Shown one piece after another: positions 1 through 64,000 of a stretch of DNA of 64,000 nucleotides. The DNA comes from Patescibacteria group bacterium (lineage in GTDB: Bacteria; Patescibacteriota; Minisyncoccia; Minisyncoccales; JAHCRE01): contig JAHCRH010000001.1 of assembly GCA_020148025.1 (NCBI GenBank), forward strand, positions 12,652 through 76,651, read 5' to 3'. Numbering within the stretch: position 1 is the stretch's first letter; each line of letters begins with the position of its first letter. The notes beneath the pieces were generated by a model. That model did no database searches. It saw only the letters and a list, made by a program, of their open reading frames with translations, and was not told the origin of the DNA. The position numbers and the translations under genes are program-made.

Positions 1-198
1 ATTGACCCCGATGTTATTAAAATTTTGAGATTGATTTTGAAAAAAGAGATGAGTTTTTTGGAAAAATTGAAAATCGAAAGAACTCATCAGAAAGTAATAA
101 AGGATATATCAGGAAACTATTTATCTTTTGTGAAAGAAGGTCAATTTTAATTTTTCTATTTAATATAGATAAAAGGTGTTAAAATAGAACTATGAAAA

Positions 199-323
199 GT
201 CGCGGCACGCGACGGTCGCTTTTGCGACCGCGCTAATACCGCTCCTTAAAACCCATCGGTTTTAATCTTTCCGCTACGGGAAAACGCCCACTGTTCACAC
301 ACAGCTCAGTTTTCCCGACCCAG
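199..323 (-). repeat. GC-rich palindromic element, family A copy (reverse orientation), upstream of the first ORF
   Basis: 'gtcgcggcacgcgacggtcgc...ctacgggaaaacgcccactg...gttttcccgaccc'; near-identical to the 44634-44733 copy. Confidence 0.65.
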
Positions 324-373
324 GGGCCCGCTTTAGCGGGAGGGTGGTGGGTGGGTTGTAGTCTGATTTTTCT

Positions 374-2029
374 ATGAAAAATAAATTGGCAATTTTCCTT
401 ATTTTTTTGACCGCTGCCTTGGGAGCCGCTGGTTTTTGGTATTATCAAAGAAACATCTATTCAAAAGATATTTTGAAATTGGAGATTTTCGGCCCAGAAA
501 CAGCTGAATTGATGGAAGAGATCGAATATATCGTCAAATATAAAAACAATGGCAATGTTAGGTTAGAGGAGGCCAGGCTTATTTTTGAATATCCAGAACA
601 TTCTATAGTGCTAGAAAATGAATTAAGAAAAGAAAAACCGCTCGACGATATTTATCCGGGAGAAGAAAAAACACTTAATTTTAAAGCTAGATTATTCGGG
701 AAAAAAGATGAATCCAAAATAGCTAAAGCTTGGCTAAGTTATCGGCCCAAAAATCTAAATGCTCGTTACGAATCAGAAACTTCCTTGACCACTATAATAA
801 AGAAGGTCCCGATAACCTTTGAACTTGATCTCCCCTCCAAAATTGAGTCAGGAAAGGAGATTCGATTTAGATTGAATTATTTTTCCAATGTCAATTATCC
901 TCTTTCCAACCTAAGGATAAGAATTGAATATCCTTCTGGCTTCGAGTTTTTAGAATCTAAACCCAAGACTTTGGAAGAAACTGAATGGGAGATTGGTCTT
1001 TTAAATCCAGCTGTAGGAGGGAGAATTGAGGTTTTAGGTAAAATCCAGGGAGAGGTTGGAGAATCAAAAATTTTCTGGGCTGAGCTTGGCCAGTGGCAGG
1101 AAGGAGAACTTGTTTTATTGAAAACAGTTAGTTGGGGAGTGGAGATTATTAAACCACTTTTGTATATTTTTCAAGAAATTAATGGAAATCCAAAGTATAT
1201 TGCTACTCCCGGCGACCTTTTGGATTATCGAATTTTCTTTAAGAATATTGGAGAGAGAGTTTTAGAAAATTTATTTTTAATGGTCAAATTAGAAAGTGAG
1301 ACTTTAGATTTCGACACCCTTAAAGTTGAACCCGATCGATTTGAAAGAATAGAAAATAAGATTATTTGGAACTACACAATGCTTTCTGATCTCAGGAGAC
1401 TGCCCCCAATGGCTGAAGGTAAAGTTGAGTTTTGGATAAAAGTAAAAGATGATTTTTCTCCCGATTTCAAAAATCCGGAAATCAAAACCGTAATTTCTTT
1501 AGATGGATTTAAAGAAGAATTCAACACCAAAATCAATTCAAAATTAGAAATTCTTCAAAAAGGATATTTTGAAGATGGAGTCTTTGGTAATTCTGGCCCC
1601 ATTCCTCCGAGAGTAGGAGAAACGACTACCTATAGTATAATCTGGCAAGCTAAAAATCATTATAACGATGTCAAAAATGTAAAGGTTAAAGCAACCTTGC
1701 CACTAGAAGTTAAATTGACTGGTAAAATTTTTCCTGAAGAGCAATCTTCAAAATTTGCTTTTGATTCTGAATCTCGGGAAATTGTCTGGGAAATCGGAGA
1801 TTTAGAGTCAGCTACAGGAGTTTCTGATGGTGGACCAAATGTTGCTTTTCAAGTATCCCTCACACCCACCGCCAGTCAGAGAGGTCAAATAGCAACTTTA
1901 ATTAATACAGCTAAGATTTCAGGCGAGGACCAATGGACGGAAGCAACCCTAGAAACAACAGCCGAAGCCATTGGCACCACTTTGCCAGACGATGAGACCA
2001 TAAGCGAGGAACAAGGGATTATTCGGTAA
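374..2029 (+). CDS. hypothetical surface protein, N-terminal TM anchor followed by beta-rich repeat domains
   Basis: 551 aa ORF; N-terminal hydrophobic helix 'LAIFLIFLTAALGAAGFWYY'; repeated Ig/DUF11-like segments; function unknown. Confidence 0.55.
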   Translation: MKNKLAIFLIFLTAALGAAGFWYYQRNIYSKDILKLEIFGPETAELMEEIEYIVKYKNNGNVRLEEARLIFEYPEHSIVLENELRKEKPLDDIYPGEEKTLNFKARLFGKKDESKIAKAWLSYRPKNLNARYESETSLTTIIKKVPITFELDLPSKIESGKEIRFRLNYFSNVNYPLSNLRIRIEYPSGFEFLESKPKTLEETEWEIGLLNPAVGGRIEVLGKIQGEVGESKIFWAELGQWQEGELVLLKTVSWGVEIIKPLLYIFQEINGNPKYIATPGDLLDYRIFFKNIGERVLENLFLMVKLESETLDFDTLKVEPDRFERIENKIIWNYTMLSDLRRLPPMAEGKVEFWIKVKDDFSPDFKNPEIKTVISLDGFKEEFNTKINSKLEILQKGYFEDGVFGNSGPIPPRVGETTTYSIIWQAKNHYNDVKNVKVKATLPLEVKLTGKIFPEEQSSKFAFDSESREIVWEIGDLESATGVSDGGPNVAFQVSLTPTASQRGQIATLINTAKISGEDQWTEATLETTAEAIGTTLPDDETISEEQGIIR

Positions 2030-2038
2030 TTCTAATTT

Positions 2039-3367
2039 ATGAATAATCTAATGAATAAAATTATCTCTCTTTGTAAAAGGCGGGGATTTGTTTTTCAATC
2101 GTCGGAAATTTATGGCGGCTTTAGTTCTTGTTATGATTTCGGACCCCTTGGAGTAGAAATGAAAAATAATATTAAGCGAGTTTGGTGGGATGAGATGATA
2201 AAGAATCATGAGAATATTGTTGGATTGGATGCGGCAATTTTAATGAAACCCGAGATTTGGAAGGCTTCAGGGCATTTAACCGCCGGCTTTGCTGATACTT
2301 TAGTCGAATGCAAGTCCTGCCACAAGAGATATAGAGCTGATGAGGTAGATAGTAAAGTTTGCCCAGAATGTGGGGGGGAATTAACCAAACCAAGAAAGTT
2401 TAATTTAATGATGAAAACTTTTGTTGGACCAGTTGAAGAAGACGCCGCAACAACTTATTTAAGAGCCGAGACCTGTCAAGGGATCTATGTTAATTTTGAA
2501 AATGTTTTAAATTCAATGAGGCTGAAAATCCCTTTTGGAATCGCCCAAATTGGAAAATCCTTTAGAAATGAAATCACCCCAAAAGATTTTATTTTTCGAA
2601 CCCGAGAATTCGAACAAATGGAGATGCAATGGTTCTGCCATCCAAAAACGGCAGCAAAATATTTTAATTATTGGATAAAAGAAAGATTGAATTGGTATTT
2701 AAATTTGGGGATTAAAAAAGAAAATTTGAGAATAAAAGAACATAAAAAAGAGGAACTTCCCCATTACGCCAAAGCCGGAACTGATATTGAATACCATTTC
2801 CCCTTCGGCTGGAGAGAGATCGAAGGAATTCATAACCGGGGTGATTGGGATTTATCTAATCACGCCAAAAACAGCGGAAAAGATTTAAGTTATTATAATG
2901 AGGAAACTAAAGAAAAATACATTCCTTATATTATTGAGACTTCAGGTGGAGTTGATAGAAGTTTTTTTGTCTTCTTAATTGATGCCTATCAAGAGATAAA
3001 AGGGGGTAGAACTGAAACAACAAAAGCGGCGAAGGAAATAGAAATTTTACTTAAGCTTGACAAGAAATTAACTCCAATTAAAGTTGCGGTACTACCATTG
3101 GTTAGAAATAAACCAAACATAGTAAAAAAAGCTAAGGAGGTTTACGAAATGTTAAAACCTCATTTTATGTGCCAATACGATGAATTAGGTTCAATTGGTA
3201 GAAGATATCGAAGACAAGACGAGATTGCAACTATATATGCCGTAACCATTGATTTTGAAACTTTGGAAAAAGAAGATGTCACCATTAGAGATCGCGACAC
3301 AATGAAACAGGAAAGAGTAAAAATTAAAGATTTGATTAGTGTTTTAAAAGAAAAATTAGGGTTCTAA
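2039..3367 (+). CDS. glyQS: glycine--tRNA ligase (dimeric GlyQS type)
   Basis: 442 aa; N-terminus 'RRGFVFQSSEIYGG...YDFGPLG', class II aaRS core and anticodon-binding C-terminal domain. Confidence 0.9.
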   Translation: MNNLMNKIISLCKRRGFVFQSSEIYGGFSSCYDFGPLGVEMKNNIKRVWWDEMIKNHENIVGLDAAILMKPEIWKASGHLTAGFADTLVECKSCHKRYRADEVDSKVCPECGGELTKPRKFNLMMKTFVGPVEEDAATTYLRAETCQGIYVNFENVLNSMRLKIPFGIAQIGKSFRNEITPKDFIFRTREFEQMEMQWFCHPKTAAKYFNYWIKERLNWYLNLGIKKENLRIKEHKKEELPHYAKAGTDIEYHFPFGWREIEGIHNRGDWDLSNHAKNSGKDLSYYNEETKEKYIPYIIETSGGVDRSFFVFLIDAYQEIKGGRTETTKAAKEIEILLKLDKKLTPIKVAVLPLVRNKPNIVKKAKEVYEMLKPHFMCQYDELGSIGRRYRRQDEIATIYAVTIDFETLEKEDVTIRDRDTMKQERVKIKDLISVLKEKLGF

Positions 3368-3383
3368 TTTGAATTTAAGTTAA

Positions 3384-3413
3384 AGCGAAAGTTCGAGTCC
3401 TACCGCCGGAGCA
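3384..3413 (+). other. tRNA 3'-end fragment (T-loop 'GTTCGAGTCC' plus acceptor-like 'CGCCGGAG'), no upstream tRNA body
   Basis: sequence 'gttcgagtcctaccgccggagca' immediately after the glyQS stop; upstream is AT-rich coding sequence with no cloverleaf. Confidence 0.3.
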
Positions 3414-3442
3414 ATTATATAATGTCATTATAGAATTCAAAT

Positions 3443-3478
3443 AATCGCCTTTTGGGCGGTTTTTTGGTAGAATAGAAT
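3443..3478 (+). promoter_or_regulatory. R2 module: short hairpin plus T-run followed by TGnTAGAAT extended -10 (terminator-promoter unit)
   Basis: 'aatcgccttttgggcggttttttggtagaat'; same module recurs at 4861-4893 and 5833-5865. Confidence 0.4.
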
Positions 3479-3516
3479 GAGAGTCGGCATAATTTGATAA
3501 CAAAAATATAATTACT

Positions 3517-3678
3517 ATGAAGAACCAAAAAATAGTAGGAATTTTATTGGCGTTAACAGGAGCCTTCTTAATGTGGAATGGTAGTATTTTGGGAGAAAAT
3601 ACTACAGGTATTGCAACTATCATAGGTATTGTCGGGTTGATCTTAATAGCTACATCACGGAAAGCCAAAAAATTCTAA
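3517..3678 (+). CDS. small membrane protein (53 aa, one TM helix)
   Basis: ATG about 3517 to TAA about 3676-3678; 'MKNQKIVGILLALTGAFLMWNG...IGIVGLILIATSRKAKKF'; preferred over the antisense track ORF 3375..3668. Confidence 0.4.
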   Translation: MKNQKIVGILLALTGAFLMWNGSILGENTTGIATIIGIVGLILIATSRKAKKF

Positions 3679-3713
3679 ATCAACAAATTATTAACAGGCA
3701 GCTGCTACTAAAC

Positions 3714-3741
3714 AGGTTCTAACATCGTCCCATCTGGGGAG
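3714..3741 (+). repeat. R1 motif copy 1 (AGGTTCTAACATCGTCC...GGGGAGC)
   Basis: 'aggttctaacatcgtcccatctggggagc', directly followed by TATAAT and a small ORF. Confidence 0.6.
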
Positions 3742-3763
3742 CAAATAGTGTATAATTATATCT

Positions 3764-3883
3764 ATGGCAAAAAGAAGAAAAGGAATAGGAAAGAGAAAGA
3801 AGTCTCATTCAAAAAAGACCAAAAAACGGCTTGCGATAAAGCGTGAAATGTTGGCAAAAAGGGACAGCAAACGGCGCAAGTAG
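3764..3883 (+). CDS. very basic 39-aa peptide (Lys/Arg-rich)
   Basis: 'MAKRRKGIGKRKKSHSKKTKKRLAIKREMLAKRDSKRRK'; TATAAT 8 nt upstream; below the ORF-track size cutoff. Confidence 0.3.
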   Translation: MAKRRKGIGKRKKSHSKKTKKRLAIKREMLAKRDSKRRK

Positions 3884-3920
3884 ATCTATTTTTCTATGTA
3901 ACCAGAATGTGCCTGAAAAT

Positions 3921-3980
3921 AGGTTCTAACATCGTCCACTACTTACAAAAAAGGTTCGAAGACTGTTAAGGGTGGGGAGC
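3921..3980 (+). repeat. R1 motif copy 2 (carries a 36-nt internal insertion)
   Basis: 'aggttctaacatcgtcca...ggttcgaagactgttaagggtggggagc'. Confidence 0.55.
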
Positions 3981-3996
3981 TTTTTTATTTCCGCCC

Positions 3997-4017
3997 GCCC
4001 CGAGAGTTTTTCTCGGG
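3997..4017 (+). repeat. R3 hairpin 'CCCCGAGAGTTTTTCTCGGGG'; part of the left 40-bp direct repeat flanking the ncRNA unit
   Basis: left direct repeat 3978-4020, matching 4329-4372 at about 38 of 42 positions. Confidence 0.6.
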
Positions 4018-4042
4018 GTTTTGAATTTATACCCATAAACCC

Positions 4043-4070
4043 TTGACAAGTTCTGTGGGTTTGCTATAAT
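4043..4070 (+). promoter_or_regulatory. near-consensus sigma70-type promoter TTGACA-16-TATAAT
   Basis: 'ttgacaagttctgtgggtttgctataat'. Confidence 0.6.
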
Positions 4071-4077
4071 AGAGGCG

Positions 4078-4337
4078 TATAGGGTAAAAGCTCTGTACCG
4101 AAAGGACCATTCGGACACAGGACGGATAGTCTTGGGTAATTTAAAAGGCTTACTTATTGAAAGCGAGTACTTCTGGAAAAGATTCCAATGAATTCTTCCA
4201 CGGGGGAGCCTGTGCTCCTATGTGGAAAATGGGTTCAGAGAAGACGTACAGAAGTACAGATGAACAAGTAGGTAGGATAAGCCTCTTTTTTACTCACATG
4301 GGGTGCGTCACTAAGATTCACCCCTTACTCTTTTTTA
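4078..4337 (+). ncRNA. candidate structured small RNA of about 260 nt, family not identified
   Basis: consensus promoter upstream; internal hairpins (ccgaa/ttcgg, ggagc/gctcc); ends in intrinsic terminator 'ggggtgcgtcactaagattcacccc' plus T-run; no convincing protein frame. Confidence 0.4.
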
Positions 4338-4347
4338 TTTCCGTCGC

Positions 4348-4368
4348 TCCGAGAGTTTTTCTCTCGGG
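4348..4368 (+). repeat. R3 hairpin copy 2 (right direct repeat of the ncRNA unit)
   Basis: 'ccgagagtttttctctcgg' within 4329-4372. Confidence 0.55.
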
Positions 4369-4400
4369 TTTCTTTGTATTACCCGATTAAGGAAACTAAA

Positions 4401-4434
4401 ACAAAAACCCCGCAAGAATTTTGCGGGGTTTGTT
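4401..4434. terminator. bidirectional intrinsic terminator
   Basis: 'aaaaccccgcaagaattttgcggggtttgtt': GC stem with an A-run and T-run on opposite sides. Confidence 0.6.
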
Positions 4435-4443
4435 CGTTCTGGA

Positions 4444-4623
4444 TTAGCGTTCGAATCTTCGAGTTCTTCGTTTAGCATGACAGTCTCTACAGTAAAGTGG
4501 TCTATCTCCCGATGGTTCAAATGGAAGTTCGGTTATTTCTTTTCCGCAATCAGAACATTTCCAATTTCCCTTGAACATCTTTCGAGGGAAATCTCTATTG
4601 GATTCAAATTTTTTGAAGGCCAT
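4444..4623 (-). CDS. small zinc-ribbon protein (59 aa, CxxC...CxxC)
   Basis: reverse-strand ORF 'MAFKKFESNRDFPRKMFKGNWKCSDCGKEITELPFEPSGDRPLYCRDCHAKRRTRRFER'; 60 codons counted; ends at the bidirectional terminator. Confidence 0.5.
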   Translation of the reverse strand: MAFKKFESNRDFPRKMFKGNWKCSDCGKEITELPFEPSGDRPLYCRDCHAKRRTRRFER

Positions 4624-4821
4624 AAATAAATGTTATTTAGTGATTAAAGGTAAAAAGCGACCTTTATGACTCTTAAGTCGCTCTACTTATTTAGGCCCCG
4701 TTAATTTTTTGAAATTACTAAAGACTTACTTTAAGATACCTCGACTTATAAATCTAAAATCATTATACTCCTTATTTTTAATAAGTCAAGTTGATGTATT
4801 GACCAAGTGGTTTTACTAACT

Positions 4822-4850
4822 AGTTTCTAACATCGTCCACCCAGGGGAGC
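4822..4850 (+). repeat. R1 motif copy 3
   Basis: 'agtttctaacatcgtccacccaggggagc', followed by the R2 module 4861-4893. Confidence 0.6.
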
Positions 4851-4935
4851 TCCGTTCAGAAAATCGCCAAGAAGGCGATTTTTTAGTAGAATGTTTTAAA
4901 GGTCATATAAAATAATTTATAAGCAACCAAAAAAT

Positions 4936-5160
4936 ATGAAAGATGAAACAAAAACAGCAATACTTACAGCTGTTCTCATGATAGGATTGATAATAATTTT
5001 TAAGAACGTAATATACAAACCACTGAATGTGGTGCCCTTATATTTAATTCCAGTGTTTCTTTATATTGGATACATAACAAGGAGAGTTGGTGCTAATCTT
5101 TGGATTGGTATGACTCTATTCATCACGTTGGCAATGGCTGTATTGCATGCTTTCTTTTAG
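4936..5160 (+). CDS. small membrane protein (74 aa, 2-3 TM helices)
   Basis: hydrophobic segments 'ILTAVLMIGLIIIF', 'LYLIPVFLYIGYI', 'LWIGMTLFITLAMAVL'. Confidence 0.5.
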   Translation: MKDETKTAILTAVLMIGLIIIFKNVIYKPLNVVPLYLIPVFLYIGYITRRVGANLWIGMTLFITLAMAVLHAFF

Positions 5161-5186
5161 AGTTTTTTTATTGTTTAGGTAAAAAA

Positions 5187-5687
5187 ATGCAGAGGAATAA
5201 CCTTTATGAAGAAAAGATATCCTCGAAGTGGTGGATGACGGGTATATTGACCGCTTTTACAGCTGGACTTCTTTTCGTATTGGTCTATCAAATTTTGGTA
5301 GGATCAATTGGTACTCGTCCTGCTCCAAACTTGTTTTTCCTACTTATGTTTCTATTGTTTTTAGGAGTGGTGATTAATTTTAGTAGGCTAAGCATTAGAA
5401 TAACTCACCTGTCTGTCAGGGTCAGTTATGGAATTTTTAAGCACACAATCCCCTGGGAGAATATTAAGAATTGTTATATAGACGAAGTTTCAACAATTAG
5501 ATATGGGGGTTGGGGCATACGCATAGGCAGAGTTAAGGGAAAATGTAGATTAGTGTATAATGTTATAGGAGCCCCTCGAGTTGTGCTTTCATTGAAGAAA
5601 GGTAAATTTAAAGAGTTTGTTTTTTCAACTGAAAAACCAAAAGAAGTAATGAATATAATCAGGCAACGGAGAGGTAGCGACTCTTGA
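5187..5687 (+). CDS. membrane protein with bacterial PH (bPH/DUF304-like) domain
   Basis: two N-terminal TM helices then 'YGIFKHTIPWENIKNCYIDE...RYGGWGIRIG'; start taken at internal ATG about 5187 of the track ORF 5100..5687. Confidence 0.5.
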   Translation: MQRNNLYEEKISSKWWMTGILTAFTAGLLFVLVYQILVGSIGTRPAPNLFFLLMFLLFLGVVINFSRLSIRITHLSVRVSYGIFKHTIPWENIKNCYIDEVSTIRYGGWGIRIGRVKGKCRLVYNVIGAPRVVLSLKKGKFKEFVFSTEKPKEVMNIIRQRRGSDS

Positions 5688-5798
5688 ATTAGCAGATCTC
5701 GGAATTTATAGAGATGATGACTGGTAAGTTGGGGTATAAGAACTAATGTTGATACTTAACTGAACCGACTCAATACTCGGTAAATTCTTCCAAAACCA

Positions 5799-5826
5799 AG
5801 TTCTAATATTGTACCATCCCTGGAGC
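5799..5826 (+). repeat. R1 motif copy 4 (diverged)
   Basis: 'aagttctaatattgtaccatccctggagc', followed by R2 at 5833-5865. Confidence 0.5.
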
Positions 5827-5875
5827 ACACAAAAATCGCCAAGAAGGCGGTTTTTTGGTAAAATAAAAATGTTTT

Positions 5876-6622
5876 ATGAAAGAAAGATATAAAAAACATG
5901 ATAAAAATAAAATGATTTGTTTCGATTTAGAAGGCGTATTAGTTAGTGGATTGGAGAAGGAGGGAGTTGTGATTCGTACAAATTCTTATACCTTGCTAAG
6001 TAAATTTTCTGGAAAAGAAAGTGAAAATCAAAGGTTATTAGAACAATTTTTAAAAGATAAAATCTCTCAAGAAAAATATGTATTAAATTCCGTAGCTTTA
6101 TGGAAAGGACTGCCAGTGGAAAAATTGAATGAAATTATTCCGTATCTTAGATTTACAACAAATGCAAAATTGGTTTGCGATTATTTAAGTCAACACGGAT
6201 ACAATCTCAGCACTATTTCCAACGGATTTTCTTTTATTACAAATTCTGTTGCAACCACATTAGGTTTAAAGTATGCTGTTTCCAATAAGCTGGAGGTCAA
6301 AAATAAAAAACTAACAGGTAGAATTGAATATGGACTAATTTTTAAGAACGAAAAGAAAGAAATAGAAAAAATTAACCCTCTTATAAAGAGCGGTTCTAAA
6401 GTTTACGCATTAAAATTACTTCTCAAAAAAGAGGAGCTAAACCCATCAAATGTTATTGTCTTCGGTGATTATCCAAATGATATAGAAATAATGAGATTTG
6501 TTAAAGATAGCCATGGAGTGGGCATCGCTTTTAATGCCGTCGAGCAAGTAAAGAAAATTGCAAGCCTATCTATAGACTCAAATGATTTAAAGATAATTTT
6601 AGAATATATAAAGCAATGGTGA
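5876..6622 (+). CDS. HAD-superfamily hydrolase (phosphoserine phosphatase-like)
   Basis: motif I 'ICFDLEGVL' (DxDx[TV]) and motif IV 'GDYPNDIEIM'. Confidence 0.7.
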   Translation: MKERYKKHDKNKMICFDLEGVLVSGLEKEGVVIRTNSYTLLSKFSGKESENQRLLEQFLKDKISQEKYVLNSVALWKGLPVEKLNEIIPYLRFTTNAKLVCDYLSQHGYNLSTISNGFSFITNSVATTLGLKYAVSNKLEVKNKKLTGRIEYGLIFKNEKKEIEKINPLIKSGSKVYALKLLLKKEELNPSNVIVFGDYPNDIEIMRFVKDSHGVGIAFNAVEQVKKIASLSIDSNDLKIILEYIKQW

Positions 6623-6714
6623 ATAGCGGGGTGGGGTAGATTAAATAGTTGCTAATACTTGTTTTATTTGCTGGAACATAATCTTAGGGCTATCAACAAA
6701 ATCCTCCCATCTCA

Positions 6715-6766
6715 AGGTTCTAAAATCGTCCGATAGACCGAGCCACTGCCCGAGAGTTTTTCTCGG
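6715..6766 (+). repeat. R1 motif copy 5 fused to R3 hairpin copy 3
   Basis: 'aggttctaaaatcgtccgatagaccgagccactgcccgagagtttttctcgg'. Confidence 0.5.
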
Positions 6767-6780
6767 ATAATCTATATATA

Positions 6781-6868
6781 AAAAAGGAGCTAAGCTCCTT
6801 TTTGTATAGCTTCTTTTTTGTTCCTGCTTATCCCCGCCGGGTCTTCGTCCGGCGGGCTTTGTTTTTTT
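6781..6868 (+). terminator. two consecutive intrinsic terminators
   Basis: 'ggagctaagctcc' plus T-run, then 'ccgccgggtcttcgtccggcgg' plus a T-run. Confidence 0.55.
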
Positions 6869-6897
6869 AAAAACTTTAAACTATAATTAAATAAACC

Positions 6898-8163
6898 ATG
6901 TTCAAAAAAACCATTCTAAAAAATGGTTTGCGGATTATTACTTTTCCTATGAAGAATACTCGAGCTTTGACTCTTTTGATTTTGGTGGCAACTGGCTCAA
7001 AATACGAAAAAAAAGAAAACAATGGAATTTCTCATTTATTAGAGCACATGGCCTTTAAAGGAACAAAAAAGAGACCCCAGACAATAGATATTGCCAAAGA
7101 ATTGGATAGGGTCGGTGGTCTTTATAATGCTTTCACTGGCAAAGAATCGATGGGATTTTGGGTAAAAGTTGGAGCAACTCATTTTGATTTAGCCACTGAT
7201 GTTTTGTCAGACATGGTTTTTAATTCTTTATTTAAAAAAGAAGAAATTGCAAAAGAAAAAAAAGTGATCTTCGAGGAAATCAATATGATGAAAGATAGTC
7301 CTTCAAGATATGTTTTAGAGCTGTGGGGAAAATTATTATATGGTGATCAGCCAGCTGGCTGGCCAATTGCAGGCGAAAAGAAAACAATTGAAAAAATTTC
7401 AAGAAAAGAAATTTTAGATTATTTTAAAAATCAATTTGGAGCAAAAAATATTGTGATTTCTTTAACTGGAAATTTTAAAGAAAAGAAAGCCATCTCAAAG
7501 ATTAAAAGTTTTTTCGGGCGCTTAAAAAAAATAAAACCTATTTTTAAAAAGCCAACAATTGAAATTCAAAAAAAACCTGAAGTTTTAATTAATTTTAAAG
7601 AAACTGATCAGGCTCATTTGTGTCTTGGAGTAAGAACTTTCGACATATTTCAACCAGAAAGATATCCTTTGGCTGTGATGTCTGTGATTTTGGGAGGGAT
7701 TATGAGCTCTCGGCTTTTTATAAAAGTTCGGGAAAAAAGAAGTTTGGCTTATTATATTAGAACATTCCCTCAACATTATACGGATACAGGTTTCCTGGTC
7801 ACTCATACAGGGATAGATAATAAAAGAGTTGAAGAGGCAATAAAGATTATTCTAAATGAATATAGTGATCTTAAAACAAAAAAAGTTTCCAAAAGAGAAC
7901 TTAAAAAAGCAAAAGAAAACATTAAAGGCCGTCTTTATTTAGGATTAGAAACTTCTGATGCCTGGGCAACTTTTTTGGGGAGTCAAGAAATTTTAAAAAA
8001 AGAAATTTCAACTCCTGTGAAAGAGTGTAAAAGAATTGATAAAGTTAGCCAAGCCGATGTTTTAAAGGTAGCAAAAAATCTTTTCCGGCCAGAAAAATTA
8101 AATTTAGCCTTAATTGGTCCATTTAAAGATAAAGAGAAATTTAAAAAACTATTAAGAATATGA
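6898..8163 (+). CDS. M16-family zinc peptidase (insulinase/pitrilysin-like)
   Basis: inverted zinc motif 'HLLEHMAFKGT' (HxxEH); about 420 aa two-domain fold. Confidence 0.85.
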   Translation: MFKKTILKNGLRIITFPMKNTRALTLLILVATGSKYEKKENNGISHLLEHMAFKGTKKRPQTIDIAKELDRVGGLYNAFTGKESMGFWVKVGATHFDLATDVLSDMVFNSLFKKEEIAKEKKVIFEEINMMKDSPSRYVLELWGKLLYGDQPAGWPIAGEKKTIEKISRKEILDYFKNQFGAKNIVISLTGNFKEKKAISKIKSFFGRLKKIKPIFKKPTIEIQKKPEVLINFKETDQAHLCLGVRTFDIFQPERYPLAVMSVILGGIMSSRLFIKVREKRSLAYYIRTFPQHYTDTGFLVTHTGIDNKRVEEAIKIILNEYSDLKTKKVSKRELKKAKENIKGRLYLGLETSDAWATFLGSQEILKKEISTPVKECKRIDKVSQADVLKVAKNLFRPEKLNLALIGPFKDKEKFKKLLRI

Positions 8164-9185
8164 ATCAGAACAGGCTCTTAGATATTTCTTGGGAGACAAT
8201 TTTTAAAATTCTTTTTGCTGTTATTTGCCTTTATTTTCTTTATTTAATTAGAAATGTTCTTATCTGGTTTATCTTTGCTGTAATAATTTCAGTCTTATTT
8301 GAACCCTTGATTGATTTTTTGACAAAACGGAAGATCCCCAGATTAATCTCGGTTGTTCTCATCTATTTTATTATTTTTGGATTAATTGCTCTTTCGATTT
8401 ATTTTACTGTTTCCATATTTACTTCTGAGATTCGTCAATTTACAAAAGTTTTGCCCCAATATTTTGAAAAAATTTCTCCACCCTTAAAAGCATTAGGTTT
8501 CAGGGCTTTTGAAAATATAGAAGAATTTATAGACTTATTAAGTAAAAATCTGGAAAGAATGGCTGACACCATTTTTAGTGCTATAGCTGCTATTTTTGGA
8601 GGAATTTTGGCAACTCTTTCAATTTTTTCGATTTCCCTCTTTCTTTCTTTAGAGGGAAAGCCAATCCAAAAAGCTCTGGGCCTTATTTTCCCCCAAAAAT
8701 ATGAAGCCTCTTTGCTAGATCTTTGGTCAAGATGTAAAATTAGAGTTTCCGGTTGGTTTCTATCAAGAATTTCTGGTTGTCTTTTTGTTGGAATTTCAAG
8801 CTTCGTTGCTTTTTCTCTTTTTAATACAAAATATCCTTTTTCATTGGGATTTTTAGCGGGTATTCTTAATTTCCTGCCAATAGTTGGGCCGATTATTACT
8901 GGAATTATCATTTTTATAATAGTTTCTTTAGATAATCTTTGGCAGGCAATTTTTGTATTAATCGTCTTTATCTTAATTCAGCAAATTGAGAATAATATCA
9001 TTTTGCCGGCCCTAACAAAAAAATTTGTTGGTTTGCCACCGGTTATAGTTTTATTAGCCTTAACAGTAGGAGGAATCTTATGGGGAATCTGGGGGGCAAT
9101 CTTGGCTATTCCATTTTTTGGAATTTTATTTGAATTTTTTAAAGAGTTTTTACAAAAGAAGAAAGAGAAAGCAGAAATTCTTTAA
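8160..9185 (+). CDS. AI-2E family transporter (PerM/UPF0118)
   Basis: multi-TM; conserved C-terminal 'LIQQIENNIILPALTKKFVGLPPV...GGILWGIWGAILAIP'. Confidence 0.85.
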   Translation: MNQNRLLDISWETIFKILFAVICLYFLYLIRNVLIWFIFAVIISVLFEPLIDFLTKRKIPRLISVVLIYFIIFGLIALSIYFTVSIFTSEIRQFTKVLPQYFEKISPPLKALGFRAFENIEEFIDLLSKNLERMADTIFSAIAAIFGGILATLSIFSISLFLSLEGKPIQKALGLIFPQKYEASLLDLWSRCKIRVSGWFLSRISGCLFVGISSFVAFSLFNTKYPFSLGFLAGILNFLPIVGPIITGIIIFIIVSLDNLWQAIFVLIVFILIQQIENNIILPALTKKFVGLPPVIVLLALTVGGILWGIWGAILAIPFFGILFEFFKEFLQKKKEKAEIL

Positions 9186-9332
9186 ATGGCTATTTTATAC
9201 ATCGTTGCAACTCCAATTGGGAATTTAGAGGATATTTCTGTAAGCGCCCTCCGAATTTTAAAGGAGGTTGATTTAATTTTATGTGAAGATACAGGGGTGA
9301 CAAAGAAATTGTTGGATCGCAATTTGAGATAA
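9186..9332 (+). pseudogene. rsmI: N-terminal 48-codon remnant of 16S rRNA 2'-O-methyltransferase RsmI
   Basis: '[48 protein letters not shown]' matches the RsmI N-terminus; the rest of the roughly 230-280 aa enzyme is absent. Confidence 0.55.
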
Positions 9333-9425
9333 TTTATTAAAAAAATTGATGAGGTGATAAAAAAAATCGAAAAAGAGAAAATAAAAGGAGAATTTGTAGT
9401 GATTATAAATAAATAAAATACATCA

Positions 9426-10958
9426 ATGAAAAAATTTTATGTAACCACAGCTATTGATTATGTGAATGCTCCTCCTCATTGCGGGCATGCTTTGGAGAAA
9501 ATTCAGACAGATGCGATAGCTCGTTATCATCGGCTTTTGGATGAGGAAGTTTTATTTTTGACTGGAACCGATGAAAATAGTCTCAAAAATGTTCAGGCAG
9601 CAAAGAAAGAAGGAATTCCTACAAAGAAATTGGTAGATAGAAACTCTAAGAAATTTTATGAATTGAAGAAAGTTCTGAATTTGTCTTTCGATGATTTCAT
9701 AAGAACCACTGAGGAACGCCATATTAAGGGGGCTCAAAAATTATGGTTAGCTTGCAAAAAGGATATTTATAAAAAAACTTATAGAGGGCTCTATTGTATA
9801 GGGTGTGAAGAATTTTACAAAGAGAGTGAGCTTGAAGATGGTCTTTGTCCTGAACACAAGACAAAACTCGAATTAGTAGAGGAGGAGAATTACTTTTTCC
9901 GACTTTCGAAACATCGAGATGAATTAGAAAAGATTATTAAAAACGATGAAATTAAAGTCACCCCCGAGTCAAGAAAAAACGAAATCCTTAGTTTTATCAA
10001 GTCGGGCTTGGAAGATATTTGTATTTCTCGCTCAGCAGAGCGGGCTCACGGATGGGGGATTGATGTTCCTGGAGATCCAACTCAAAAAATTTGGGTTTGG
10101 CTGGAGGCACTTTCAAATTATATCAATGGAGTGGAGTATGCTACTGATGAAAAAAAGTTTAAGAAATGGTGGCCGGCTGATTTACATGTAATCGGGAAAG
10201 GGATCTCCAGATTCCATTGTATATATTGGCCTGCATTTTTACTTTCGGCAAAATTACCCTTGCCAAAGAAAATTTTCGTCCACGGCTATTTAACTGTTGG
10301 TGGGCAAAAAATGTCAAAGAGTTTGGGAAATATTGTTGATCCGTTTGAATTAGTTGAAAAATATGGGACAGATAGCGTTCGATATTTTCTCTTGCGGGAA
10401 ATCCCTTCAGCTGAAGATGGTGACTTTACCTATGAGAAATTTGAAAAAAGATATAATTCAGATTTGGCAAAAGGTCTGGGAAATTTAGTAGCCAGAACCT
10501 TAACAATGGTTGAGAAATATTGTGATGGCAAAGTGCCTGAGATTGATAAAGATCCAGATAGTCATCCATTAAGAATTGATACAAAAATCCACAACTGGAA
10601 AAAGTCTTGGGCAGATGTAGATAAACACGTGCCGAATTTCCAATTCAATGAAGCACTTTCTTCGATCTGGAAATTCATCACTGAGGCCGATAGATATATC
10701 GAAGAAAATAGACCTTGGGATTTGGCAAAAGAGGGAAAAATCAAGGAATTGAATTGGATATTATATGGTTTGCTAAACGCCATTCATCAAATTGCCTGGC
10801 AAATTTATATTTTTATACCAGAAACTTCTGTAAAAATTGCCAAAGCTCTAAAATTAGAAAAATTATTGGTGAAAGACCCGAAGGAGAAAGATAGCTGGAC
10901 TAATATTAGACCAGGAACCGAGGTCAAAGAAATCAAACCATTGTTTCCTAAGGTATAA
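9426..10958 (+). CDS. metG: methionine--tRNA ligase
   Basis: HIGH-type 'NAPPHCGHALE', zinc knuckles 'CIGCEEF...CPEH', 'KMSKSLGN'. Confidence 0.9.
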   Translation: MKKFYVTTAIDYVNAPPHCGHALEKIQTDAIARYHRLLDEEVLFLTGTDENSLKNVQAAKKEGIPTKKLVDRNSKKFYELKKVLNLSFDDFIRTTEERHIKGAQKLWLACKKDIYKKTYRGLYCIGCEEFYKESELEDGLCPEHKTKLELVEEENYFFRLSKHRDELEKIIKNDEIKVTPESRKNEILSFIKSGLEDICISRSAERAHGWGIDVPGDPTQKIWVWLEALSNYINGVEYATDEKKFKKWWPADLHVIGKGISRFHCIYWPAFLLSAKLPLPKKIFVHGYLTVGGQKMSKSLGNIVDPFELVEKYGTDSVRYFLLREIPSAEDGDFTYEKFEKRYNSDLAKGLGNLVARTLTMVEKYCDGKVPEIDKDPDSHPLRIDTKIHNWKKSWADVDKHVPNFQFNEALSSIWKFITEADRYIEENRPWDLAKEGKIKELNWILYGLLNAIHQIAWQIYIFIPETSVKIAKALKLEKLLVKDPKEKDSWTNIRPGTEVKEIKPLFPKV

Positions 10959-10961
10959 ATT

Positions 10962-11828
10962 ATGCTTATCGATACCCATGCTCACTTGAATTTTTCGGCT
11001 TTTAAAGATGATGCCGACGAAGTTATTCGTCGGTCTTTAGAAAACGATATCTGGATGATAAATGTGGGATCAAATTACGAAACCTCAAAAAGAGCAATAG
11101 AAATTGCCGATAGATATGGAAAGGGAGTTTTTGCTGCCATTGGCCTTCATCCAATAAATTTGCACACGGGATTAGTGAAGATAAAAGTTGACGATAAAGA
11201 AGGTGTTCATTTTGAAAAAGAATTTGATTTTGAAAATTACAAAGAGTTAGCCCGTTCGGCAGGCCCAGGGCAAGCCAAATCAAAAATTGTAGCCATTGGC
11301 GAAATTGGATTGGATTATTATTGGCGGCCCAAAACTACTAAAAAGAAAGAATTATTTAAACAAAAACAAAAAGAATTGCTTCTAGAAGAACTGAGATTAG
11401 CCCGAGAGTTGGAGCTACCAGTAATTTTTCACTGTCGAATGGCACACGATGACTTAATCGAAACCCTAACTAATTTGGACTGCGATTTCTACGATCGTAG
11501 AAATCGCAGTCAGATCTCGGGAGTGATTCACTGTTTTACCGGAAATTGGGAGCAGGCTCAAAAATTTCTGGAAATGGGGTTTCATCTTGGTTTTAATGGA
11601 ATAATTTTTAAATTAGATCTTGATGAAATAGTCAAAAAAACGCCCCTTGAGAAAATCTTAATTGAAACCGATTGTCCCTATCTTCCGCCTCCGCAATTTG
11701 AAAATCAAAGAAACGAACCGCTTTATGTTAAATATATTGCCAAAGAAATCGCCAAAATAAGAAATATAAGCTTTGAAAAAGTTGCTGAAATTACCACAAA
11801 AAACGCTAAAGAATTATTTGAAATTTGA
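10962..11828 (+). CDS. tatD: TatD-family metal-dependent DNase/hydrolase
   Basis: 'MLIDTHAHLNF' and TIM-barrel hydrolase pattern. Confidence 0.9.
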   Translation: MLIDTHAHLNFSAFKDDADEVIRRSLENDIWMINVGSNYETSKRAIEIADRYGKGVFAAIGLHPINLHTGLVKIKVDDKEGVHFEKEFDFENYKELARSAGPGQAKSKIVAIGEIGLDYYWRPKTTKKKELFKQKQKELLLEELRLARELELPVIFHCRMAHDDLIETLTNLDCDFYDRRNRSQISGVIHCFTGNWEQAQKFLEMGFHLGFNGIIFKLDLDEIVKKTPLEKILIETDCPYLPPPQFENQRNEPLYVKYIAKEIAKIRNISFEKVAEITTKNAKELFEI

Positions 11829-11890
11829 TTTTTTGGATTTCTTGAGTTAATCTAAGGTAGAATAGAAAAGTTCTTTAAAGAGGGAAAAAA

Positions 11891-12415
11891 ATGGGGAAAA
11901 AAATAAGGATCACAATTATGGGCTCCCATGGTACAGGAAAGACTACTCTAGCTAAAGCTCTAGCTAAAAGGCTGAATTTTACTTATATCCAGGATGTAGT
12001 TAGAGAAGAAGCGGTAAAGAAAGGATTCATAATCAATGAAAATACGCCTCCCGAAGTTCAACTATGGCTTTTAATGCGACAGTGGGAACTGGAAACAACT
12101 ACTCCCGGCGGCTGGGTTGCTGATAAATCTTTATTCGATTACCTTGTCTATGGAAATTTAGTATTAAAAGACGAAGCTGTAAAAAGAGTAATCAGGAAAA
12201 TTGTTCAACGAAATGCTAAGTATGACTTCGTCTTTTATCTTCCTATTGAATTTCCAATGGAAGAAGACGGGATTAGAAGCATTGATCCAAAGTTTCGAGG
12301 AGAGATTGACCACCTTTTCAGGAAATGTCTAGATGAATTTGGTGTCAAATATATCGTCCTTTCGGGATCCGTTGAAGAGCGAATAGAGCAAGCTTTAGCC
12401 CATATAAGAAAATAG
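11891..12415 (+). CDS. P-loop NTPase (AAA_28/NadR-like small kinase family)
   Basis: Walker A 'GSHGTGKTT'; 174 aa. Confidence 0.55.
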   Translation: MGKKIRITIMGSHGTGKTTLAKALAKRLNFTYIQDVVREEAVKKGFIINENTPPEVQLWLLMRQWELETTTPGGWVADKSLFDYLVYGNLVLKDEAVKRVIRKIVQRNAKYDFVFYLPIEFPMEEDGIRSIDPKFRGEIDHLFRKCLDEFGVKYIVLSGSVEERIEQALAHIRK

Positions 12416-12464
12416 AAGCTCTTTAAATATCTAAGTTAAAAAAGCCAGCTGAGCTGGCATTTTT

Positions 12465-13574
12465 TTATTTAAAGCACTTCCAATATTTTTTGAGAATCTC
12501 CTTTAGTTTTTGAACTATTTCCTTTGTTTCCCCTAATTTCGAATTTTTTGGTGGCCCCCCACCAAATTTGGTGGGGGGGTTTATTTTAATTGGTAAATCT
12601 ATTAATCCCGTAATTAAAGCTGTCCAGGCTAAAGGTAAAATTTCTTGATTATAACCTGAAGCAATTAAATCAATTTCTTTCTCTTGACAAACTTTATCTG
12701 CTAATTTTCTTACATTTTCTCCAATCATTTTTAATCCTTCCAAAGTTAAACCAAGATTGGTTAGACCATCGGCAAAATAAGGATCAGAGCCACCATACCT
12801 GATTATTATTTCTGGTTCAAACTCTTCAGCTATTGGGAAAATTATTTTTTCAAAAATATGTTGATAAGCATCATCACCAGCACCGGGAGATAAAGGAATA
12901 TTTAGAGTAAAGCCTTTTCCCCTCCCGTCGCCGATTTCATCCATGAAACCTGTTCCAGGATAAATTGTTCTTGGATCCTGATGAATATCTATAAATAAAA
13001 CCTGATTCTCGGTATAAAATGCTTCTGTCGTTCCATTTCCGGCATGGGCATCAGTATCTAAAATTAAAATTTTCTTGAGACCTTTTTTGAGTAAGTTTTG
13101 GGCACAAATTGCAACATCATTATAAACACAAAATCCCTCTCCTTTTTCTCTTTTGGCATGATGAAGGCCCCCGCCAATTGCTATAGCTTTTTTGAACCTA
13201 CCTTCGAAAACCAATTCCCCGGCCAACAAGGAAGCACCAACAGCTATTCTTGTAGCTTTTTCAATTCCTCTTGGCAAATAACCAGTGGAGGGGTCTAAAT
13301 TATCGACGGTGGCATATTGAAAAATGTTTGGCAAAATAATTCCCTCAGACGCTTTCTTCATCGCCTCAATATATTCTTGGCTATGAAATAACTTCAAATC
13401 TTCTTCAGTTGCAGGTTCTGGTTTAATTTCCTCAAAATAATCTTTGAAGTCTGGCAACTTTTCCTTTATAAAGTTAAGAAAAATTTCAAATCTCTCACTG
13501 GTAAAAGGATGATATTTTCCAAAACTATATTTTTTTATTTCTGGATTATAAATCAGAGCAGTTCTTTGTTTCAT
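12465..13574 (-). CDS. histone deacetylase-family protein (AcuC / acetylpolyamine amidohydrolase-like)
   Basis: 'ILDTDAHAGNGTTEAF', 'GGGLHHAKR'; C-terminal region carries a GC palindrome insertion (12541-12585). Confidence 0.85.
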   Translation of the reverse strand: MKQRTALIYNPEIKKYSFGKYHPFTSERFEIFLNFIKEKLPDFKDYFEEIKPEPATEEDLKLFHSQEYIEAMKKASEGIILPNIFQYATVDNLDPSTGYLPRGIEKATRIAVGASLLAGELVFEGRFKKAIAIGGGLHHAKREKGEGFCVYNDVAICAQNLLKKGLKKILILDTDAHAGNGTTEAFYTENQVLFIDIHQDPRTIYPGTGFMDEIGDGRGKGFTLNIPLSPGAGDDAYQHIFEKIIFPIAEEFEPEIIIRYGGSDPYFADGLTNLGLTLEGLKMIGENVRKLADKVCQEKEIDLIASGYNQEILPLAWTALITGLIDLPIKINPPTKFGGGPPKNSKLGETKEIVQKLKEILKKYWKCFK

Positions 13575-13640
13575 TTTTACATTATATTTTAAATAAATTC
13601 TTTACTCAATCAGTTTCAAAAGCAGAGTTTTTCTGATAAA

Positions 13641-16157
13641 ATGAAAAATATGGAATACAAGCCGCGAAAAATAGAAAAGAAATGGCAAAGGATGTGGGAG
13701 AAAACAGGGATTTTTAAGGCAAGAGACTCCCTCTTTTTGCCAGCGAAGCGAAAAAGAGGGGGGCTAAAATTTTATATTTTGGACATGTTTCCCTATCCAT
13801 CAGCTCAAGGTTTGCATGTCGGTCATCCAAGAGGTTATATTACTACCGATGTTTTCGCTCATTTTATGAGAAGGAAGGGTTTTAATATTTTGCATCCAAT
13901 GGGTTGGGATGCCTTTGGTCTGCCAACTGAAAACTATGCCATAAAAACCGGGATCCATCCAGAAATTATTACCAAAAGAAATATCAAACGAATGAAAAAA
14001 CAACTTAAATTGATCGGTCTGGGCTATGATTGGTCAAGGGAAATAAACACAACTGACCCGGAATACTATAAATGGACTCAACAGATTTTTCTTCTACTTT
14101 ACAAAATGGGTTTGGCTTACGAAGCAACCTTGCCTATTAATTGGTGTCCTTCTTGTAAGACAGGTTTAGCCAACGAAGAAGTGATTGAAGGAAGGTGTGA
14201 GAGGTGTGGGACCGAAGTGATAAAAAAAGATCTAAGACAATGGGTTTTAAAGATTACCGTCTTCTCTGATAAGTTATTAAAAGATTTAGATTTGCTTGAT
14301 TGGCCAGAGAAAATTAAAGAGATGCAGAGAAATTGGATTGGAAGGTCAGAGGGGTGGGAGATTAAATTTAAAGTAGCGACAACTGACAAGCGACAAGAAA
14401 CAAGTATTAAAGTTTTTACTACAAGGACAGACACACTTTTTGGTTGTACTTATCTAGTTTTAGCTCCAGAGCATCAAATAATTCAAAAGCTTAAAGATCA
14501 AATCTTAAATTTCAAATCTGTTGAAAGATATATTGAAAAGTCAAAGAAAAAAACTGAGAGAGAAAGAATAAGCAAGGTGAAAGAGAAAGCTGGAATAGAA
14601 ATTAAGGGGATTAAAGCAGTAAACCCAGTAAATGGCAGAGCTATTCCTATTTTCGTGGCTGATTACGTTCTAATTCATTACGGGACAGGAGCCATTATGG
14701 CTGTTCCTGCCCACGATCAAAGAGATTTTGATTTTGCTAAAAAATACAATTTACCAGTAATCGAAGTCATCAAGCCCTATTATGTAAAAGAAGAATTACC
14801 CAAAGAAACTCCTTTAGTGATTTCTGATGGAAGATTTGAAAAAGCTTATGAAGGAGAAGGAATTTTAATTAACTCTGGTCGTTTTATTGGGATGAAATCG
14901 AAAATTGCTCGAGAAAGGATAGGGGAGTGGTTGACTAAGAAGAATTTAGCCAAAAAAGCTATATATTTTAAATTGAGGGATTGGATTTTTTCGAGACAGA
15001 GATACTGGGGAGAGCCCATTCCAATAGTTCATTGTCAAAAGTGTGGAATTGTTCCCTTAGGAAAAAAAGATTTACCTTTGAAACTGCCAAGAGTTAAAAA
15101 ATATCAGCCCACTGGAACTGGAGAATCTCCCTTAGCTGCAATCAAAAAATGGGTTAATACCAAATGTCCAAAATGTAAAGGTCCAGCCAAGAGAGAAACA
15201 AATACAATGCCCCAGTGGGCAGGTTCGTGTTGGTACTTTATTGCTTATCTCTTAGATAAAAATAAAGAATTTGCTTGGAATAAAAGAAAGATAAATTATT
15301 GGCTGCCAGTAGATTTGTATGTTGGGGGAGCTGAGCATGCCGTTTTGCATTTGCTTTATGCCAGGTTTTGGACAAAAGTTCTCTATGATGCCGGTTTAAT
15401 AAAATTCAAAGAACCGTTTTTAAAACTCAGGACTCTTGGTTTAATTTTGGCTCCGGATGGCCAGAAAATGTCAAAATCAAGAGGAAATGTGATTTTGCCT
15501 GATAAAATAATCGAAGAATATGGAGCTGACGCTTTTAGATTATACGAGATGTTTATGGGTCCATTTGATGAAGCAATAAATTGGAATGTTCAAGGGATAG
15601 TTGGAATGAGAAGATTTCTTGAAAAAGTCTGGAAACTGTTCGATGGACAAAAATCAATCGTTCCAATTAAAGAAGATAAAGAGTTAGAAAAATTAGTTCA
15701 CAAAACAATTAAAAAAGTAACCGAAGATATTGAGAATTTCAGATTCAACACAGCCATTTCTGCCTTAATGATTTTAGTAAATAATTTTCAGGGGAAAAAT
15801 TATGGCGTTTGGTATTTAAAAACATTACTTTTACTTTTGGCTCCTTTTGCTCCTCATATAGTAGAAGAATTGTGGCAAAAATATTTTGTTGAAAAACCAG
15901 AATTTAAGATTAACCGCTCAATTCACAACCAGCCCTGGCCAAAATACGATCCTAAATTAGTAAAAGAAGAAATGATTACTTTAGTTATCCAGGTGAATGG
16001 TAAGGTTCGAGATAAAATAGAAGTTAAGGCCGATATATCTGAGAAAAAAGCTAAAAAACTCGCAACTTCCCGTGAAAAAATCAAAAAACGGATAAAAGAC
16101 AAAAAAATCAAAAAAGTATTTTTTGTCCCCGGAAAATTAATTAATATCGTTGTATAA
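13641..16157 (+). CDS. leuS: leucine--tRNA ligase
   Basis: 'PYPSAQGLHVGHPRGY', 'KMSKSRGN', 838 aa. Confidence 0.95.
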   Translation: MKNMEYKPRKIEKKWQRMWEKTGIFKARDSLFLPAKRKRGGLKFYILDMFPYPSAQGLHVGHPRGYITTDVFAHFMRRKGFNILHPMGWDAFGLPTENYAIKTGIHPEIITKRNIKRMKKQLKLIGLGYDWSREINTTDPEYYKWTQQIFLLLYKMGLAYEATLPINWCPSCKTGLANEEVIEGRCERCGTEVIKKDLRQWVLKITVFSDKLLKDLDLLDWPEKIKEMQRNWIGRSEGWEIKFKVATTDKRQETSIKVFTTRTDTLFGCTYLVLAPEHQIIQKLKDQILNFKSVERYIEKSKKKTERERISKVKEKAGIEIKGIKAVNPVNGRAIPIFVADYVLIHYGTGAIMAVPAHDQRDFDFAKKYNLPVIEVIKPYYVKEELPKETPLVISDGRFEKAYEGEGILINSGRFIGMKSKIARERIGEWLTKKNLAKKAIYFKLRDWIFSRQRYWGEPIPIVHCQKCGIVPLGKKDLPLKLPRVKKYQPTGTGESPLAAIKKWVNTKCPKCKGPAKRETNTMPQWAGSCWYFIAYLLDKNKEFAWNKRKINYWLPVDLYVGGAEHAVLHLLYARFWTKVLYDAGLIKFKEPFLKLRTLGLILAPDGQKMSKSRGNVILPDKIIEEYGADAFRLYEMFMGPFDEAINWNVQGIVGMRRFLEKVWKLFDGQKSIVPIKEDKELEKLVHKTIKKVTEDIENFRFNTAISALMILVNNFQGKNYGVWYLKTLLLLLAPFAPHIVEELWQKYFVEKPEFKINRSIHNQPWPKYDPKLVKEEMITLVIQVNGKVRDKIEVKADISEKKAKKLATSREKIKKRIKDKKIKKVFFVPGKLINIVV

Positions 16158-16159
16158 AT

Positions 16160-16594
16160 ATGAACGAAAAATATCCAACTGTTCATGTAGATCCAGTAAT
16201 TATTACCAAAGATTATAGAGTTGTTTTGGCTCTAAGAGCTAAAGGTATAGAAGGAGGTGGTAAATGGCATTTGCCTGGAGGACAAGTTTTGTATGGCGAC
16301 ATTATTTTAGATGCACTGAAAAGACCTACCCTAAGAAAAACTGGATTAAAAATCGATTTTTATTATGATTCTGAAAAAGAGTCTTTAGTGAATGCCTACA
16401 GCAACCCCAAAAGAGATAGAAGGGGACATTTTGTTGCACTAGTTTTTCTGTGCAAATTAGTTGGAGGGGATTTAAAACCTGGAGAAAATATACAAGATGT
16501 GAAATTTTTCTCTAAACAAGAATTGAAAAACCTAGACATAGGTTGGGATCATAGAGAAATGATTGAAGATGCCTTTAAAAAACTTAGTATATAA
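16160..16594 (+). CDS. NUDIX hydrolase
   Basis: 'GGKWHLPGGQVLYGDIILDALKRPTLRKTGL' Nudix-box-like region. Confidence 0.7.
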   Translation: MNEKYPTVHVDPVIITKDYRVVLALRAKGIEGGGKWHLPGGQVLYGDIILDALKRPTLRKTGLKIDFYYDSEKESLVNAYSNPKRDRRGHFVALVFLCKLVGGDLKPGENIQDVKFFSKQELKNLDIGWDHREMIEDAFKKLSI

Positions 16595-16895
16595 AATGAG
16601 TTTTAAACAATTTTTAAAACCAGACTGGAGAAAGATTGTTTTATCAATAATAATTTTTCTATTTCTTTTTATTTATGGGATTCCGTGGTGTATAGATCCT
16701 AGCGAAGAAGGATGGTTGAGACGTCCGGATCCAGAATATTGGGGCTGTCATAGTGAGTGGCATAGACAGTTTCATTTTATTCCCGATTGGCCTATTGGCC
16801 ATCTTGGGATCTCCTTTTTTGTTTCTGCATTGATTTCTTATTTCATTTCCTGTCTCATAATCTGGATTTACGATAAGATAAGAAAAAAATCTTGA
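16563..16895 (+). CDS. hypothetical small membrane protein (likely starts at internal ATG near 16596)
   Basis: TM segments 'IVLSIIIFLFLFIYGIPW' and 'GISFFVSALISYFISCLIIWIY'. Confidence 0.4.
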   Translation: MKMPLKNLVYKMSFKQFLKPDWRKIVLSIIIFLFLFIYGIPWCIDPSEEGWLRRPDPEYWGCHSEWHRQFHFIPDWPIGHLGISFFVSALISYFISCLIIWIYDKIRKKS

Positions 16896-16948
16896 TTTTT
16901 AATAGAAGGGTTGCTAAAATAGAATAGGAACTTGAAAAGTGAAAAATA

Positions 16949-17257
16949 ATGAGAATGAAAAGGAGAGAAAAGGTGAAATGGAGGTGGGAATTAGAGGAAC
17001 CAAAAAAGGAGATAATTGTCCCGACCCTGAAAGAGAAAATTGAACTCGGCCTATCTGACCAAGAATGTATATTGATCTGTTTTACAAAATACCCAAATAG
17101 CCAATGCTTTAGAGAACGTAATGCCCAGCCACTTTGTAGTTTATGCCCTAAATCTAAAAAGATAAAAACAGAAGAAGAATTGGCAAAAGAAATCGAGATC
17201 CTGCTAGCAAAAACAATGAAAAAGTTAGTTCGTAAAAGACGTTATCGCAGGCGTTAA
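16949..17257 (+). CDS. hypothetical basic protein with Cys-rich segment
   Basis: 102 aa ORF followed by an intrinsic terminator. Confidence 0.4.
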   Translation: MRMKRREKVKWRWELEEPKKEIIVPTLKEKIELGLSDQECILICFTKYPNSQCFRERNAQPLCSLCPKSKKIKTEEELAKEIEILLAKTMKKLVRKRRYRRR

Positions 17258-17285
17258 AAATTGATTTAACGCCTTTTTTATTTCT
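17248..17285 (+). terminator. intrinsic terminator
   Basis: 'ggcgttaaaaattgatttaacgcc' plus T-run. Confidence 0.55.
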
Positions 17286-17330
17286 TCTGTTCTTTTTTAA
17301 AATTAAATGTTAAAATAAAAAATCAAATTT

Positions 17331-19151
17331 ATGTGCGGAATAGTAGGTTTCTTCGGAAACAATAATAATATAGAAATTGGACTCGATGTTTTAAAAAGAT
17401 TGGAGTATAGGGGATATGATTCAGCTGGCTTAGCTTTTTTTAACTCAGAAAAAAAAGAAATTTTTTGTTTAAAAACTGCGGGAAGGATAAATTTATTAGA
17501 AAAGAAACTTAAGGAATCTAAATTTGATTTTAATGGGAATCCTTCAATTTTTCATACGAGATGGGCAACCCATGGAGAAGTAACCGATGAGAACGCTCAT
17601 CCTCACTTCGACTGTCAAAAAAATATTTTTTTGGTTCACAATGGGATCATTGAAAATTATAGGGAATTAAAGGAAAAGTTGATTAAAGAGGGTCATCAAT
17701 TTTCATCTGAGACAGACACCGAAGTTTTATCTCATTTAATTGAAAAGTTCTTTCAAGGGAATTTGGAAGAGGCAGTAAGAAAAGCTCTGAGATTAGTAAA
17801 GGGGACCTATGCAATTTGTGTAATTTCTCGTCAGGATCCTCAAAAAATCGTTGCTGCCCGTTTATCTTCTCCTCTCTTAATAGGGTTAAACGGCAAGGAA
17901 TACATTGTAGCTTCTGATCCAGCAGCAATCGTTCCTTTTACAAGAAAAATAATAAACCTCGACGATTATGAAATAGCTGTTATCTCTCCAGAAAAATTTT
18001 TCATTCTTAAAGAAAAAATTCCGGAAGAGATAGAATTTACCCTTGAAGAAGCCGAGAGAGGGGGCTATTCTCATTTCATGCTGAAAGAAATAATGGAACA
18101 GCCAGAAAGTTTAGAAAACTCTCGAAGGGGAAGATTGATTTTGGAAACGGGTCAGGCAAAGTTGGGAGGATTAGAAAGCGTTAAAGAAAAATTAAGAAGG
18201 ATTAAGAGACTGATTATTGTTGCTTGCGGAACTGCTTACCATGCTGCTTTAGTGGGTAAATACATGTTAGAAGAATATGCCAGAATTCCAGTTGAGGTTG
18301 AGGTGGCCTCTGAATTTCGTTACAAAAAACCAATTTTAGATAAAAACACAGCAGTTTTAGCCATTTCCCAAAGCGGTGAAACAGCTGATACATCGGCAGC
18401 AATTAAAGAAGCAAAAGAAAAAGGGGTATTAACTCTGGGAATTGTAAATGTTGTTGGTTCTTCGATTGCTAGAGAAACAATAGCCGGAGTTTACAATCAT
18501 GCCGGACCTGAAATTGGGGTAGCCTCAACCAAAGCCTTTACTTCCCAGCTTGAAATTTTAGCTCTCTTAACTTTGTTTTTAGGAAGGCAAAGGGAAATGT
18601 CATTGGTAATTGGCCAAAGGATTGCCAGAGAAATTTTAAAAATTTCTGATTTGGTAAAAGAGGTTTTAGAAAATTCTTCGCAAATTGAAAAATTGGCAGA
18701 AAAATATAAAAACTATAATAACTTTTTATTTCTTGGCAGAAAATACAATTTTCCAGTCGCCTTAGAAGGAGCTTTAAAGCTCAAAGAAATTTCTTATATC
18801 CATGCCGAAGGCTATGGAGCTGGAGAAATGAAACACGGACCAATTGCCTTAATTGATGAAAATTTCCCGACTTTTGCTATTTGCCCTTCAGATTCAGTTT
18901 ATGATAAAATGCTTTCTAATATCGAAGAAATTAGAACAAGGAAAGGTAAACTGATTGCCTTAGCAACAAAAGGAAATAAAAAAATTCAAGAGTCAGCAGA
19001 TGATGTAATTTATATTCCAAAGACTTTGGAGATGTTAACTCCAATTTTAAGTGTTATCCCCTTGCAACTTTTCGCCTACTACCTAGGACTATTAAGAGGA
19101 TGTGATGTTGACAAGCCTAGGAATCTTGCTAAATCAGTTACAGTAGAATAA
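17331..19151 (+). CDS. glmS: glutamine--fructose-6-phosphate aminotransferase
   Basis: N-terminal nucleophile 'MCGIVGF', two SIS domains, C-terminal '...KSVTVE'. Confidence 0.95.
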   Translation: MCGIVGFFGNNNNIEIGLDVLKRLEYRGYDSAGLAFFNSEKKEIFCLKTAGRINLLEKKLKESKFDFNGNPSIFHTRWATHGEVTDENAHPHFDCQKNIFLVHNGIIENYRELKEKLIKEGHQFSSETDTEVLSHLIEKFFQGNLEEAVRKALRLVKGTYAICVISRQDPQKIVAARLSSPLLIGLNGKEYIVASDPAAIVPFTRKIINLDDYEIAVISPEKFFILKEKIPEEIEFTLEEAERGGYSHFMLKEIMEQPESLENSRRGRLILETGQAKLGGLESVKEKLRRIKRLIIVACGTAYHAALVGKYMLEEYARIPVEVEVASEFRYKKPILDKNTAVLAISQSGETADTSAAIKEAKEKGVLTLGIVNVVGSSIARETIAGVYNHAGPEIGVASTKAFTSQLEILALLTLFLGRQREMSLVIGQRIAREILKISDLVKEVLENSSQIEKLAEKYKNYNNFLFLGRKYNFPVALEGALKLKEISYIHAEGYGAGEMKHGPIALIDENFPTFAICPSDSVYDKMLSNIEEIRTRKGKLIALATKGNKKIQESADDVIYIPKTLEMLTPILSVIPLQLFAYYLGLLRGCDVDKPRNLAKSVTVE

Positions 19152-19170
19152 AATTAGAAATTAGAAAAAT

Positions 19171-20808
19171 ATGGAAAAAATAATTTTAATTGGAGGAAAA
19201 GCTGGTCAGGGTTCAGCCCTCACCTCTTATTTTATAGGAAAGATATTTTGTAGTTTGGGATATTATGTTTTTAATTACCGGGATTACCCTTCTTTAATAA
19301 GAGGAGGGCATAATTTTAATGTTCTGAGAATTTCTGACAAGCCGGTTTATTCTCACAAAAACAAATACGACATTATCTTGGCCTTAGACCAGAAAACTAT
19401 CGATTTACATCAAAAAGACTTAAATAAAAACGGTTTCGTTATTGGAGACAAAACTTTAAAGGCAAAGAAACTATGTTCAATCGATCTAAAATCCATTCTA
19501 AGCAGATTAAAAGCGCCCAAAATTTTAGAAGCCGATATTTTAGTAGGTTTTCTTTTTAAACATTTTGGAGTTAATAAAAAAATTTTATTAAAAGCTGCAG
19601 AAAAACAATTTAGAGAGAAAGCAAAATTGGTAAAAAAAACAATAGAAGAGGGATATGATTTGGCCAAAACGAAAGGAAAACTAAAAAAGATAGGTCCAGC
19701 CAAATATTTCATCTCTGGGAACGAAGCAATAAGCATAGGAGCTTTGGCTGCAGGCCTTGATATTTACATTGCCTATCCAATGACACCAGCTACTCATGTC
19801 TTGCATTTCTTGGCCAAAAGACAACTGGAACATAATATTTTAGTATTACAATTGGAGAACGAAACTGGAATAGCAAATGCAGCTGTGGGAGCTTCTTTTG
19901 CTGGGGCTAAAGTAATGGTTGGAACCTCTGGAGGCGGCTTTGCTTTAATGACCGAAGCCTTGAGTTTAGCCGGTATGTCGGAACTACCTTTAGTAGTCTA
20001 TTTAGCTCAAAGAACAGCTCCTGCTTCTGGAGTTCCAACCTACACTGCCCAGGGCGATCTAAAATTTGCTTTAAATAGTGGCCACGGTGAATTTCCAAGG
20101 ATTGTTGTTGCTCCCGGGGATCCGCAGGAAGCTATAATAAGAGCCCAAGAAGCTTTCTATCTATCTTCAAGATATAGAACTCTGGCAATTCTTTTGGGTG
20201 ATAAACATTTAGGAGAAAGCAATTATAGTTTTGATGAAATTAAAAAATCTCCGATAGGTAATCAAAGATTTCTCTTAAAAAATCCTTCAAAAAATTACAA
20301 AGGTTATCAAATTACCAAGACCGGAGTTTCTCCTAGAGCAGTTCCGGGCCAGGGTCCTTTTGTTCGTGCTACCAGTTACGAACATAACGAATACGGAAAT
20401 ACGATTGAAGACCCCGACTGGATAGTTAAAATGAACAACAAGCGCTTAAAAAAAATTAGACATCTGGTGCGAGATATAAAGAAGTTTAACCCCGTTACTG
20501 TATATGGTAAAGGAAAAAATCTGATAATTGGTTGGGGGTCGACTAAAGGAGCAATAATTGATGCAATCTCCGAACTCAATAATTTTAGGTTTTTGCAAAT
20601 TTCTTATCTTAGCCCGTTCCCAAAAGAAAAAGTGGCGAAAGAAATTAAAAAATCTCAGAAAATAATTCTGGTAGAAAATAATGCAACCGGCTTATTAGGT
20701 GATGTAATTGCTGAACAAACCGGTCTAATTATCAAAGATAAAGTTTTAAAATATGATGCCAGACCCTTTACCCCTTCTGATATTATTAGGGGTATTAAAA
20801 AATTATGA
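19171..20808 (+). CDS. 2-oxoacid:ferredoxin oxidoreductase, fused gamma-alpha subunit
   Basis: 545 aa; 'GGKAGQG' gamma-domain N-terminus followed by an alpha domain. Confidence 0.8.
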   Translation: MEKIILIGGKAGQGSALTSYFIGKIFCSLGYYVFNYRDYPSLIRGGHNFNVLRISDKPVYSHKNKYDIILALDQKTIDLHQKDLNKNGFVIGDKTLKAKKLCSIDLKSILSRLKAPKILEADILVGFLFKHFGVNKKILLKAAEKQFREKAKLVKKTIEEGYDLAKTKGKLKKIGPAKYFISGNEAISIGALAAGLDIYIAYPMTPATHVLHFLAKRQLEHNILVLQLENETGIANAAVGASFAGAKVMVGTSGGGFALMTEALSLAGMSELPLVVYLAQRTAPASGVPTYTAQGDLKFALNSGHGEFPRIVVAPGDPQEAIIRAQEAFYLSSRYRTLAILLGDKHLGESNYSFDEIKKSPIGNQRFLLKNPSKNYKGYQITKTGVSPRAVPGQGPFVRATSYEHNEYGNTIEDPDWIVKMNNKRLKKIRHLVRDIKKFNPVTVYGKGKNLIIGWGSTKGAIIDAISELNNFRFLQISYLSPFPKEKVAKEIKKSQKIILVENNATGLLGDVIAEQTGLIIKDKVLKYDARPFTPSDIIRGIKKL

Positions 20809-21674
20809 AAATTGAAAAATTAAGCACAAAAGAAGAAATTACTTGGTGTCCTGGATGTTCGAATAACGGAATTTTACAAGCTTCAAAAGAAGCGATAGTT
20901 GGTTTAGTAAATAAAAATAAAATTAAAGCCAAAGATGTTACAATTGTTACTGGCGTTGGTTGTAGCCCCAAAATTTTTGACTATGTCAATGTAAATGGGT
21001 TTTATGGACTTCACGGTAGAGTCTTACCTGTTTGTCTGGGCATAAAAAATGGTAATCCAAAATTAACAGTCATTGGTTTTGCCGGAGATGGGGGTACTTA
21101 TGCGGAAGGGATCGCCCACTTTATTCATGCCTGCCGCTACAATGCAAATTTTACAATGATTGTTCATAATAATCAGGTTTTTTCCTTAACCACTGGTCAG
21201 GCTACTCCTACTTCAGAAAAAGGATTTGTTGATGGTTCCACTCCCTTAGGGATAAAAGAGAAGCCATTGAATCCAATTGTCCTGGCCTTAGAAAGCGGAG
21301 CAAGTTTTGTAGCCAGGGGTTATGCTTTAGATGTTCCTCATTTGAAAAATCTTATAAAACAGGCAATAGCGCATAAGGGGTTTGCTTTTGTTGATGTCTT
21401 GCAACCCTGCTTGATATTTCATAATACTACTCCTTATTTTCAAAAAAATATTTACAAGTTAGACAAAAGCCACGATATTTCAGATCTTGAAAGAGCTTTA
21501 CAGAAAGCCAAAGAATGGGACTATTGTTTCGATAAGGACACTAAAATCCCCATTGGCATTTTTTACAAAAAAAGAAAGCCAACCTTTGAAGAGCAATGGC
21601 CCCAATTGAAAAAACCCTGGTATAATATTAAAAGAGAGATAGATTGGGAAAGGATTATCGAAAAGTTTAAATAG
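20805..21674 (+). CDS. 2-oxoacid:ferredoxin oxidoreductase beta subunit (TPP-binding)
   Basis: 'WCPGCSNNGIL', 'GFAGDGGTYAEG'; 4-bp overlap with the alpha gene. Confidence 0.85.
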   Translation: MKIEKLSTKEEITWCPGCSNNGILQASKEAIVGLVNKNKIKAKDVTIVTGVGCSPKIFDYVNVNGFYGLHGRVLPVCLGIKNGNPKLTVIGFAGDGGTYAEGIAHFIHACRYNANFTMIVHNNQVFSLTTGQATPTSEKGFVDGSTPLGIKEKPLNPIVLALESGASFVARGYALDVPHLKNLIKQAIAHKGFAFVDVLQPCLIFHNTTPYFQKNIYKLDKSHDISDLERALQKAKEWDYCFDKDTKIPIGIFYKKRKPTFEEQWPQLKKPWYNIKREIDWERIIEKFK

Positions 21675-21685
21675 TTTTTAAATCA

Positions 21686-22927
21686 ATGGTAAAAGCTGTG
21701 ATTTTAGCTGCGGGTTCTTCATCTAGGTTTTGGCCCTTGAATGTTCAACATAAGGGTCTTTTTAAAATAATTGGTCGACCCTTAATTTGGTATACAATTG
21801 AAAATTTAAGAAAAAACGGAATAAAAGAATTAATAATTGTTCAAGGACAAAAAAAAGACATAGAAAAAGAATTAAAAAATTATAAATTCCAGAATTTAAA
21901 GACAAAATATGTTATTCAAAAAAAACCTCTGGGGACTGGAGACGCTCTCAAGCGAGCTAAAGCATTTATTAAAGATAAATTTATTCTCTTATACGGTGAT
22001 GATTTCTACAGCGAGGAAGATATAAAAAAATGTCTAAAGAAAAAACCCTGTATTTTAATAAAACAGGTGCAAAATCCCAATAATTTTGGACAGGTAGTTG
22101 TCCAAAAAAATCGGGTTAAAAAATTAATTGAAAAACCGAAAAAGAAAGTTTCAAGGCTGGTTAATACCGGCCTTTATCTTTTAGATAAATCAATTTTCGA
22201 TTTTAAAATAAGAAAATCTAAAAGGAAAGAATATGAACTCATTGATTTTGTTAAAGAATTAATAAAAAAAGAAAAATTGTATTTTAAGATTGCAAAAAAC
22301 TGGATTCCAATTTCTTATCCCTGGGATTTGTTTAATGTTAATAAATTTTTATTAAATAAAATTAAAAGAAAGATTTTTGGAAAAGTAGAAAAATACACTA
22401 CTCTCAAAGGGAAAATAATCGTTGGCAAAAAAACAATAATAAAGAATGGAACTTATATCGAAGGACCAGTTTATATCGGAAATAATTGTCAAATTGGGCC
22501 TAGCTGTTATATAAGGAAGTTCACTTCAATTGGTGATAATTGTAATATTGGTCAAGCAGTGGAAATAAAAAATTCCATTATTGGTGATAATTCAAGGGTA
22601 TCTCATTTAAGCTATTTGGGAGATTCCATAATAGGGCCAAATTGTAACTTAGGAGCTGGAACAATTATGGCTAATCTCAGATTCGATTCCAAGACAGTAA
22701 AAGCGAAAATTCGTGGCAAATTGATAGATACTGGAAGAAAAAAATTAGGCTGTATTCTAGGAGATAATGTTAAAACAGGAATTAACGTCTCTTTAATGCC
22801 AGGAGTTTTAATAGGATCTGATTGTCAAATCGGGCCTGACTCTTTAGTTTTCAAAAATATTAAAGATAATACGATTTATTACACCCGCCAAAGTTTAAAG
22901 AAACTCAAGCGGACAAGAAAAACTTGA
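21686..22927 (+). CDS. sugar-phosphate nucleotidyltransferase fused to left-handed beta-helix acyltransferase domain (GlmU-like, archaeal type)
   Basis: 'VILAAGSSSRFWP' NTP-transferase motif; C-terminal hexapeptide repeats. Confidence 0.7.
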   Translation: MVKAVILAAGSSSRFWPLNVQHKGLFKIIGRPLIWYTIENLRKNGIKELIIVQGQKKDIEKELKNYKFQNLKTKYVIQKKPLGTGDALKRAKAFIKDKFILLYGDDFYSEEDIKKCLKKKPCILIKQVQNPNNFGQVVVQKNRVKKLIEKPKKKVSRLVNTGLYLLDKSIFDFKIRKSKRKEYELIDFVKELIKKEKLYFKIAKNWIPISYPWDLFNVNKFLLNKIKRKIFGKVEKYTTLKGKIIVGKKTIIKNGTYIEGPVYIGNNCQIGPSCYIRKFTSIGDNCNIGQAVEIKNSIIGDNSRVSHLSYLGDSIIGPNCNLGAGTIMANLRFDSKTVKAKIRGKLIDTGRKKLGCILGDNVKTGINVSLMPGVLIGSDCQIGPDSLVFKNIKDNTIYYTRQSLKKLKRTRKT

Positions 22928-23028
22928 AGAATTAAAGTAAAAAACTTGATGTGGATAACTTAATCTGCTATAATTGAGATGTCTTTGAAAAAATCAGGGA
23001 CTATGAAACAAAGAAAGAAGGAAACTAG

Positions 23029-23184
23029 ATGACTGAAAAAAAGATGAAGGATGGAAGACGAGCGATAACAAAAGAAGAGGCAATCAAAAACTTTAAATTC
23101 CTACCAAAAGGACTCAAGAGAAGAATATTAGCTTCGCCAGAGCTGACTGAAGCCGAAAAGGCCGAACTGCGTTTTGGCTACTAA
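23029..23184 (+). CDS. small hypothetical protein (51 aa)
   Basis: 'MTEKKMKDGRRAITKEEAIKNFKFLPKGLKRRILASPELTEAEKAELRFGY'; weak RBS 'aaggaa'. Confidence 0.25.
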   Translation: MTEKKMKDGRRAITKEEAIKNFKFLPKGLKRRILASPELTEAEKAELRFGY

Positions 23185-23369
23185 TGCCAATAAAAAAACA
23201 AATCAATCCCCCTTTTTTCTTTCAAAATAAAATTGCTCTTTTAATTGCTCCTTAAAAATTTTCTTTTAATCAAAGGCATTAGTCAAAATTGGTTTAACGC
23301 CTATTTTTTTTAGGCTTGACTAATTTTGAAAGAAATGATAAAAAGAAAATAGCTCATAAGAAATATGAT

Positions 23370-23500
23370 CTCGAATTGGGTCGTGATTGAGTGAATGTGC
23401 CGCGAGTCACGGACTCGTAATGTGAGGTAAGAGGATGCCGACGCCCTCCTTATCCATTCCTCTGGCCGAGGCTCCCGCCCACGAGAAAATTGATTCCTGA
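23370..23500 (+). other. GC-rich structured block in an AT-rich spacer (possible ncRNA, leader or repeat element)
   Basis: 'gggtcgtgattgagtgaatgtgccgcgagtcacggactcg...ggccgaggctcccgcccacgag', followed by a hairpin terminator at 23500-23542. Confidence 0.3.
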
Positions 23501-23575
23501 AAGGCGTTCAACAATAAAACTTACGAACGCCTATTTTTTATTTAATTCAGAACTTAAAAATGTTAAGATAAAAAA

Positions 23576-24595
23576 ATGAAAAAGAAGAATCAAAAGTTTA
23601 CTTATCGAGACCTTCAATCCCAGTCCGCCACCGCCCGCGAGCGGACTCGCGGGCGGGCGAGCGGCGGGCCGATGGGGGGCGGATATGTAATTGGAGTAGA
23701 TGGAGGAGGAACAAAAACAATTGCTGCTTTGGCTAATTTAAAAGGAAAGATTTTGAAACTGGCAAAAACTGGGCCTTCAAATTTGAGGAACGTTGGAATA
23801 AAAAAAGCAGCTGAAAATATTGCTTTAGCAATTAAAAAAGTTTTGCCAAAGAAAGGAAAAATTTTATCTACTTTTATAGCTTTGGCAGCAGTTGAAGAAG
23901 AGTATAAATTCAAAAAAGAAAGAATCAAAAAAGAGATTTTAAAAGAAAAAGGAGTTTCTAAAATTTCAAAAGGAAAAATAGAAATTGGTTCAGATCAAGT
24001 TATAGCTTTTAGAGCAGGAACTGATGACAAAGATGGCGTTGTTCTAATTTCAGGCACGGGTTGTGTAGCTCGTGGCTGGAAAGGGAATAAAGAAGCAAAA
24101 GTTTCAGGTTGGGGTTGGTTAGATGATGAGGGTTCTGGATTTTGGGCGGGTCAAAGGGGTTTCCAGGCAGTTTTAAAAGAATTAGATGGTCGAGGGCCAA
24201 AAACTAAAATTACGAAATTAATTTTTAAGGAATGGAAATTGAAAAATAAAGAGGACCTTCTAAAAAAAGTTTATTCAAAAAATTCAATTCGCCAGGTTTC
24301 TTGTATCTCAAGAATCGTTGATAAAGCTGCTGAGGAAGGGGATAAAATTGCCAAAAGTATAATGAAAGAAGCTGGAAAGCAATTAGCTCAAGCTACCATT
24401 TCGGTAATTAAAAAATTAAATTTCAAAAATCAGAAATTCCCCTTAGTTTTGGTTGGCAGAATGTTTAGGTCGAAGGTTGTTTTAAAGAAAGTTAAATCTC
24501 AAGTGAAAAAAATTGCTCCAAGAGTGAAATTTATTCGGCCCAAAAAAGAACCAGTACTTGGGGCAGTAAAATTGGCTATTGAAAATTTAAAATAA
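23576..24595 (+). CDS. BadF/BadG/BcrA/BcrD-type ATPase (N-acetylglucosamine kinase-like)
   Basis: 'GVDGGGTKT'; likely true start at internal Met near 23672; the N-terminal 32 codons are a GC-rich perfect palindrome 'ccgcccgcgagcggactcgcgggcgg'. Confidence 0.7.
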   Translation: MKKKNQKFTYRDLQSQSATARERTRGRASGGPMGGGYVIGVDGGGTKTIAALANLKGKILKLAKTGPSNLRNVGIKKAAENIALAIKKVLPKKGKILSTFIALAAVEEEYKFKKERIKKEILKEKGVSKISKGKIEIGSDQVIAFRAGTDDKDGVVLISGTGCVARGWKGNKEAKVSGWGWLDDEGSGFWAGQRGFQAVLKELDGRGPKTKITKLIFKEWKLKNKEDLLKKVYSKNSIRQVSCISRIVDKAAEEGDKIAKSIMKEAGKQLAQATISVIKKLNFKNQKFPLVLVGRMFRSKVVLKKVKSQVKKIAPRVKFIRPKKEPVLGAVKLAIENLK

Positions 24596-24602
24596 ATCAG
24601 TT

Positions 24603-24655
24603 CGAGAGCTGTTCTCGGGATTAACTACAAAAAAGCCCTTAAAGGGCTTTTTTGT
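24603..24655. terminator. hairpin terminators between the kinase gene and tRNA-Leu
   Basis: 'cgagagctgttctcggg' and 'aaaaagcccttaaagggctttttt'. Confidence 0.5.
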
Positions 24656-24741
24656 TGGTGCCGCCGGTGGGAGTTGAACCCACATGAGGTTTCCCTCATG
24701 CGATTTTGAGTCGCACGCGTAATCCATTCCGCCACGGCGGC
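24656..24741 (-). tRNA. tRNA-Leu (anticodon CAA), encoded CCA
   Basis: reverse complement 'gccgccgtggcggaatgg...gactCAAaatc...gggttcaactcccaccggcggcacca'; long variable arm; 86 nt. Confidence 0.8.
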
Positions 24742-24783
24742 CTATTCTTAATTTATCAATTTTAAAACCAGTCGTCAATTTTA

Positions 24784-26841
24784 CTATTTTTCAAAACCAC
24801 ATTCTTTATTTGAACATTTTATTTGACCTCTTTTAGTTTTTATCAGTAGTGCTACGCATTTTGGACATTTTTCGCCAGTCGGTCTATCCCATAAGGCAAA
24901 ATCACATTCCGGCCAATTTGAGCAGCCATAAAAAATTTTTCCTTTTTTGGTTCTTTTTTGGGCTACTTCTCCTTTTTTACATTTCGGACATTTTATCCCT
25001 AAAGTTTCTTTTTTAAGGGGCTCAGTGTATTTACATTTTGGATATTTCGGACAAGCATAAAATCTTCCAAATTTTCCAAGCCTAATTATCATCTGCGAGC
25101 CACACTTGGGACAGATTTTCTCAGTTTTTTCGATCAAATCTTTCTTTGAAATTTCTTTTTCTTTTTGTTTAAGATTCTCTTCAAAGGGATTATAGAATTC
25201 TTTTAAAACCTTAACCCATTTTTCTTTTCCTTCGGCAATTTCATCCAGATCTTTCTCCATTTCGGCGGTGAATTCAATATCAACGATTTTCGGAAAATGA
25301 CTCACTAAAAGATCATTGACCACAGTTCCGATTTCTGTTGGTCCAAATCTCTTTTTTTCATCTTTCTCAATATAGTTTCTTTGCTGAATCGTAGATAATA
25401 TTGGAGCATAAGTTGAGGGCCGGCCAATTCCATTTTTTTCTAGTGCTCGAATCAAAGTGGCCTCAGTGTATCTTGGCGGAGGTTGGGTAAAGTGCTGAGA
25501 GGGAATTAATTCGATAAGTTTTAGAACTTCTTCAATTTCAAGTGGCGGCAATTCTTTTTCTTCGAATTTAATGGGATAGACTTTTAGGAATCCATCGAAT
25601 TTTAAAATTTGCCCCGTGGCCCGAAAAGTATAACTTGTCGCTTGCCGCTTGCCACTTGTCGTTAACACATCAACCGTTGTTGAATCAAAAATAGCTTGAG
25701 CCATCTGGCAGCCAATAAATCTCCGCCAGATTAAATCATAGAGCCGGGAACTGTTCTCATCCAATTTTAGTTTCTCAAGAATTTTGCTAGGATAGGTGGG
25801 TCTTATGGCTTCGTGAGCCTCCTGGACTTTTCCTTTGGCTTTATATTTTCTTAGGAAACCTGCCCAATACTCTTCACCATAGTGATTAATGATAAATTTT
25901 TTAGCTGCGAATAAAGACAGATTAGAAAGATTTAAAGAATCGGTTCTATGATAGGTGATATGTCCTTTTTCATAAAGATTCTGAGCGACCCGCATTGTTA
26001 ATTTGGCTGGCCAGTGAAATCTTTGCCAGGCTTCTTGCTGAAGGGTGCTAGTTGTAAAAGGAGGTAGGGGATTTCTTTTTGTTTCTTTTTTTTCGATATT
26101 AATTACTTTATATTCGGCCTCTTTTAAATCTTTTAAAATTTTATCTGCCTCCTTTTTTGTTTTAATTCCCAATTTTGTGATAGCTTTCCCATCTTTTTTA
26201 ATCAAAATCGCTTCAAATTCAGTTGGCAGAGGCCCGTCCTCTTCCAGTTTTTTTAGATGGACGGTGATTTTCCAGTATTCCTGAGGGACAAAGTTTTTAA
26301 TTTCTCTTTCTCTTTCCACCACTAATCTTACGGTCACTGATTGAACTCTTCCTGCTGACAACCCTCTGGCTATTTTTTTCCATAAAAAAGGAGAAAGCTT
26401 ATAGCCGACAATTCTATCTAAAATCCTTCTGGTCTGTTGGGCATCAACCAAATCCATATCAATTTTTCTCGGATTCTTCAGAGCCTCCTCAATTGCCGAT
26501 TTGGTAATTTCGTGAAAAACAATTCTTTGATAAGGATTTTTTCCGTCCAAATTCAAAGTTTGAGTTAGGTGCCAGGCAATAGCTTCTCCTTCTCGATCGC
26601 TATCGGTAGCTAAAATGGTTAATTTTGATTTTTCAGTGAGTTTTTTTAAGAACTGAATTACCTTTTTAGATTTTGGAGTAATAAGATATTCTGGCTTAAA
26701 ATCCTGCTCAATATCCACCCCAAATTTCTTTTGAGGCAAATCGCGAATATGTCCAAAAGTGGCGGCAACTTGATAATCTTTGCCAAGAAATTTTTTAAGA
26801 GTTTTTGATTTTGTAGGGCTTTCAACTACTACAAGTTTCAT
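24784..26841 (-). CDS. topA: DNA topoisomerase I
   Basis: TOPRIM N-terminus 'MKLVVVESPTKSKTLKKFLG...ATFGHIRDLP'; C-terminal Zn ribbons (CPKC...CPKC). Confidence 0.95.
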   Translation of the reverse strand: MKLVVVESPTKSKTLKKFLGKDYQVAATFGHIRDLPQKKFGVDIEQDFKPEYLITPKSKKVIQFLKKLTEKSKLTILATDSDREGEAIAWHLTQTLNLDGKNPYQRIVFHEITKSAIEEALKNPRKIDMDLVDAQQTRRILDRIVGYKLSPFLWKKIARGLSAGRVQSVTVRLVVEREREIKNFVPQEYWKITVHLKKLEEDGPLPTEFEAILIKKDGKAITKLGIKTKKEADKILKDLKEAEYKVINIEKKETKRNPLPPFTTSTLQQEAWQRFHWPAKLTMRVAQNLYEKGHITYHRTDSLNLSNLSLFAAKKFIINHYGEEYWAGFLRKYKAKGKVQEAHEAIRPTYPSKILEKLKLDENSSRLYDLIWRRFIGCQMAQAIFDSTTVDVLTTSGKRQATSYTFRATGQILKFDGFLKVYPIKFEEKELPPLEIEEVLKLIELIPSQHFTQPPPRYTEATLIRALEKNGIGRPSTYAPILSTIQQRNYIEKDEKKRFGPTEIGTVVNDLLVSHFPKIVDIEFTAEMEKDLDEIAEGKEKWVKVLKEFYNPFEENLKQKEKEISKKDLIEKTEKICPKCGSQMIIRLGKFGRFYACPKYPKCKYTEPLKKETLGIKCPKCKKGEVAQKRTKKGKIFYGCSNWPECDFALWDRPTGEKCPKCVALLIKTKRGQIKCSNKECGFEK

Positions 26842-26846
26842 AATTT

Positions 26847-27746
26847 TTAGCGCTTCATTGTATAAATACTCCCCCCTAAATTTCTTACTTTACCTTTTAT
26901 TTCCATTATCGCAAGTGTACTCGCCACTGTCGCAGCTTCAAGTTTTGTTTTCTCAATAATTTTATCAATATACAAGGCATCTTCTTTTAGGGCTTCTAAA
27001 ATTAAATTTTCCTCTAAAGTTTCTCCTTCAACGAGAACAGTTCTCGTTGATTTTATTGGTAAGTTTAATTCTTTTAAAATATCGTTGGCGCTTTCTACTA
27101 GTTTGGCTCCTTTTTTAATCAAGAGATGACAACCTTTTGAATTTGAGGAATGAATTGACCCGGGAATAGCAAAAATCTTCCGATTCTGTGTTTTTGCCCA
27201 ATCAGCAGTGATTAAGGCTCCAGATTTTTGTTTTGCTTCAATAACTAAAACCCCTAAACTTAATCCAGAAATTATTCTATTTCTTTGAGGGAAACTAAAT
27301 TGAGTTCCTCGAGTCCCGGGTTCATATTCAGAAATTAAACAGCCGCCTAATTCTAAAATTTTTTTAGCTAATTTTAGATTAGATTAAGGGTAAATGATTT
27401 TTTCATCAAGTCCAGTGCCCAAAACAGCAATTGTCCTTTTCCCTCTCTCGATTGTTGCCTGGTGAACAAAAGTATCAATGCCAGGAGCTAAACCCGAAAC
27501 AATAGTCAATCCGGCTTCGGCTAAGTCTCCGGCAATTTCTAAAGCAATTCTTTTTCCATAGGGAGAAAATCTTCTAGTGCCAACAATTGCAAAACGAGAT
27601 TCTTCCCGCCACAGGCGAGGCTCGTCCATGTGGGCGGCGGCCTTTAATTTACCTAGATAATAAAGAATTTTTGGTGGATTTTTAATCTTCTTTAAAAGTT
27701 TTGGATAATTTTTGTCATTTAAATCGATAGTTTTAATATCTTCCAT
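26847..27746 (-). pseudogene. dprA: DNA processing protein DprA/Smf interrupted by one in-frame TAA
   Basis: N-terminal 120 codons (27384-27746), in-frame TAA at 27384-27386, then 87 codons 'LGGCLISEYEPGT...FPQRNRIISGLSLGVLVIEAKQKSGALITA...AIPG', contiguous with the C-terminal 91 codons (26847-27122). Confidence 0.6.
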
Positions 27747-27752
27747 ACTTTA

Positions 27753-27781
27753 TTGACATATTTATTGGTTTATCATAAATT
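27753..27781 (+). promoter_or_regulatory. putative promoter TTGACA-17-TAAATT in a divergent region
   Basis: 'ttgacatatttattggtttatcataaatt'. Confidence 0.35.
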
Positions 27782-27823
27782 AAAGACAGAGATTTAACAA
27801 GTTTGATATAAGGGTGAAAAAAA

Positions 27824-28048
27824 TTGGTAGCGGAGAATGAAAATCTACAACGGGAAATGGAAGAAAGGGTGTTACAAATCTTAAAAAAGAATCCCAACAA
27901 ATTGGTTTCTATTAGCGGTTGGGATTTCATCGGCATCGATTGGGAAGTAATTAAGTCCATGGGGAAAAGAGGGCTTATTAAAATCCATCCTTTTCCACAA
28001 GGAAGCGCGATATTCATAGGTTTGAATGAACAAAATCGCCAATTTTAA
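27824..28048 (+). CDS. hypothetical small protein (74 aa)
   Basis: ORF with upstream promoter-like element. Confidence 0.35.
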   Translation: MVAENENLQREMEERVLQILKKNPNKLVSISGWDFIGIDWEVIKSMGKRGLIKIHPFPQGSAIFIGLNEQNRQF

Positions 28049-28073
28049 CTATAATTAAAAAGAGGAGGGAAAG

Positions 28074-28202
28074 ATGGCTAAAGTCTGCTTTTGTGGTGAG
28101 CCCGCACATGCCAAGGGTCTTTGCGAGAAGCATTACCGGCAGAGTTATCGAAGAAGACCTCAAGTAAGAATTCGACAGAGAATCCGGCGAAAATTCCGAT
28201 AG
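28074..28202 (+). CDS. small Cys/His-containing basic peptide (42 aa)
   Basis: strong RBS 'gaggaggg'; 'MAKVCFCGEPAHAKGLCEKHYRQSYRRRPQVRIRQRIRRKFR'; followed by a terminator. Confidence 0.45.
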   Translation: MAKVCFCGEPAHAKGLCEKHYRQSYRRRPQVRIRQRIRRKFR

Positions 28203-28245
28203 CACCTTAAAATAACGCCTTTCAAGGCGTTTATTTTTATTTTAA
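28203..28245. terminator. bidirectional intrinsic terminator
   Basis: 'aacgcctttcaaggcgtt' plus T-run. Confidence 0.6.
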
Positions 28246-30243
28246 CTTTAATTTCTCAACGGCTTCGGATATCATCTGGCAATACAGATTTAGGCCGACT
28301 TGGTTGATGTTTCCTGACTGTTCTCTCCCCAGAATATTTCCAGCTCCTCGAATTTCCAAATCTTTTAAGGCAATCTTATATCCTGATCCCAAAGCTTCAG
28401 CTTCTTTTAAAGCATCTAATCTCATTTTAGCTTTTTCAGAAAGATTCTGGCCATACAAGAAGAAGGCGAAAGCCTGGGCGTGAGATCTGCCAACCCTTCC
28501 TCTTATTTGATATGCCTCAGCTAAACCTAATCTTGTTCCATCAGCAACAATTAAGGTATTAACATTGGGAAAATCAAGACCGTTTTCAATTATAGTTGTT
28601 GCTACTAGCACATCAAGAGTTTTATTCTGGAATTTAGTCATTACTTTTATTAATTCTTTCTCTTTTAATCTGCCATGGGCAATGCCAATCTTTGCCACGG
28701 GGACAAGTTTTCCCAAAAGATTTTTGACTACTCTAATTGTTTCAATTCTGTTGTGTAGATAATATATTTGACCCTCTCTAGAAATTTCGTTTTCAATCGC
28801 CTCTTTAATAACTTTCTCTGACCAGGGTAAAATAAAAGTTTTAACCGGTAATCGGCCTACTGGTGGAGTTTGGATTAAAGAAATTTTCTTCAAAGAAGAT
28901 AGGGCTAAATATAAAGTTCTGGGAATGGGAGTGGCAGAGAGTGAAAGAATATCAAGAGACGAGCGCATTTTTCTTAATTTTTCTTTTTGTTTGACTCCAA
29001 ATCTTTGTTCGTCATCAATAACTAAAATCCCTAAGTTTTTAAATGCCACATCTTTGGATAAAATTCGGTGAGTGCCAATTATGATGTCGATTTTTCCTTC
29101 TCTTAATTCCTTGGTTATTTCCTTCTGCTCTCTTTTTGATTGTAATCTTGAAAGTAAATTGATTTTAACTGGAAGATTTTTTAACCTTTCTTTGAAATTT
29201 TGAAAATGCTGATTGGCTAAAATTGTTGTCGGGCAAATCATTACTGCCTGGAAGCCTGAGCTCACAACCCTTATCATTGTTCTTAAGGCAATTTCAGTTT
29301 TTCCAAAACCGACATCACCACAAATTAATCTATCTATTGGTTGATTTTTTTCTAAATCTTTTTCTATTTCTTCAATTACCTGGAGTTGATCCGGAGTTTC
29401 AGTATATTGAAAACTCGATGCCAGTTGCGAATCAATTTCATTAGAAGGTAAATAGGGAGGACGGCTGGTAAGCTCTCGTTCGGCGTAGATTTCTAAGAGC
29501 TCTTTGGCTAATTTCTCAGCTCCTTCCTTAATTTTTTTCTTTGTTCTCTGCCAAAGAGGACTGCCTAATCTGGAAATTTTTGGCTGAACAAAACCTATGT
29601 ATCTTGATAATTTTCTCTCCAATCCCACCGGAACATATAATTTGTCCCCCTGGGCGTATTCTAGGACATAATATTGTTGTTGATTGCTTGCCCCGTCGCC
29701 GAGCAGCAGCGAGGTGTTTTCGGGGTTAATTGTTAATCGCTGATTATAAATTCCAATGCCATGATCCAAATGAACCAAAAGGTCCCCTGTTTTTAAATGG
29801 CCTAACTGAGAATAAATTTTTTGATATTTTAGTTTTTTCTTTAGTCTTTCTTTTGCCTCTTTTTCATTTTTGAGTTCGATTTTTAATCTCTCAATTTCTA
29901 AAATTTTATTCCCTAAAAATTCAAATCTTAAAGGAAAATTCAAATTTATTGGAAAAACATCAATGATTCCTCCTCTTTGAGAAAATTCACCAATATCTCC
30001 GACATTATAAACTTTTTCATAACCTAGTTCGTCTAATTTTCTTAAAAACTGAGAAAAATGAAAAATTTGATTTCTTTCTAAAATTAAAGTGTTATCTTGC
30101 CACCAACTTTGAGTTTTTCTTATTTTTAAAATTTTTTCAAAATTTTCTTCAAACCAGAGATTACCTCTTTCTAAAAAATAGGGGATGATACTAACGATTA
30201 ATACCTTATTTAGATTTTCTTCTTTTAGCATCTTTAGCCCCAC
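28237..30243 (-). CDS. mfd: transcription-repair coupling factor Mfd, short form of 668 aa
   Basis: 'RGGIIDVFP', SF2 helicase motifs 'GDVGFGKTE', 'DEQRFGV', TRG motif region; lacks much of the canonical N-terminus. Confidence 0.8.
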   Translation of the reverse strand: MGLKMLKEENLNKVLIVSIIPYFLERGNLWFEENFEKILKIRKTQSWWQDNTLILERNQIFHFSQFLRKLDELGYEKVYNVGDIGEFSQRGGIIDVFPINLNFPLRFEFLGNKILEIERLKIELKNEKEAKERLKKKLKYQKIYSQLGHLKTGDLLVHLDHGIGIYNQRLTINPENTSLLLGDGASNQQQYYVLEYAQGDKLYVPVGLERKLSRYIGFVQPKISRLGSPLWQRTKKKIKEGAEKLAKELLEIYAERELTSRPPYLPSNEIDSQLASSFQYTETPDQLQVIEEIEKDLEKNQPIDRLICGDVGFGKTEIALRTMIRVVSSGFQAVMICPTTILANQHFQNFKERLKNLPVKINLLSRLQSKREQKEITKELREGKIDIIIGTHRILSKDVAFKNLGILVIDDEQRFGVKQKEKLRKMRSSLDILSLSATPIPRTLYLALSSLKKISLIQTPPVGRLPVKTFILPWSEKVIKEAIENEISREGQIYYLHNRIETIRVVKNLLGKLVPVAKIGIAHGRLKEKELIKVMTKFQNKTLDVLVATTIIENGLDFPNVNTLIVADGTRLGLAEAYQIRGRVGRSHAQAFAFFLYGQNLSEKAKMRLDALKEAEALGSGYKIALKDLEIRGAGNILGREQSGNINQVGLNLYCQMISEAVEKLKLK

Positions 30244-30267
30244 ACCAATAAGATTGATAGTGGGGTC

Positions 30268-30296
30268 TTGACAAATTAAATTTTATTTTTTATAAT
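30268..30296 (+). promoter_or_regulatory. consensus promoter TTGACA-17-TATAAT
   Basis: 'ttgacaaattaaattttattttttataat'. Confidence 0.65.
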
Positions 30297-30302
30297 ATAA
30301 AT

Positions 30303-30560
30303 TAAGAAAGGTTTTGCCTTGCAGCCTATCTGTGAGTGGCTCCGCCTGTTGAAATTTCTTTGAAATTTTAACAGATGAAAAAAGTAAGGTTATCCCTCCT
30401 GAAAACCTTACAGAGCTCATTAGCTATGGTTGAGGAGCAATCTTCTTTTAATTATAGCGCTCGCCCCGTAGTAAATTTTTACTGTGGGGTGTGAAGCTCG
30501 TGGTGAAATACTTATGTATTTTTACTACGGGGCTCGCAGATAGACTGGAGGGCAGAATTA
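30303..30560 (+). ncRNA. structured RNA or long 5' leader of about 260 nt (6S-like or riboswitch/attenuator-like; unidentified)
   Basis: closing helix 5' 'cctatctgtgag' with 3' 'ctcgcagatag'; three mutually exclusive pairing segments 'gccccgtagtaaa', 'tactgtgggg', 'tttactacggggc'; no terminator before ORF 30709. Confidence 0.4.
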
Positions 30561-30708
30561 GTTATTAGTTGTTAGATTTTAGTTTGTAGTTCTTTTAAAA
30601 TTCAATGGCTCTTATGGGTAGGAACTGGATTGGTAGAATTTCTAATTTCAAATTTCTAATACCTAATAATCTGGTTTCTACTCATAGGAGCAGAAGGAGA
30701 AATGAAGA

Positions 30709-31239
30709 ATGTCTGAAGAAAAAGAGAAGATTCAAGAAAAACTGCGCGAATTGTGGAAAAGTCACAAGAAATATCAGGAAAAATTTCCGGGAGTAAAGAG
30801 AGAAGTGAAGTATATAATGATACCAATGAAAGGACTCTCGCTATTTTGGAAAAGAGGAAGCGACGGAAAGTTAATTAAAACGCCAGCAGTTGGAGGAATA
30901 AAAGAGCAAAATAATTCTTCTCAAGTGGAAATAATGATCGTTATTGCCGAAGAAATACCAAAAAAATTCCAGCGTTACGTTGTATATCATGAATGGGTGG
31001 AAGCAATCAGCGTCAGCGAACGTACTTTAAGAGAAGAAGATTGTCTCGCTAGTCTTTTCCTTCACGCAAGTGCTACAGAAGCAGAAATTGAGTTAGCTAA
31101 GAAGGAGTTATCCAAAGAGGAGTTTAATTCTTATCTTCTATGGCGTCTACGAAAAGAACTAGATAGTCCAATCCTTCGTCGAAAAAGTTCTTTGAAAATA
31201 AAACTTCTCGCACGCTTGGGGCACTTAATAGATCGGTAG
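30709..31239 (+). CDS. hypothetical protein (176 aa)
   Basis: good RBS 'aggaga' 8 nt upstream. Confidence 0.5.
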   Translation: MSEEKEKIQEKLRELWKSHKKYQEKFPGVKREVKYIMIPMKGLSLFWKRGSDGKLIKTPAVGGIKEQNNSSQVEIMIVIAEEIPKKFQRYVVYHEWVEAISVSERTLREEDCLASLFLHASATEAEIELAKKELSKEEFNSYLLWRLRKELDSPILRRKSSLKIKLLARLGHLIDR

Positions 31240-31247
31240 CCCCTTTT

Positions 31248-31847
31248 TTATTTATTAAACTCATTCATTGTCTTTTCGATTCCTTCTATTATCGCCACCT
31301 CAATTGCCTGGCAAGTTCGTTTAATAACTTCTTTTAAAAGTTTCTCCTCTTTTTTAGTAAATTTTTGAAGAAGAAAACTCTCTAGGGTTTTAGGGTCTAG
31401 GGTATAGGGTTTAGGTTTAATTCCGATTCTGAAACGGACAAAGTTTTTTGTTCCCAACTCATCAGTTATTGATTGAATTCCTTTGTGGCCAGCTGCTCCC
31501 CGATTTTTGATAATTTTCATTTTTCCTAAAGGCAGATCGATATCGTCGTGAACAATAATTAGGTTATTAGGGTCTAGGGTATAGGGTTTAGTTAATAATT
31601 TTACTGCTTTTCCGGAATTGTTCATAAAGGTCTGGGGTTTAGCTAAGATAACTTTCTTCTTATCCAATCTACCTTCTGAAATTAAAGAATTGAATTTTTT
31701 AGAAAATCTAAATTTTGGGAATTTCTTTTCCTTTGCAAATTGATTGACAACTCGAAAACCAAGGTTGTGCCGAGTCCTAATATATTTTCTTCCTGGATTG
31801 CCCAGACCAACAATGAGTGTCATATTAACATTTAAACATATTAACAT
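31248..31847 (-). CDS. pth: peptidyl-tRNA hydrolase
   Basis: 'MTLIVGLGNPGRKYIRTRHNLGF', 'IVHDDIDLPLGK'; contains two identical 25-bp copies of a repeat. Confidence 0.9.
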   Translation of the reverse strand: MLICLNVNMTLIVGLGNPGRKYIRTRHNLGFRVVNQFAKEKKFPKFRFSKKFNSLISEGRLDKKKVILAKPQTFMNNSGKAVKLLTKPYTLDPNNLIIVHDDIDLPLGKMKIIKNRGAAGHKGIQSITDELGTKNFVRFRIGIKPKPYTLDPKTLESFLLQKFTKKEEKLLKEVIKRTCQAIEVAIIEGIEKTMNEFNK

Positions 31848-31960
31848 CTAAACATTTTTAATTTATGTTTAGACGTTTACGTATTTATATGAGATCGGTT
31901 AGTTAATTATATCATTCCTCTTGCAGAATAAAAAAACTTTGGTATAATGAGATAAATCTT

Positions 31961-32515
31961 ATGCTAAAGCTGAAAAATTTTTTCATATTCATCTGGGATA
32001 TACTAAAAATTATTTTCCTTGCCTTGGTGATAGTTGTTCCGATCCGCTATTTTTTGTTTCAACCTTTTTTAGTTAAAGGTCAGTCAATGGAACCTACTTT
32101 TCAAAATAGCGATTATCTAATTATTGATGAAATTTCTTACCGATTCAGAGAACCCGAAAGGGGAGAGGTGGTAGTTTTTAAATATCCTCAAAATCCCTCT
32201 CAGCGCTTCATTAAAAGAATCATTGGTTTGCCTGGGGAAACAGTAGAAATAAAGGAGGGTAAAGTAATAATAATCAAAGATGATAAAACTCAAGTATTAG
32301 ATGAATCCAGCTATCTCCCCAAAGCTTTAAAGACTTCCGGCAATCTCCGAATTACCTTGGCTGAAAATGAATTCTTTGTCTTAGGAGATAACCGGAGGCT
32401 TTCAGCTGATTCCAGGAGCTGGGGGCCATTGTTTAGGGAGAATATTATTGGCCGGGTATTCTTCAGAGCCTGGCCAATTACAGCTTTAGCTTTAATTAAA
32501 GAACCAAGTTATTAA
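31961..32515 (+). CDS. lepB: signal peptidase I
   Basis: 'GQSMEPTF', 'RIIGLPGE', 'VLGDNRRLSADSR'. Confidence 0.9.
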   Translation: MLKLKNFFIFIWDILKIIFLALVIVVPIRYFLFQPFLVKGQSMEPTFQNSDYLIIDEISYRFREPERGEVVVFKYPQNPSQRFIKRIIGLPGETVEIKEGKVIIIKDDKTQVLDESSYLPKALKTSGNLRITLAENEFFVLGDNRRLSADSRSWGPLFRENIIGRVFFRAWPITALALIKEPSY

Positions 32516-32587
32516 ATATTAGATGTTAGGTGTTAGATATTGGACAAAATTATCTAAAATCCAGAATCCAATATCTAAAATCCAATT

Positions 32588-33859
32588 ATGACAAGGCCAA
32601 AGTTTCAAGCCCCGACAGGAATGCACGATATTATATTTACCGAGCAAGGCTATTTTAAAAAAATTTATAATATCGTAGAGAATATTGCCAATTTCTATCG
32701 ATTCGAAAAAATTGATACTCCGATTTTGGAGGAGACTGAGTTGTTTTCAAAAGGAATTGGTCTTTCTACTGATATTGTCCAAAAACAGATGTATGGTCTC
32801 CGAACCAAAGGTGGGGATTCCTTGACTTTAAGACCGGAGGGAACGGCTCCAATAGTCAGAGCTTTCATTGAAAAGGGAATGTTTAATCTTCCTCAGCCAG
32901 TGAAACTTTGGTATTCTGGTCCCTTTTTTCGCTATGAACGTCCTCAAGCTGGTAGATATCGCCAATTTCATCAATTTGGATTTGAAGTTTTGGGAGAAAG
33001 GAACCCGATAATTGATGCTCAGATTATTCAAATTTTTTTCCAAATTTTAAAAAGTCTCAAATTGAAAAATTTAATCATTGAAGTAAATAGCATTGGAGAT
33101 TCTCAGTGTAGGCCTTATTATAAAAAACTTTTAACAAGCTATTTTAGATCAAGAGAGTCCAGTTTATGTGCTAATTGCCGGAGAAGGTTAAGAGAGAATC
33201 CTTTAAGAATTTTAGACTGTAAAGAAGAGAAATGTCAGCCAATTAAAGCTCAGGCCCCTCAGCTAATTGATCATCTTTGCAAGGAATGTCATTGGCATTT
33301 TAAGGAAGTTTTGGAGTTTCTAGATGAGCTAGAGATCCCCTATCAATTAAATCCCTATTTAGTTCGAGGATTAGATTATTATACTAAAACGGTCTTCGAG
33401 ATTTTCGAAGATACTGAAGAAGGTCGAAAACAGGGAGCATTAGTTGGGGGAGGGAGATATGATGCTTTAGTTAAACTTTTGGGTAGAAAAGATGTTCCTG
33501 CCTGTGGCGGATCGGCTGGAATTGAAAGAATTGTAAATTTAATGAAGGGAAAAAAAATAAGACTTCGTTCATTTCCTAAACCTAAAATATTTTTAGCTCA
33601 GATTGGTAATTTGGCCAAACGTAAGAGTTTAAAAATTATTGAAGAGTTTAGAAAAGCGAAAATTGAAGTTGCTGAATCTTTTGGCCGAGATTCTTTAAGG
33701 GCTCAATTAAACAGAGCCAATCGAATAGGAGTAAAATTTACCCTAATTTTAGGACAAAAGGAGGCTTTGGAAGGAACGATAATGGTTCGAAATATGAAGA
33801 CTGGAAGCCAGAAAATAGTAAAGTTAGATAAAATAGTTAAGGTGATGAAAAAAGGCTGA
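32588..33859 (+). CDS. hisS: histidine--tRNA ligase
   Basis: class II motifs, 'GMHDI', 'GGGRYD'. Confidence 0.9.
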   Translation: MTRPKFQAPTGMHDIIFTEQGYFKKIYNIVENIANFYRFEKIDTPILEETELFSKGIGLSTDIVQKQMYGLRTKGGDSLTLRPEGTAPIVRAFIEKGMFNLPQPVKLWYSGPFFRYERPQAGRYRQFHQFGFEVLGERNPIIDAQIIQIFFQILKSLKLKNLIIEVNSIGDSQCRPYYKKLLTSYFRSRESSLCANCRRRLRENPLRILDCKEEKCQPIKAQAPQLIDHLCKECHWHFKEVLEFLDELEIPYQLNPYLVRGLDYYTKTVFEIFEDTEEGRKQGALVGGGRYDALVKLLGRKDVPACGGSAGIERIVNLMKGKKIRLRSFPKPKIFLAQIGNLAKRKSLKIIEEFRKAKIEVAESFGRDSLRAQLNRANRIGVKFTLILGQKEALEGTIMVRNMKTGSQKIVKLDKIVKVMKKG

Positions 33860-33924
33860 AGAAAAGTTAATTTTAACATGCTAACATCCTAACATTTTAA
33901 CAAAAACAAACTCTCAATGTTTAA

Positions 33925-34284
33925 ATGTTAATATGTTTAAATGTTTTGATGATGGCCGATTGCCTATTTTGCAAAATTATCAAGAAAAAACTTCCCTCAG
34001 ATATTGTCTATGAGTCAGATTCGGTTATTGCTTTTAAGGATATTAATCCTAAGGCCCCGGTACATCTTTTAATTTTGCCAAAGGAACATATTCCTTCGGT
34101 GAATCATTTAAAAAAAGAAGACAGAGAATTAATGGGGGAATTAATACTTGTGGCTCAGAAAATCGCTAAAGAGAAAAAATTAAAAGGATACAAATTAATA
34201 ATTAATGTCGGTCGAGGAGGTGGTCAGCTAATTGACCATTTACATTTACATTTACTGAGTGGAAAACTATTAGAATTACCTTAA
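33925..34284 (+). CDS. HIT-family protein (HinT-like)
   Basis: histidine triad 'HLHLHLL'; start probably at internal Met 'MADCLFCKI' near 33952. Confidence 0.85.
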   Translation: MLICLNVLMMADCLFCKIIKKKLPSDIVYESDSVIAFKDINPKAPVHLLILPKEHIPSVNHLKKEDRELMGELILVAQKIAKEKKLKGYKLIINVGRGGGQLIDHLHLHLLSGKLLELP

Positions 34285-34297
34285 CAATTTTAAATTT

Positions 34298-34534
34298 ATG
34301 GCTTTAAAAATTCATCGTAGAGGAAAAGAAAGCTCTCACAGTTTAGTTCGCCGCTTCACAAAGGGTATAAAAGAAAGCGGGATTTTGGTTCGGAAAAGAA
34401 AAATAAGATTTAAACGAAGAAGAAAATCTGGGGAAGCCAAAAAAAGAGCAGCCCTTAGAAGAGAAGAATTAAAAAAAGAATACGAGAGATTGAGAAAATT
34501 AGGAAAACTTAAAAATAAGCGTTCGAGAAGCTAA
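34298..34534 (+). CDS. rpsU: small basic protein, probable ribosomal protein S21
   Basis: 'LVRRFTKGIKESGILVRKRKIRFKRRRK...KKRAALRRE' resembles the S21 pattern. Confidence 0.45.
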   Translation: MALKIHRRGKESSHSLVRRFTKGIKESGILVRKRKIRFKRRRKSGEAKKRAALRREELKKEYERLRKLGKLKNKRSRS

Positions 34535-34535
34535 T

Positions 34536-34695
34536 TTTTAGGAGAAGCGCTCGGCAACTAAATTTTCAAAGTATCGGCTATCCGAATCCCAGCGAGATTC
34601 GGTATCCTGCGTTCTCGGCCCGTTGTCCGCCAGAGGCAGAACCATGCCAACAGGCCTCCGAAAGCTACTTTGAAAATTGTTGCCTCACTCTAGGT
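34536..34695. repeat. GC-rich MITE-like element, family C, with terminal inverted repeats
   Basis: TIRs 'gcaactaaattttcaaagta' / 'tactttgaaaattgttgc'; core 'gaaccatgcc...ggcctccgaa' shared with 39645-39800. Confidence 0.55.
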
Positions 34696-34735
34696 TCCAT
34701 CCTAAAAATTACTTTCCTCGCTTTAACGACAAGAA

Positions 34736-35266
34736 ATGACCCTAAAAGAAAAAATTCAAGAAGATTTTAAAAAAATCTTAAAGGAGAAAAAAGAAATTGA
34801 AATTTCAACTTTAAGGATGTTAAATGCTGCTATCTTAAATCGGGAGAAAGAAAAGAGATATAAATTAAGCAAGGAAAAACCAGATTTAAAAGAAAAAGAT
34901 TTAGAAAAAGAGAGTCAACTCATAGATGAAGAGACAATCGAGGTAATCTTTTCTGAAGTAAAAAAAAGAAAAGAGGCAATAGTAGAATTTGAAAAAGGCA
35001 AAAGACTACAACCCCCCCTCCACCCTACAAGGAAAAAACATATATCGGACTTGGTAGAAAAGGAAAAAAAAGAAATGGAAATTTTAAAGAAATATTTACC
35101 AGAGCTTCTTTCAGAAGAAGAGATTAAGAAATTGGCAAAAGAAGTAATTGAGAAATTTGGAGCTAAAGATTTCGGCAGGGTAATGGGTCAATTAATGCCC
35201 AAAGTTAAAGGCAAGGCAGAAGGAGGTACGGTTAGCAAGGTTGTTAAAGAGTTATTAGGCTCTTAA
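34736..35266 (+). CDS. GatB/YqeY domain protein
   Basis: 'LRMLNAAI...', C-terminal 'GQLMPKVKGKAEGGTVSKVVKELL'; carries a C-rich in-frame insertion 'QPPLHPTRKK'. Confidence 0.75.
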   Translation: MTLKEKIQEDFKKILKEKKEIEISTLRMLNAAILNREKEKRYKLSKEKPDLKEKDLEKESQLIDEETIEVIFSEVKKRKEAIVEFEKGKRLQPPLHPTRKKHISDLVEKEKKEMEILKKYLPELLSEEEIKKLAKEVIEKFGAKDFGRVMGQLMPKVKGKAEGGTVSKVVKELLGS

Positions 35267-35322
35267 TCGAAATATATTAAATAGTTAAATTTGCTATTGC
35301 GAGAAAAGTTTTTAAATATATT

Positions 35323-35763
35323 ATGATTGAAATTAATAATTTAACTACCAATCCGATTGACGGAAATTTTTTAAAGAAAGTTGCCCAAAAAGTTTTGAAA
35401 GATGAAAGAAAGGAAAAATCAGAATTATCTATTGCTTTAATTGGTCAAGGAAGAATGAGGAAGTTGAATAAGAGATATCGGGGGAAAAATCGAGTGACCG
35501 ATGTCCTCGCTTTTGGGCAAAATCAAAAATCAAAATTTGTTATTCCTCCTGGCAAAAAATCAGGACTTGGTGAAGTAGTTATCTGTTCAAGAGAAGTGAA
35601 AAAAAATGCTCAGAGATTTGGATCAACTTTTGAAAGAGAATTAGCTGCCTGTTTAATCCATGGAATTTTGCATCTTTTAAGATATAACCATGAAAAATCT
35701 GAAAAAGCGGCTAAAGAAATGGAGGAAAAACAAAATTATTATCTAAGTAAATTCGAGTTTTAA
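35323..35763 (+). CDS. ybeY: rRNA maturation RNase YbeY
   Basis: 'HGILHLLRYNHE' metal-binding motif. Confidence 0.9.
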   Translation: MIEINNLTTNPIDGNFLKKVAQKVLKDERKEKSELSIALIGQGRMRKLNKRYRGKNRVTDVLAFGQNQKSKFVIPPGKKSGLGEVVICSREVKKNAQRFGSTFERELAACLIHGILHLLRYNHEKSEKAAKEMEEKQNYYLSKFEF

Positions 35764-35766
35764 TTT

Positions 35767-36969
35767 ATGGCTCGGATCATAACCGGTTTAGATATTGGAA
35801 CAAGAACTATAAAAACTTTGATCTGCCAAAAAAAATCAAGTGAATTGGATCTTGAGGTTTTGGGTCAGAGTAAAGAAATTTCCTCTGGTGTAAGAAAAGG
35901 AGTAGTGATTAATATTGGAGAGGTTGCTGAGATTATTAAATCTTCTATTGATAAAACTCAAGAAATTTCTAATAAAAAAATTAAATCAGTTTTTGTTAAT
36001 GTTGGGGGAGCTCATATTTTTTCTACCACTTCTCACGGTCTAATCTCAGTCTCGCGAGCCGATCAGAAAATATCTCAGGAAGATATTGAGAGGGTACTTC
36101 AGGCCGCTCAGACTTTTTCTCTTCCTTCAAATAAAGAAATTTTGTCAGTTTTCCCCAAGGAATTCACCCTTGATAACGAGAAAGGGATAAAAGAACCTTT
36201 AGGAATGAAAGGAGTAAGGTTGGAGGTAGGAGTTTTAGTTCTCGGAGGTTTTTCTCCTTATTTAAAAAATTTGACTCAGGCTGTTTTAGATGCCGGTGTC
36301 CAAATTGATGATTTGATTTTAACTCCCTTAGCTAGTTCGAGAGCAGTCTTGACTCCCCGAGAAAAAGAATTAGGGGTGGCTCTTTTGGATATTGGGGCAG
36401 GAACTACTGGGTTAGCTGTATTTGAAGAAGGTGATTTAATTCAGACAACCATTTTGCCAATTGGTTCAGCTCATATTACCAATGATATTGCTATTGGTCT
36501 TAGATGTGATATTGATACGGCTGAAAAAATAAAATTAGAATCAGGTGCTTGCATTTTCAAAGGGGTTGATAAAAAGAAAAAAATTGAGACCATTTCTGGA
36601 GAGATCTTGATTTTTTCTCAGAAGATGTTAAGTCGAGTTATTGAAGCTAGAGTTTCTGAAATTTTTGAAGAGATAAACAAAGAATTGAAAAAAATTTCCC
36701 GTCGAGCTTTACTTCCCGGAGGCACAGTTTTAACTGGTGGGGGAGCAAAGTTGCCAAAGATTAAAGATTTAGCTAAAAAAGAATTAAGGTTGCCTTGTCG
36801 AATTGGAGTTCCTCAGGGTTTTTCTTCTCCTTTGGAAGATCCAGAACTATCAACTGTTTGTGGTTTAGTTCTTTTGGGAGCCGATCTTGAGACTGAAAGA
36901 ACTTTTCCTGCTTTTGGGAAAGAAATTACTTCTCGATTAAAAAAGATATTTAAAATTTTTTTACCTTAA
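35767..36969 (+). CDS. ftsA: cell division protein FtsA
   Basis: 'ITGLDIGTRTIKTLI', actin-fold ATPase, 400 aa. Confidence 0.8.
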   Translation: MARIITGLDIGTRTIKTLICQKKSSELDLEVLGQSKEISSGVRKGVVINIGEVAEIIKSSIDKTQEISNKKIKSVFVNVGGAHIFSTTSHGLISVSRADQKISQEDIERVLQAAQTFSLPSNKEILSVFPKEFTLDNEKGIKEPLGMKGVRLEVGVLVLGGFSPYLKNLTQAVLDAGVQIDDLILTPLASSRAVLTPREKELGVALLDIGAGTTGLAVFEEGDLIQTTILPIGSAHITNDIAIGLRCDIDTAEKIKLESGACIFKGVDKKKKIETISGEILIFSQKMLSRVIEARVSEIFEEINKELKKISRRALLPGGTVLTGGGAKLPKIKDLAKKELRLPCRIGVPQGFSSPLEDPELSTVCGLVLLGADLETERTFPAFGKEITSRLKKIFKIFLP

Positions 36970-37015
36970 ATATCTTTATCTTTTTTAAAATAAATGTTAG
37001 AATAGGTTTGAATTA

Positions 37016-37070
37016 TTGACACTTCGGCGGCCTCAGTGTCAACCCTGAGCGAAGCCGAATGGGTTGACTT
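37016..37070 (+). repeat. GC-rich palindromic element, family B copy
   Basis: 'ttgacacttcggcggcctcagtgtcaaccctgagcgaagccgaatgggttgac'; homologous copies at 41050-41110 (reverse) and 61372-61450. Confidence 0.55.
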
Positions 37071-37266
37071 TCGAGGAATAAAATTCTAAAATGATTAAAT
37101 ATTATCTGTAAAAGGTTGACTATCTTTTTAATTTTAATAAAATAAGAATATAACACTTTAAACTTGAATTATGAATTGAGAATTATGAATTAGGAATACA
37201 TCGCCTCTGGGCGTTATAGCTTTAACGATTCATTATTCTTGATTCATTATTCATAATTCTAAATTT

Positions 37267-38466
37267 ATGGCAGAAAAAAAGAAATTTGTGAGGGAAAAAC
37301 CTCATGTTAATATCGGCACTATCGGTCACGTTGATCATGGAAAAACTACTTTGGTATCGGCCATCTTACACATTTTACATTTGAAAAATCCTGAGATAGT
37401 GGAAAAATCAGTGGATCAAATTGATGCTGCTCCGGAAGAAAAAGCAAGGGGACTGACAATTTCTGTTTCCCACCTAGAATATAAAACCGAGAAGCGCCAC
37501 TACGCCCACATTGATTGTCCTGGCCATGCCGACTACATCAAGAATATGATTACTGGGGCGGCTCAAATGGATGGAGCAATTTTGGTTGTTTCAGCTCCCG
37601 ACGGTCCAATGCCTCAGACCAGAGAGCATATTCTACTCGCTCGTCAGGTTGGCTTACCAGCATTAGTGGTATTTTTAAACAAATGTGATGCGGTGGATGA
37701 TCCAGAGATTATTGATTTAGTTGAGTCTGAAATTCGAGAACTTCTCAAAAAATATGATTATCCCGGAGATAAGATTCCAGTAATTCGGGGGTCAGCTCTA
37801 AAGGCTTTGGGGGTAAAATCTCCAGATGATGAGGCGGCTAAACCAATTTTAGATTTAATTAAGGCTGTAGATGACCATATTCCTGAACCAGTTCGGGAAA
37901 CAGATAAACCATTTTTGATGGCAATTGAAGATGTTTTTTCAATTGCCGGAAGAGGTACCGTACCTACTGGAAGAATTGAGAGAGGAATAGTGAAACCAAA
38001 CGATGAAGTTGAATTAGTTGGTTTCCAACCAACCAAAAAGACGGTAGCAGTCAGCATTGAGATGTTTAATAAAATTCTTGATGAAGGACGAGCTGGAGAT
38101 AATGTGGGAATATTACTTAGAGGTCTTAAAAAAGAGGAAGTAGAGAGAGGTCAGGTGCTGGCTAAACCGGGTTCAATCACCCCTCATACAGAATTCGAAG
38201 GCGAGGTTTATGTTTTAGCCAAAGAAGAAGGCGGTCGTCATACTCCTTTCTTTTCTGGTTACAAACCCCAGCTTTATTTCAGAACTACTGATGTAACCGG
38301 AGAAGTTACCTTGCCAGAGGGCACTGAAATGGTTATGCCAGGCGATACAGTAAATTTGAAGATCAAGTTAATTGCTCCAATTGCCCTAGAAGAAAAACAG
38401 AGATTCGCTATCAGGGAGGGAGGAAAAACAGTTGGAGCAGGAGTAGTGACCAAGATTGTTAAATAG
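37267..38466 (+). CDS. tuf: elongation factor Tu
   Basis: '[10 protein letters not shown]', 'DCPGHADY', 'NKCD'. Confidence 0.97.
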
Positions 38467-38572
38467 GGTCTAGAATCTAGGTTTTTAGTAATAGAAATAT
38501 TTATTAAATTTTAAAAAATTGACTATACCCTAAACCCTAAAAACCTAAACCCTAATTTAGTGTTCTTTTAAG

Positions 38573-38917
38573 ATGATGGCCCGGAAGAAAACTACTGAAG
38601 TTACAGAGGGAGTTAAGCAAAAGATTCGAATTAAATTGAGGGCTTATGATCATAAAGTCCTTGATAATAGTGCTCGCCAGATTGTCGAGACAGCTTTGCG
38701 TTATGGGGTAGAGGTTTCAGGCCCTGTGCCTTTACCAACCGAAATTCACAAATATACTGTAAATCGATCCACTTTTATTCATAAAGATGCTCGGGAACAA
38801 TTTGAAATTAGGATTCATAAAAGATTAGTTGATATTTTAAATCCCAATTCTAAAGTAATTGATGCTTTAATGACTTTAAACCTACCCGCCGGAGTTGACA
38901 TCGAGATCAAGATGTAA
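38573..38917 (+). CDS. rpsJ: ribosomal protein S10
   Basis: '[15 protein letters not shown]'. Confidence 0.95.
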
Positions 38918-39051
38918 TTTTTACAAAAATAAATTTTTAGTATATAATTAAAATGTTGAGAATTAATGAATTTTAAAATTTAAGTATTTATATAAAATAA
39001 CCGTGGTGAAAACCGGGTTATCACCCGGTTTTCAATTATCAAAGAATTTTA

Positions 39052-39642
39052 ATGAAATTTATTCTCGGATTAAAATTAGAGATGAGTCAGATTTTTGATG
39101 AAAAAGGAAAAGTAATTCCAATAACTTTAATTGAGACCGGTCCTTGTTATATCACTCAAATAAGAACAAAAGAGAAAGATGATTACGAAGCTATTCAGAT
39201 TGGGTTTAAAAAATTAAAAGCGAAAAAAGTAAAAAAACCACAGAAAGAAAAACCCTTTAGATATTTACGAGAATTCAAAGACGATGTGTCAAAATATAAA
39301 GTAGGACAAGAAATTGATGTTTCGTTTTTTCAAGAAGGAGAGAAAGTCTCGGTTTCAGGTTTTAGTAAAGGTAAGGGTTTCGCCGGTGTAGTTAAAAGAT
39401 GGCATTTTGCTGGTGGACCGGGTAGCCATGGGCTAAAGCACGAACTGAGAACTCCTGGTTCAGTTGGATCGCGTTGGCCTCAAAGAGTACTTAAAGGAAA
39501 GAAAATGCCCGGAAGAATGGGTTATAAAAGAGTGACTATAAAAAATTTAGAGATAGTTAAAATTGATAAAGAAAAGAATCTAATGGCTGTGAAGGGTGCA
39601 ATTCCTGGAAGAAGAGGGACATTATTGGAAATTAGAGGATAA
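39052..39642 (+). CDS. rplC: ribosomal protein L3
   Basis: 'GKGFAGVVKRWHFAGGPGSHG'. Confidence 0.95.
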   Translation: MKFILGLKLEMSQIFDEKGKVIPITLIETGPCYITQIRTKEKDDYEAIQIGFKKLKAKKVKKPQKEKPFRYLREFKDDVSKYKVGQEIDVSFFQEGEKVSVSGFSKGKGFAGVVKRWHFAGGPGSHGLKHELRTPGSVGSRWPQRVLKGKKMPGRMGYKRVTIKNLEIVKIDKEKNLMAVKGAIPGRRGTLLEIRG

Positions 39643-39644
39643 TT

Positions 39645-39800
39645 GCTCGCCGTTTGTCACGAAGAGACAACAATCAATTTTCCCAGCGAGAAAATTGTTG
39701 TTCGTTTCTCGGCCTCGCTCTTCGAGCTAAAGCTCGAAACCATGCCCGCTCGGCCTCCGAAGCGCTCTTCTTAGCCAAACGGCTCGCTTAATGGTTGTTC
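39645..39800. repeat. GC-rich element, family C copy (internal hairpin 'gacaacaatcaattttc...gaaaattgttgttc')
   Basis: shares 'gaaaccatgcccgctcggcctccgaagcg' with 34536-34695. Confidence 0.5.
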
Positions 39801-39994
39801 AGAAACTACACTCCTTGCTTAAAGGTTTTTATTCGTATATTCGTAAAAATTCGTAATTCGTAGGAAAATAAAAAAATGGGCATTTAGCGTCCGCCCGATA
39901 ACAAATCAATTCATGCTTGTTGATACTTACCCCGATAGTATACCCGCCTTCGGCGGATAACTACGGGGCAAGCAATCAAAAAGATAATCCAAAT

Positions 39995-40639
39995 ATGTTA
40001 ATTGATACATATAATCAAGATGGCAAAAAAATTGGACAAACGAGATTACCAAAGGAAATTTTTGACGTCCCGCTAAATCCTGATTTGGTCCATCAGATCG
40101 CTGTTTCTCAGATGGCAAACAGAAGAAAAGTTGTTGCCCATACTAAAACAAGAGCTGAAGTGAGAGGAGGAGGTAGAAAACCTTGGCGGCAAAAAGGAAC
40201 AGGGAGAGCCAGACATGGTTCAATTCGCTCGCCCATTTGGCGAGGTGGTGGAGTGACTTTTGGGCCAAGAAAAGAAAAAGTTTTTAAAAAGAAAACTCCC
40301 AAAAAAATGAGAAGAAAAGCCCTATTTATGGTTTTATCAGCTAAAGCAAAGGAGAAATTACTTATTCCTTTAGATTTTTTGAAAATTGAAAAACCAAAAA
40401 CAAAATTAATAGCTGAAATAATAGAGAACCTGAGATCGAAAATCAAAGATTTTAAAAAAGGAAGTATTCTTATTGCCCTTCCTCAAAAGGATAAGAATAT
40501 AATAAGGGCGGCCAGAAATATCCCCAATCTTCAGACCATTGAAGCTCGCAATCTTAATGTTTTAGATTTACTTTCATTTAAATATTTATTAACACCAAAA
40601 GAAGCGATAAAAGTAATAAAAGGAACATTTTTAAAGTAA
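39995..40639 (+). CDS. rplD: ribosomal protein L4
   Basis: 'MLIDTYNQDGKK...' ; the track ORF from 39917 includes a GC-rich upstream extension. Confidence 0.9.
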   Translation: MLIDTYNQDGKKIGQTRLPKEIFDVPLNPDLVHQIAVSQMANRRKVVAHTKTRAEVRGGGRKPWRQKGTGRARHGSIRSPIWRGGGVTFGPRKEKVFKKKTPKKMRRKALFMVLSAKAKEKLLIPLDFLKIEKPKTKLIAEIIENLRSKIKDFKKGSILIALPQKDKNIIRAARNIPNLQTIEARNLNVLDLLSFKYLLTPKEAIKVIKGTFLK

Positions 40640-40640
40640 A

Positions 40641-41045
40641 ATGGCTCTGCGAGATTTTTTCAAAAAAAAGAAACTGGAAGAAAAGAAGGTTAAACCGAGG
40701 GAAAAGCCGATTGAAAAGATTCCAACTCCTAAACCAAAGTCCGAAAAACGAACTCCTAAAAGAAGCGAAGCCTACCGAATTTTGAAAACCCCTCATATTA
40801 CTGAGAAAGCCACTGATTTGGCAAGAAAGAATCAATATGTTTTTAGAATTTGGGAAAGGGCGAATAAAGTTGAGGTTAAAAAAGCGATTGAAGATCTCTA
40901 TAAAGTTGAGGTAATCGATGTGAAAATTATTAAAGTTCCAGCCAAGAGAAGAAGATTTGGTAGAATTTCAGGCTGGAAAAAGGGATATAAAAAAGCAATT
41001 GTTAAAATAAAGGAAGATCAGAAGATTGAGCTTTTCCCAAAATAA
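40641..41045 (+). CDS. rplW: ribosomal protein L23 with basic N-terminal extension
   Basis: 'ILKTPHITEKATDL...'. Confidence 0.9.
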   Translation: MALRDFFKKKKLEEKKVKPREKPIEKIPTPKPKSEKRTPKRSEAYRILKTPHITEKATDLARKNQYVFRIWERANKVEVKKAIEDLYKVEVIDVKIIKVPAKRRRFGRISGWKKGYKKAIVKIKEDQKIELFPK

Positions 41046-41139
41046 AAAATTAACCCATTCGACAAGCTCAGAGTTAATGCTGAGCAACGTCGAAGCATTA
41101 ACCGAAGCGCATAACAAATTATGTGTCCGGTGAAATCAA

Positions 41140-41934
41140 ATGAAAAAAGCTGTTACTTACAAGAAAATATTAACTAAAAAAGAACCTGAAAAAAGGCTGC
41201 TTTTGGCATTTAAAAAAAGGGCAGGAAGAGCAAAATCGGGTCGAATAACCGTCCGTCATCGGGGAAGGGGAGCAAAAAGACTTTATCGAATAATCGATTT
41301 TGGCCAGGAAAAAATCGATACTCCGGCAAAAGTCATTGCTTTAGAGTATGATCCTTATCGGACCGGTTACATTGCCCTTTTAGAATATGCTGACGGAGAA
41401 AAGAGATACATTTTAGCCCCTCAGGATTTAAAAGTGGGAGATCAAATTATCATTTCGGAAAAAGCCGAGATCAAACTGGGAAATCGAATGAAATTAAAAA
41501 ATATTCCACCGGGTACCTTGATTTGTAATATTGAGATTGTCCCTGGTAAAGGAGGAAAATTAGTTAGGGGCGCCGGGACAGCAGCAAAAGTTTTAGCTAT
41601 AGAGGGCGGATATACTCATCTCGAAATGCCCTCGAAAGAAATTAGAAAGGTTTCTGAAGAATGTTTTGCTTCCATTGGTGGTGTTTCTCGACCAGAGCAT
41701 CGGTTTAGAATTTTAGGAAAGGCCGGCAGAGTTCGTCATTTAAGACGGCGACCAGTGGTTCGAGGAGCAGCAATGAATCCTTATGACCATCCTCATGGGG
41801 GGAGGGGAGGAGGAAAGAGGCCGATTGGATTAAAACACCCAAAGACTCCCTGGGGAAAACCAGCCAGGGGAGTAAAAACTAGAAAAAGGAAACAGACAGA
41901 TAAATACATCATTCAAAGAAGAAAAAAGAAATAA
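41140..41934 (+). CDS. rplB: ribosomal protein L2
   Basis: '[18 protein letters not shown]'. Confidence 0.95.
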
Positions 41935-41935
41935 T

Positions 41936-42250
41936 ATGGCAAGAAGTTTAAAAAAAGGTCCTTTTGTTGACCAAAAATTGCTTAAAAAAATGAAGAAGCT
42001 GGAGCCGAGAACTAAGGAGATTATTAAAACCTGGGCTCGGGATTCAGTCATTACCCCTGAAATGGTTGGTTTTACTTTTGGAGTTCATAACGGAAAAGAA
42101 CATATCCCAGTTCATATCACTGAAGAAATGGTTGGCCACCGGCTCGGTGAGTTTGCCCCGACTACTAGATTTTCCAGACACGGAGGAAAAATACAAAGAG
42201 AACTTGAGAAAAAATCGGGTCGAAAAGAAGCCGAAAAATTAAAAAAATAG
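41936..42250 (+). CDS. rpsS: ribosomal protein S19 with C-terminal extension
   Basis: '[11 protein letters not shown]', '[23 protein letters not shown]'. Confidence 0.95.
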
Positions 42251-42333
42251 TCAGTAGGGTTTAGCCAATAGGGTTTAGCCAATAGAGTGGAAGAAATTAG
42301 ACCCTAGACCCTAGACCCTAGACTCTAGACTCT

Positions 42334-42861
42334 ATGAAAGTTACTGCTAAACTTCGCTATTTACGGATTGCTCCTCGAAAAGTAAGATTAGTGGCTGATT
42401 TAATCAGAGGAAAAAGAGTTTCTGAAGCTTTAACTTTACTTGGATTCCTGCCAAAAAGAGCCACCACTTCTTTAATTAAACTTTTAAAACAGGCCATTGC
42501 TAATGCCAAGAACAACTTTCAATTAGCTGAATCAAATCTTTATATTTATAAAATTTTTGTTGACGAAGGACCAAAACTAAAGAGGTGGAGGCCAAGAGCC
42601 CGCGGTCAAGCCCTTGAAATCCAGAAAAAAACTTCCCACATAACCCTTATTTTAAATGAGATCGAGAAAAAACCAAGAAAGATTAAAAAGGTAAGAAAAG
42701 TTGAGAAAGCAAAAAAAATTAAAAAGGTTCCAAAAATGAAAAAACCCCCGAAGGAAGGCAAACCTCCTACGGGGCGGGCAAAATTAAGACCAGAGTTGGA
42801 AACACCCAAACCAAAAATTGAAAGGGGAATTAGAAGAATCTTTAGACGAAAAGCCTTCTAA
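42334..42861 (+). CDS. rplV: ribosomal protein L22 with Lys-rich C-terminal tail
   Basis: 'LRIAPRKVRLVADLIRGK'. Confidence 0.9.
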   Translation: MKVTAKLRYLRIAPRKVRLVADLIRGKRVSEALTLLGFLPKRATTSLIKLLKQAIANAKNNFQLAESNLYIYKIFVDEGPKLKRWRPRARGQALEIQKKTSHITLILNEIEKKPRKIKKVRKVEKAKKIKKVPKMKKPPKEGKPPTGRAKLRPELETPKPKIERGIRRIFRRKAF

Positions 42862-42943
42862 CCGAAGCCGTTGTACGAATTTACGAATTTGCGGCTTCGG
42901 ATACGAATAAATTATTCGTATAAATTCGTAATTCGTAGGAACT

Positions 42944-43603
42944 ATGACTCATAAAGTTCATCCTAAAATTTTTCGGATAAGAAAAATAACTGACTGGTAT
43001 TCTCGGGGCTTTTATGAAAAAAAATTTTCAGAGCATTTGAAAGAAGATTTTGAAATTAGAGAATTTTTAAAAAAGAAATTAGCAAAATGTGCAGTTGATC
43101 GAATTGAACTTGAAAGATTCCCAACCAAAGTAAATGTGATTATTTTTACTGCCAGACCGGGTTTAGTTATTGGTCGGCGAGGGGAAGGAATTGAGGCATT
43201 AAGGGGAAGATTGGAAAGAAAAATTCTAAAAAAGAATAAGAAAAAAGCCACTATTGGCCCACAGGAATTAAAAATAGAAATTAGGGGAATTAAGGATCCC
43301 TGGCTTTCCGCCAGTCTTTCTGCCCAATGGATTGCCCAACAAATTGAAAATCGAGTTCGTTACCGAAGAGTTTTAAAACGGGCTTTAGGTAGAATTGTGT
43401 CTCGTAAGGAGGTTCAAGGGGCAAGAGTGGAGGTATCCGGGAGATTGGACGGAGTAGAGATTGCCCGAACTGAATGGTTAAAAAAAGGAAGATTGCCTCG
43501 CCAGACTATCAGAGCTGATATTGATTATTCTCAGGCCAGGGCTTATTGTAGATATGGAGTAGTAGGGGTGAAAGTTTGGATTTATAAAGGAGAGAAGTTT
43601 TAA
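42944..43603 (+). CDS. rpsC: ribosomal protein S3
   Basis: 'VHPKIFRI', KH domain. Confidence 0.95.
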
Positions 43604-43607
43604 AAAT

Positions 43608-44012
43608 ATGCTCTATCCCAAAAAGGTTAAACATAGAAAATGGATGAAAGGTCGCAGTAAAGGCATTGAAACTCGAGGTACTGAGTTGGTTTTTGGTACT
43701 TTTGGCTTAAAATCCCTGGAAACCTGCTGGGTTACTTCTCGTCAAATTGAGGCAGCCAGAAGGGCAATTATTAGATATTTGAAAAAAGGGGGAAAACTTT
43801 GGATCAGAATTTTTCCTCAAAAACCGGTAACAACTAAAGGGACCGAGGTTCCTATGGGTGGAGGAAAAGGAAAAGTCTCCCATTATGTTTTTCCCATAAA
43901 ACCCGGTCGAATTATTTTTGAGATAGAGGGGATAACTGAAAAAGAAGCCCGAGAGGCTTTAAGAAAAGCTAGTGATAAGTTGCCAGTGAAAACAAAGTTT
44001 ATTAAAAGATAG
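43608..44012 (+). CDS. rplP: ribosomal protein L16
   Basis: '[16 protein letters not shown]'. Confidence 0.95.
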
Positions 44013-44022
44013 CTTACTAATT

Positions 44023-44208
44023 ATGAAGGCTAGAGAATTACGCCAAAAATCAAAAGCTGAACTTCAAAAAATTCTTTGGAATAAACGAGAGAAATTAAGA
44101 GATACTCGTTTTAATTTAGCTTCCGGAAAAATCAAAAACGTTCGGGAGATCAGAAAATTAAAAAGAGACATTGCCAGAATACTCACCCTGTTAAAAAGTA
44201 ACCAGTAA
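44023..44208 (+). CDS. rpmC: ribosomal protein L29
   Basis: 'ELRQKSKAEL...'. Confidence 0.85.
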   Translation: MKARELRQKSKAELQKILWNKREKLRDTRFNLASGKIKNVREIRKLKRDIARILTLLKSNQ

Positions 44209-44280
44209 TCCGTAATGGGTAACGAGGAAAAGTTCGCCGAAGGTGAACATTAATTACCGATTACTAATTACTAAATTTCT

Positions 44281-44517
44281 ATGCCTAAAAAAAGATTAAA
44301 AGGAACAGTGATATCAGATAAAATGGAAAAAACAGTGGTGGTGGAAATTGAACGGATTAAAGAACATCCAAAATATAAGAGGAGATATAAAGTCCATAAA
44401 AAATATAAAGCCCATGATGAAAAGAGTGAATATAAGATTGGAGACAAAGTGATAATTGAAGAATGTAGGCCAATAAGTAAAGAGAAAAGGTGGAGAGTAA
44501 TAAGAAAATTAGAATAA
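44281..44517 (+). CDS. rpsQ: ribosomal protein S17
   Basis: '[14 protein letters not shown]'. Confidence 0.9.
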
Positions 44518-44597
44518 TGAATAATGAATAATGAATTATGAATTATGAGAACGATATATCCTTATTCTTTATTCCTAATTCGTAATTCTCAGTTTTT

Positions 44598-44810
44598 ATG
44601 ATACAACCAAGAACAATGTTAAAAGTAGCTGATGTCGCGGCACGCGATCGCTTCGCTCCGCTAACACCGCTCCTTGAAACCTTGCGGTTTCAATACTTCC
44701 ACTACGGGAAAACACCCAGTTTTCCCGACCCCTTTCTATTATCAGCTACTTTTGATAGTATTTATTACTACTTTTTAAATAAAATTAAGTTTATTCTAAA
44801 AATAAAATGA
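44598..44810 (+). other. upstream ORF made of a duplicated rplN start (12 codons) fused to a family-A repeat element; its TGA overlaps the rplN ATG
   Basis: 44598-44633 'atgatacaaccaagaacaatgttaaaagtagctgat' versus 44807-44842 'atgatacaacctaggactatgctaaaagtagctgat'; four differences, all synonymous. Confidence 0.5.
44634..44733 (-). repeat. GC-rich palindromic element, family A copy (reverse orientation)
   Basis: 'gtcgcggcacgcga...ctacgggaaaacacccagttttcccgacccc'. Confidence 0.7.
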
Positions 44811-45178
44811 TACAACCTAGGACTATGCTAAAAGTAGCTGATAATACTGGTGCTAAAATCGTTCAATGTTTTAGAGTTTTAGGTGGTACTCGTAAAAGAT
44901 ATGCCCGAATTGGTGATATTATTGTTGGCACTGTAAAAGAAGCTGAGCCGAGAAGACTGGTAAAAAAACACGATATTGTCAGGGCAGTAATAGTTCGTCA
45001 AAAAAAAGCTTATCGAAGATCTGACGGAAGTTATATTCGATTTGACGATAATGCCATCGTAATTTTAGAAGGGAAAACAAAAGACCCAAAAGGGGGGAGA
45101 ATCACTGGACCAGCGCCTAGAGAATTAAAAGAGAAAGGATTTGAAAAAATAGCGGGATTAGCTGAAGAATTAGTATAA
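44807..45178 (+). CDS. rplN: ribosomal protein L14
   Basis: '[17 protein letters not shown]'. Confidence 0.95.
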
Positions 45179-45259
45179 AGTTTAGATACTAGATAGTAGA
45201 TGCTAGATATTGGATGTTAATCATTAGAAATCTAATATCTAATATCCAAAATCCAATTT

Positions 45260-45565
45260 ATGAAAATTCATAAAGGCGATACAGTCTTAATAATTTCGGG
45301 TAAGTATCGTGGCAAAAAGAGTAAAGTTTTAAAAGCCTTTCCAAAAGAGCAAAGATTTTTAATTGAAGGAGTTAATTTAAGAAAAAAGCATATCAGATCA
45401 AGAAAGGAGGGAGAAAAAGGTCAAATTGTTGAGTTGCCCGCCCCTATTTACATTTCCAATATCAAGCTTATTTGTCCGAAATGCAAAAAAGCAACTAAGG
45501 TAGGGTATAAAATCGAAGGGAATAAAAAAGACCGTATTTGTAAAAAATGCGGACAGAAAATATAA
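45260..45565 (+). CDS. rplX: ribosomal protein L24 with C-terminal CxxC...CxxC zinc-ribbon extension
   Basis: KOW 'GDTVLIISGKYRGK'; tail 'CPKCKKATKV...CKKCGQKI'. Confidence 0.9.
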   Translation: MKIHKGDTVLIISGKYRGKKSKVLKAFPKEQRFLIEGVNLRKKHIRSRKEGEKGQIVELPAPIYISNIKLICPKCKKATKVGYKIEGNKKDRICKKCGQKI

Positions 45566-45588
45566 ATCATACTAACATCTATGCTTAA

Positions 45589-46152
45589 ATGAAAATTACG
45601 CGCCTCAAAGACAAATATATTAAAGAAGTCATTCCAGCTATGCAGGGAAAGTTTGGCTATCGCAGCGTTATGACTGTTCCTAAAATTGAGAAAGTGGTGG
45701 TGAATACTGGTTTTGGTAGACTGATTGCTGGAAAAACCTCCGAAGATCAAAAGAAAATTTACAAAGCTGTTTTAAATGATTTAACCCTAATCACCGGTCA
45801 GAGAGCAGTTTTAACCAGGGCAAAAAAATCAATTTCCGGCTTCAAAATCCGTCAAGGAATGCCAGTTGGCGCCCAGGTTTCTTTACGAGGAGAAAGAATG
45901 TTTGATTTTTTAGAAAGATTAATTCATATTGCCCTTCCTAGATCTCGAGATTTCCGGGGGATTGATTCTAAATCTTTTGACCGGGAAGGAAATTTAACCA
46001 CTGCTATAAAAGAACATATTGCCTTTCCGGAGATATCTCCTGAAAAAGTAAAAAATATTTTTAGTTTTGAAATAACAGTGGTGACAACAGCAAGAAGCAG
46101 GGAAGAGGGAATAGAATTATTAAAATTATTGGGCTTTCCGATTAAAACTTAA
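45589..46152 (+). CDS. rplE: ribosomal protein L5
   Basis: L5 fold, 187 aa. Confidence 0.95.
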
Positions 46153-46154
46153 AT

Positions 46155-46340
46155 ATGTCCACTAAAGCTCAGATAGTAAAATCAAAAAAGAAACCGAAGT
46201 TTTCAACGCGAATTGTTCGTCGTTGTTTTCGCTGTGGTCGAAAGAGAGGATACATGAGAAAATTTGGATTATGTAGGATTTGTTTCAGAGAATTAGCAAA
46301 CAAAGGATTAATTCCAGGAGTAAAAAAAAGTAGCTGGTAA
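46155..46340 (+). CDS. rpsZ: ribosomal protein S14, zinc-binding Z type
   Basis: '[23 protein letters not shown]'. Confidence 0.9.
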
Positions 46341-46410
46341 AAGACAATGAACAATGAGCAACGGACAATGAACAAAATATTTTTAATCCCCGTTTCCTGT
46401 TCTTTGTCTA

Positions 46411-46815
46411 TTGTTTACTGAAATTATGACTGATCCAATAACTGATATGTTAAATCGAATAAGAAATGCCCAGGCCGTTTCCCACCCCACGGTCAATATT
46501 CCTTTTTCCCAAATTAAATATAAAATTATTCAAATCTTGGCAAAGGAGGGATTTATTGAAAAATTTGAAAAAAAAGGGAAGAAAGCAAAAAAAACTATCA
46601 GAATCACCTTAAAATATATCGGAAAAACTCCCGCTATTTCTGCCCTAAAAAGAATTTCAAAACCCAGTCAAAGAATCTACTTTCCCTATAAAAAAATTAA
46701 AAAAGTTCGAGGAGGTTATGGAATAACCATAGTTTCAACCTCCAAGGGTTTAATGGGTAATAAAGAGGCGAGAAAGAAAAAGTTGGGAGGGGAGGTAATT
46801 TGTGAAATTTGGTAA
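46411..46815 (+). CDS. rpsH: ribosomal protein S8
   Basis: 'DPITDMLNRIRNA'. Confidence 0.95.
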   Translation: MFTEIMTDPITDMLNRIRNAQAVSHPTVNIPFSQIKYKIIQILAKEGFIEKFEKKGKKAKKTIRITLKYIGKTPAISALKRISKPSQRIYFPYKKIKKVRGGYGITIVSTSKGLMGNKEARKKKLGGEVICEIW

Positions 46816-46847
46816 AAATTAGAAATACCGCCCCATATCGGAGAGAG

Positions 46848-46990
46848 GTCGGGAGAACCCTCCGGTTCTCCCGTATAGGAAAACAGCGAGCGAAGCTCGC
46901 GTTAGAAACCGAGGGTTTCTAAAGAGCGAGCCCGAAGCGACCCGCCCAGGGCGGGGAGCACCAGAACTTTGTTCTGGAGAGGGCGAGCGA
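46848..46990 (+). repeat. GC-rich palindromic element, family A copy (diverged), between rpsH and rplF
   Basis: 'ggtcgggagaaccctccggttctcccgtataggaaaacagcgagcgaagc...accagaactttgttctgg'. Confidence 0.55.
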
Positions 46991-47000
46991 TTAACCAACC

Positions 47001-47591
47001 ATGTCAAGAATAGGCAAAAAACCAATTAAGATACCGGAAGAAGTAGAAGTAAAAATTAATGGAAATCTGGTGACTATTAAAGGTCCTAAAGGGGAGCAAT
47101 GCCTGAAAATCCGACCGGAGATTAAAGTTGAAATAAAAAACTACATACCCCCCCACCCCTCTCCCCCCAAAAGCGCAGGCCCCTCGGGAAAGATTTTAGT
47201 AGTTACTCCTCGAATTGAGACTAAAAAAACTAAGGCTTTTTGGGGTTTGACCCGATCCCTTTTGGCTAATAAAATTTTTGGGGTAATTACAGGGTACGAA
47301 AAAAAATTAGTAATCGAGGGCTTGGGGTTTAAAGCCAATATTGAGGGGGAAGATTTAGTTTTGCGAGTTGGTTTTACTCATCCGGTAAAAATAGAAGCTC
47401 CCCAAGGGATCAAATTTTCAGTTGATAAAACCGTTATTACGGTTTCAGGAATTAATAAAGAACTGGTTGGTCAAGTTGCTGCAAAAATAAGAAAAGTTCA
47501 TCCCCCCGAGCCCTATAAGGGAAAAGGAATTAAATATCTTGGGGAAATAATTAAAAGAAAGCCAGGGAAGAGAGTAGTAACCGCTGGCTAA
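47001..47591 (+). CDS. rplF: ribosomal protein L6, carrying an in-frame GC/Pro-rich insertion
   Basis: L6 repeats; insert '[18 protein letters not shown]' encoded by 'cccccccacccctctcccccc'. Confidence 0.9.
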
Positions 47592-47608
47592 GCCCGAAAT
47601 TTCTAAAA

Positions 47609-48016
47609 ATGAAAAGAAAATTAAAAAAAGAAGCAAGATATAGAGGTCATAAAAGGGTACGAGCTAAAATTTCAGGTTCTGCTAATCGGCCGCGGCTTTG
47701 TGTTTTTCGATCAAACAAACATATGTATGCTCAACTAATTGATGATGAAAAGGGAATAACATTAGCTGTAGCTTCTAACTTGGAATTTAAAAAGCCCACT
47801 GTTCGCCCACAGCAGAAAATAAAAACTAAAAATAAAAAGGTAGAAAAAAAACTTTCTGGTAAAATTGGGACAGCTTATGAAGTTGGAAAACTAATTGCCA
47901 AAAAAGCCTTAAAAAAGAAAATAAAAAAAGTAGTTTTCGATCGAGGAGGTTACAAATACCATGGACGCGTAAAAGCTTTGGCGGAGGGTGCAAGGGAAGA
48001 GGGCCTCCGATTTTAA
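47609..48016 (+). CDS. rplR: ribosomal protein L18
   Basis: '[18 protein letters not shown]'. Confidence 0.9.
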
Positions 48017-48025
48017 ATTTTTAAT

Positions 48026-48526
48026 ATGTTTAGAAAAATCATTAAAGAAAAACCAAAAGAAGAGTTCGAATCCAAACTTCTTGATTTAGCTCGTGTTACC
48101 CGAGTTACCGCAGGCGGTAAACATTTTCGATTTCGGGCAGTAATGGTGATTGGAAATAAGAATGGAGAAGTTGGGGTAGGAGTAGCTAAAGGTTCAGATG
48201 TCGCCCAGGCAGTAGAAAGGGCAACGAGATTAGCTAAGAAAAATTTAATTGAAGTGCCAATCATCGATGATACAATTGAGCACGAAGTTTTCGCAAAATT
48301 TGGAGCGGCTAAGGTTTTACTTAAACCCCAAAGAAAAGGAAGAGGGCTGGTGGCGGGCGGTACCGTCAGAGTTATTTGCACTTTAGCTGGAATAAAAAAT
48401 ATTTCTTCAAAAGTTTTAGGAGCTACAAGTAACAAAATCAACAATGCTAGAGCAACAATTAAAGCCCTGAAGGAACTTAAAGCAACAAGTAACAGGCAAC
48501 AAGCAACAAGGAGTGTTAAAAAATAA
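48026..48526 (+). CDS. rpsE: ribosomal protein S5
   Basis: 'VTRVTAGGKHFRFRAVMVIGN'; C-terminus contains a '(caacaag)' heptamer repeat. Confidence 0.95.
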   Translation: MFRKIIKEKPKEEFESKLLDLARVTRVTAGGKHFRFRAVMVIGNKNGEVGVGVAKGSDVAQAVERATRLAKKNLIEVPIIDDTIEHEVFAKFGAAKVLLKPQRKGRGLVAGGTVRVICTLAGIKNISSKVLGATSNKINNARATIKALKELKATSNRQQATRSVKK

Positions 48527-48567
48527 ACCCCTTCTTGTCTCTTGTCTCTTGTCTCTTGTCTCTTGTA

Positions 48568-49011
48568 ATGCAATTACATCAATCACGTTCAAAACATAAA
48601 TTAAAAAAGAGAAAGCGTGTAGGCCGGGGAGGGAAACGTGGTACTTATTCTGGTCGGGGAATAAAAGGTCAAAGGGCTCGAGCTGGTCGAAAGCTGAAAC
48701 CTGTAATTCGAGAGTTAATAAAAAGATACGCAAAGTTAAGGGGATATAGATTCAAACCTCTGGAACAAAAGCTAGATGTGATTAATATTGAGACCCTTGG
48801 GAAAAAATTTAAAGCAGGCTCGGTGATTAATCCTCAAACCTTGCTTAAACTTAGATTAATCCGTAGAATAAAAGGGAAGATGCCAAAAGTAAAAATTTTA
48901 GGGAGGGGAGAAATAAAAAAGGCTTTAGTTATTGAAGGGTGTGAGATTTCAAAAAGTGCTAAAGAGAAAATCAAAAAAGCAGGCGGCAAAATTACAGGGT
49001 CTAGGGACTAG
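48568..49011 (+). CDS. rplO: ribosomal protein L15 (directly after S5; no L30 gene)
   Basis: 'KLKKRKRVGRGGKRGTYSGRG'; the track ORF from 48535 runs through the (ctcttgt)x4 repeat. Confidence 0.9.
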   Translation: MQLHQSRSKHKLKKRKRVGRGGKRGTYSGRGIKGQRARAGRKLKPVIRELIKRYAKLRGYRFKPLEQKLDVINIETLGKKFKAGSVINPQTLLKLRLIRRIKGKMPKVKILGRGEIKKALVIEGCEISKSAKEKIKKAGGKITGSRD

Positions 49012-49082
49012 GGTCTAGCCATTAGGTTCTAGTAAAAAAACGATAAATCCTAAACCCTATACCCTGAACCCTAAGCTAAAAT

Positions 49083-50366
49083 ATGTGGTTCCAAAAAGTT
49101 ATTCAGATTTTTAAAATAAGAGAATTGAGAAACAAAATTTTTTTTGTTTTAGGAACTTTGGTTGTTTTTCGGCTAATGGCTAATATCCCTATCCCCGGGA
49201 TTAGTGCCGAGGACTTAAGAGCTTTTTTTGAACAATTTCAGCTTTTTGGCCTTTTAAATATTTTTACCGGTGGAGCTCTGGATAAACTTTCAATTGTTAT
49301 GTTAGGATTGGGGCCTTACATTACTGCTGTCATTATTTTACAACTTTTAACGATGATTTTTCCCCAGCTGGAGCGGCTTTATCGGGAAGAGGGGGGGGCG
49401 GGACGTCAGAAATTTAATCAATATGGAAGGATTCTAACCGTTCCTCTGGCAATGCTTCAGGGATATGCAATGTTGACTTTATTTCAACGCCAAGGAGTAA
49501 TTGGGTCTCTTTCTCCTATTTTGCTTTTCACTTCGATTTTGACTATTACGGCTGGAGCCTTATTTTTAATGTGGCTTGGGGAATTAATTTCTGAAAAAGG
49601 AATTGGCGATGGTGTTTCCCTTTTAATTTTCGCTGGTATAGTCTCCTCTGTTCCAGTGAGTGTTCAGCAAGTTTATTTTGACCTCAAGACGGGTCCTTTT
49701 AAAATCCCAGCCTATTTACTCTTTTTTAGTATGGCTTTATTGATTATTGCCGGAGTCGTTTTAATCAATGAGGCTAGACGAAATATTCCAGTTTCTTATG
49801 CCAAAAGAGTTCGAGGAACGAAAATGTATGGTGGAGTTTCAACCTTCCTACCATTGAATGTTAATCCAGCTGGAGTGATGCCAATAATTTTTGCCCTATC
49901 GATTTTAACTTTTCCTGGAATGATCGCCAACTTTTTAGTAGGAGCTGGTGGAACCATTGGAAATATTGCCCAAAACATAAGTAATTTGCTTCAAAACCCT
50001 TGGGTTTATGGAATTTTGTACTTTTTATTAGTTGTTATCTTTGTTTATTTTTATACCGCTGTAACTTTTGATCCAAAGGCTATCTCTGAAAATCTCCAAA
50101 AAATGGGCGGATTTGTTCCAGGGATAAGACCAGGCACTTCAACGGCCAATCATTTATCTTATATTTTAAACCGAGTTTTGCTTATTGGAGCCTTATTTTT
50201 AGGAGTAATTGCGGTTATGCCTTCAGTTGTGGGCGGAATAACCAAGGTAATGGTTTTTCAATTTTTGATCGGAGGAACTTCTTTGCTAATTGTTGTTTCA
50301 GTGGTTTTGGAGACTGTACGTCAGATCAATGCCCAACTTCAGATGAGAGAATATGAAACTTTCTAA
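49083..50366 (+). CDS. secY: preprotein translocase subunit SecY
   Basis: 10-TM SecY, 427 aa. Confidence 0.95.
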   Translation: MWFQKVIQIFKIRELRNKIFFVLGTLVVFRLMANIPIPGISAEDLRAFFEQFQLFGLLNIFTGGALDKLSIVMLGLGPYITAVIILQLLTMIFPQLERLYREEGGAGRQKFNQYGRILTVPLAMLQGYAMLTLFQRQGVIGSLSPILLFTSILTITAGALFLMWLGELISEKGIGDGVSLLIFAGIVSSVPVSVQQVYFDLKTGPFKIPAYLLFFSMALLIIAGVVLINEARRNIPVSYAKRVRGTKMYGGVSTFLPLNVNPAGVMPIIFALSILTFPGMIANFLVGAGGTIGNIAQNISNLLQNPWVYGILYFLLVVIFVYFYTAVTFDPKAISENLQKMGGFVPGIRPGTSTANHLSYILNRVLLIGALFLGVIAVMPSVVGGITKVMVFQFLIGGTSLLIVVSVVLETVRQINAQLQMREYETF

Positions 50367-50418
50367 CCCTAAGAGTACAACACTACGAGAACAGTTCTCG
50401 TAGTGATTTGATTAATGT

Positions 50419-51114
50419 ATGAAAAAACCGTTTGTGATAATTATATTAGGACCCCCTGGGTCAGGAAAAGGGACTCAGGCTGAACTTCTAGAAGAAAAAT
50501 TAAATCTTTATCACTTAAATACAAGCGGAATTATTGTTGCCAATTTATTAAATGCTAAAAAGAGTGACTTTGTAAAAGTTGGAGGCAAAAAATATTTTCT
50601 CCTGGAAGAAAAAAAGTTGCGAGAATCAGGAAAATTAATGAGCCCTCCTTTAATAGCCTTTTGGATTAAAAATAAGATTAGAGAATTGGCCAAGGGAGGA
50701 AAGGGAATAGTAGCTTCTAGTTCTCCAAGGACTCTTTATGAGGGAGAGGAAATTATTCCTCTCTTTAAAAAATTATATGGGAGCTCTAGTATAAAAATAA
50801 TTTTAATTGAATTGAGTGAAAAAGAGTCGATTCGTAGGAATTGGTATCGAAGGACATGCAAATTAATGCGCCACCCAATTTTATACACAAAAGAAACTGC
50901 CAAACTTACGAAATGTCCTCTCGATGGCTCAAAATTAGTTATTCGCAAAGATGATACTCCAAAAACTATTAAAGTTAGATTAATGGAGTATAAAAAGCGA
51001 ACTTTCCCCTTAGTCAGTTATTTCAAAAAACAAGGTTTAAAAGTAAAGAAAGTAGATGGTAAACAATCGGTTGAAAAAGTTTTTAAAGACATCTTAAAAG
51101 CAATCAAAATCTAA
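50419..51114 (+). CDS. adk: adenylate kinase
   Basis: 'ILGPPGSGKGTQA'. Confidence 0.9.
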   Translation: MKKPFVIIILGPPGSGKGTQAELLEEKLNLYHLNTSGIIVANLLNAKKSDFVKVGGKKYFLLEEKKLRESGKLMSPPLIAFWIKNKIRELAKGGKGIVASSSPRTLYEGEEIIPLFKKLYGSSSIKIILIELSEKESIRRNWYRRTCKLMRHPILYTKETAKLTKCPLDGSKLVIRKDDTPKTIKVRLMEYKKRTFPLVSYFKKQGLKVKKVDGKQSVEKVFKDILKAIKI

Positions 51115-51143
51115 TGTTCAAAACCCGACGTTGAACATATTCT

Positions 51144-51959
51144 TTGAGATTGACAGAGACCCGGTCTCTGTTGGATGAAATGATTTCTATCAAATCAAAA
51201 AAGGAAATTGAGATAATGAGAGAGGGTGGTAAAATTCTGGCAAAAATTATGAAAGAGTTAGAAAAGATGGTCAGACCAGGAATTACCACCAAAAAATTGG
51301 ATAGGCTCGCTGAGAGCCTTATTTTAAAATATGGGAAATGCTCATTTGAAGGTTATAATGGTTTCCCGACTTGTCTTTGTACCTCAATAAATGAAGAAAT
51401 TGTTCACGGCGTCCCATCCAATAGAATTTTGAAAGAAGGAGATATTATTTCTCTTGACCTTGGTTTTTTTTACAAAGGATTTCATTCTGACATGGCAGTC
51501 ACTTTAGCAGTTGGAAAAGTGAAGCCTGAACTTTTGAAATTAATTAAGGTGACAAAAAAAGCTTTAAAGAGAGCCTTAAGAAAAGTTCGGCCGGGAAATA
51601 CTTTTGGTGATATTGGAAACAGTATTCAGAGATATGTTGAGGGTCAGGGATTTAATGTAATTAGGGAGCTTTGTGGTCATGGAATTGGCAAAGATCTACA
51701 CGAAGACCCTCAAGTATTGAATTATGGCAAAAGAAGGACCGGGCCTGAGCTTGTCGAGGGTATGACATTCTGCATTGAGCCTATGGTATCAACGGGAGAT
51801 TTCAGAATAAAGAAAACAACCCCGAAGCAGAGCAAGCTCGCTACGGGGCAAGAAAATGGCTATAGTTATCAAACTGTTGATGGTTCAATATCGGCCCATT
51901 TTGAACATACAGTGGCAGTAACAAAAAATGGAGTAGAGATCTTGACAATTTCAAAATAA
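51144..51959 (+). CDS. map: methionine aminopeptidase type I
   Basis: 'MISIKSKKEIEIMREGG', metal ligands; start probably at internal Met near 51180. Confidence 0.9.
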   Translation: MRLTETRSLLDEMISIKSKKEIEIMREGGKILAKIMKELEKMVRPGITTKKLDRLAESLILKYGKCSFEGYNGFPTCLCTSINEEIVHGVPSNRILKEGDIISLDLGFFYKGFHSDMAVTLAVGKVKPELLKLIKVTKKALKRALRKVRPGNTFGDIGNSIQRYVEGQGFNVIRELCGHGIGKDLHEDPQVLNYGKRRTGPELVEGMTFCIEPMVSTGDFRIKKTTPKQSKLATGQENGYSYQTVDGSISAHFEHTVAVTKNGVEILTISK

Positions 51960-52034
51960 CAACTATAAAGGGGCGTTTCAGAAAACTGATTCGCCCATTT
52001 TTTGTTTTATAATTTTTTATGCTAAAATAATTTA

Positions 52035-52820
52035 ATGCCAGACTACAACCCACCCACCACGTCCTCCCATTCTTCGCTTCGCTCAGAACGAGCCCCTGTT
52101 TATTTATCTGTTATTATCCCTGCCTATAATGAGGAAGAGAGATTACCAGAGACTTTGCGAGAGATTGATAAATATTTAAAGACAAAAGATTATGAATCTG
52201 AAATTATTGTTGTTTCTGATGGTTCAACCGATAGAACGGTTGAGGTTGTTAAAAATTTGATGCCAGAAATTAAAAACCTGAGATTAATTGAATTTGAAAA
52301 AAAGAGGGGAAAGGGATTTGGAGTTCGTCAGGGAATGTTAAAAGCCTCAGGAAAATATCGGGTTTTTACTGATGCTGATAATTCAACCTCAATCGATCAG
52401 ATTGAGAAAATGTGGCCGGAATTTGAGTCAGGTTTCGATATCGTCATTGGTTCAAGAGATATAAAAGGAGCTGTAATTGCCGTTCCCCAGACCTGGTTTA
52501 GAAGAAGATTAGGGGACATTTTTAATTTAATTTCGCAGGTAATTTCTGGTCTCTTGGGGATCTGGGATACTCAATGTGGATTTAAGGGGTTTACTAAAAA
52601 AGCGGCAGAGGATATTTTTTCAAAGGCGACGATTGATCGTTTCGCCTTTGATGTTGAGGTTTTAATTCTGGCAAAAAAACTTGGATATAAATTCAAGGAA
52701 ATCCCGGTAGTCTGGATAAATGACCCAGGAAGCAAAGTGAAATTCAGATCAATGGTAGAGATGTTAATTGATGTATTCAAAATAAGATTAAATTTTATTA
52801 AAAATATATATAAAATCTGA
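52035..52820 (+). CDS. family 2 glycosyltransferase (dolichyl-phosphate sugar synthase-like)
   Basis: 'LSVIIPAYNEE', 'DADN'; GC-rich N-terminal extension. Confidence 0.8.
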   Translation: MPDYNPPTTSSHSSLRSERAPVYLSVIIPAYNEEERLPETLREIDKYLKTKDYESEIIVVSDGSTDRTVEVVKNLMPEIKNLRLIEFEKKRGKGFGVRQGMLKASGKYRVFTDADNSTSIDQIEKMWPEFESGFDIVIGSRDIKGAVIAVPQTWFRRRLGDIFNLISQVISGLLGIWDTQCGFKGFTKKAAEDIFSKATIDRFAFDVEVLILAKKLGYKFKEIPVVWINDPGSKVKFRSMVEMLIDVFKIRLNFIKNIYKI

Positions 52821-52821
52821 T

Positions 52822-53865
52822 ATGAAACCTAAAAAAAAGACCAAAGGTAAAATAAGATTCCCATCTGAGCTTCGATTTGATTTGGTTTCGAGAGATTGGG
52901 TTATCATTGCAACTGGCAGGGCTAGAAGGCCGGAAACCTTCAAAAGAGAAAAGAGATTCAAAAAAGTACCTCCTCGTAAGACTTGTCCCTTCTGCCAAAT
53001 TAAAAATTTAGAAAACCCCCTACTTATTTTTGCTCAAGGAAAAAAAATCCCCGGTCAAAAAATTCCTAAGAATTGGACAACGATTATTATTCCAAATAAA
53101 TTTCCTGCTCTTTTTCCTCACCCTAAATTAAACAAAAAGATTGAAGGTGGTCTTTATCAGACAATGAATGCAGTGGGTTTTCATGAAATAGTGGTTACTG
53201 AAAATCATAAAAGGTCAATAGGTCAGTTTAAGGTAGAGGAGGTAAAAGAAGTTATTGATGCCTATTACAAGAGATATTCAGAATTGATGAAAAAACCATT
53301 TGTAAATTATGTTTCTATATTTCACAACCATGGGGCTGAAGCAGGAGCTTCAATCTTTCATCCCCATTCTCAAATCATCACCACCCCTCTTATTGATGTC
53401 GATTTAAGCAGGGCTCTTTTTAATTCAAAGAAATATTTCAAGACTCATAAAAAATGCGTTTATTGTCAAATGGGTAAATGGGAAAGGAAAACCCAAAAGA
53501 GGATTGTTTTTGAAAATGAAGATTTTTTAGTTTTATGTCCTTTTGCCTCAAAGGCCGCCTTCCAAATTATAATCTCTCCAAAAAAACACTCAGCCTATTT
53601 TGAAAGAATAACTGAAAGAGAAAAATGGACTTTGGCCGAAGCCTTCAAGATGGCCTTGGGTAAACTTTATAAGGCCCTAAATGATCCGGCTTATAACTTT
53701 TATTTACACACTGCCCCCTGTGATGGAAAGAAGTATGATCATTATCACTGGCACTGGACGATTTTACCAAAAACATCAATTTGGGCAGGATTTGAAATTG
53801 GAACAAGAATGGAGATTTCCACCATTGAGCCAGAGAAAGCAGCCGAATATTTGAGAAAACAATAA
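52822..53865 (+). CDS. galT: galactose-1-phosphate uridylyltransferase
   Basis: 'FHPHSQI' HIT-like motif; zinc Cys/His 'CPFCQ'. Confidence 0.8.
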   Translation: MKPKKKTKGKIRFPSELRFDLVSRDWVIIATGRARRPETFKREKRFKKVPPRKTCPFCQIKNLENPLLIFAQGKKIPGQKIPKNWTTIIIPNKFPALFPHPKLNKKIEGGLYQTMNAVGFHEIVVTENHKRSIGQFKVEEVKEVIDAYYKRYSELMKKPFVNYVSIFHNHGAEAGASIFHPHSQIITTPLIDVDLSRALFNSKKYFKTHKKCVYCQMGKWERKTQKRIVFENEDFLVLCPFASKAAFQIIISPKKHSAYFERITEREKWTLAEAFKMALGKLYKALNDPAYNFYLHTAPCDGKKYDHYHWHWTILPKTSIWAGFEIGTRMEISTIEPEKAAEYLRKQ

Positions 53866-53869
53866 ATTT

Positions 53870-54682
53870 TTGATAATGGGCCAAAAAAGTTTCACTCTAA
53901 TTGAGCTTATGGTAGTTATTGCCATTGTTGGATTAATTGCCAGTATTGTTTTGGTTAGTTTAAGAGGAGCAAGGCAAAGAGCAAGAATTGCTGCCGGTAT
54001 GCAGTTTTCTGATTCCCTAAGAGCTGGCTTATCTGATGCTATAACTGGTTGGTGGAGCCTTGATGAAGGAACAGGAAATACAGCTGGAGATACTTGGGGA
54101 GGAAATAATGGAACAATTTATGGCGACAATTACTGGACAACAGAAGGGATAAGAGAAGGAGCTCTGAGTTGTAGTGGAAATGATTATGTCAGGATTAATA
54201 ATGTTCAAGTTGATACTGCAAGTGGAGCCCAAAATACGGTTGAGTTTTGGATGAATTGGACTGGTACTAACAGTCAGATGCCAATGGGTTGGGACATTTA
54301 TGACCTGTGGTTAATAGACGGTTGTTTTGGTTTTAATACATCAGAAAATAATGCTTTAGGAGTTTCCTGGGATGGCTTAGTTAATAACTGGATTCATGTT
54401 GCTGCAATTTTTTACAACGGAGCGCCATCAAGCACAAATAATGAATTATATATCAATGGAAAAAAGCAAAGTATTTATTGGTGTCGTGGTAGCGGAGGTT
54501 CCTCTAGCAGCGTGACTACAACAGTTCAAATAAGCGGGTGGCCCACCAATGCCGCTTATCGTTTCAGCGGTCTTATTGATGAATTCAAGATTTATAACCG
54601 AGGCCTTACTGCTTTAGAAATTCAAAAGAGATATGCCGAAGGGTTGGAGAAATATAAGGACTTTGTCTTAAAAAAGCTCTGA
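53870..54682 (+). CDS. type IV pilin-like protein with C-terminal LamG_3 (concanavalin-A-like lectin) domain
   Basis: prepilin N-terminus 'GQKSFTLIELMVVIAIVGLIASIV'; LamG_3 signature 'GLIDEFKIYNRGLTALEI'. Confidence 0.7.
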   Translation: MIMGQKSFTLIELMVVIAIVGLIASIVLVSLRGARQRARIAAGMQFSDSLRAGLSDAITGWWSLDEGTGNTAGDTWGGNNGTIYGDNYWTTEGIREGALSCSGNDYVRINNVQVDTASGAQNTVEFWMNWTGTNSQMPMGWDIYDLWLIDGCFGFNTSENNALGVSWDGLVNNWIHVAAIFYNGAPSSTNNELYINGKKQSIYWCRGSGGSSSSVTTTVQISGWPTNAAYRFSGLIDEFKIYNRGLTALEIQKRYAEGLEKYKDFVLKKL

Positions 54683-54687
54683 TTGAA

Positions 54688-55236
54688 GTGTTTAAACGAA
54701 TCTTTAAATATCTTCTGATGATGCAACAAAAATCATTCACTCTCATCGAACTTTTAGTAGTCATTGCCATTATCGGGCTTTTAGCTTCGATTGTGTTTAT
54801 TAGTCTGGCAGGGGTAAGGGCAAGAGCAAGGGATGCCAGAATTCTTCTTGATTTAAGACAAATTAAAACTATAGCCGCAATGATTAACAGTGATTATAAT
54901 TCCTATGCTAATTTGTGTGCTGTCGATTTGACTCTTAACGAAAATGCCCCCGCTCCTTATGGAAAACAGCTAGAGTTAATTGAAGACGATCTTACCAAAC
55001 AGCAAGGGAGGTCACCTCTTATTATGCTTTGCGTTGCTGCTACCTCTAGGTATTGTGTATCCGCAGTTTCATCTACTTTTGATTTCATTTCAGAAGATTA
55101 TCACTCTTGGTTTTGTACGGACTCTGATGGGAGGAGTGAGTTTAGATTTTACTGCTGGGACGAGTCCACTGACACCCCTACTGATAGATGCCTAGAACAC
55201 AAAGCATTTCCTCCACCCCCACCCCCACCTCCATAA
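54688..55236 (+). CDS. type IV pilin-like protein, Cys-rich, C-terminal poly-Pro tail
   Basis: 'QQKSFTLIELLVVIAIIGLLASIV'; ends 'FPPPPPPPP' from (ccaccc)n. Confidence 0.7.
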   Translation: MFKRIFKYLLMMQQKSFTLIELLVVIAIIGLLASIVFISLAGVRARARDARILLDLRQIKTIAAMINSDYNSYANLCAVDLTLNENAPAPYGKQLELIEDDLTKQQGRSPLIMLCVAATSRYCVSAVSSTFDFISEDYHSWFCTDSDGRSEFRFYCWDESTDTPTDRCLEHKAFPPPPPPPP

Positions 55237-55300
55237 AGCAGTGTCAGTTGGTATTACACAAGGAAAATAGAAAATAAGGTTATTCTCATTTTTTTAATTT

Positions 55301-56056
55301 ATGAAACCATTAATTGTAGCAAATTGGAAATGCAACCCTCAAACTCTAAAAGGAGCTAAGCTCCTTTTTAATTCGATAAAAAGAGGAATGAAAAAAATTA
55401 GGAATGTCGAGGTGGTAATTTGCCCCCCCTTTGTATATTTATTGACAAGCGACAAGCGACAAGCGACAAAGATAAAATTAGGTGGACAGAACTGTTTTTG
55501 GAAGGGAAAAGGACCCTTTACTGGAGAAGTTTCCCCAAAGCAGCTTTTAAATTTTGGCTGCAAATATGTAATTTTAGGGCATTCCGAAAGGAGAATCTAT
55601 TTCGATGAGACCGATGAAATGATAAATAAAAAAATAAAGGCTGCGATATCAGTAAAATTAAATCCAATTTTTTGTATTGGGGAAACTAAAGAGGAACGAG
55701 AAAAAGGCCAGACTCAAAGTATTTTAAAGTCTCAGATCGAAAAAGGTCTTAAGAAAGTTTCAAAAAAGGAGATCGAAAAGATTACAATTGCCTACGAGCC
55801 CGCCTGGGCGATTGGAACTGGAAAACCTTGTGACACTGAAGAAGCCCAAAAAATGAGTTTGCTTATTAGAAAGATGATGGCTAGAAAATATTCTCTTTCG
55901 ATTGCTAAGAAACTAAGAATGATTTACGGAGGCAGTGTCAATAGTAAAAATGCCAGAGACTATATAAAAGAAGCCGATTTCCAGGGACTTTTAATTGGCG
56001 GAGCCTCTTTAGATCCCAAAGAGTTTATTAAAATTGTGAAAACAATTTCTGCGTAG
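55301..56056 (+). CDS. tpiA: triosephosphate isomerase
   Basis: 'ANWKCN', 'GHSERR', 'AYEPAWAIGTG'; contains (gacaagc)x3 tandem repeat. Confidence 0.95.
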   Translation: MKPLIVANWKCNPQTLKGAKLLFNSIKRGMKKIRNVEVVICPPFVYLLTSDKRQATKIKLGGQNCFWKGKGPFTGEVSPKQLLNFGCKYVILGHSERRIYFDETDEMINKKIKAAISVKLNPIFCIGETKEEREKGQTQSILKSQIEKGLKKVSKKEIEKITIAYEPAWAIGTGKPCDTEEAQKMSLLIRKMMARKYSLSIAKKLRMIYGGSVNSKNARDYIKEADFQGLLIGGASLDPKEFIKIVKTISA

Positions 56057-56143
56057 CTGTTAAATCTCAGAAGTGTCAATAGAGTTAAACTCTAATTTAA
56101 AAGCTTGACTTTTTTGTGCTTTTTAGTATTTTAATAGAATAGT

Positions 56144-56824
56144 ATGGATAAATTTTTAAAAGGTTATTTTTATAATCCCACTCGAGGAAATTTGAAAATC
56201 AAGGAGGTGATGGAGGAAATGTTAAGCTACATGAAGGAGAAACCAGAAAAGTTTTACGATATTATTGTTGGTTGTGATTCTTCCTCTGGAGAGAAATTCA
56301 ATTTCCCAGTGGCAGTGGTTATTTTAAGAGTAGGGGAAGGAGGGAGATTTTTTCTTAAAAAAATAAATTATCCTCCATCTCTAAGAAAAAAATTTTCCAA
56401 TTGGAAAATGCGAGTTTTGGAAGAAGTTTTATTATCCTGTGAATTAGCTCTATTCTTAAGAGAGAACTTTGAGAAAAAGATAAAAAGTGAATCAAATGCT
56501 TTTGATAAAAAGCCAGAAGGGGGTCGGGAAAACTGGGTGTTTTCCCGTGGTGGAAACAGGGAGGCTGAAAGCCGACCGCCAGAACCGCAAGGTTCTGGGG
56601 AGCTGAGCGAAGCGAGCCCAAAGGGCAAGCGCCAGCCGAAGGCTGGAGAAGCGAAGCAACCTTTTAATTATCAACTTCGTTATATTCATGCTGATATTGG
56701 AGAGCACGGTCAGACAAGAGATATGATAAAAGAAGTTACTGGTTTAATCCGGGGAAATGGCTTTGAGCCAAAGATTAAACCAGAGTCCTATGTAGCTTCA
56801 ACGGTGGCTGATAGATACAGCTAA
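56144..56824 (+). CDS. YkuK/DUF458-family RNase H-like protein carrying an in-frame family-A element insertion of about 150 nt
   Basis: 'IIVGCDSS' ; insertion encodes 'PEGGRENWVFSRGGNREAESRPPEPQGSGELSEASPKGKRQPKAGEAKQP'. Confidence 0.6.
   Translation: MDKFLKGYFYNPTRGNLKIKEVMEEMLSYMKEKPEKFYDIIVGCDSSSGEKFNFPVAVVILRVGEGGRFFLKKINYPPSLRKKFSNWKMRVLEEVLLSCELALFLRENFEKKIKSESNAFDKKPEGGRENWVFSRGGNREAESRPPEPQGSGELSEASPKGKRQPKAGEAKQPFNYQLRYIHADIGEHGQTRDMIKEVTGLIRGNGFEPKIKPESYVASTVADRYS
56517..56660 (+). repeat. GC-rich palindromic element, family A copy, inside the ykuK-like ORF
   Basis: 'gggtcgggaaaactgggtgttttcccgtggtggaaacagggagg...ccagaaccgcaaggttctgg...gcgaagcg'. Confidence 0.7.
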
Positions 56825-56925
56825 TTAGTATGTAGTATGTAGATAGTAGATGGTTGAGCCGCCTTTTTGGCGGCCCTTTAACTTATTTGAAAAAATCTTC
56901 TTATTTAGTAAGATTAGAATAGAAA

Positions 56926-58707
56926 ATGATTTCTAAAGACTTGCGAAAAAATTTTTTAGATTTTTTTGAAAAAAGAGGACACAAAATTGTGGCCTCCGGT
57001 TCGCTTTTACCGTCTGACCCTACTGTTTTGTTTACTACCGCTGGCATGCAGCAGTTTACTTTATATTTGGCAGGGGGAAGAGATCCTATCGAGAGGTTTG
57101 GAACAAGACACTTGGCTTCTTGTCAGAAATGTTTTAGGACCGATGACATAGATAAAGTAGGTGACGATATCCATCACACCTTTTTTGAAATGTTGGGAAA
57201 TTGGTCAATTGGTCAAGACCAAGAAAAAGGTTATTTTAAAAAAAGAATGATTAAATACGCCTTAGAATTTTTGGTTGGTGTTTTAAATATAGATAAAAAT
57301 AGAATTTGGGTAACTATTTTTAAAGGAGAAAAAAACATACCAAAAGATGAAAGGTCAAAAAAAATTTGGCAGGAAAACGGAGTTTTGAGAGAAAGAATAG
57401 GAGAATTTGGTATAGAGGAAAATTTCTGGGGACCGGTTGGGAAAACAGGTCCCTGCGGTCCTACTTCAGAAGTTTTTTATGATAGGGGAAAAGAATTTGG
57501 TTGCAAAAATCCTGACTGTGGTCCAAATTGCCATCATTGTCAACGTTTTGTAGAAATTTGGAATTTGGTTTTTATGGAATATATCAAAGATGAAGATGGA
57601 AATTGTCGACTTTTGTCTCAAAAGAACATAGATACTGGAATTGGATTTGAAAGATTGGTCGCCATTTTACAAAAAAAACCCTCAGCTTATGAAACTGATC
57701 TTTTCTTGCCAATCATTCAAGAATTGGGAAAAATTTCCTTTAAAAAATACGAAGAAGAAAAAAGAAACTTCAGAATTTTAGCCGATCATATTAGAGGAAC
57801 AGTTTTTTTGATTGCAGAAGGAATTTTCCCTTCAAATGTGGAGAGGGGATATGTTTTGCGAAGAATTTTAAGAAGAGCAATCAGATTCGGAAGGTTATTA
57901 AATCTACCTAAAAACTTTCTAATTCCCTTGGCTCAAAAAGTTATTGAAATTTACGAAGACACTTACCCTGAAGTGAAATCTAAAGAGACAGATATTTTAA
58001 CAATTTTACAAAATGAAGAAGAGAAATTTGAAAAAACCTTAGAAAAAGGTTTAAAACAATTTGAAAAGATTTCAGCTAAAGGAGATATCTCAGGAATTGA
58101 TGCCTTTCATCTCTTTGATACCTATGGGTTTCCTTTAGAATTGACTCAAGAATTAGCAAAAGAAAGAAAATTGGAAATTGATATTGAAGGATTTAAAGAA
58201 GCCTTTGAAGAACATCGGGAAATTTCTCGGGCAGGAGCAGAGAAAAAATTTGGAGGTGTAGGAAAGGAGGCAAGTTTCGAAGCTACTAAACTTCATACCG
58301 CAACTCATTTACTCCACACTGCCTTAAAAAAAATTTTAGGTCCCCATATTAGACAAATGGGTTCAGATATTACCTCCAAAAGACTTCGGTTTGATTTTTC
58401 CCATCCCCAAAAAATGACAGCTGAAGAGATTAAAAAAATTGAAGACTTGGTTAATCAAAAGATAAAAGAAGATTTAGTAGTTAAAAAAGAGGAGATGCGA
58501 TATGAAGAGGCGATAAAATCAGGCGCTTTAGCTTTTTTTAAGGAAAAGTACCCTGAAATTGTTAAAGTTTATTCAATTGGTAACTTTTCAAAAGAAATTT
58601 GTGCTGGCCCTCATATCAATAGAACTTCAGAACTTGGTAAATTTAAAATCGTTAAAGAAGAGTCATCTGGTGCGGGAATCAGAAGAATAAAAGCTATTTT
58701 AGAATAA
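56926..58707 (+). CDS. alaS: alanine--tRNA ligase, short form (catalytic plus editing domains, no C-Ala domain)
   Basis: 'FTTAGMQQF', editing 'HTATHLLH'. Confidence 0.85.
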   Translation: MISKDLRKNFLDFFEKRGHKIVASGSLLPSDPTVLFTTAGMQQFTLYLAGGRDPIERFGTRHLASCQKCFRTDDIDKVGDDIHHTFFEMLGNWSIGQDQEKGYFKKRMIKYALEFLVGVLNIDKNRIWVTIFKGEKNIPKDERSKKIWQENGVLRERIGEFGIEENFWGPVGKTGPCGPTSEVFYDRGKEFGCKNPDCGPNCHHCQRFVEIWNLVFMEYIKDEDGNCRLLSQKNIDTGIGFERLVAILQKKPSAYETDLFLPIIQELGKISFKKYEEEKRNFRILADHIRGTVFLIAEGIFPSNVERGYVLRRILRRAIRFGRLLNLPKNFLIPLAQKVIEIYEDTYPEVKSKETDILTILQNEEEKFEKTLEKGLKQFEKISAKGDISGIDAFHLFDTYGFPLELTQELAKERKLEIDIEGFKEAFEEHREISRAGAEKKFGGVGKEASFEATKLHTATHLLHTALKKILGPHIRQMGSDITSKRLRFDFSHPQKMTAEEIKKIEDLVNQKIKEDLVVKKEEMRYEEAIKSGALAFFKEKYPEIVKVYSIGNFSKEICAGPHINRTSELGKFKIVKEESSGAGIRRIKAILE

Positions 58708-58736
58708 AATTTCTATTTTGTGATATAATTAAAAGG

Positions 58737-59933
58737 ATGAAAGTCAAATTTCCTTTTTCGAAAGAAATCAAGCCGGAATATTTTTTAGCCTTAGATGTCG
58801 GGACCGAAGCAGTAAAGGCTTTAATTTTTTCTTCCCCTGCTCGCTCTGGCAAAAGCAGAAAAGAGGAAGGTGAAAAAATCATTGTCCGTGGGGCTTCTAC
58901 TCAATATTTCGAGCAATTTGGAGTTTTCAATACTAAGGGTCTTGGAGAAGAAATTCTCAAAAAAGCAATTTCAAAAGTAATTGAAGAAGTTCAGAAGAAG
59001 GCTCAGATAAAGACAGATGCTCTTTTTCTTGGTTTACCAGCTAATATTTTGAGAGGAAGAGTGGTGTCTCAAAATTTTAGAAGGAAAAATCAAAAAGAAA
59101 TTATTAGCGAGATCGAAAAGAGTCAAATTTATAAAGAGGTTTCAAATTCGGTTAAAGAAAAACTCTCTCAAGAATTCGCTCGAGAAGTAGGCCTCTTACC
59201 CAGAGATTTCTATTTTTCTAATCTAAAAATTCTGGAAATAAAGATTGATGGTTATGAAGTTTCTTCAATTCAGAGATTGAGCGGTAAAAATCTTGATTTT
59301 AAAGTTTTAGCTGTTTTTTTGTCAAGATATTATTTGGAGAAGGTCAAGAAGATTTGCCAAGATTTAGATTTAAAAATTTCTAAAATAATCCATCAGGCTG
59401 AAAATCTGCCCCTTTTTTTTCAAGACAAGAAGATAAATGCTATTTTCCTTGATATTGGCGGAGAATTAACAAAAATTTTTTTGGTGGAAAAGGGAAAACT
59501 AAAGAAAACCTCTGAATTTAAAAAGGGAGGGGTCGATTTTACTCGGAAGCTTTCCCAGATTTTAGGATTAAGTTTCCAAGAGGCAAGAGTTTTAAAACAC
59601 AATTATTCCCAGTTACTTTTGTCAGGAAAAACAAGAAAAAAGGTTAAAGAGATTTTTTCTGCTAATCTTCAAGATTGGTTTAAAAATTTAGAAGAAACTT
59701 TAAAGAAATTCTCCAAGAAATTATTTCCCTCTAATATTTTTCTTTTTGGTGGGGGAAGTCTCTTGCCAGAAATTCCAGAAATTTTAGAAAAAGGTGATTG
59801 GGCTGACTTTCCTTTTGTTTTCAAACCAAAGGTGAGACTTATCTATCCTAACGAGTTAAAGAATATTGAAGATAAAACTCAGGGTCTTAACAGTCCTCAA
59901 GAAATTTCCCTTCTTTTAATTTCTTATGAATAG
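58737..59933 (+). CDS. actin-fold ATPase, PilM-like / FtsA-like
   Basis: 'YFLALDVGTEAVKALIF', 'IFLFGGGSLLPEI'. Confidence 0.5.
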   Translation: MKVKFPFSKEIKPEYFLALDVGTEAVKALIFSSPARSGKSRKEEGEKIIVRGASTQYFEQFGVFNTKGLGEEILKKAISKVIEEVQKKAQIKTDALFLGLPANILRGRVVSQNFRRKNQKEIISEIEKSQIYKEVSNSVKEKLSQEFAREVGLLPRDFYFSNLKILEIKIDGYEVSSIQRLSGKNLDFKVLAVFLSRYYLEKVKKICQDLDLKISKIIHQAENLPLFFQDKKINAIFLDIGGELTKIFLVEKGKLKKTSEFKKGGVDFTRKLSQILGLSFQEARVLKHNYSQLLLSGKTRKKVKEIFSANLQDWFKNLEETLKKFSKKLFPSNIFLFGGGSLLPEIPEILEKGDWADFPFVFKPKVRLIYPNELKNIEDKTQGLNSPQEISLLLISYE

Positions 59934-61125
59934 AAAAATTTTTTTTGATATTTTGCCACCCAAAAAATTTGTCCAAAAGAAGATTAAAGAACAGAGAGTA
60001 TCTCGTTTTGGAGTATTTAAAAAAGGTTTGATTTTCGCTTGTTTATCTTTGATTTTACTGGGAATTATCGGCTATTTTGCTTTAGCTAAAGTAGAAATTG
60101 AGATTTGGCCGGAAACTGAGATTTTAAATTTTAATAAAGAGATTACCGCTAGCACTAAGACTTTTCAAGTAAATTTCTTGGAAGGGAGCATACCTGCAAG
60201 AATTTTTGAAATTGAAGAAAGTGCTTCCCAGGAATTTCCCTCTTCTGGCAAAATTGAAAAGAAAGCTGAGGGTACGATTCGAGTTTATAATAATTATCAT
60301 CTCTTAGTAGCTCTAAGGTCAGGAACTCGATTTCAGCCTCCTTTTGAGAAGGTGCTCTATTTTTGTTCACCTCAAAAAATAGTTATTCCGGCTAAAAGTT
60401 ATCTTGATATTAAGATAATTGCCTGTCGTCCTGGTGAAGGTGAAAAATATAATATTGGACCTTCTAAATTTTCTGTTCCCGGACTCAGTGGTACCGATTT
60501 GTTCTTTTATATTCATGGAGAGTCTTTTGAACCAATGACAGGAGGTGGAACAATCTCTCAAGTCACCGAAGATGATTTAGAAAGGGCAAAAAACATTTTA
60601 ACTGAAACGGCATTTACTCGAATAAATGAATCTTTAAAGAGCAAAATTCCAACTGACTTCATCCCGTTGGAGGAAGCAATAAAAGGAGAGATCTTAGAAA
60701 CTTTTCCAGAGGTTGAGCTAGGCGCTGAAGTTCAATCCTTTGAAGTTAAAGTAAAAGTAAAATCTAAAACCCTGGTTTTTAAAAAATCTGATCTCGAGAA
60801 TTTTGCTAAAGAATTTATTTCAGCCCAAATTCCAAAAGATAAGAAACTTCAGACCGAAAGTCTAAAAATTGACTTCCAAGCAGAATCAACCGACCTTGAA
60901 TCAGAAAAAACTGTTTTAAATTTAAAGTTCTCAGCCAAAATTTACTTGGATATTGACTCCTCTTTTCTTAGAGAGAACTTAAAAGGGAAGTCTTTGGAGG
61001 AGACTAAAATTATTTTAGAAAATCAAGCAGACATTATTAAAGCTCAAATAAGTGCTTGGCCATTTTGGGTAAGAAAAATTCCTCAGGATATTGAAAAAAT
61101 CGAATTGAAAATAAATTTGGATTAA
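59926..61125 (+). CDS. hypothetical membrane-anchored protein (possible pilus assembly partner)
   Basis: N-terminal TM 'LIFACLSLILLGIIGYFALA'. Confidence 0.45.
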   Translation: MNRKIFFDILPPKKFVQKKIKEQRVSRFGVFKKGLIFACLSLILLGIIGYFALAKVEIEIWPETEILNFNKEITASTKTFQVNFLEGSIPARIFEIEESASQEFPSSGKIEKKAEGTIRVYNNYHLLVALRSGTRFQPPFEKVLYFCSPQKIVIPAKSYLDIKIIACRPGEGEKYNIGPSKFSVPGLSGTDLFFYIHGESFEPMTGGGTISQVTEDDLERAKNILTETAFTRINESLKSKIPTDFIPLEEAIKGEILETFPEVELGAEVQSFEVKVKVKSKTLVFKKSDLENFAKEFISAQIPKDKKLQTESLKIDFQAESTDLESEKTVLNLKFSAKIYLDIDSSFLRENLKGKSLEETKIILENQADIIKAQISAWPFWVRKIPQDIEKIELKINLD

Positions 61126-61218
61126 AGCGAGCAAGACGCGCTCCGCAATGGCAGAAGAGATAATTCTTGTTTGATGGGATAAATAAATATTTTTTAGAAC
61201 TTTAATCCAAATTTCAGA

Positions 61219-61450
61219 AAGGGGTCGGGAAAACTAGGTGTTTTCCCGTATAGGAAGACAGGGAGGAGCGAAGCGACGACCGCCAGAAACCGAGAGGTGT
61301 CTGGGGAGCGGAGCGAAGGTCGCCAAGGGCGACCGCTCGAGCGAAGCGCGAGGGAGGAGAGCGACAATATTGATGCTTCGACAGAGGCTCAGCATTAACC
61401 CTGAGGACATTCGGCTGAGCTCAGTCGAAGCCCTTGTCGAATGGGTTGAC
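61219..61450 (+). repeat. composite GC-rich element: family A copy (61219-61374) followed by a family B copy (61372-61450)
   Basis: 'ggggtcgggaaaactaggtgttttcccgtataggaagacagggagg...' then 'gctcagcattaaccctgagg...gtcgaatgggttgac'. Confidence 0.65.
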
Positions 61451-61487
61451 TAAATTATAAATTTTTGCTATCTTAAACAATTACAAG

Positions 61488-61709
61488 ATGAATCCCCAGA
61501 AAAAAATTTTGCGAGAAAAAGGTAAAGTAATAGAGGCTTTACCTAGTACCCATTTTCGTGTCGTCTTAGATGATGGGAAAGAAATAATTGCCCATCTGGC
61601 CGGTAAATTGAGGATTTACCGAATTAAAGTTTTACCGGGAGATCGAGTAACGGTGGAGATTAGTCCTTATGATAAAAAAAGGGGGAGAATTGTTTACAGA
61701 GGAAAATAA
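61488..61709 (+). CDS. infA: translation initiation factor IF-1
   Basis: S1-like 'KGKVIEALPSTHFRVVLDDGKEIIAHLAGKLR'. Confidence 0.95.
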   Translation: MNPQKKILREKGKVIEALPSTHFRVVLDDGKEIIAHLAGKLRIYRIKVLPGDRVTVEISPYDKKRGRIVYRGK

Positions 61710-61712
61710 AGC

Positions 61713-61826
61713 ATGAAGGTTAGATCATCAGTTAAAAAAATTTGTAAATACTGTAAAATAGTCCGAAGAAAAGGGCGAATTTATGTTATTTGTAAAAACC
61801 CTAAACATAAGCAAAGACAAGGATAA
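61713..61826 (+). CDS. rpmJ: ribosomal protein L36
   Basis: '[37 protein letters not shown]', 37 aa. Confidence 0.9.
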
Positions 61827-61831
61827 AAAAT

Positions 61832-62221
61832 ATGCCACGTATTGCCGGAGTTAATATCCCGGAACAAAAACAAATAGAGATTGCTCTAACCTATATTTAT
61901 GGAATAGGTCTTTCTTTGAGTAAGAGGATTTTAGCTGAAGTTGGAATTGAAGGTCGGCGCCGGGCTAAAGATTTGACGCCCGAAGAGATTTCTCGACTTA
62001 AAGGAAATATCGAAAAAAAATATAAAATTGAGGGAGGACTTAAAAGAGAGATAATGATGAATGTTAAAAGATTAAAGGATATAGGAACCTTTCGAGGGAT
62101 TCGTCATATTAAGGGATTACCAGTAAGGGGTCAAAGAACCCGGACTAATACCCGGACGGTCAGAGGAAATGTAAGAAAAACGGTAGGTTCGGGAAGAAAA
62201 CCACCGCCCGCCCCCAAGTAA
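61832..62221 (+). CDS. rpsM: ribosomal protein S13
   Basis: '[10 protein letters not shown]'. Confidence 0.95.
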
Positions 62222-62324
62222 AAATCATTTTAACATACTAACATACTAACATCCTAACATCTTAACATATCAAAATACTTTTTTTTGTTTAAATGTTAAA
62301 ATGTTTAAATGTTAAGATGAGATT

Positions 62325-62777
62325 ATGGGTAAAAAAAGAATTATCAAAAAAACTGAAGAAGAGCTTCTAAAAGAAAGAGCAAGAGTCGAGGCGGCTTTAA
62401 AAAAAGAAATTAAAGTTCAGGCTCCTCAAAAAATCAAGGAGGGAAAGGTTTATATTTTTTCTTCTTATAATAATACAATAATGACTTTAACTGGTCCTCA
62501 AGGAAATACTCTTACCTGGGCCAGCGCTGGTAATGTTGGATTTAAGGGAACAAAGAAAGGTACTCCTTTTGCGGCCTCTAAAGTGGCTGAGGTTTTAGTT
62601 CAGCGAGCCAAAAAATTAGGAATAGATAAGGTCGAAATTTTAGTAAAGGGTATAGGTTCTGGTCGAGAATCAGCCATAAGGTCTTTGGCTAATCGGGGTT
62701 TAGATATTATTTCAATTCAGGATGTTACCCCCATTCCTCATAATGGATGTCGACCGCCAAAAGTAAGAAGAGTATAA
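62325..62777 (+). CDS. rpsK: ribosomal protein S11
   Basis: S11 core, C-terminal 'HNGCRPPK'. Confidence 0.95.
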
Positions 62778-62778
62778 T

Positions 62779-63408
62779 ATGCAAAATAAAAAATGCAGAA
62801 TCTGTCGAAGATTGGGTGCAAAACTTTTTTTAAAAGGGGAAAAATGTTTGTCTCCAAAATGTCCAATGGTAAAAAGGCCTTATCCGCCGGGACAGAAAAG
62901 AAAAAGAAGATTAAGGACTCTTTCTGAATATGGGAAGGAATTGAGAGAAAAACAAAAATTAAAAAATTGGTATAATTTGGAGGAGCGTCAATTTAAGAGA
63001 TATGTAGAGCAAGCTTTGGAATCTCGAGGAAAAGCGGAAGATAATGTAACATTTCTGATTAAGAAATTAGAAAGTCGTTTAGATAATGTAATTTTTCGAT
63101 TGGGATTCGCTTCCTCTCGGGCTCAAGCCCGCCAATTAGTTAATCACGGCCATTTTTCAATTGATGGAAAAGCAGTTGATATCCCCAGCTATCAACTAAA
63201 GAAAGGAAATAAAATTACCCTTCACCCAACTTCTCGAGAAAAAAATATTTTCCAAAATCTTCAAACCAAATTAAAAAAATATCAACCTCCTTCTTGGCTT
63301 TCCCTGGACATCAAAACCTTGACAGGGGAAGTTATCGCTTCCCCTTCCTTAGAAGAGGTTGCTCCCCCAGCTGAAATTCCAATCATTTTTGAATTTTATT
63401 CACGATAA
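62779..63408 (+). CDS. rpsD: ribosomal protein S4
   Basis: zinc knuckle 'CRICRRLG...CLSPKC'; S4 domain. Confidence 0.95.
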   Translation: MQNKKCRICRRLGAKLFLKGEKCLSPKCPMVKRPYPPGQKRKRRLRTLSEYGKELREKQKLKNWYNLEERQFKRYVEQALESRGKAEDNVTFLIKKLESRLDNVIFRLGFASSRAQARQLVNHGHFSIDGKAVDIPSYQLKKGNKITLHPTSREKNIFQNLQTKLKKYQPPSWLSLDIKTLTGEVIASPSLEEVAPPAEIPIIFEFYSR

Positions 63409-63422
63409 CAATCAATAAACTT

Positions 63423-64000
63423 ATGATTCCTCTTCCTCTTCCACCTAAAATTATTGAAAAAAAAGGAAATCGAGCTTCCTTTAAGATTGAAGCTTTATAT
63501 CCCGGTTATGGAGTAACTATTGGTAATTCTCTCCGGAGAGTTTTACTTTCTTCTTTATCAGGAGCGGCAGTTACTCAAGTGAAAATTAAAGGCGCTCAAC
63601 ATGAATTTTCAACTATTTCAGGAGCGAGGGAAGATGTAATTTCAATTCTTCTAAACTTGAAGCAATTAAGATTTAAGATTTATACCGATGAATCCCAAAA
63701 GGCAACTCTCAAAATTAAAGGCGAAAAAGAAGTTAAGGGAGCCGATTTCAAATTACCTTCCCAGGTTGAATTGGTAAACAAAAATGTCCCTATTGCTACT
63801 TTAACTAATAAAAATGCTGAGCTTGAAATGGAAATCCAAATTGAAAAAGGAATAGGTTACCTTCCAGTCGAAAGAAGAAAAAAGGGAAAATTGGAAATAG
63901 GGGTAATTGCCTTAGATGCCATTTTTACTCCGGTAAGAAGGGTAGCCTGTCGGGTGGAAAATATGAGAGTGGGGGAGAGGACTGATTTTGACCGATTAAT
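63423..64000 (+). CDS. rpoA: DNA-directed RNA polymerase alpha subunit (N-terminal part; runs off the window end)
   Basis: 'GVTIGNSLRRVLLSSLSGAAVT'. Confidence 0.9.
   Translation, partial: MIPLPLPPKIIEKKGNRASFKIEALYPGYGVTIGNSLRRVLLSSLSGAAVTQVKIKGAQHEFSTISGAREDVISILLNLKQLRFKIYTDESQKATLKIKGEKEVKGADFKLPSQVELVNKNVPIATLTNKNAELEMEIQIEKGIGYLPVERRKKGKLEIGVIALDAIFTPVRRVACRVENMRVGERTDFDRL

Follow-up and report, generated by a model that had tools for sequence, protein, structure and literature searches.

The window analyzed here, a 64,000-nt stretch of patescibacterial DNA, carries five copies (c1 to c5) from a family of GC-rich palindromic repeats that have diverged but share conserved hairpins. Two of them occupy ribosomal-operon spacers (S17-L14 for c2, S8-L6 for c3), as had been predicted from the sequence, while c4 lies inside ykuK and is the only one of the five that is intragenic. 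The original prediction had called at least five copies in 64 kb; a family HMM and a covariance model agree on exactly five, at approximately the predicted coordinates and in the predicted orientations. The HMM detected all of them and nothing further (E 1e-11 to 1e-17), and the covariance model, run over the window with filters off, scored them at 54-81 bits, the next match (18 bits) being a palindromic hairpin read on the opposite strand and nothing more. Coordinates of the copies and of the associated features are collected in Table 1.

Table 1. Repeat copies, flanking repeats and host-gene segments, in window coordinates
Feature	Position	Strand	Remarks
10-nt direct repeat flanking c1	~155-164 and 363-372		ATTTTTCTAT
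c1, core	199-321	-	24-nt loop in first hairpin; covariance model 56.6 bits
Further GC hairpin next to c1	322-362		from the sequence
A, displaced native rplN 5' fragment	44598-44633	+	from comparison with relative L120
c2, core only	44634-44736	-	GAAAGGGGTCGGG...GTGCCGCGAC on the minus strand; 81.4 bits
A' of c2	44737-44753	-	AAAAGTAGCTGATAATA; inverted copy of rplN codons 9-14, spans the junction
c2 linker, AT-rich, 53 nt	44754-44806	+	missing from the L120 S17-L14 spacer
X, new 5' 36 nt of functional rplN	44807-44842	+	
c3	46840-46990	+	S8-L6 spacer; 54.4 bits
ykuK/DUF458 (PF04308) ORF	56144-56824	+	226 aa, including 54-residue in-frame insert
Left copy of 5-bp target duplication	56499-56503	+	CTTTT; from empty sites in L120 and L121, and fold
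c4	56504-56660	+	inside ykuK; covariance model 67.8 bits
A' of c4	56504-56513	+	GATAAAAAGC; then core CAGAAGGGGGTC...GAAGCAAC
Right copy of target duplication	56661-56665	+	CTTTT; native ykuK resumes here (CTTTTAATTATCAA)
c5	61215-61365	+	363-nt spacer upstream of infA; 61 bits

The sequence features first ascribed to the family held in most copies. The predicted core, GGGAAAAC-N5-GTTTTCCC, is exact at three places in the window, against a chance expectation of 0.06, but the loop is 24 nt long in c1 and the first hairpin of c3 carries a compensatory variant (GGGAGAAC/GTTCTCCC). Similarly, four of the five copies have the GCGAAGC box, which in c1 is replaced by GCAAAAGC. The GC content of the copies, 56-61%, brackets the predicted value of about 60%, whereas that of the window is 35.5% rather than 33%. 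The c3 subfamily is also that of a copy located upstream of rpoA in another genome (L110).

Each of the five window copies contains an invariant 9-bp hairpin (CGGGAAAAC/GTTTTCCCG), a second, covarying hairpin, and variable GC hairpins ending in GCGAC. The core is about 80-160 nt long and runs in the order (N)GGAAAGG-GGTC, hairpin P2, GTNNNGGAA, optional hairpins, hairpin P3 and GGAGC...GCGAC. P2 is paired in 99.9% of cells, and the only changes found in diverged copies are compensatory doubles. Double changes occur at every pair of P3, for which a separate count gave 43 distinct stems. The covariation score is 0.166, compared with 0.062 in shuffles (none of 500 reached the observed value) and at most 0.073 when the partner is slid. 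Folding of each copy had been proposed as a check for a conserved hairpin; the P2 and P3 stems are kept, and the z-scores of folded whole units range from -3 to -7.5. We considered and rejected a pseudoknot that would join the GTNNNGG linker to the P3 loop, as the pairing is inconsistent, with many A.G and G.A combinations.

Searches of assemblies for the exact core, with one genome per species, found it in at least 119 assembly stretches, almost all of them named as CPR lineages and many of the copies at contig ends; additional diverged copies lie within the same loci. For more than half of the copies (62 of 121), a tRNA gene, always in the same orientation, lies 36-126 nt upstream, with 31 anticodons represented. 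The commonest protein-coding neighbor is fusA (15 loci, median distance 74 nt), and other copies adjoin fusA, typA or rplN. The family is Patescibacteria-wide, prefers tRNA and GTPase genes and is tightly linked to gene ends, namely tRNA 3' ends and the ends of fusA, typA and rplN. At gathering thresholds, Rfam returned only tRNA matches for the window and 15 loci, and a search of c4 at E up to 10 yielded nothing credible above noise; in the literature on CPR repeats, MITEs and structured RNAs we found no description of the family. This is in line with the suggestion that such elements had not been characterized in this kind of small, low-GC genome.

What sets these repeats apart is the sequence that flanks them. 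Typically, an intact gene is followed by a linker, a 12-19-nt inverted copy of the junction (designated A'), the core, and then a second, direct copy of the terminal gene segment, which at tRNA targets extends from the T-loop to the 3' end. The direct repeat shared by the upstream and downstream sides exceeded the 95th percentile of controls in 65 of 83 copies and the control maximum in 61 of 83, with clear duplicated ends at L043, L041, L066, L103, L019 and L008. At tRNA loci the junction is sharp, at position 53/54: exactly 22 nt separate the start of A', within the T-loop, from the tRNA 3' end in 26 of 49 cases, and in 21 of 54 the direct copy terminates exactly at the tRNA 3' end. The two gene-end copies differ synonymously at c2, L008, L103 and L062. 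Target duplications differ in length, with 5 bp at c4, 36 bp at c2 and 52-85 bp at the loci of fusA and tRNA genes. Mismatches are concentrated in the stem region, and even at simple insertions (c4 and the copy in L121) the template for A' is the local target. A T-loop-like motif, GGATTCGAAC, near many copies, together with a published report (PMC13011429), had raised the idea of a group I intron or tRNA intron; the motif is an inverted copy of the neighboring tRNA, so the idea was dropped, and moreover the unit is too small and lies outside intact tRNAs. A tmRNA, Y-RNA or tRNA-minihelix mimic read on the reverse strand was likewise rejected, as loci without a tRNA share the topology with protein-gene sequence in its place.

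The c2 copy allows this arrangement to be oriented. A duplicated rplN start had been noticed beside one of the copies, and c2 does adjoin such a duplication. The 36 nt that now begin functional rplN (X) differ from the displaced copy (A) at four positions, all synonymous, and A' takes in 13 nt of the duplicated segment and the 4 nt past it. Positions 1-35 of A, and the upstream spacer at 44512-44597, are identical to the relative L120, with T versus C at position 36. Since the native rplN start of L120 and the spacer upstream of it match the distal pseudo-copy in the window, it is the linker and the 36 nt joined to rplN that constitute the new DNA. Fragment A opens a 70-codon ORF that continues across the element as far as an ATGA, in which its stop codon overlaps the new start of rplN. 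The linker holds a degenerate second A'-like stretch, and no promoter-like site was found in it. The duplicated rplN start is thus no oddity but the signature of the family, a duplicated gene end with an inverted junction copy; at c1, c3 and c5 we found no clear duplicated gene end.

The c4 copy represents a simpler insertion. It was predicted to keep the ykuK frame open while adding about 50 residues, and the measured addition is 54 residues, or 162 nt in frame when the 5-bp target duplication is counted. The left CTTTT of this duplication pairs with AAAAG in A', forming a small hairpin. Comparison with ykuK orthologues, set beforehand as the refuting test, found them to be insert-free and 169-173 aa long; those at 70% overall BLAST identity (92-94% over the aligned columns) are 172 aa and lack the segment, which is therefore not ancestral. 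Judged from these sequences, c4 is a true in-frame insertion, and the case indicates that element DNA can become part of a protein. Homologues of the inserted peptide were essentially absent from 5.8 billion proteins, with one weak 34-aa match, and metagenomes contained no further copies of the c4 subfamily beyond the L121 contig.

Empty sites provide evidence of movement. L120 is empty at the sites of c2, c4 and c5 (rplN, ykuK and infA), and the ykuK site is also empty in a second relative, L121; the spacer upstream of infA measures 363 nt in the window and 35 nt in the relative. L121 does carry a core identical to that of c4 over about 90 nt, located between alaS and ftsA, where the window is empty. 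The occurrence of a near-identical core at a different locus in a relative points to recent movement of the element.

Our best reading is that these repeats are non-autonomous integrative elements that supply a replacement gene end. More specifically, we put at roughly 60% the probability that they form a Patescibacteria-wide family of small, non-coding, GC-rich, multi-hairpin mobile elements that carry a gene-end copy and integrate at the homologous gene junction. A complete unit, in its own orientation, would consist of a terminal segment of a host gene, a short linker, A' (12-19 nt) and the conserved core. The terminal segment would be, for example, the T-loop to 3' end of a tRNA, the AH(I/V)D codons to the start codon of fusA or typA, the last 24 codons of fusA or the first 12 codons of rplN. 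Such a unit would integrate at the junction within the homologous gene and the carried copy would keep the gene intact, while the displaced native end would stay beyond the core as a pseudo-fragment and pair with A', closing the core in a long stem. On landing in a non-essential site the element would leave only A' and the core with a short target duplication, and where length and frame permit, as in ykuK, an insertion inside a protein may be tolerated.

Two routes of mobilization in trans can be envisaged. The folded hairpin, its stem imitating the target, might be the substrate of a recombinase, as in att-site, attC and CTX-phage recombination; alternatively, DNA uptake might be followed by homologous recombination between genomes, with the duplicated conserved gene end serving as a portable homology arm. 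In either case we infer that the hairpins matter at the level of DNA. Several observations weigh against the proposed explanation. A single classical site-specific integrase would not suit so wide a range of targets (31 tRNA species, both ends of fusA, typA, rplN, ykuK and intergenic sites), and at 22 nt the tRNA segment offers very little length for RecA-dependent recombination. No protein of the transposase, integrase, reverse transcriptase or HUH kind recurs within 2.5 kb of the copies, viral contigs contain no core match, and c1, c3 and c5 have no clear duplicated gene end. The local templating of A' at c4 and in L121 is not explained by a pure model of carried gene ends. A more speculative version, which we offer tentatively and hold to be less than an even bet by some way, is that of a protein-less hairpin element that programs its own target. 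Its core-closing stem, being the junction copy, would act as a DNA guide or att mimic, and it would bring a replacement end for an essential gene (tRNA, EF-G, BipA, L14), rely on host enzymes only, and, once taken up as DNA by distant Patescibacteria, home in on the same gene there. If this were true, the near-invariance of a 26-40-nt core across the phylum would follow.

The family would matter beyond this window. Patescibacteria make up a large share of bacterial diversity, and classical mobile elements are considered scarce in their tiny genomes; a repeat found throughout the phylum at the ends of tRNA and translation genes would be an unrecognized agent of genome change and horizontal transfer. 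It would also account for contigs that repeatedly break, and for spurious ORFs and odd "duplicated gene starts", in assemblies and annotations of CPR genomes, and would exemplify harmless insertion into essential genes by means of a carried replacement end. If the stem truly guides integration, the mechanism would be both minimal and programmable.

Conservation of the core throughout the phylum, with covariation, is also expected of a functional RNA, and to that extent counts against a mobile element. The core might accordingly be a structured RNA (a processing, insulator or regulatory module), or a small RNA with a variable arm antisense to the mRNA 5' end of fusA, typA or rplN or to a tRNA 3' end, in which case the repeats would be genes or cis-elements and not selfish DNA. 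The retention of the P2 sequence, the strong covariation of P3 and the very stable multi-branch folds all suit such an RNA, as do the complementarity between the arm past the core and the translation-initiation region of the adjacent essential gene and the overlap, at c2, of the stop of the read-through ORF with the rplN start. We nevertheless regard it as unlikely. The copies are found in both orientations relative to local transcription; the tRNA-type copies are squeezed between two terminators with no space for a promoter, and the c2 linker likewise offers no promoter-like site. Presence and absence vary among close relatives at rplN, ykuK, infA and alaS-ftsA, unlike an essential regulator, and one copy lies within a coding sequence. 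Counts of G.U versus A.C pairs, dominated by a bulged A in one subfamily, gave no strand signal, and no Rfam family was matched.

The proposed non-autonomous element resembles, in its flanks, the products of site-specific integration. Integrative elements that target tRNA genes, and integrase-less, att-flanked derivatives of them (CIMEs), have reportedly been described. In such att-flanked elements, each direct repeat begins in the T-loop, or within a protein gene, and reaches the gene end, and the copy borne by the element restores the gene while the native end is displaced. The repeats described here also have direct repeats of a terminal segment, starting at the T-loop for tRNA targets, and at rplN the gene is restored by the element-borne copy and the native end displaced, as seen against the empty site of L120. 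One alternative is that the units are immobile: tRNA T-loops and gene ends would once have hosted larger integrative elements (phage, plasmid or ICE-like), and loss of the interior would have reduced these to scars of attL, one conserved arm and attR, as in CIMEs. This classical att signature, and an identity block that often ends exactly at the gene end, give the idea some appeal; we still judge it improbable. The units measure 150-300 bp, and an integrase or a long interior between the repeats was found in none of 121 copies. No recurrent transposase, integrase, reverse transcriptase or HUH protein was found within 2.5 kb of 119 loci, and the ten window ORFs scanned included no transposase, integrase, reverse transcriptase, HUH protein or RAYT. 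Phage origin was rejected, as 2.9 million viral contigs gave no match to the core. Unlike CIMEs, dozens of targets share one core: one compact arrangement, with cores that are nearly identical, turns up at over 30 tRNA species and at several protein genes, an extra inverted junction copy closes the core in a hairpin, and a near-identical core appears at new, non-att-like sites in close relatives.

The family was first likened to the Rickettsia palindromic elements (RPEs), on the premise that it inserts in frame into genes. RPEs lie mostly within genes and retain a conserved peptide frame (PMC10969869). By that analogy, the present family would typically insert in frame in protein genes, adding a tolerated or useful peptide module, as at c4, where 54 residues were added at a position at which ykuK orthologues vary in length, and at the N-terminus of an Mpg-like ORF, where a copy in L120 is in frame. 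Stop codons are also absent from most reading frames of the core. As a trait of the family, though, in-frame insertion did not hold up, and we consider this reading quite improbable. Intragenic insertion accounts for one of the five window copies, none of the 121 copies in other genomes is a convincing case, and the inserted peptide is essentially without homologues. The L120 and c4 copies use different frames, and thus no peptide is conserved, whereas RPEs keep one frame (PMC10969869). The likeness extends to length (about 100-150 bp), to palindromic potential, to a small and AT-rich host genome, and to the ability to sit in frame in an ORF; the present elements, whose host is a Patescibacteria MAG and not Rickettsia, differ in being GC-rich, rarely intragenic, placed at tRNA and GTPase gene ends with duplicated ends and an inverted junction copy, and spread over a whole phylum.

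Lastly, dedicated mobility might be dispensed with altogether if stable GC hairpins stalled replication and template switching left inverted and direct copies as by-products, spread occurring by ordinary recombination only; the local origin of A' at simple insertions, the degenerate A'-like stretch in the c2 linker and the clustering of mismatches in stems fit this idea, which is highly improbable because it leaves unexplained the arrival of near-identical cores at new loci, the sharp tRNA 53/54 junction and the strict orientation relative to tRNA genes.

The preferred reading, a non-autonomous integrative element, has partial counterparts elsewhere. In integron attC sites and in the attP(+) of CTX phage, used by XerCD, the stem of an imperfect folded hairpin reproduces the target duplex, the loop, variable or structured, measures about 100 nt, and after integration one arm and the loop remain beside the junction. 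Here, too, the hairpin stem reproduces the target junction; unlike those systems, there is no IntI among the neighbors and no dif-like site, the R/L boxes (RYYYAAC...GTTRRRY) are absent, and the stem sequence is locus-specific. Like MITEs and the REP/BIME class (Correia, RUP, BOX, ERIC, REP-RAYT), the repeats are short, non-coding, multi-copy, hairpin-forming, mostly intergenic, often within operons, and assembly-breaking. Unlike MITEs, they have no element-borne terminal inverted repeats, the end repeats A' and A being target-derived and different at each locus, and the target duplication, 5 to about 85 bp, has no fixed length; no partner IS was found within 2.5 kb of the 119 loci, nor a RAYT among the window ORFs scanned. 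REP/BIME sequences with RAYT consist of a single imperfect palindrome of 20-40 nt headed by GTAG, whereas the present unit has several conserved hairpins (at least three), and its GT(A/G)G stands after P2, not before. PATE derived from IS200/IS605 have subterminal hairpins and insert 3' of a fixed tetranucleotide without duplicating the target; here target duplications are present, and a fixed tetranucleotide was not seen. Finally, the GC clusters of yeast mitochondria, which are 30-50 bp long with simple short target duplications and without duplicated gene ends, are likewise mobile GC-rich palindromes in a very AT-rich genome and at times lie in frame in a gene; they belong to an unrelated lineage, and in the patescibacterial family the gene ends are duplicated.

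The five related GC-rich stretches previously claimed for the window are present and belong together: a family profile HMM matched exactly five copies (c1 to c5; E 1e-11 to 1e-17), and a covariance model run with filters off scored them at 54-81 bits, the next-best match (18 bits) being a palindromic hairpin only, read on the opposite strand. GC content is 56-61% in the copies against 35.5% across the window, and purines make up 58-69% of the element strand. Chance would yield 0.06 occurrences of the inverted motif GGGAAAAC-N5-GTTTTCCC, and three are observed; in c1 the loop of the first hairpin is 24 nt, not N5. In c3 the same hairpin carries a compensatory G:C. Identity of the ykuK product to KJA16_00415 assigns the window to a Patescibacteria MAG.

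Features of the element family and of other repeats (window coordinates unless marked L120, a close relative; core anatomy on the element strand)
Feature	Position	Detail
c1	199-321 (-)	
c2	44634-44736 (-)	S17-L14 spacer
c3	46840-46990 (+)	S8-L6 spacer
c4, inserted DNA	56504-56660 (+)	inside ykuK
c5	61215-61365 (+)	
Core, 5' start		(N)GGAAAGG-GGTC
Hairpin P2		CGGGAAAAC / loop / GTTTTCCCG, 9 bp
Segment 3' of P2		GT-NNN-GGAA
Optional extra hairpin		one, GC, some copies only, between GT-NNN-GGAA and P3
Hairpin P3		...AACC / GNNN / GGTT..., 8 bp
Core, 3' part		(G/A)GAGC, 0-3 further GC hairpins (often GCGAAGC loops), terminal GCGAC or GCAAC
ykuK ORF	56144-56824	226 aa, PF04308
c4 target duplication	56499-56503 and 56661-56665	CTTTT
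Diverged in-frame copy	L120 20015-20126	43 bits
c2 D	44807-44842, repeat at 44598-44633	first 36 nt of rplN
c2 A'	44737-44753	
c2 linker	44754-44806	
Spacer upstream of native rplN start	44512-44597	
ORF from displaced rplN start	44598-44810	70 codons
Stop/start overlap	44807-44810	ATGA
tRNA-Leu(CAA)	24656-24741	
Second GC-rich family	34566-34677, 39694-39806; L120 2316-2476	TTCCCAGCGAGA...CTCGGCC...GAAACCATGCC...CTCCGAA
Third GC-rich family	37014-37081, 61366-61445	TTGA..CTTCG..CTCAG..AACCCTGAG...GAATGGGTTGAC
Palindrome	23610-23680	87% GC, GTCCGCCACCGCCCGCGAGCGGACTCGCGGGCGGGCGAGCGGCGGGC
BadF/BcrAD-type ATPase ORF	23576-24595	Pfam domain from residue 39
GC-rich island	23385-23513	~130 nt
AT-rich tandem repeats	31383-31600, 33859-33952, 37215-37266, 42250-42333, 44505-44556, 48987-49074, 62216-62328	period 7-8 nt

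In an alignment of 126 distinct model matches, which includes copies outside the exact-pattern selection, P2 is paired in 99.9% of cells and its substitutions are exclusively double and compensatory, while P3 shows double changes at every pair (one pair: UA 38, GC 20, AU 18, CG 10). The covariation score of 0.166 was reached by none of 500 column shuffles (0.062), and slid partners gave at most 0.073. In a separate count, 43 distinct P3 stems had 7.36 of their 8 positions paired (shuffles: 5.97), and whole units adopt multi-branch folds with z-scores of -3 to -7.5. No Rfam family matched the element. A pseudoknot suspected in the core was unsupported on testing.

The exact core, GGTCGGGAAAAC-N(4-30)-GTTTTCCCGT, was found in at least 119 stretches of a one-genome-per-species collection. 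Among the matches listed, nearly all records carry CPR names (Saccharibacteria, Paceibacteria/Parcubacteria, Jorgensen-, Kaiser-, Taylor-, Nomura-, Colwell-, Lipton-, Moranii- and Berkelbacteria), a few bins with non-CPR names may be mis-binned, and many matches lie at contig ends, as expected of a repeat. The covariance model added diverged copies in the same 8-kb loci, and no core was found among 2.9 million viral contigs.

These copies occupy a distinctive niche. Among the matches listed, 62 of 121 have a tRNA gene 36-126 nt (median ~70) upstream, always in the orientation of the element and covering 31 anticodons, and fusA is the commonest protein neighbour (15 loci, median distance 74 nt); typA adjoins some other copies. 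The order that recurs along the element strand starts with the intact gene, end proximal, and continues with D (a copy of the terminal part of the host gene), 20-45 nt of linker, A' (a short inverted copy of the target junction), the core, a second direct D and unrelated flank. A' is 12-19 nt long and inverts the first part of D together with the 1-4 nt of gene sequence that lie beyond it. The direct repeat scores above a displaced control's 95th percentile in 65 of 83 copies and above its maximum in 61. At tRNA loci the start of A' lies precisely 22 nt from the 3' end, where the T-loop begins, in 26 of 49 cases, and the tRNA 3' end is the exact end of the direct copy in 21 of 54. At fusA/typA loci the G1 motif holds the junction, in its AH(I/V)D codons, and D reaches the start codon; at one fusA locus (L008) the junction lies 24 codons before the stop, which D includes. 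The displaced typA/fusA copies of four loci (L004, L007, L013, L062) converge at their core-proximal end on GCGACGA(C/T)GGGTGC, which reads AP-x-V rather than AH-x-D irrespective of the sequence of the local gene; the motif either belongs to the core 3' end or marks a shared ancestry of these units. The window's only tRNA gene, tRNA-Leu(CAA), has no adjoining element, though tRNA 3' flanks are the commonest site elsewhere.

Within the window, c2 is a textbook family member, and L120, a related genome ~9% divergent in coding DNA with the same gene order, establishes which side is new. Its S17-L14 spacer is 95 nt (290 nt in the window), its spacer before infA 35 nt (363 nt in the window) and its YkuK 172 aa. 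The native rplN start of L120 (nt 1-35 of its first 36) and the spacer upstream of it are identical to the upstream pseudo-copy of the window, with a 14-nt indel just 5' of the identity block; the DNA added in the window is therefore core, A', linker and new rplN 5' end, in that order. The new end differs from the native one at four positions, all synonymous, and synonymous differences between paired gene-end copies recur at three loci of other assemblies (L008, L062, L103). Often the gene boundary is also the end of identity, an effect seen at tRNA loci. This pattern would be expected of a unit that carries the functional gene end of an earlier host and supplies it on integration, a logic shared with att sites inside genes. 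The displaced native rplN start opens an ORF running through element and linker, whose TGA stop overlaps the new rplN ATG, an arrangement that would allow termination-reinitiation coupling. Window and L120 differ by two units in the S17-L14 tandem array.

The original prediction had cast the family as RPE-like, inserting in frame into genes. The segment in ykuK is not ancestral, since the nearest orthologues (169-173 aa) can be aligned before and after a 54-residue gap (...KSESSL / SNYQLRYIH...) and the empty site could be read from the DNA of two relatives. With its target duplication the insertion is 162 nt, contains no stop codon, and starts with GATAAAAAGC, an inverted copy of the target GCTTTT(AAT)TATC. 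In-frame residence is exceptional for the family, however. The inserted peptide has one weak match among 5.8 billion proteins, and among the matches listed a believable ORF contained a copy in 0 of 121 cases from other genomes; the sole other candidate is a diverged copy in L120; an Mpg-like (PF02245) ORF holds it in frame close to the N-terminus, in a reading frame different from that of c4. Size, hairpin potential and possible in-frame residence, as in c4, are common to both families, but the frequent in-frame insertion with a conserved peptide by which RPEs are defined (PMC10969869) was looked for here and is absent. The RPE-like reading is borne out only in part.

Recent movement is evident in L121, the closest relative by ykuK, in which the ykuK site is empty and a core identical to c4 over ~90 nt lies between alaS and ftsA, a site empty in the window and L120. 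The insertion is bounded by a short target repeat (TTTG/TCTG), and its left flank pairs with an inverted copy of itself as a small hairpin (TTTTGCTT-agta-GGGCAAAA), so that A' can be templated from the local target upon insertion; together with c4 it indicates that the duplicated segment may be only 4-5 bp.

We favor a non-autonomous mobile DNA element, giving the statement as a whole a probability of about 0.6 and holding "mobile repeat" by itself with higher confidence. The covariation of the hairpins and the phylum-wide conservation would also suit a functional RNA, a reading we consider improbable: copies run either with or against transcription, those of tRNA type are flanked by terminators that leave no room for a promoter, and close relatives differ in presence or absence of copies, all of which points to a DNA-level element over an RNA gene. 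For such a mobile element, the core would probably be a recognition or folding module, A' and the start of D would form a stem reproducing the target duplex, and integration at the junction would spare the gene, the missing end being supplied by the unit. Two routes, both compatible with the data and possibly coexisting, can be envisaged: a trans-acting recombinase may act on the folded hairpin, by analogy with attC or CTX attP(+), or copies may pass from genome to genome when DNA is taken up and recombined, the duplicated conserved gene end then serving as a homology arm that travels with them. No recurrent recombinase, RT or transposase was found near copies, such diverse targets speak against a conventional integrase, and for RecA an arm of 22 nt is short. 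That the integration mode is new and self-guided is conceivable, though we regard it as doubtful.

Among known systems, the closest in logic are att-flanked integrative elements at tRNA T-loops, which share the T-loop-to-3'-end direct repeats and a gene restored by the element; unlike them, the present unit is 150-300 bp, has no integrase, uses dozens of targets and adds an inverted junction copy. A MITE must carry terminal inverted repeats of its own and a target duplication of fixed length, both lacking here; REP/RAYT repeats appear not to fit, and IS200/IS605 PATEs do not. The element is best filed as a small non-autonomous mobile repeat with an unusual gene-end-duplicating insertion signature. 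Our literature search found no paper describing the family, and neither Patescibacteria nor tRNA-linked elements come up in a 2024 review of prokaryotic MITEs.

Other features were also noted. A second GC-rich family occupies the S8-L6 spacer of L120, where the window has c3, so this spacer looks like a hotspot for different elements. One copy of a third family lies directly 3' of c5 and ends at a -35-like TTGACT, native upstream of infA in L120. An ATPase ORF of BadF/BcrAD type has a palindrome in frame within its first 38 residues, possibly another, unrelated GC-rich in-frame insertion. A GC-rich island between two ORFs, with a terminator-like AACGCC...TATTTTTT after it, could represent a small RNA missing from the annotation; Rfam at gathering threshold gave no match for it. 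Finally, AT-rich tandem repeats (for example GGGTCTAGGGTATAGGG, AACATACTAACATCC and AATAATGAATTATGAA) turn up repeatedly in intergenic spacers, often in inverted pairs with genes between them.
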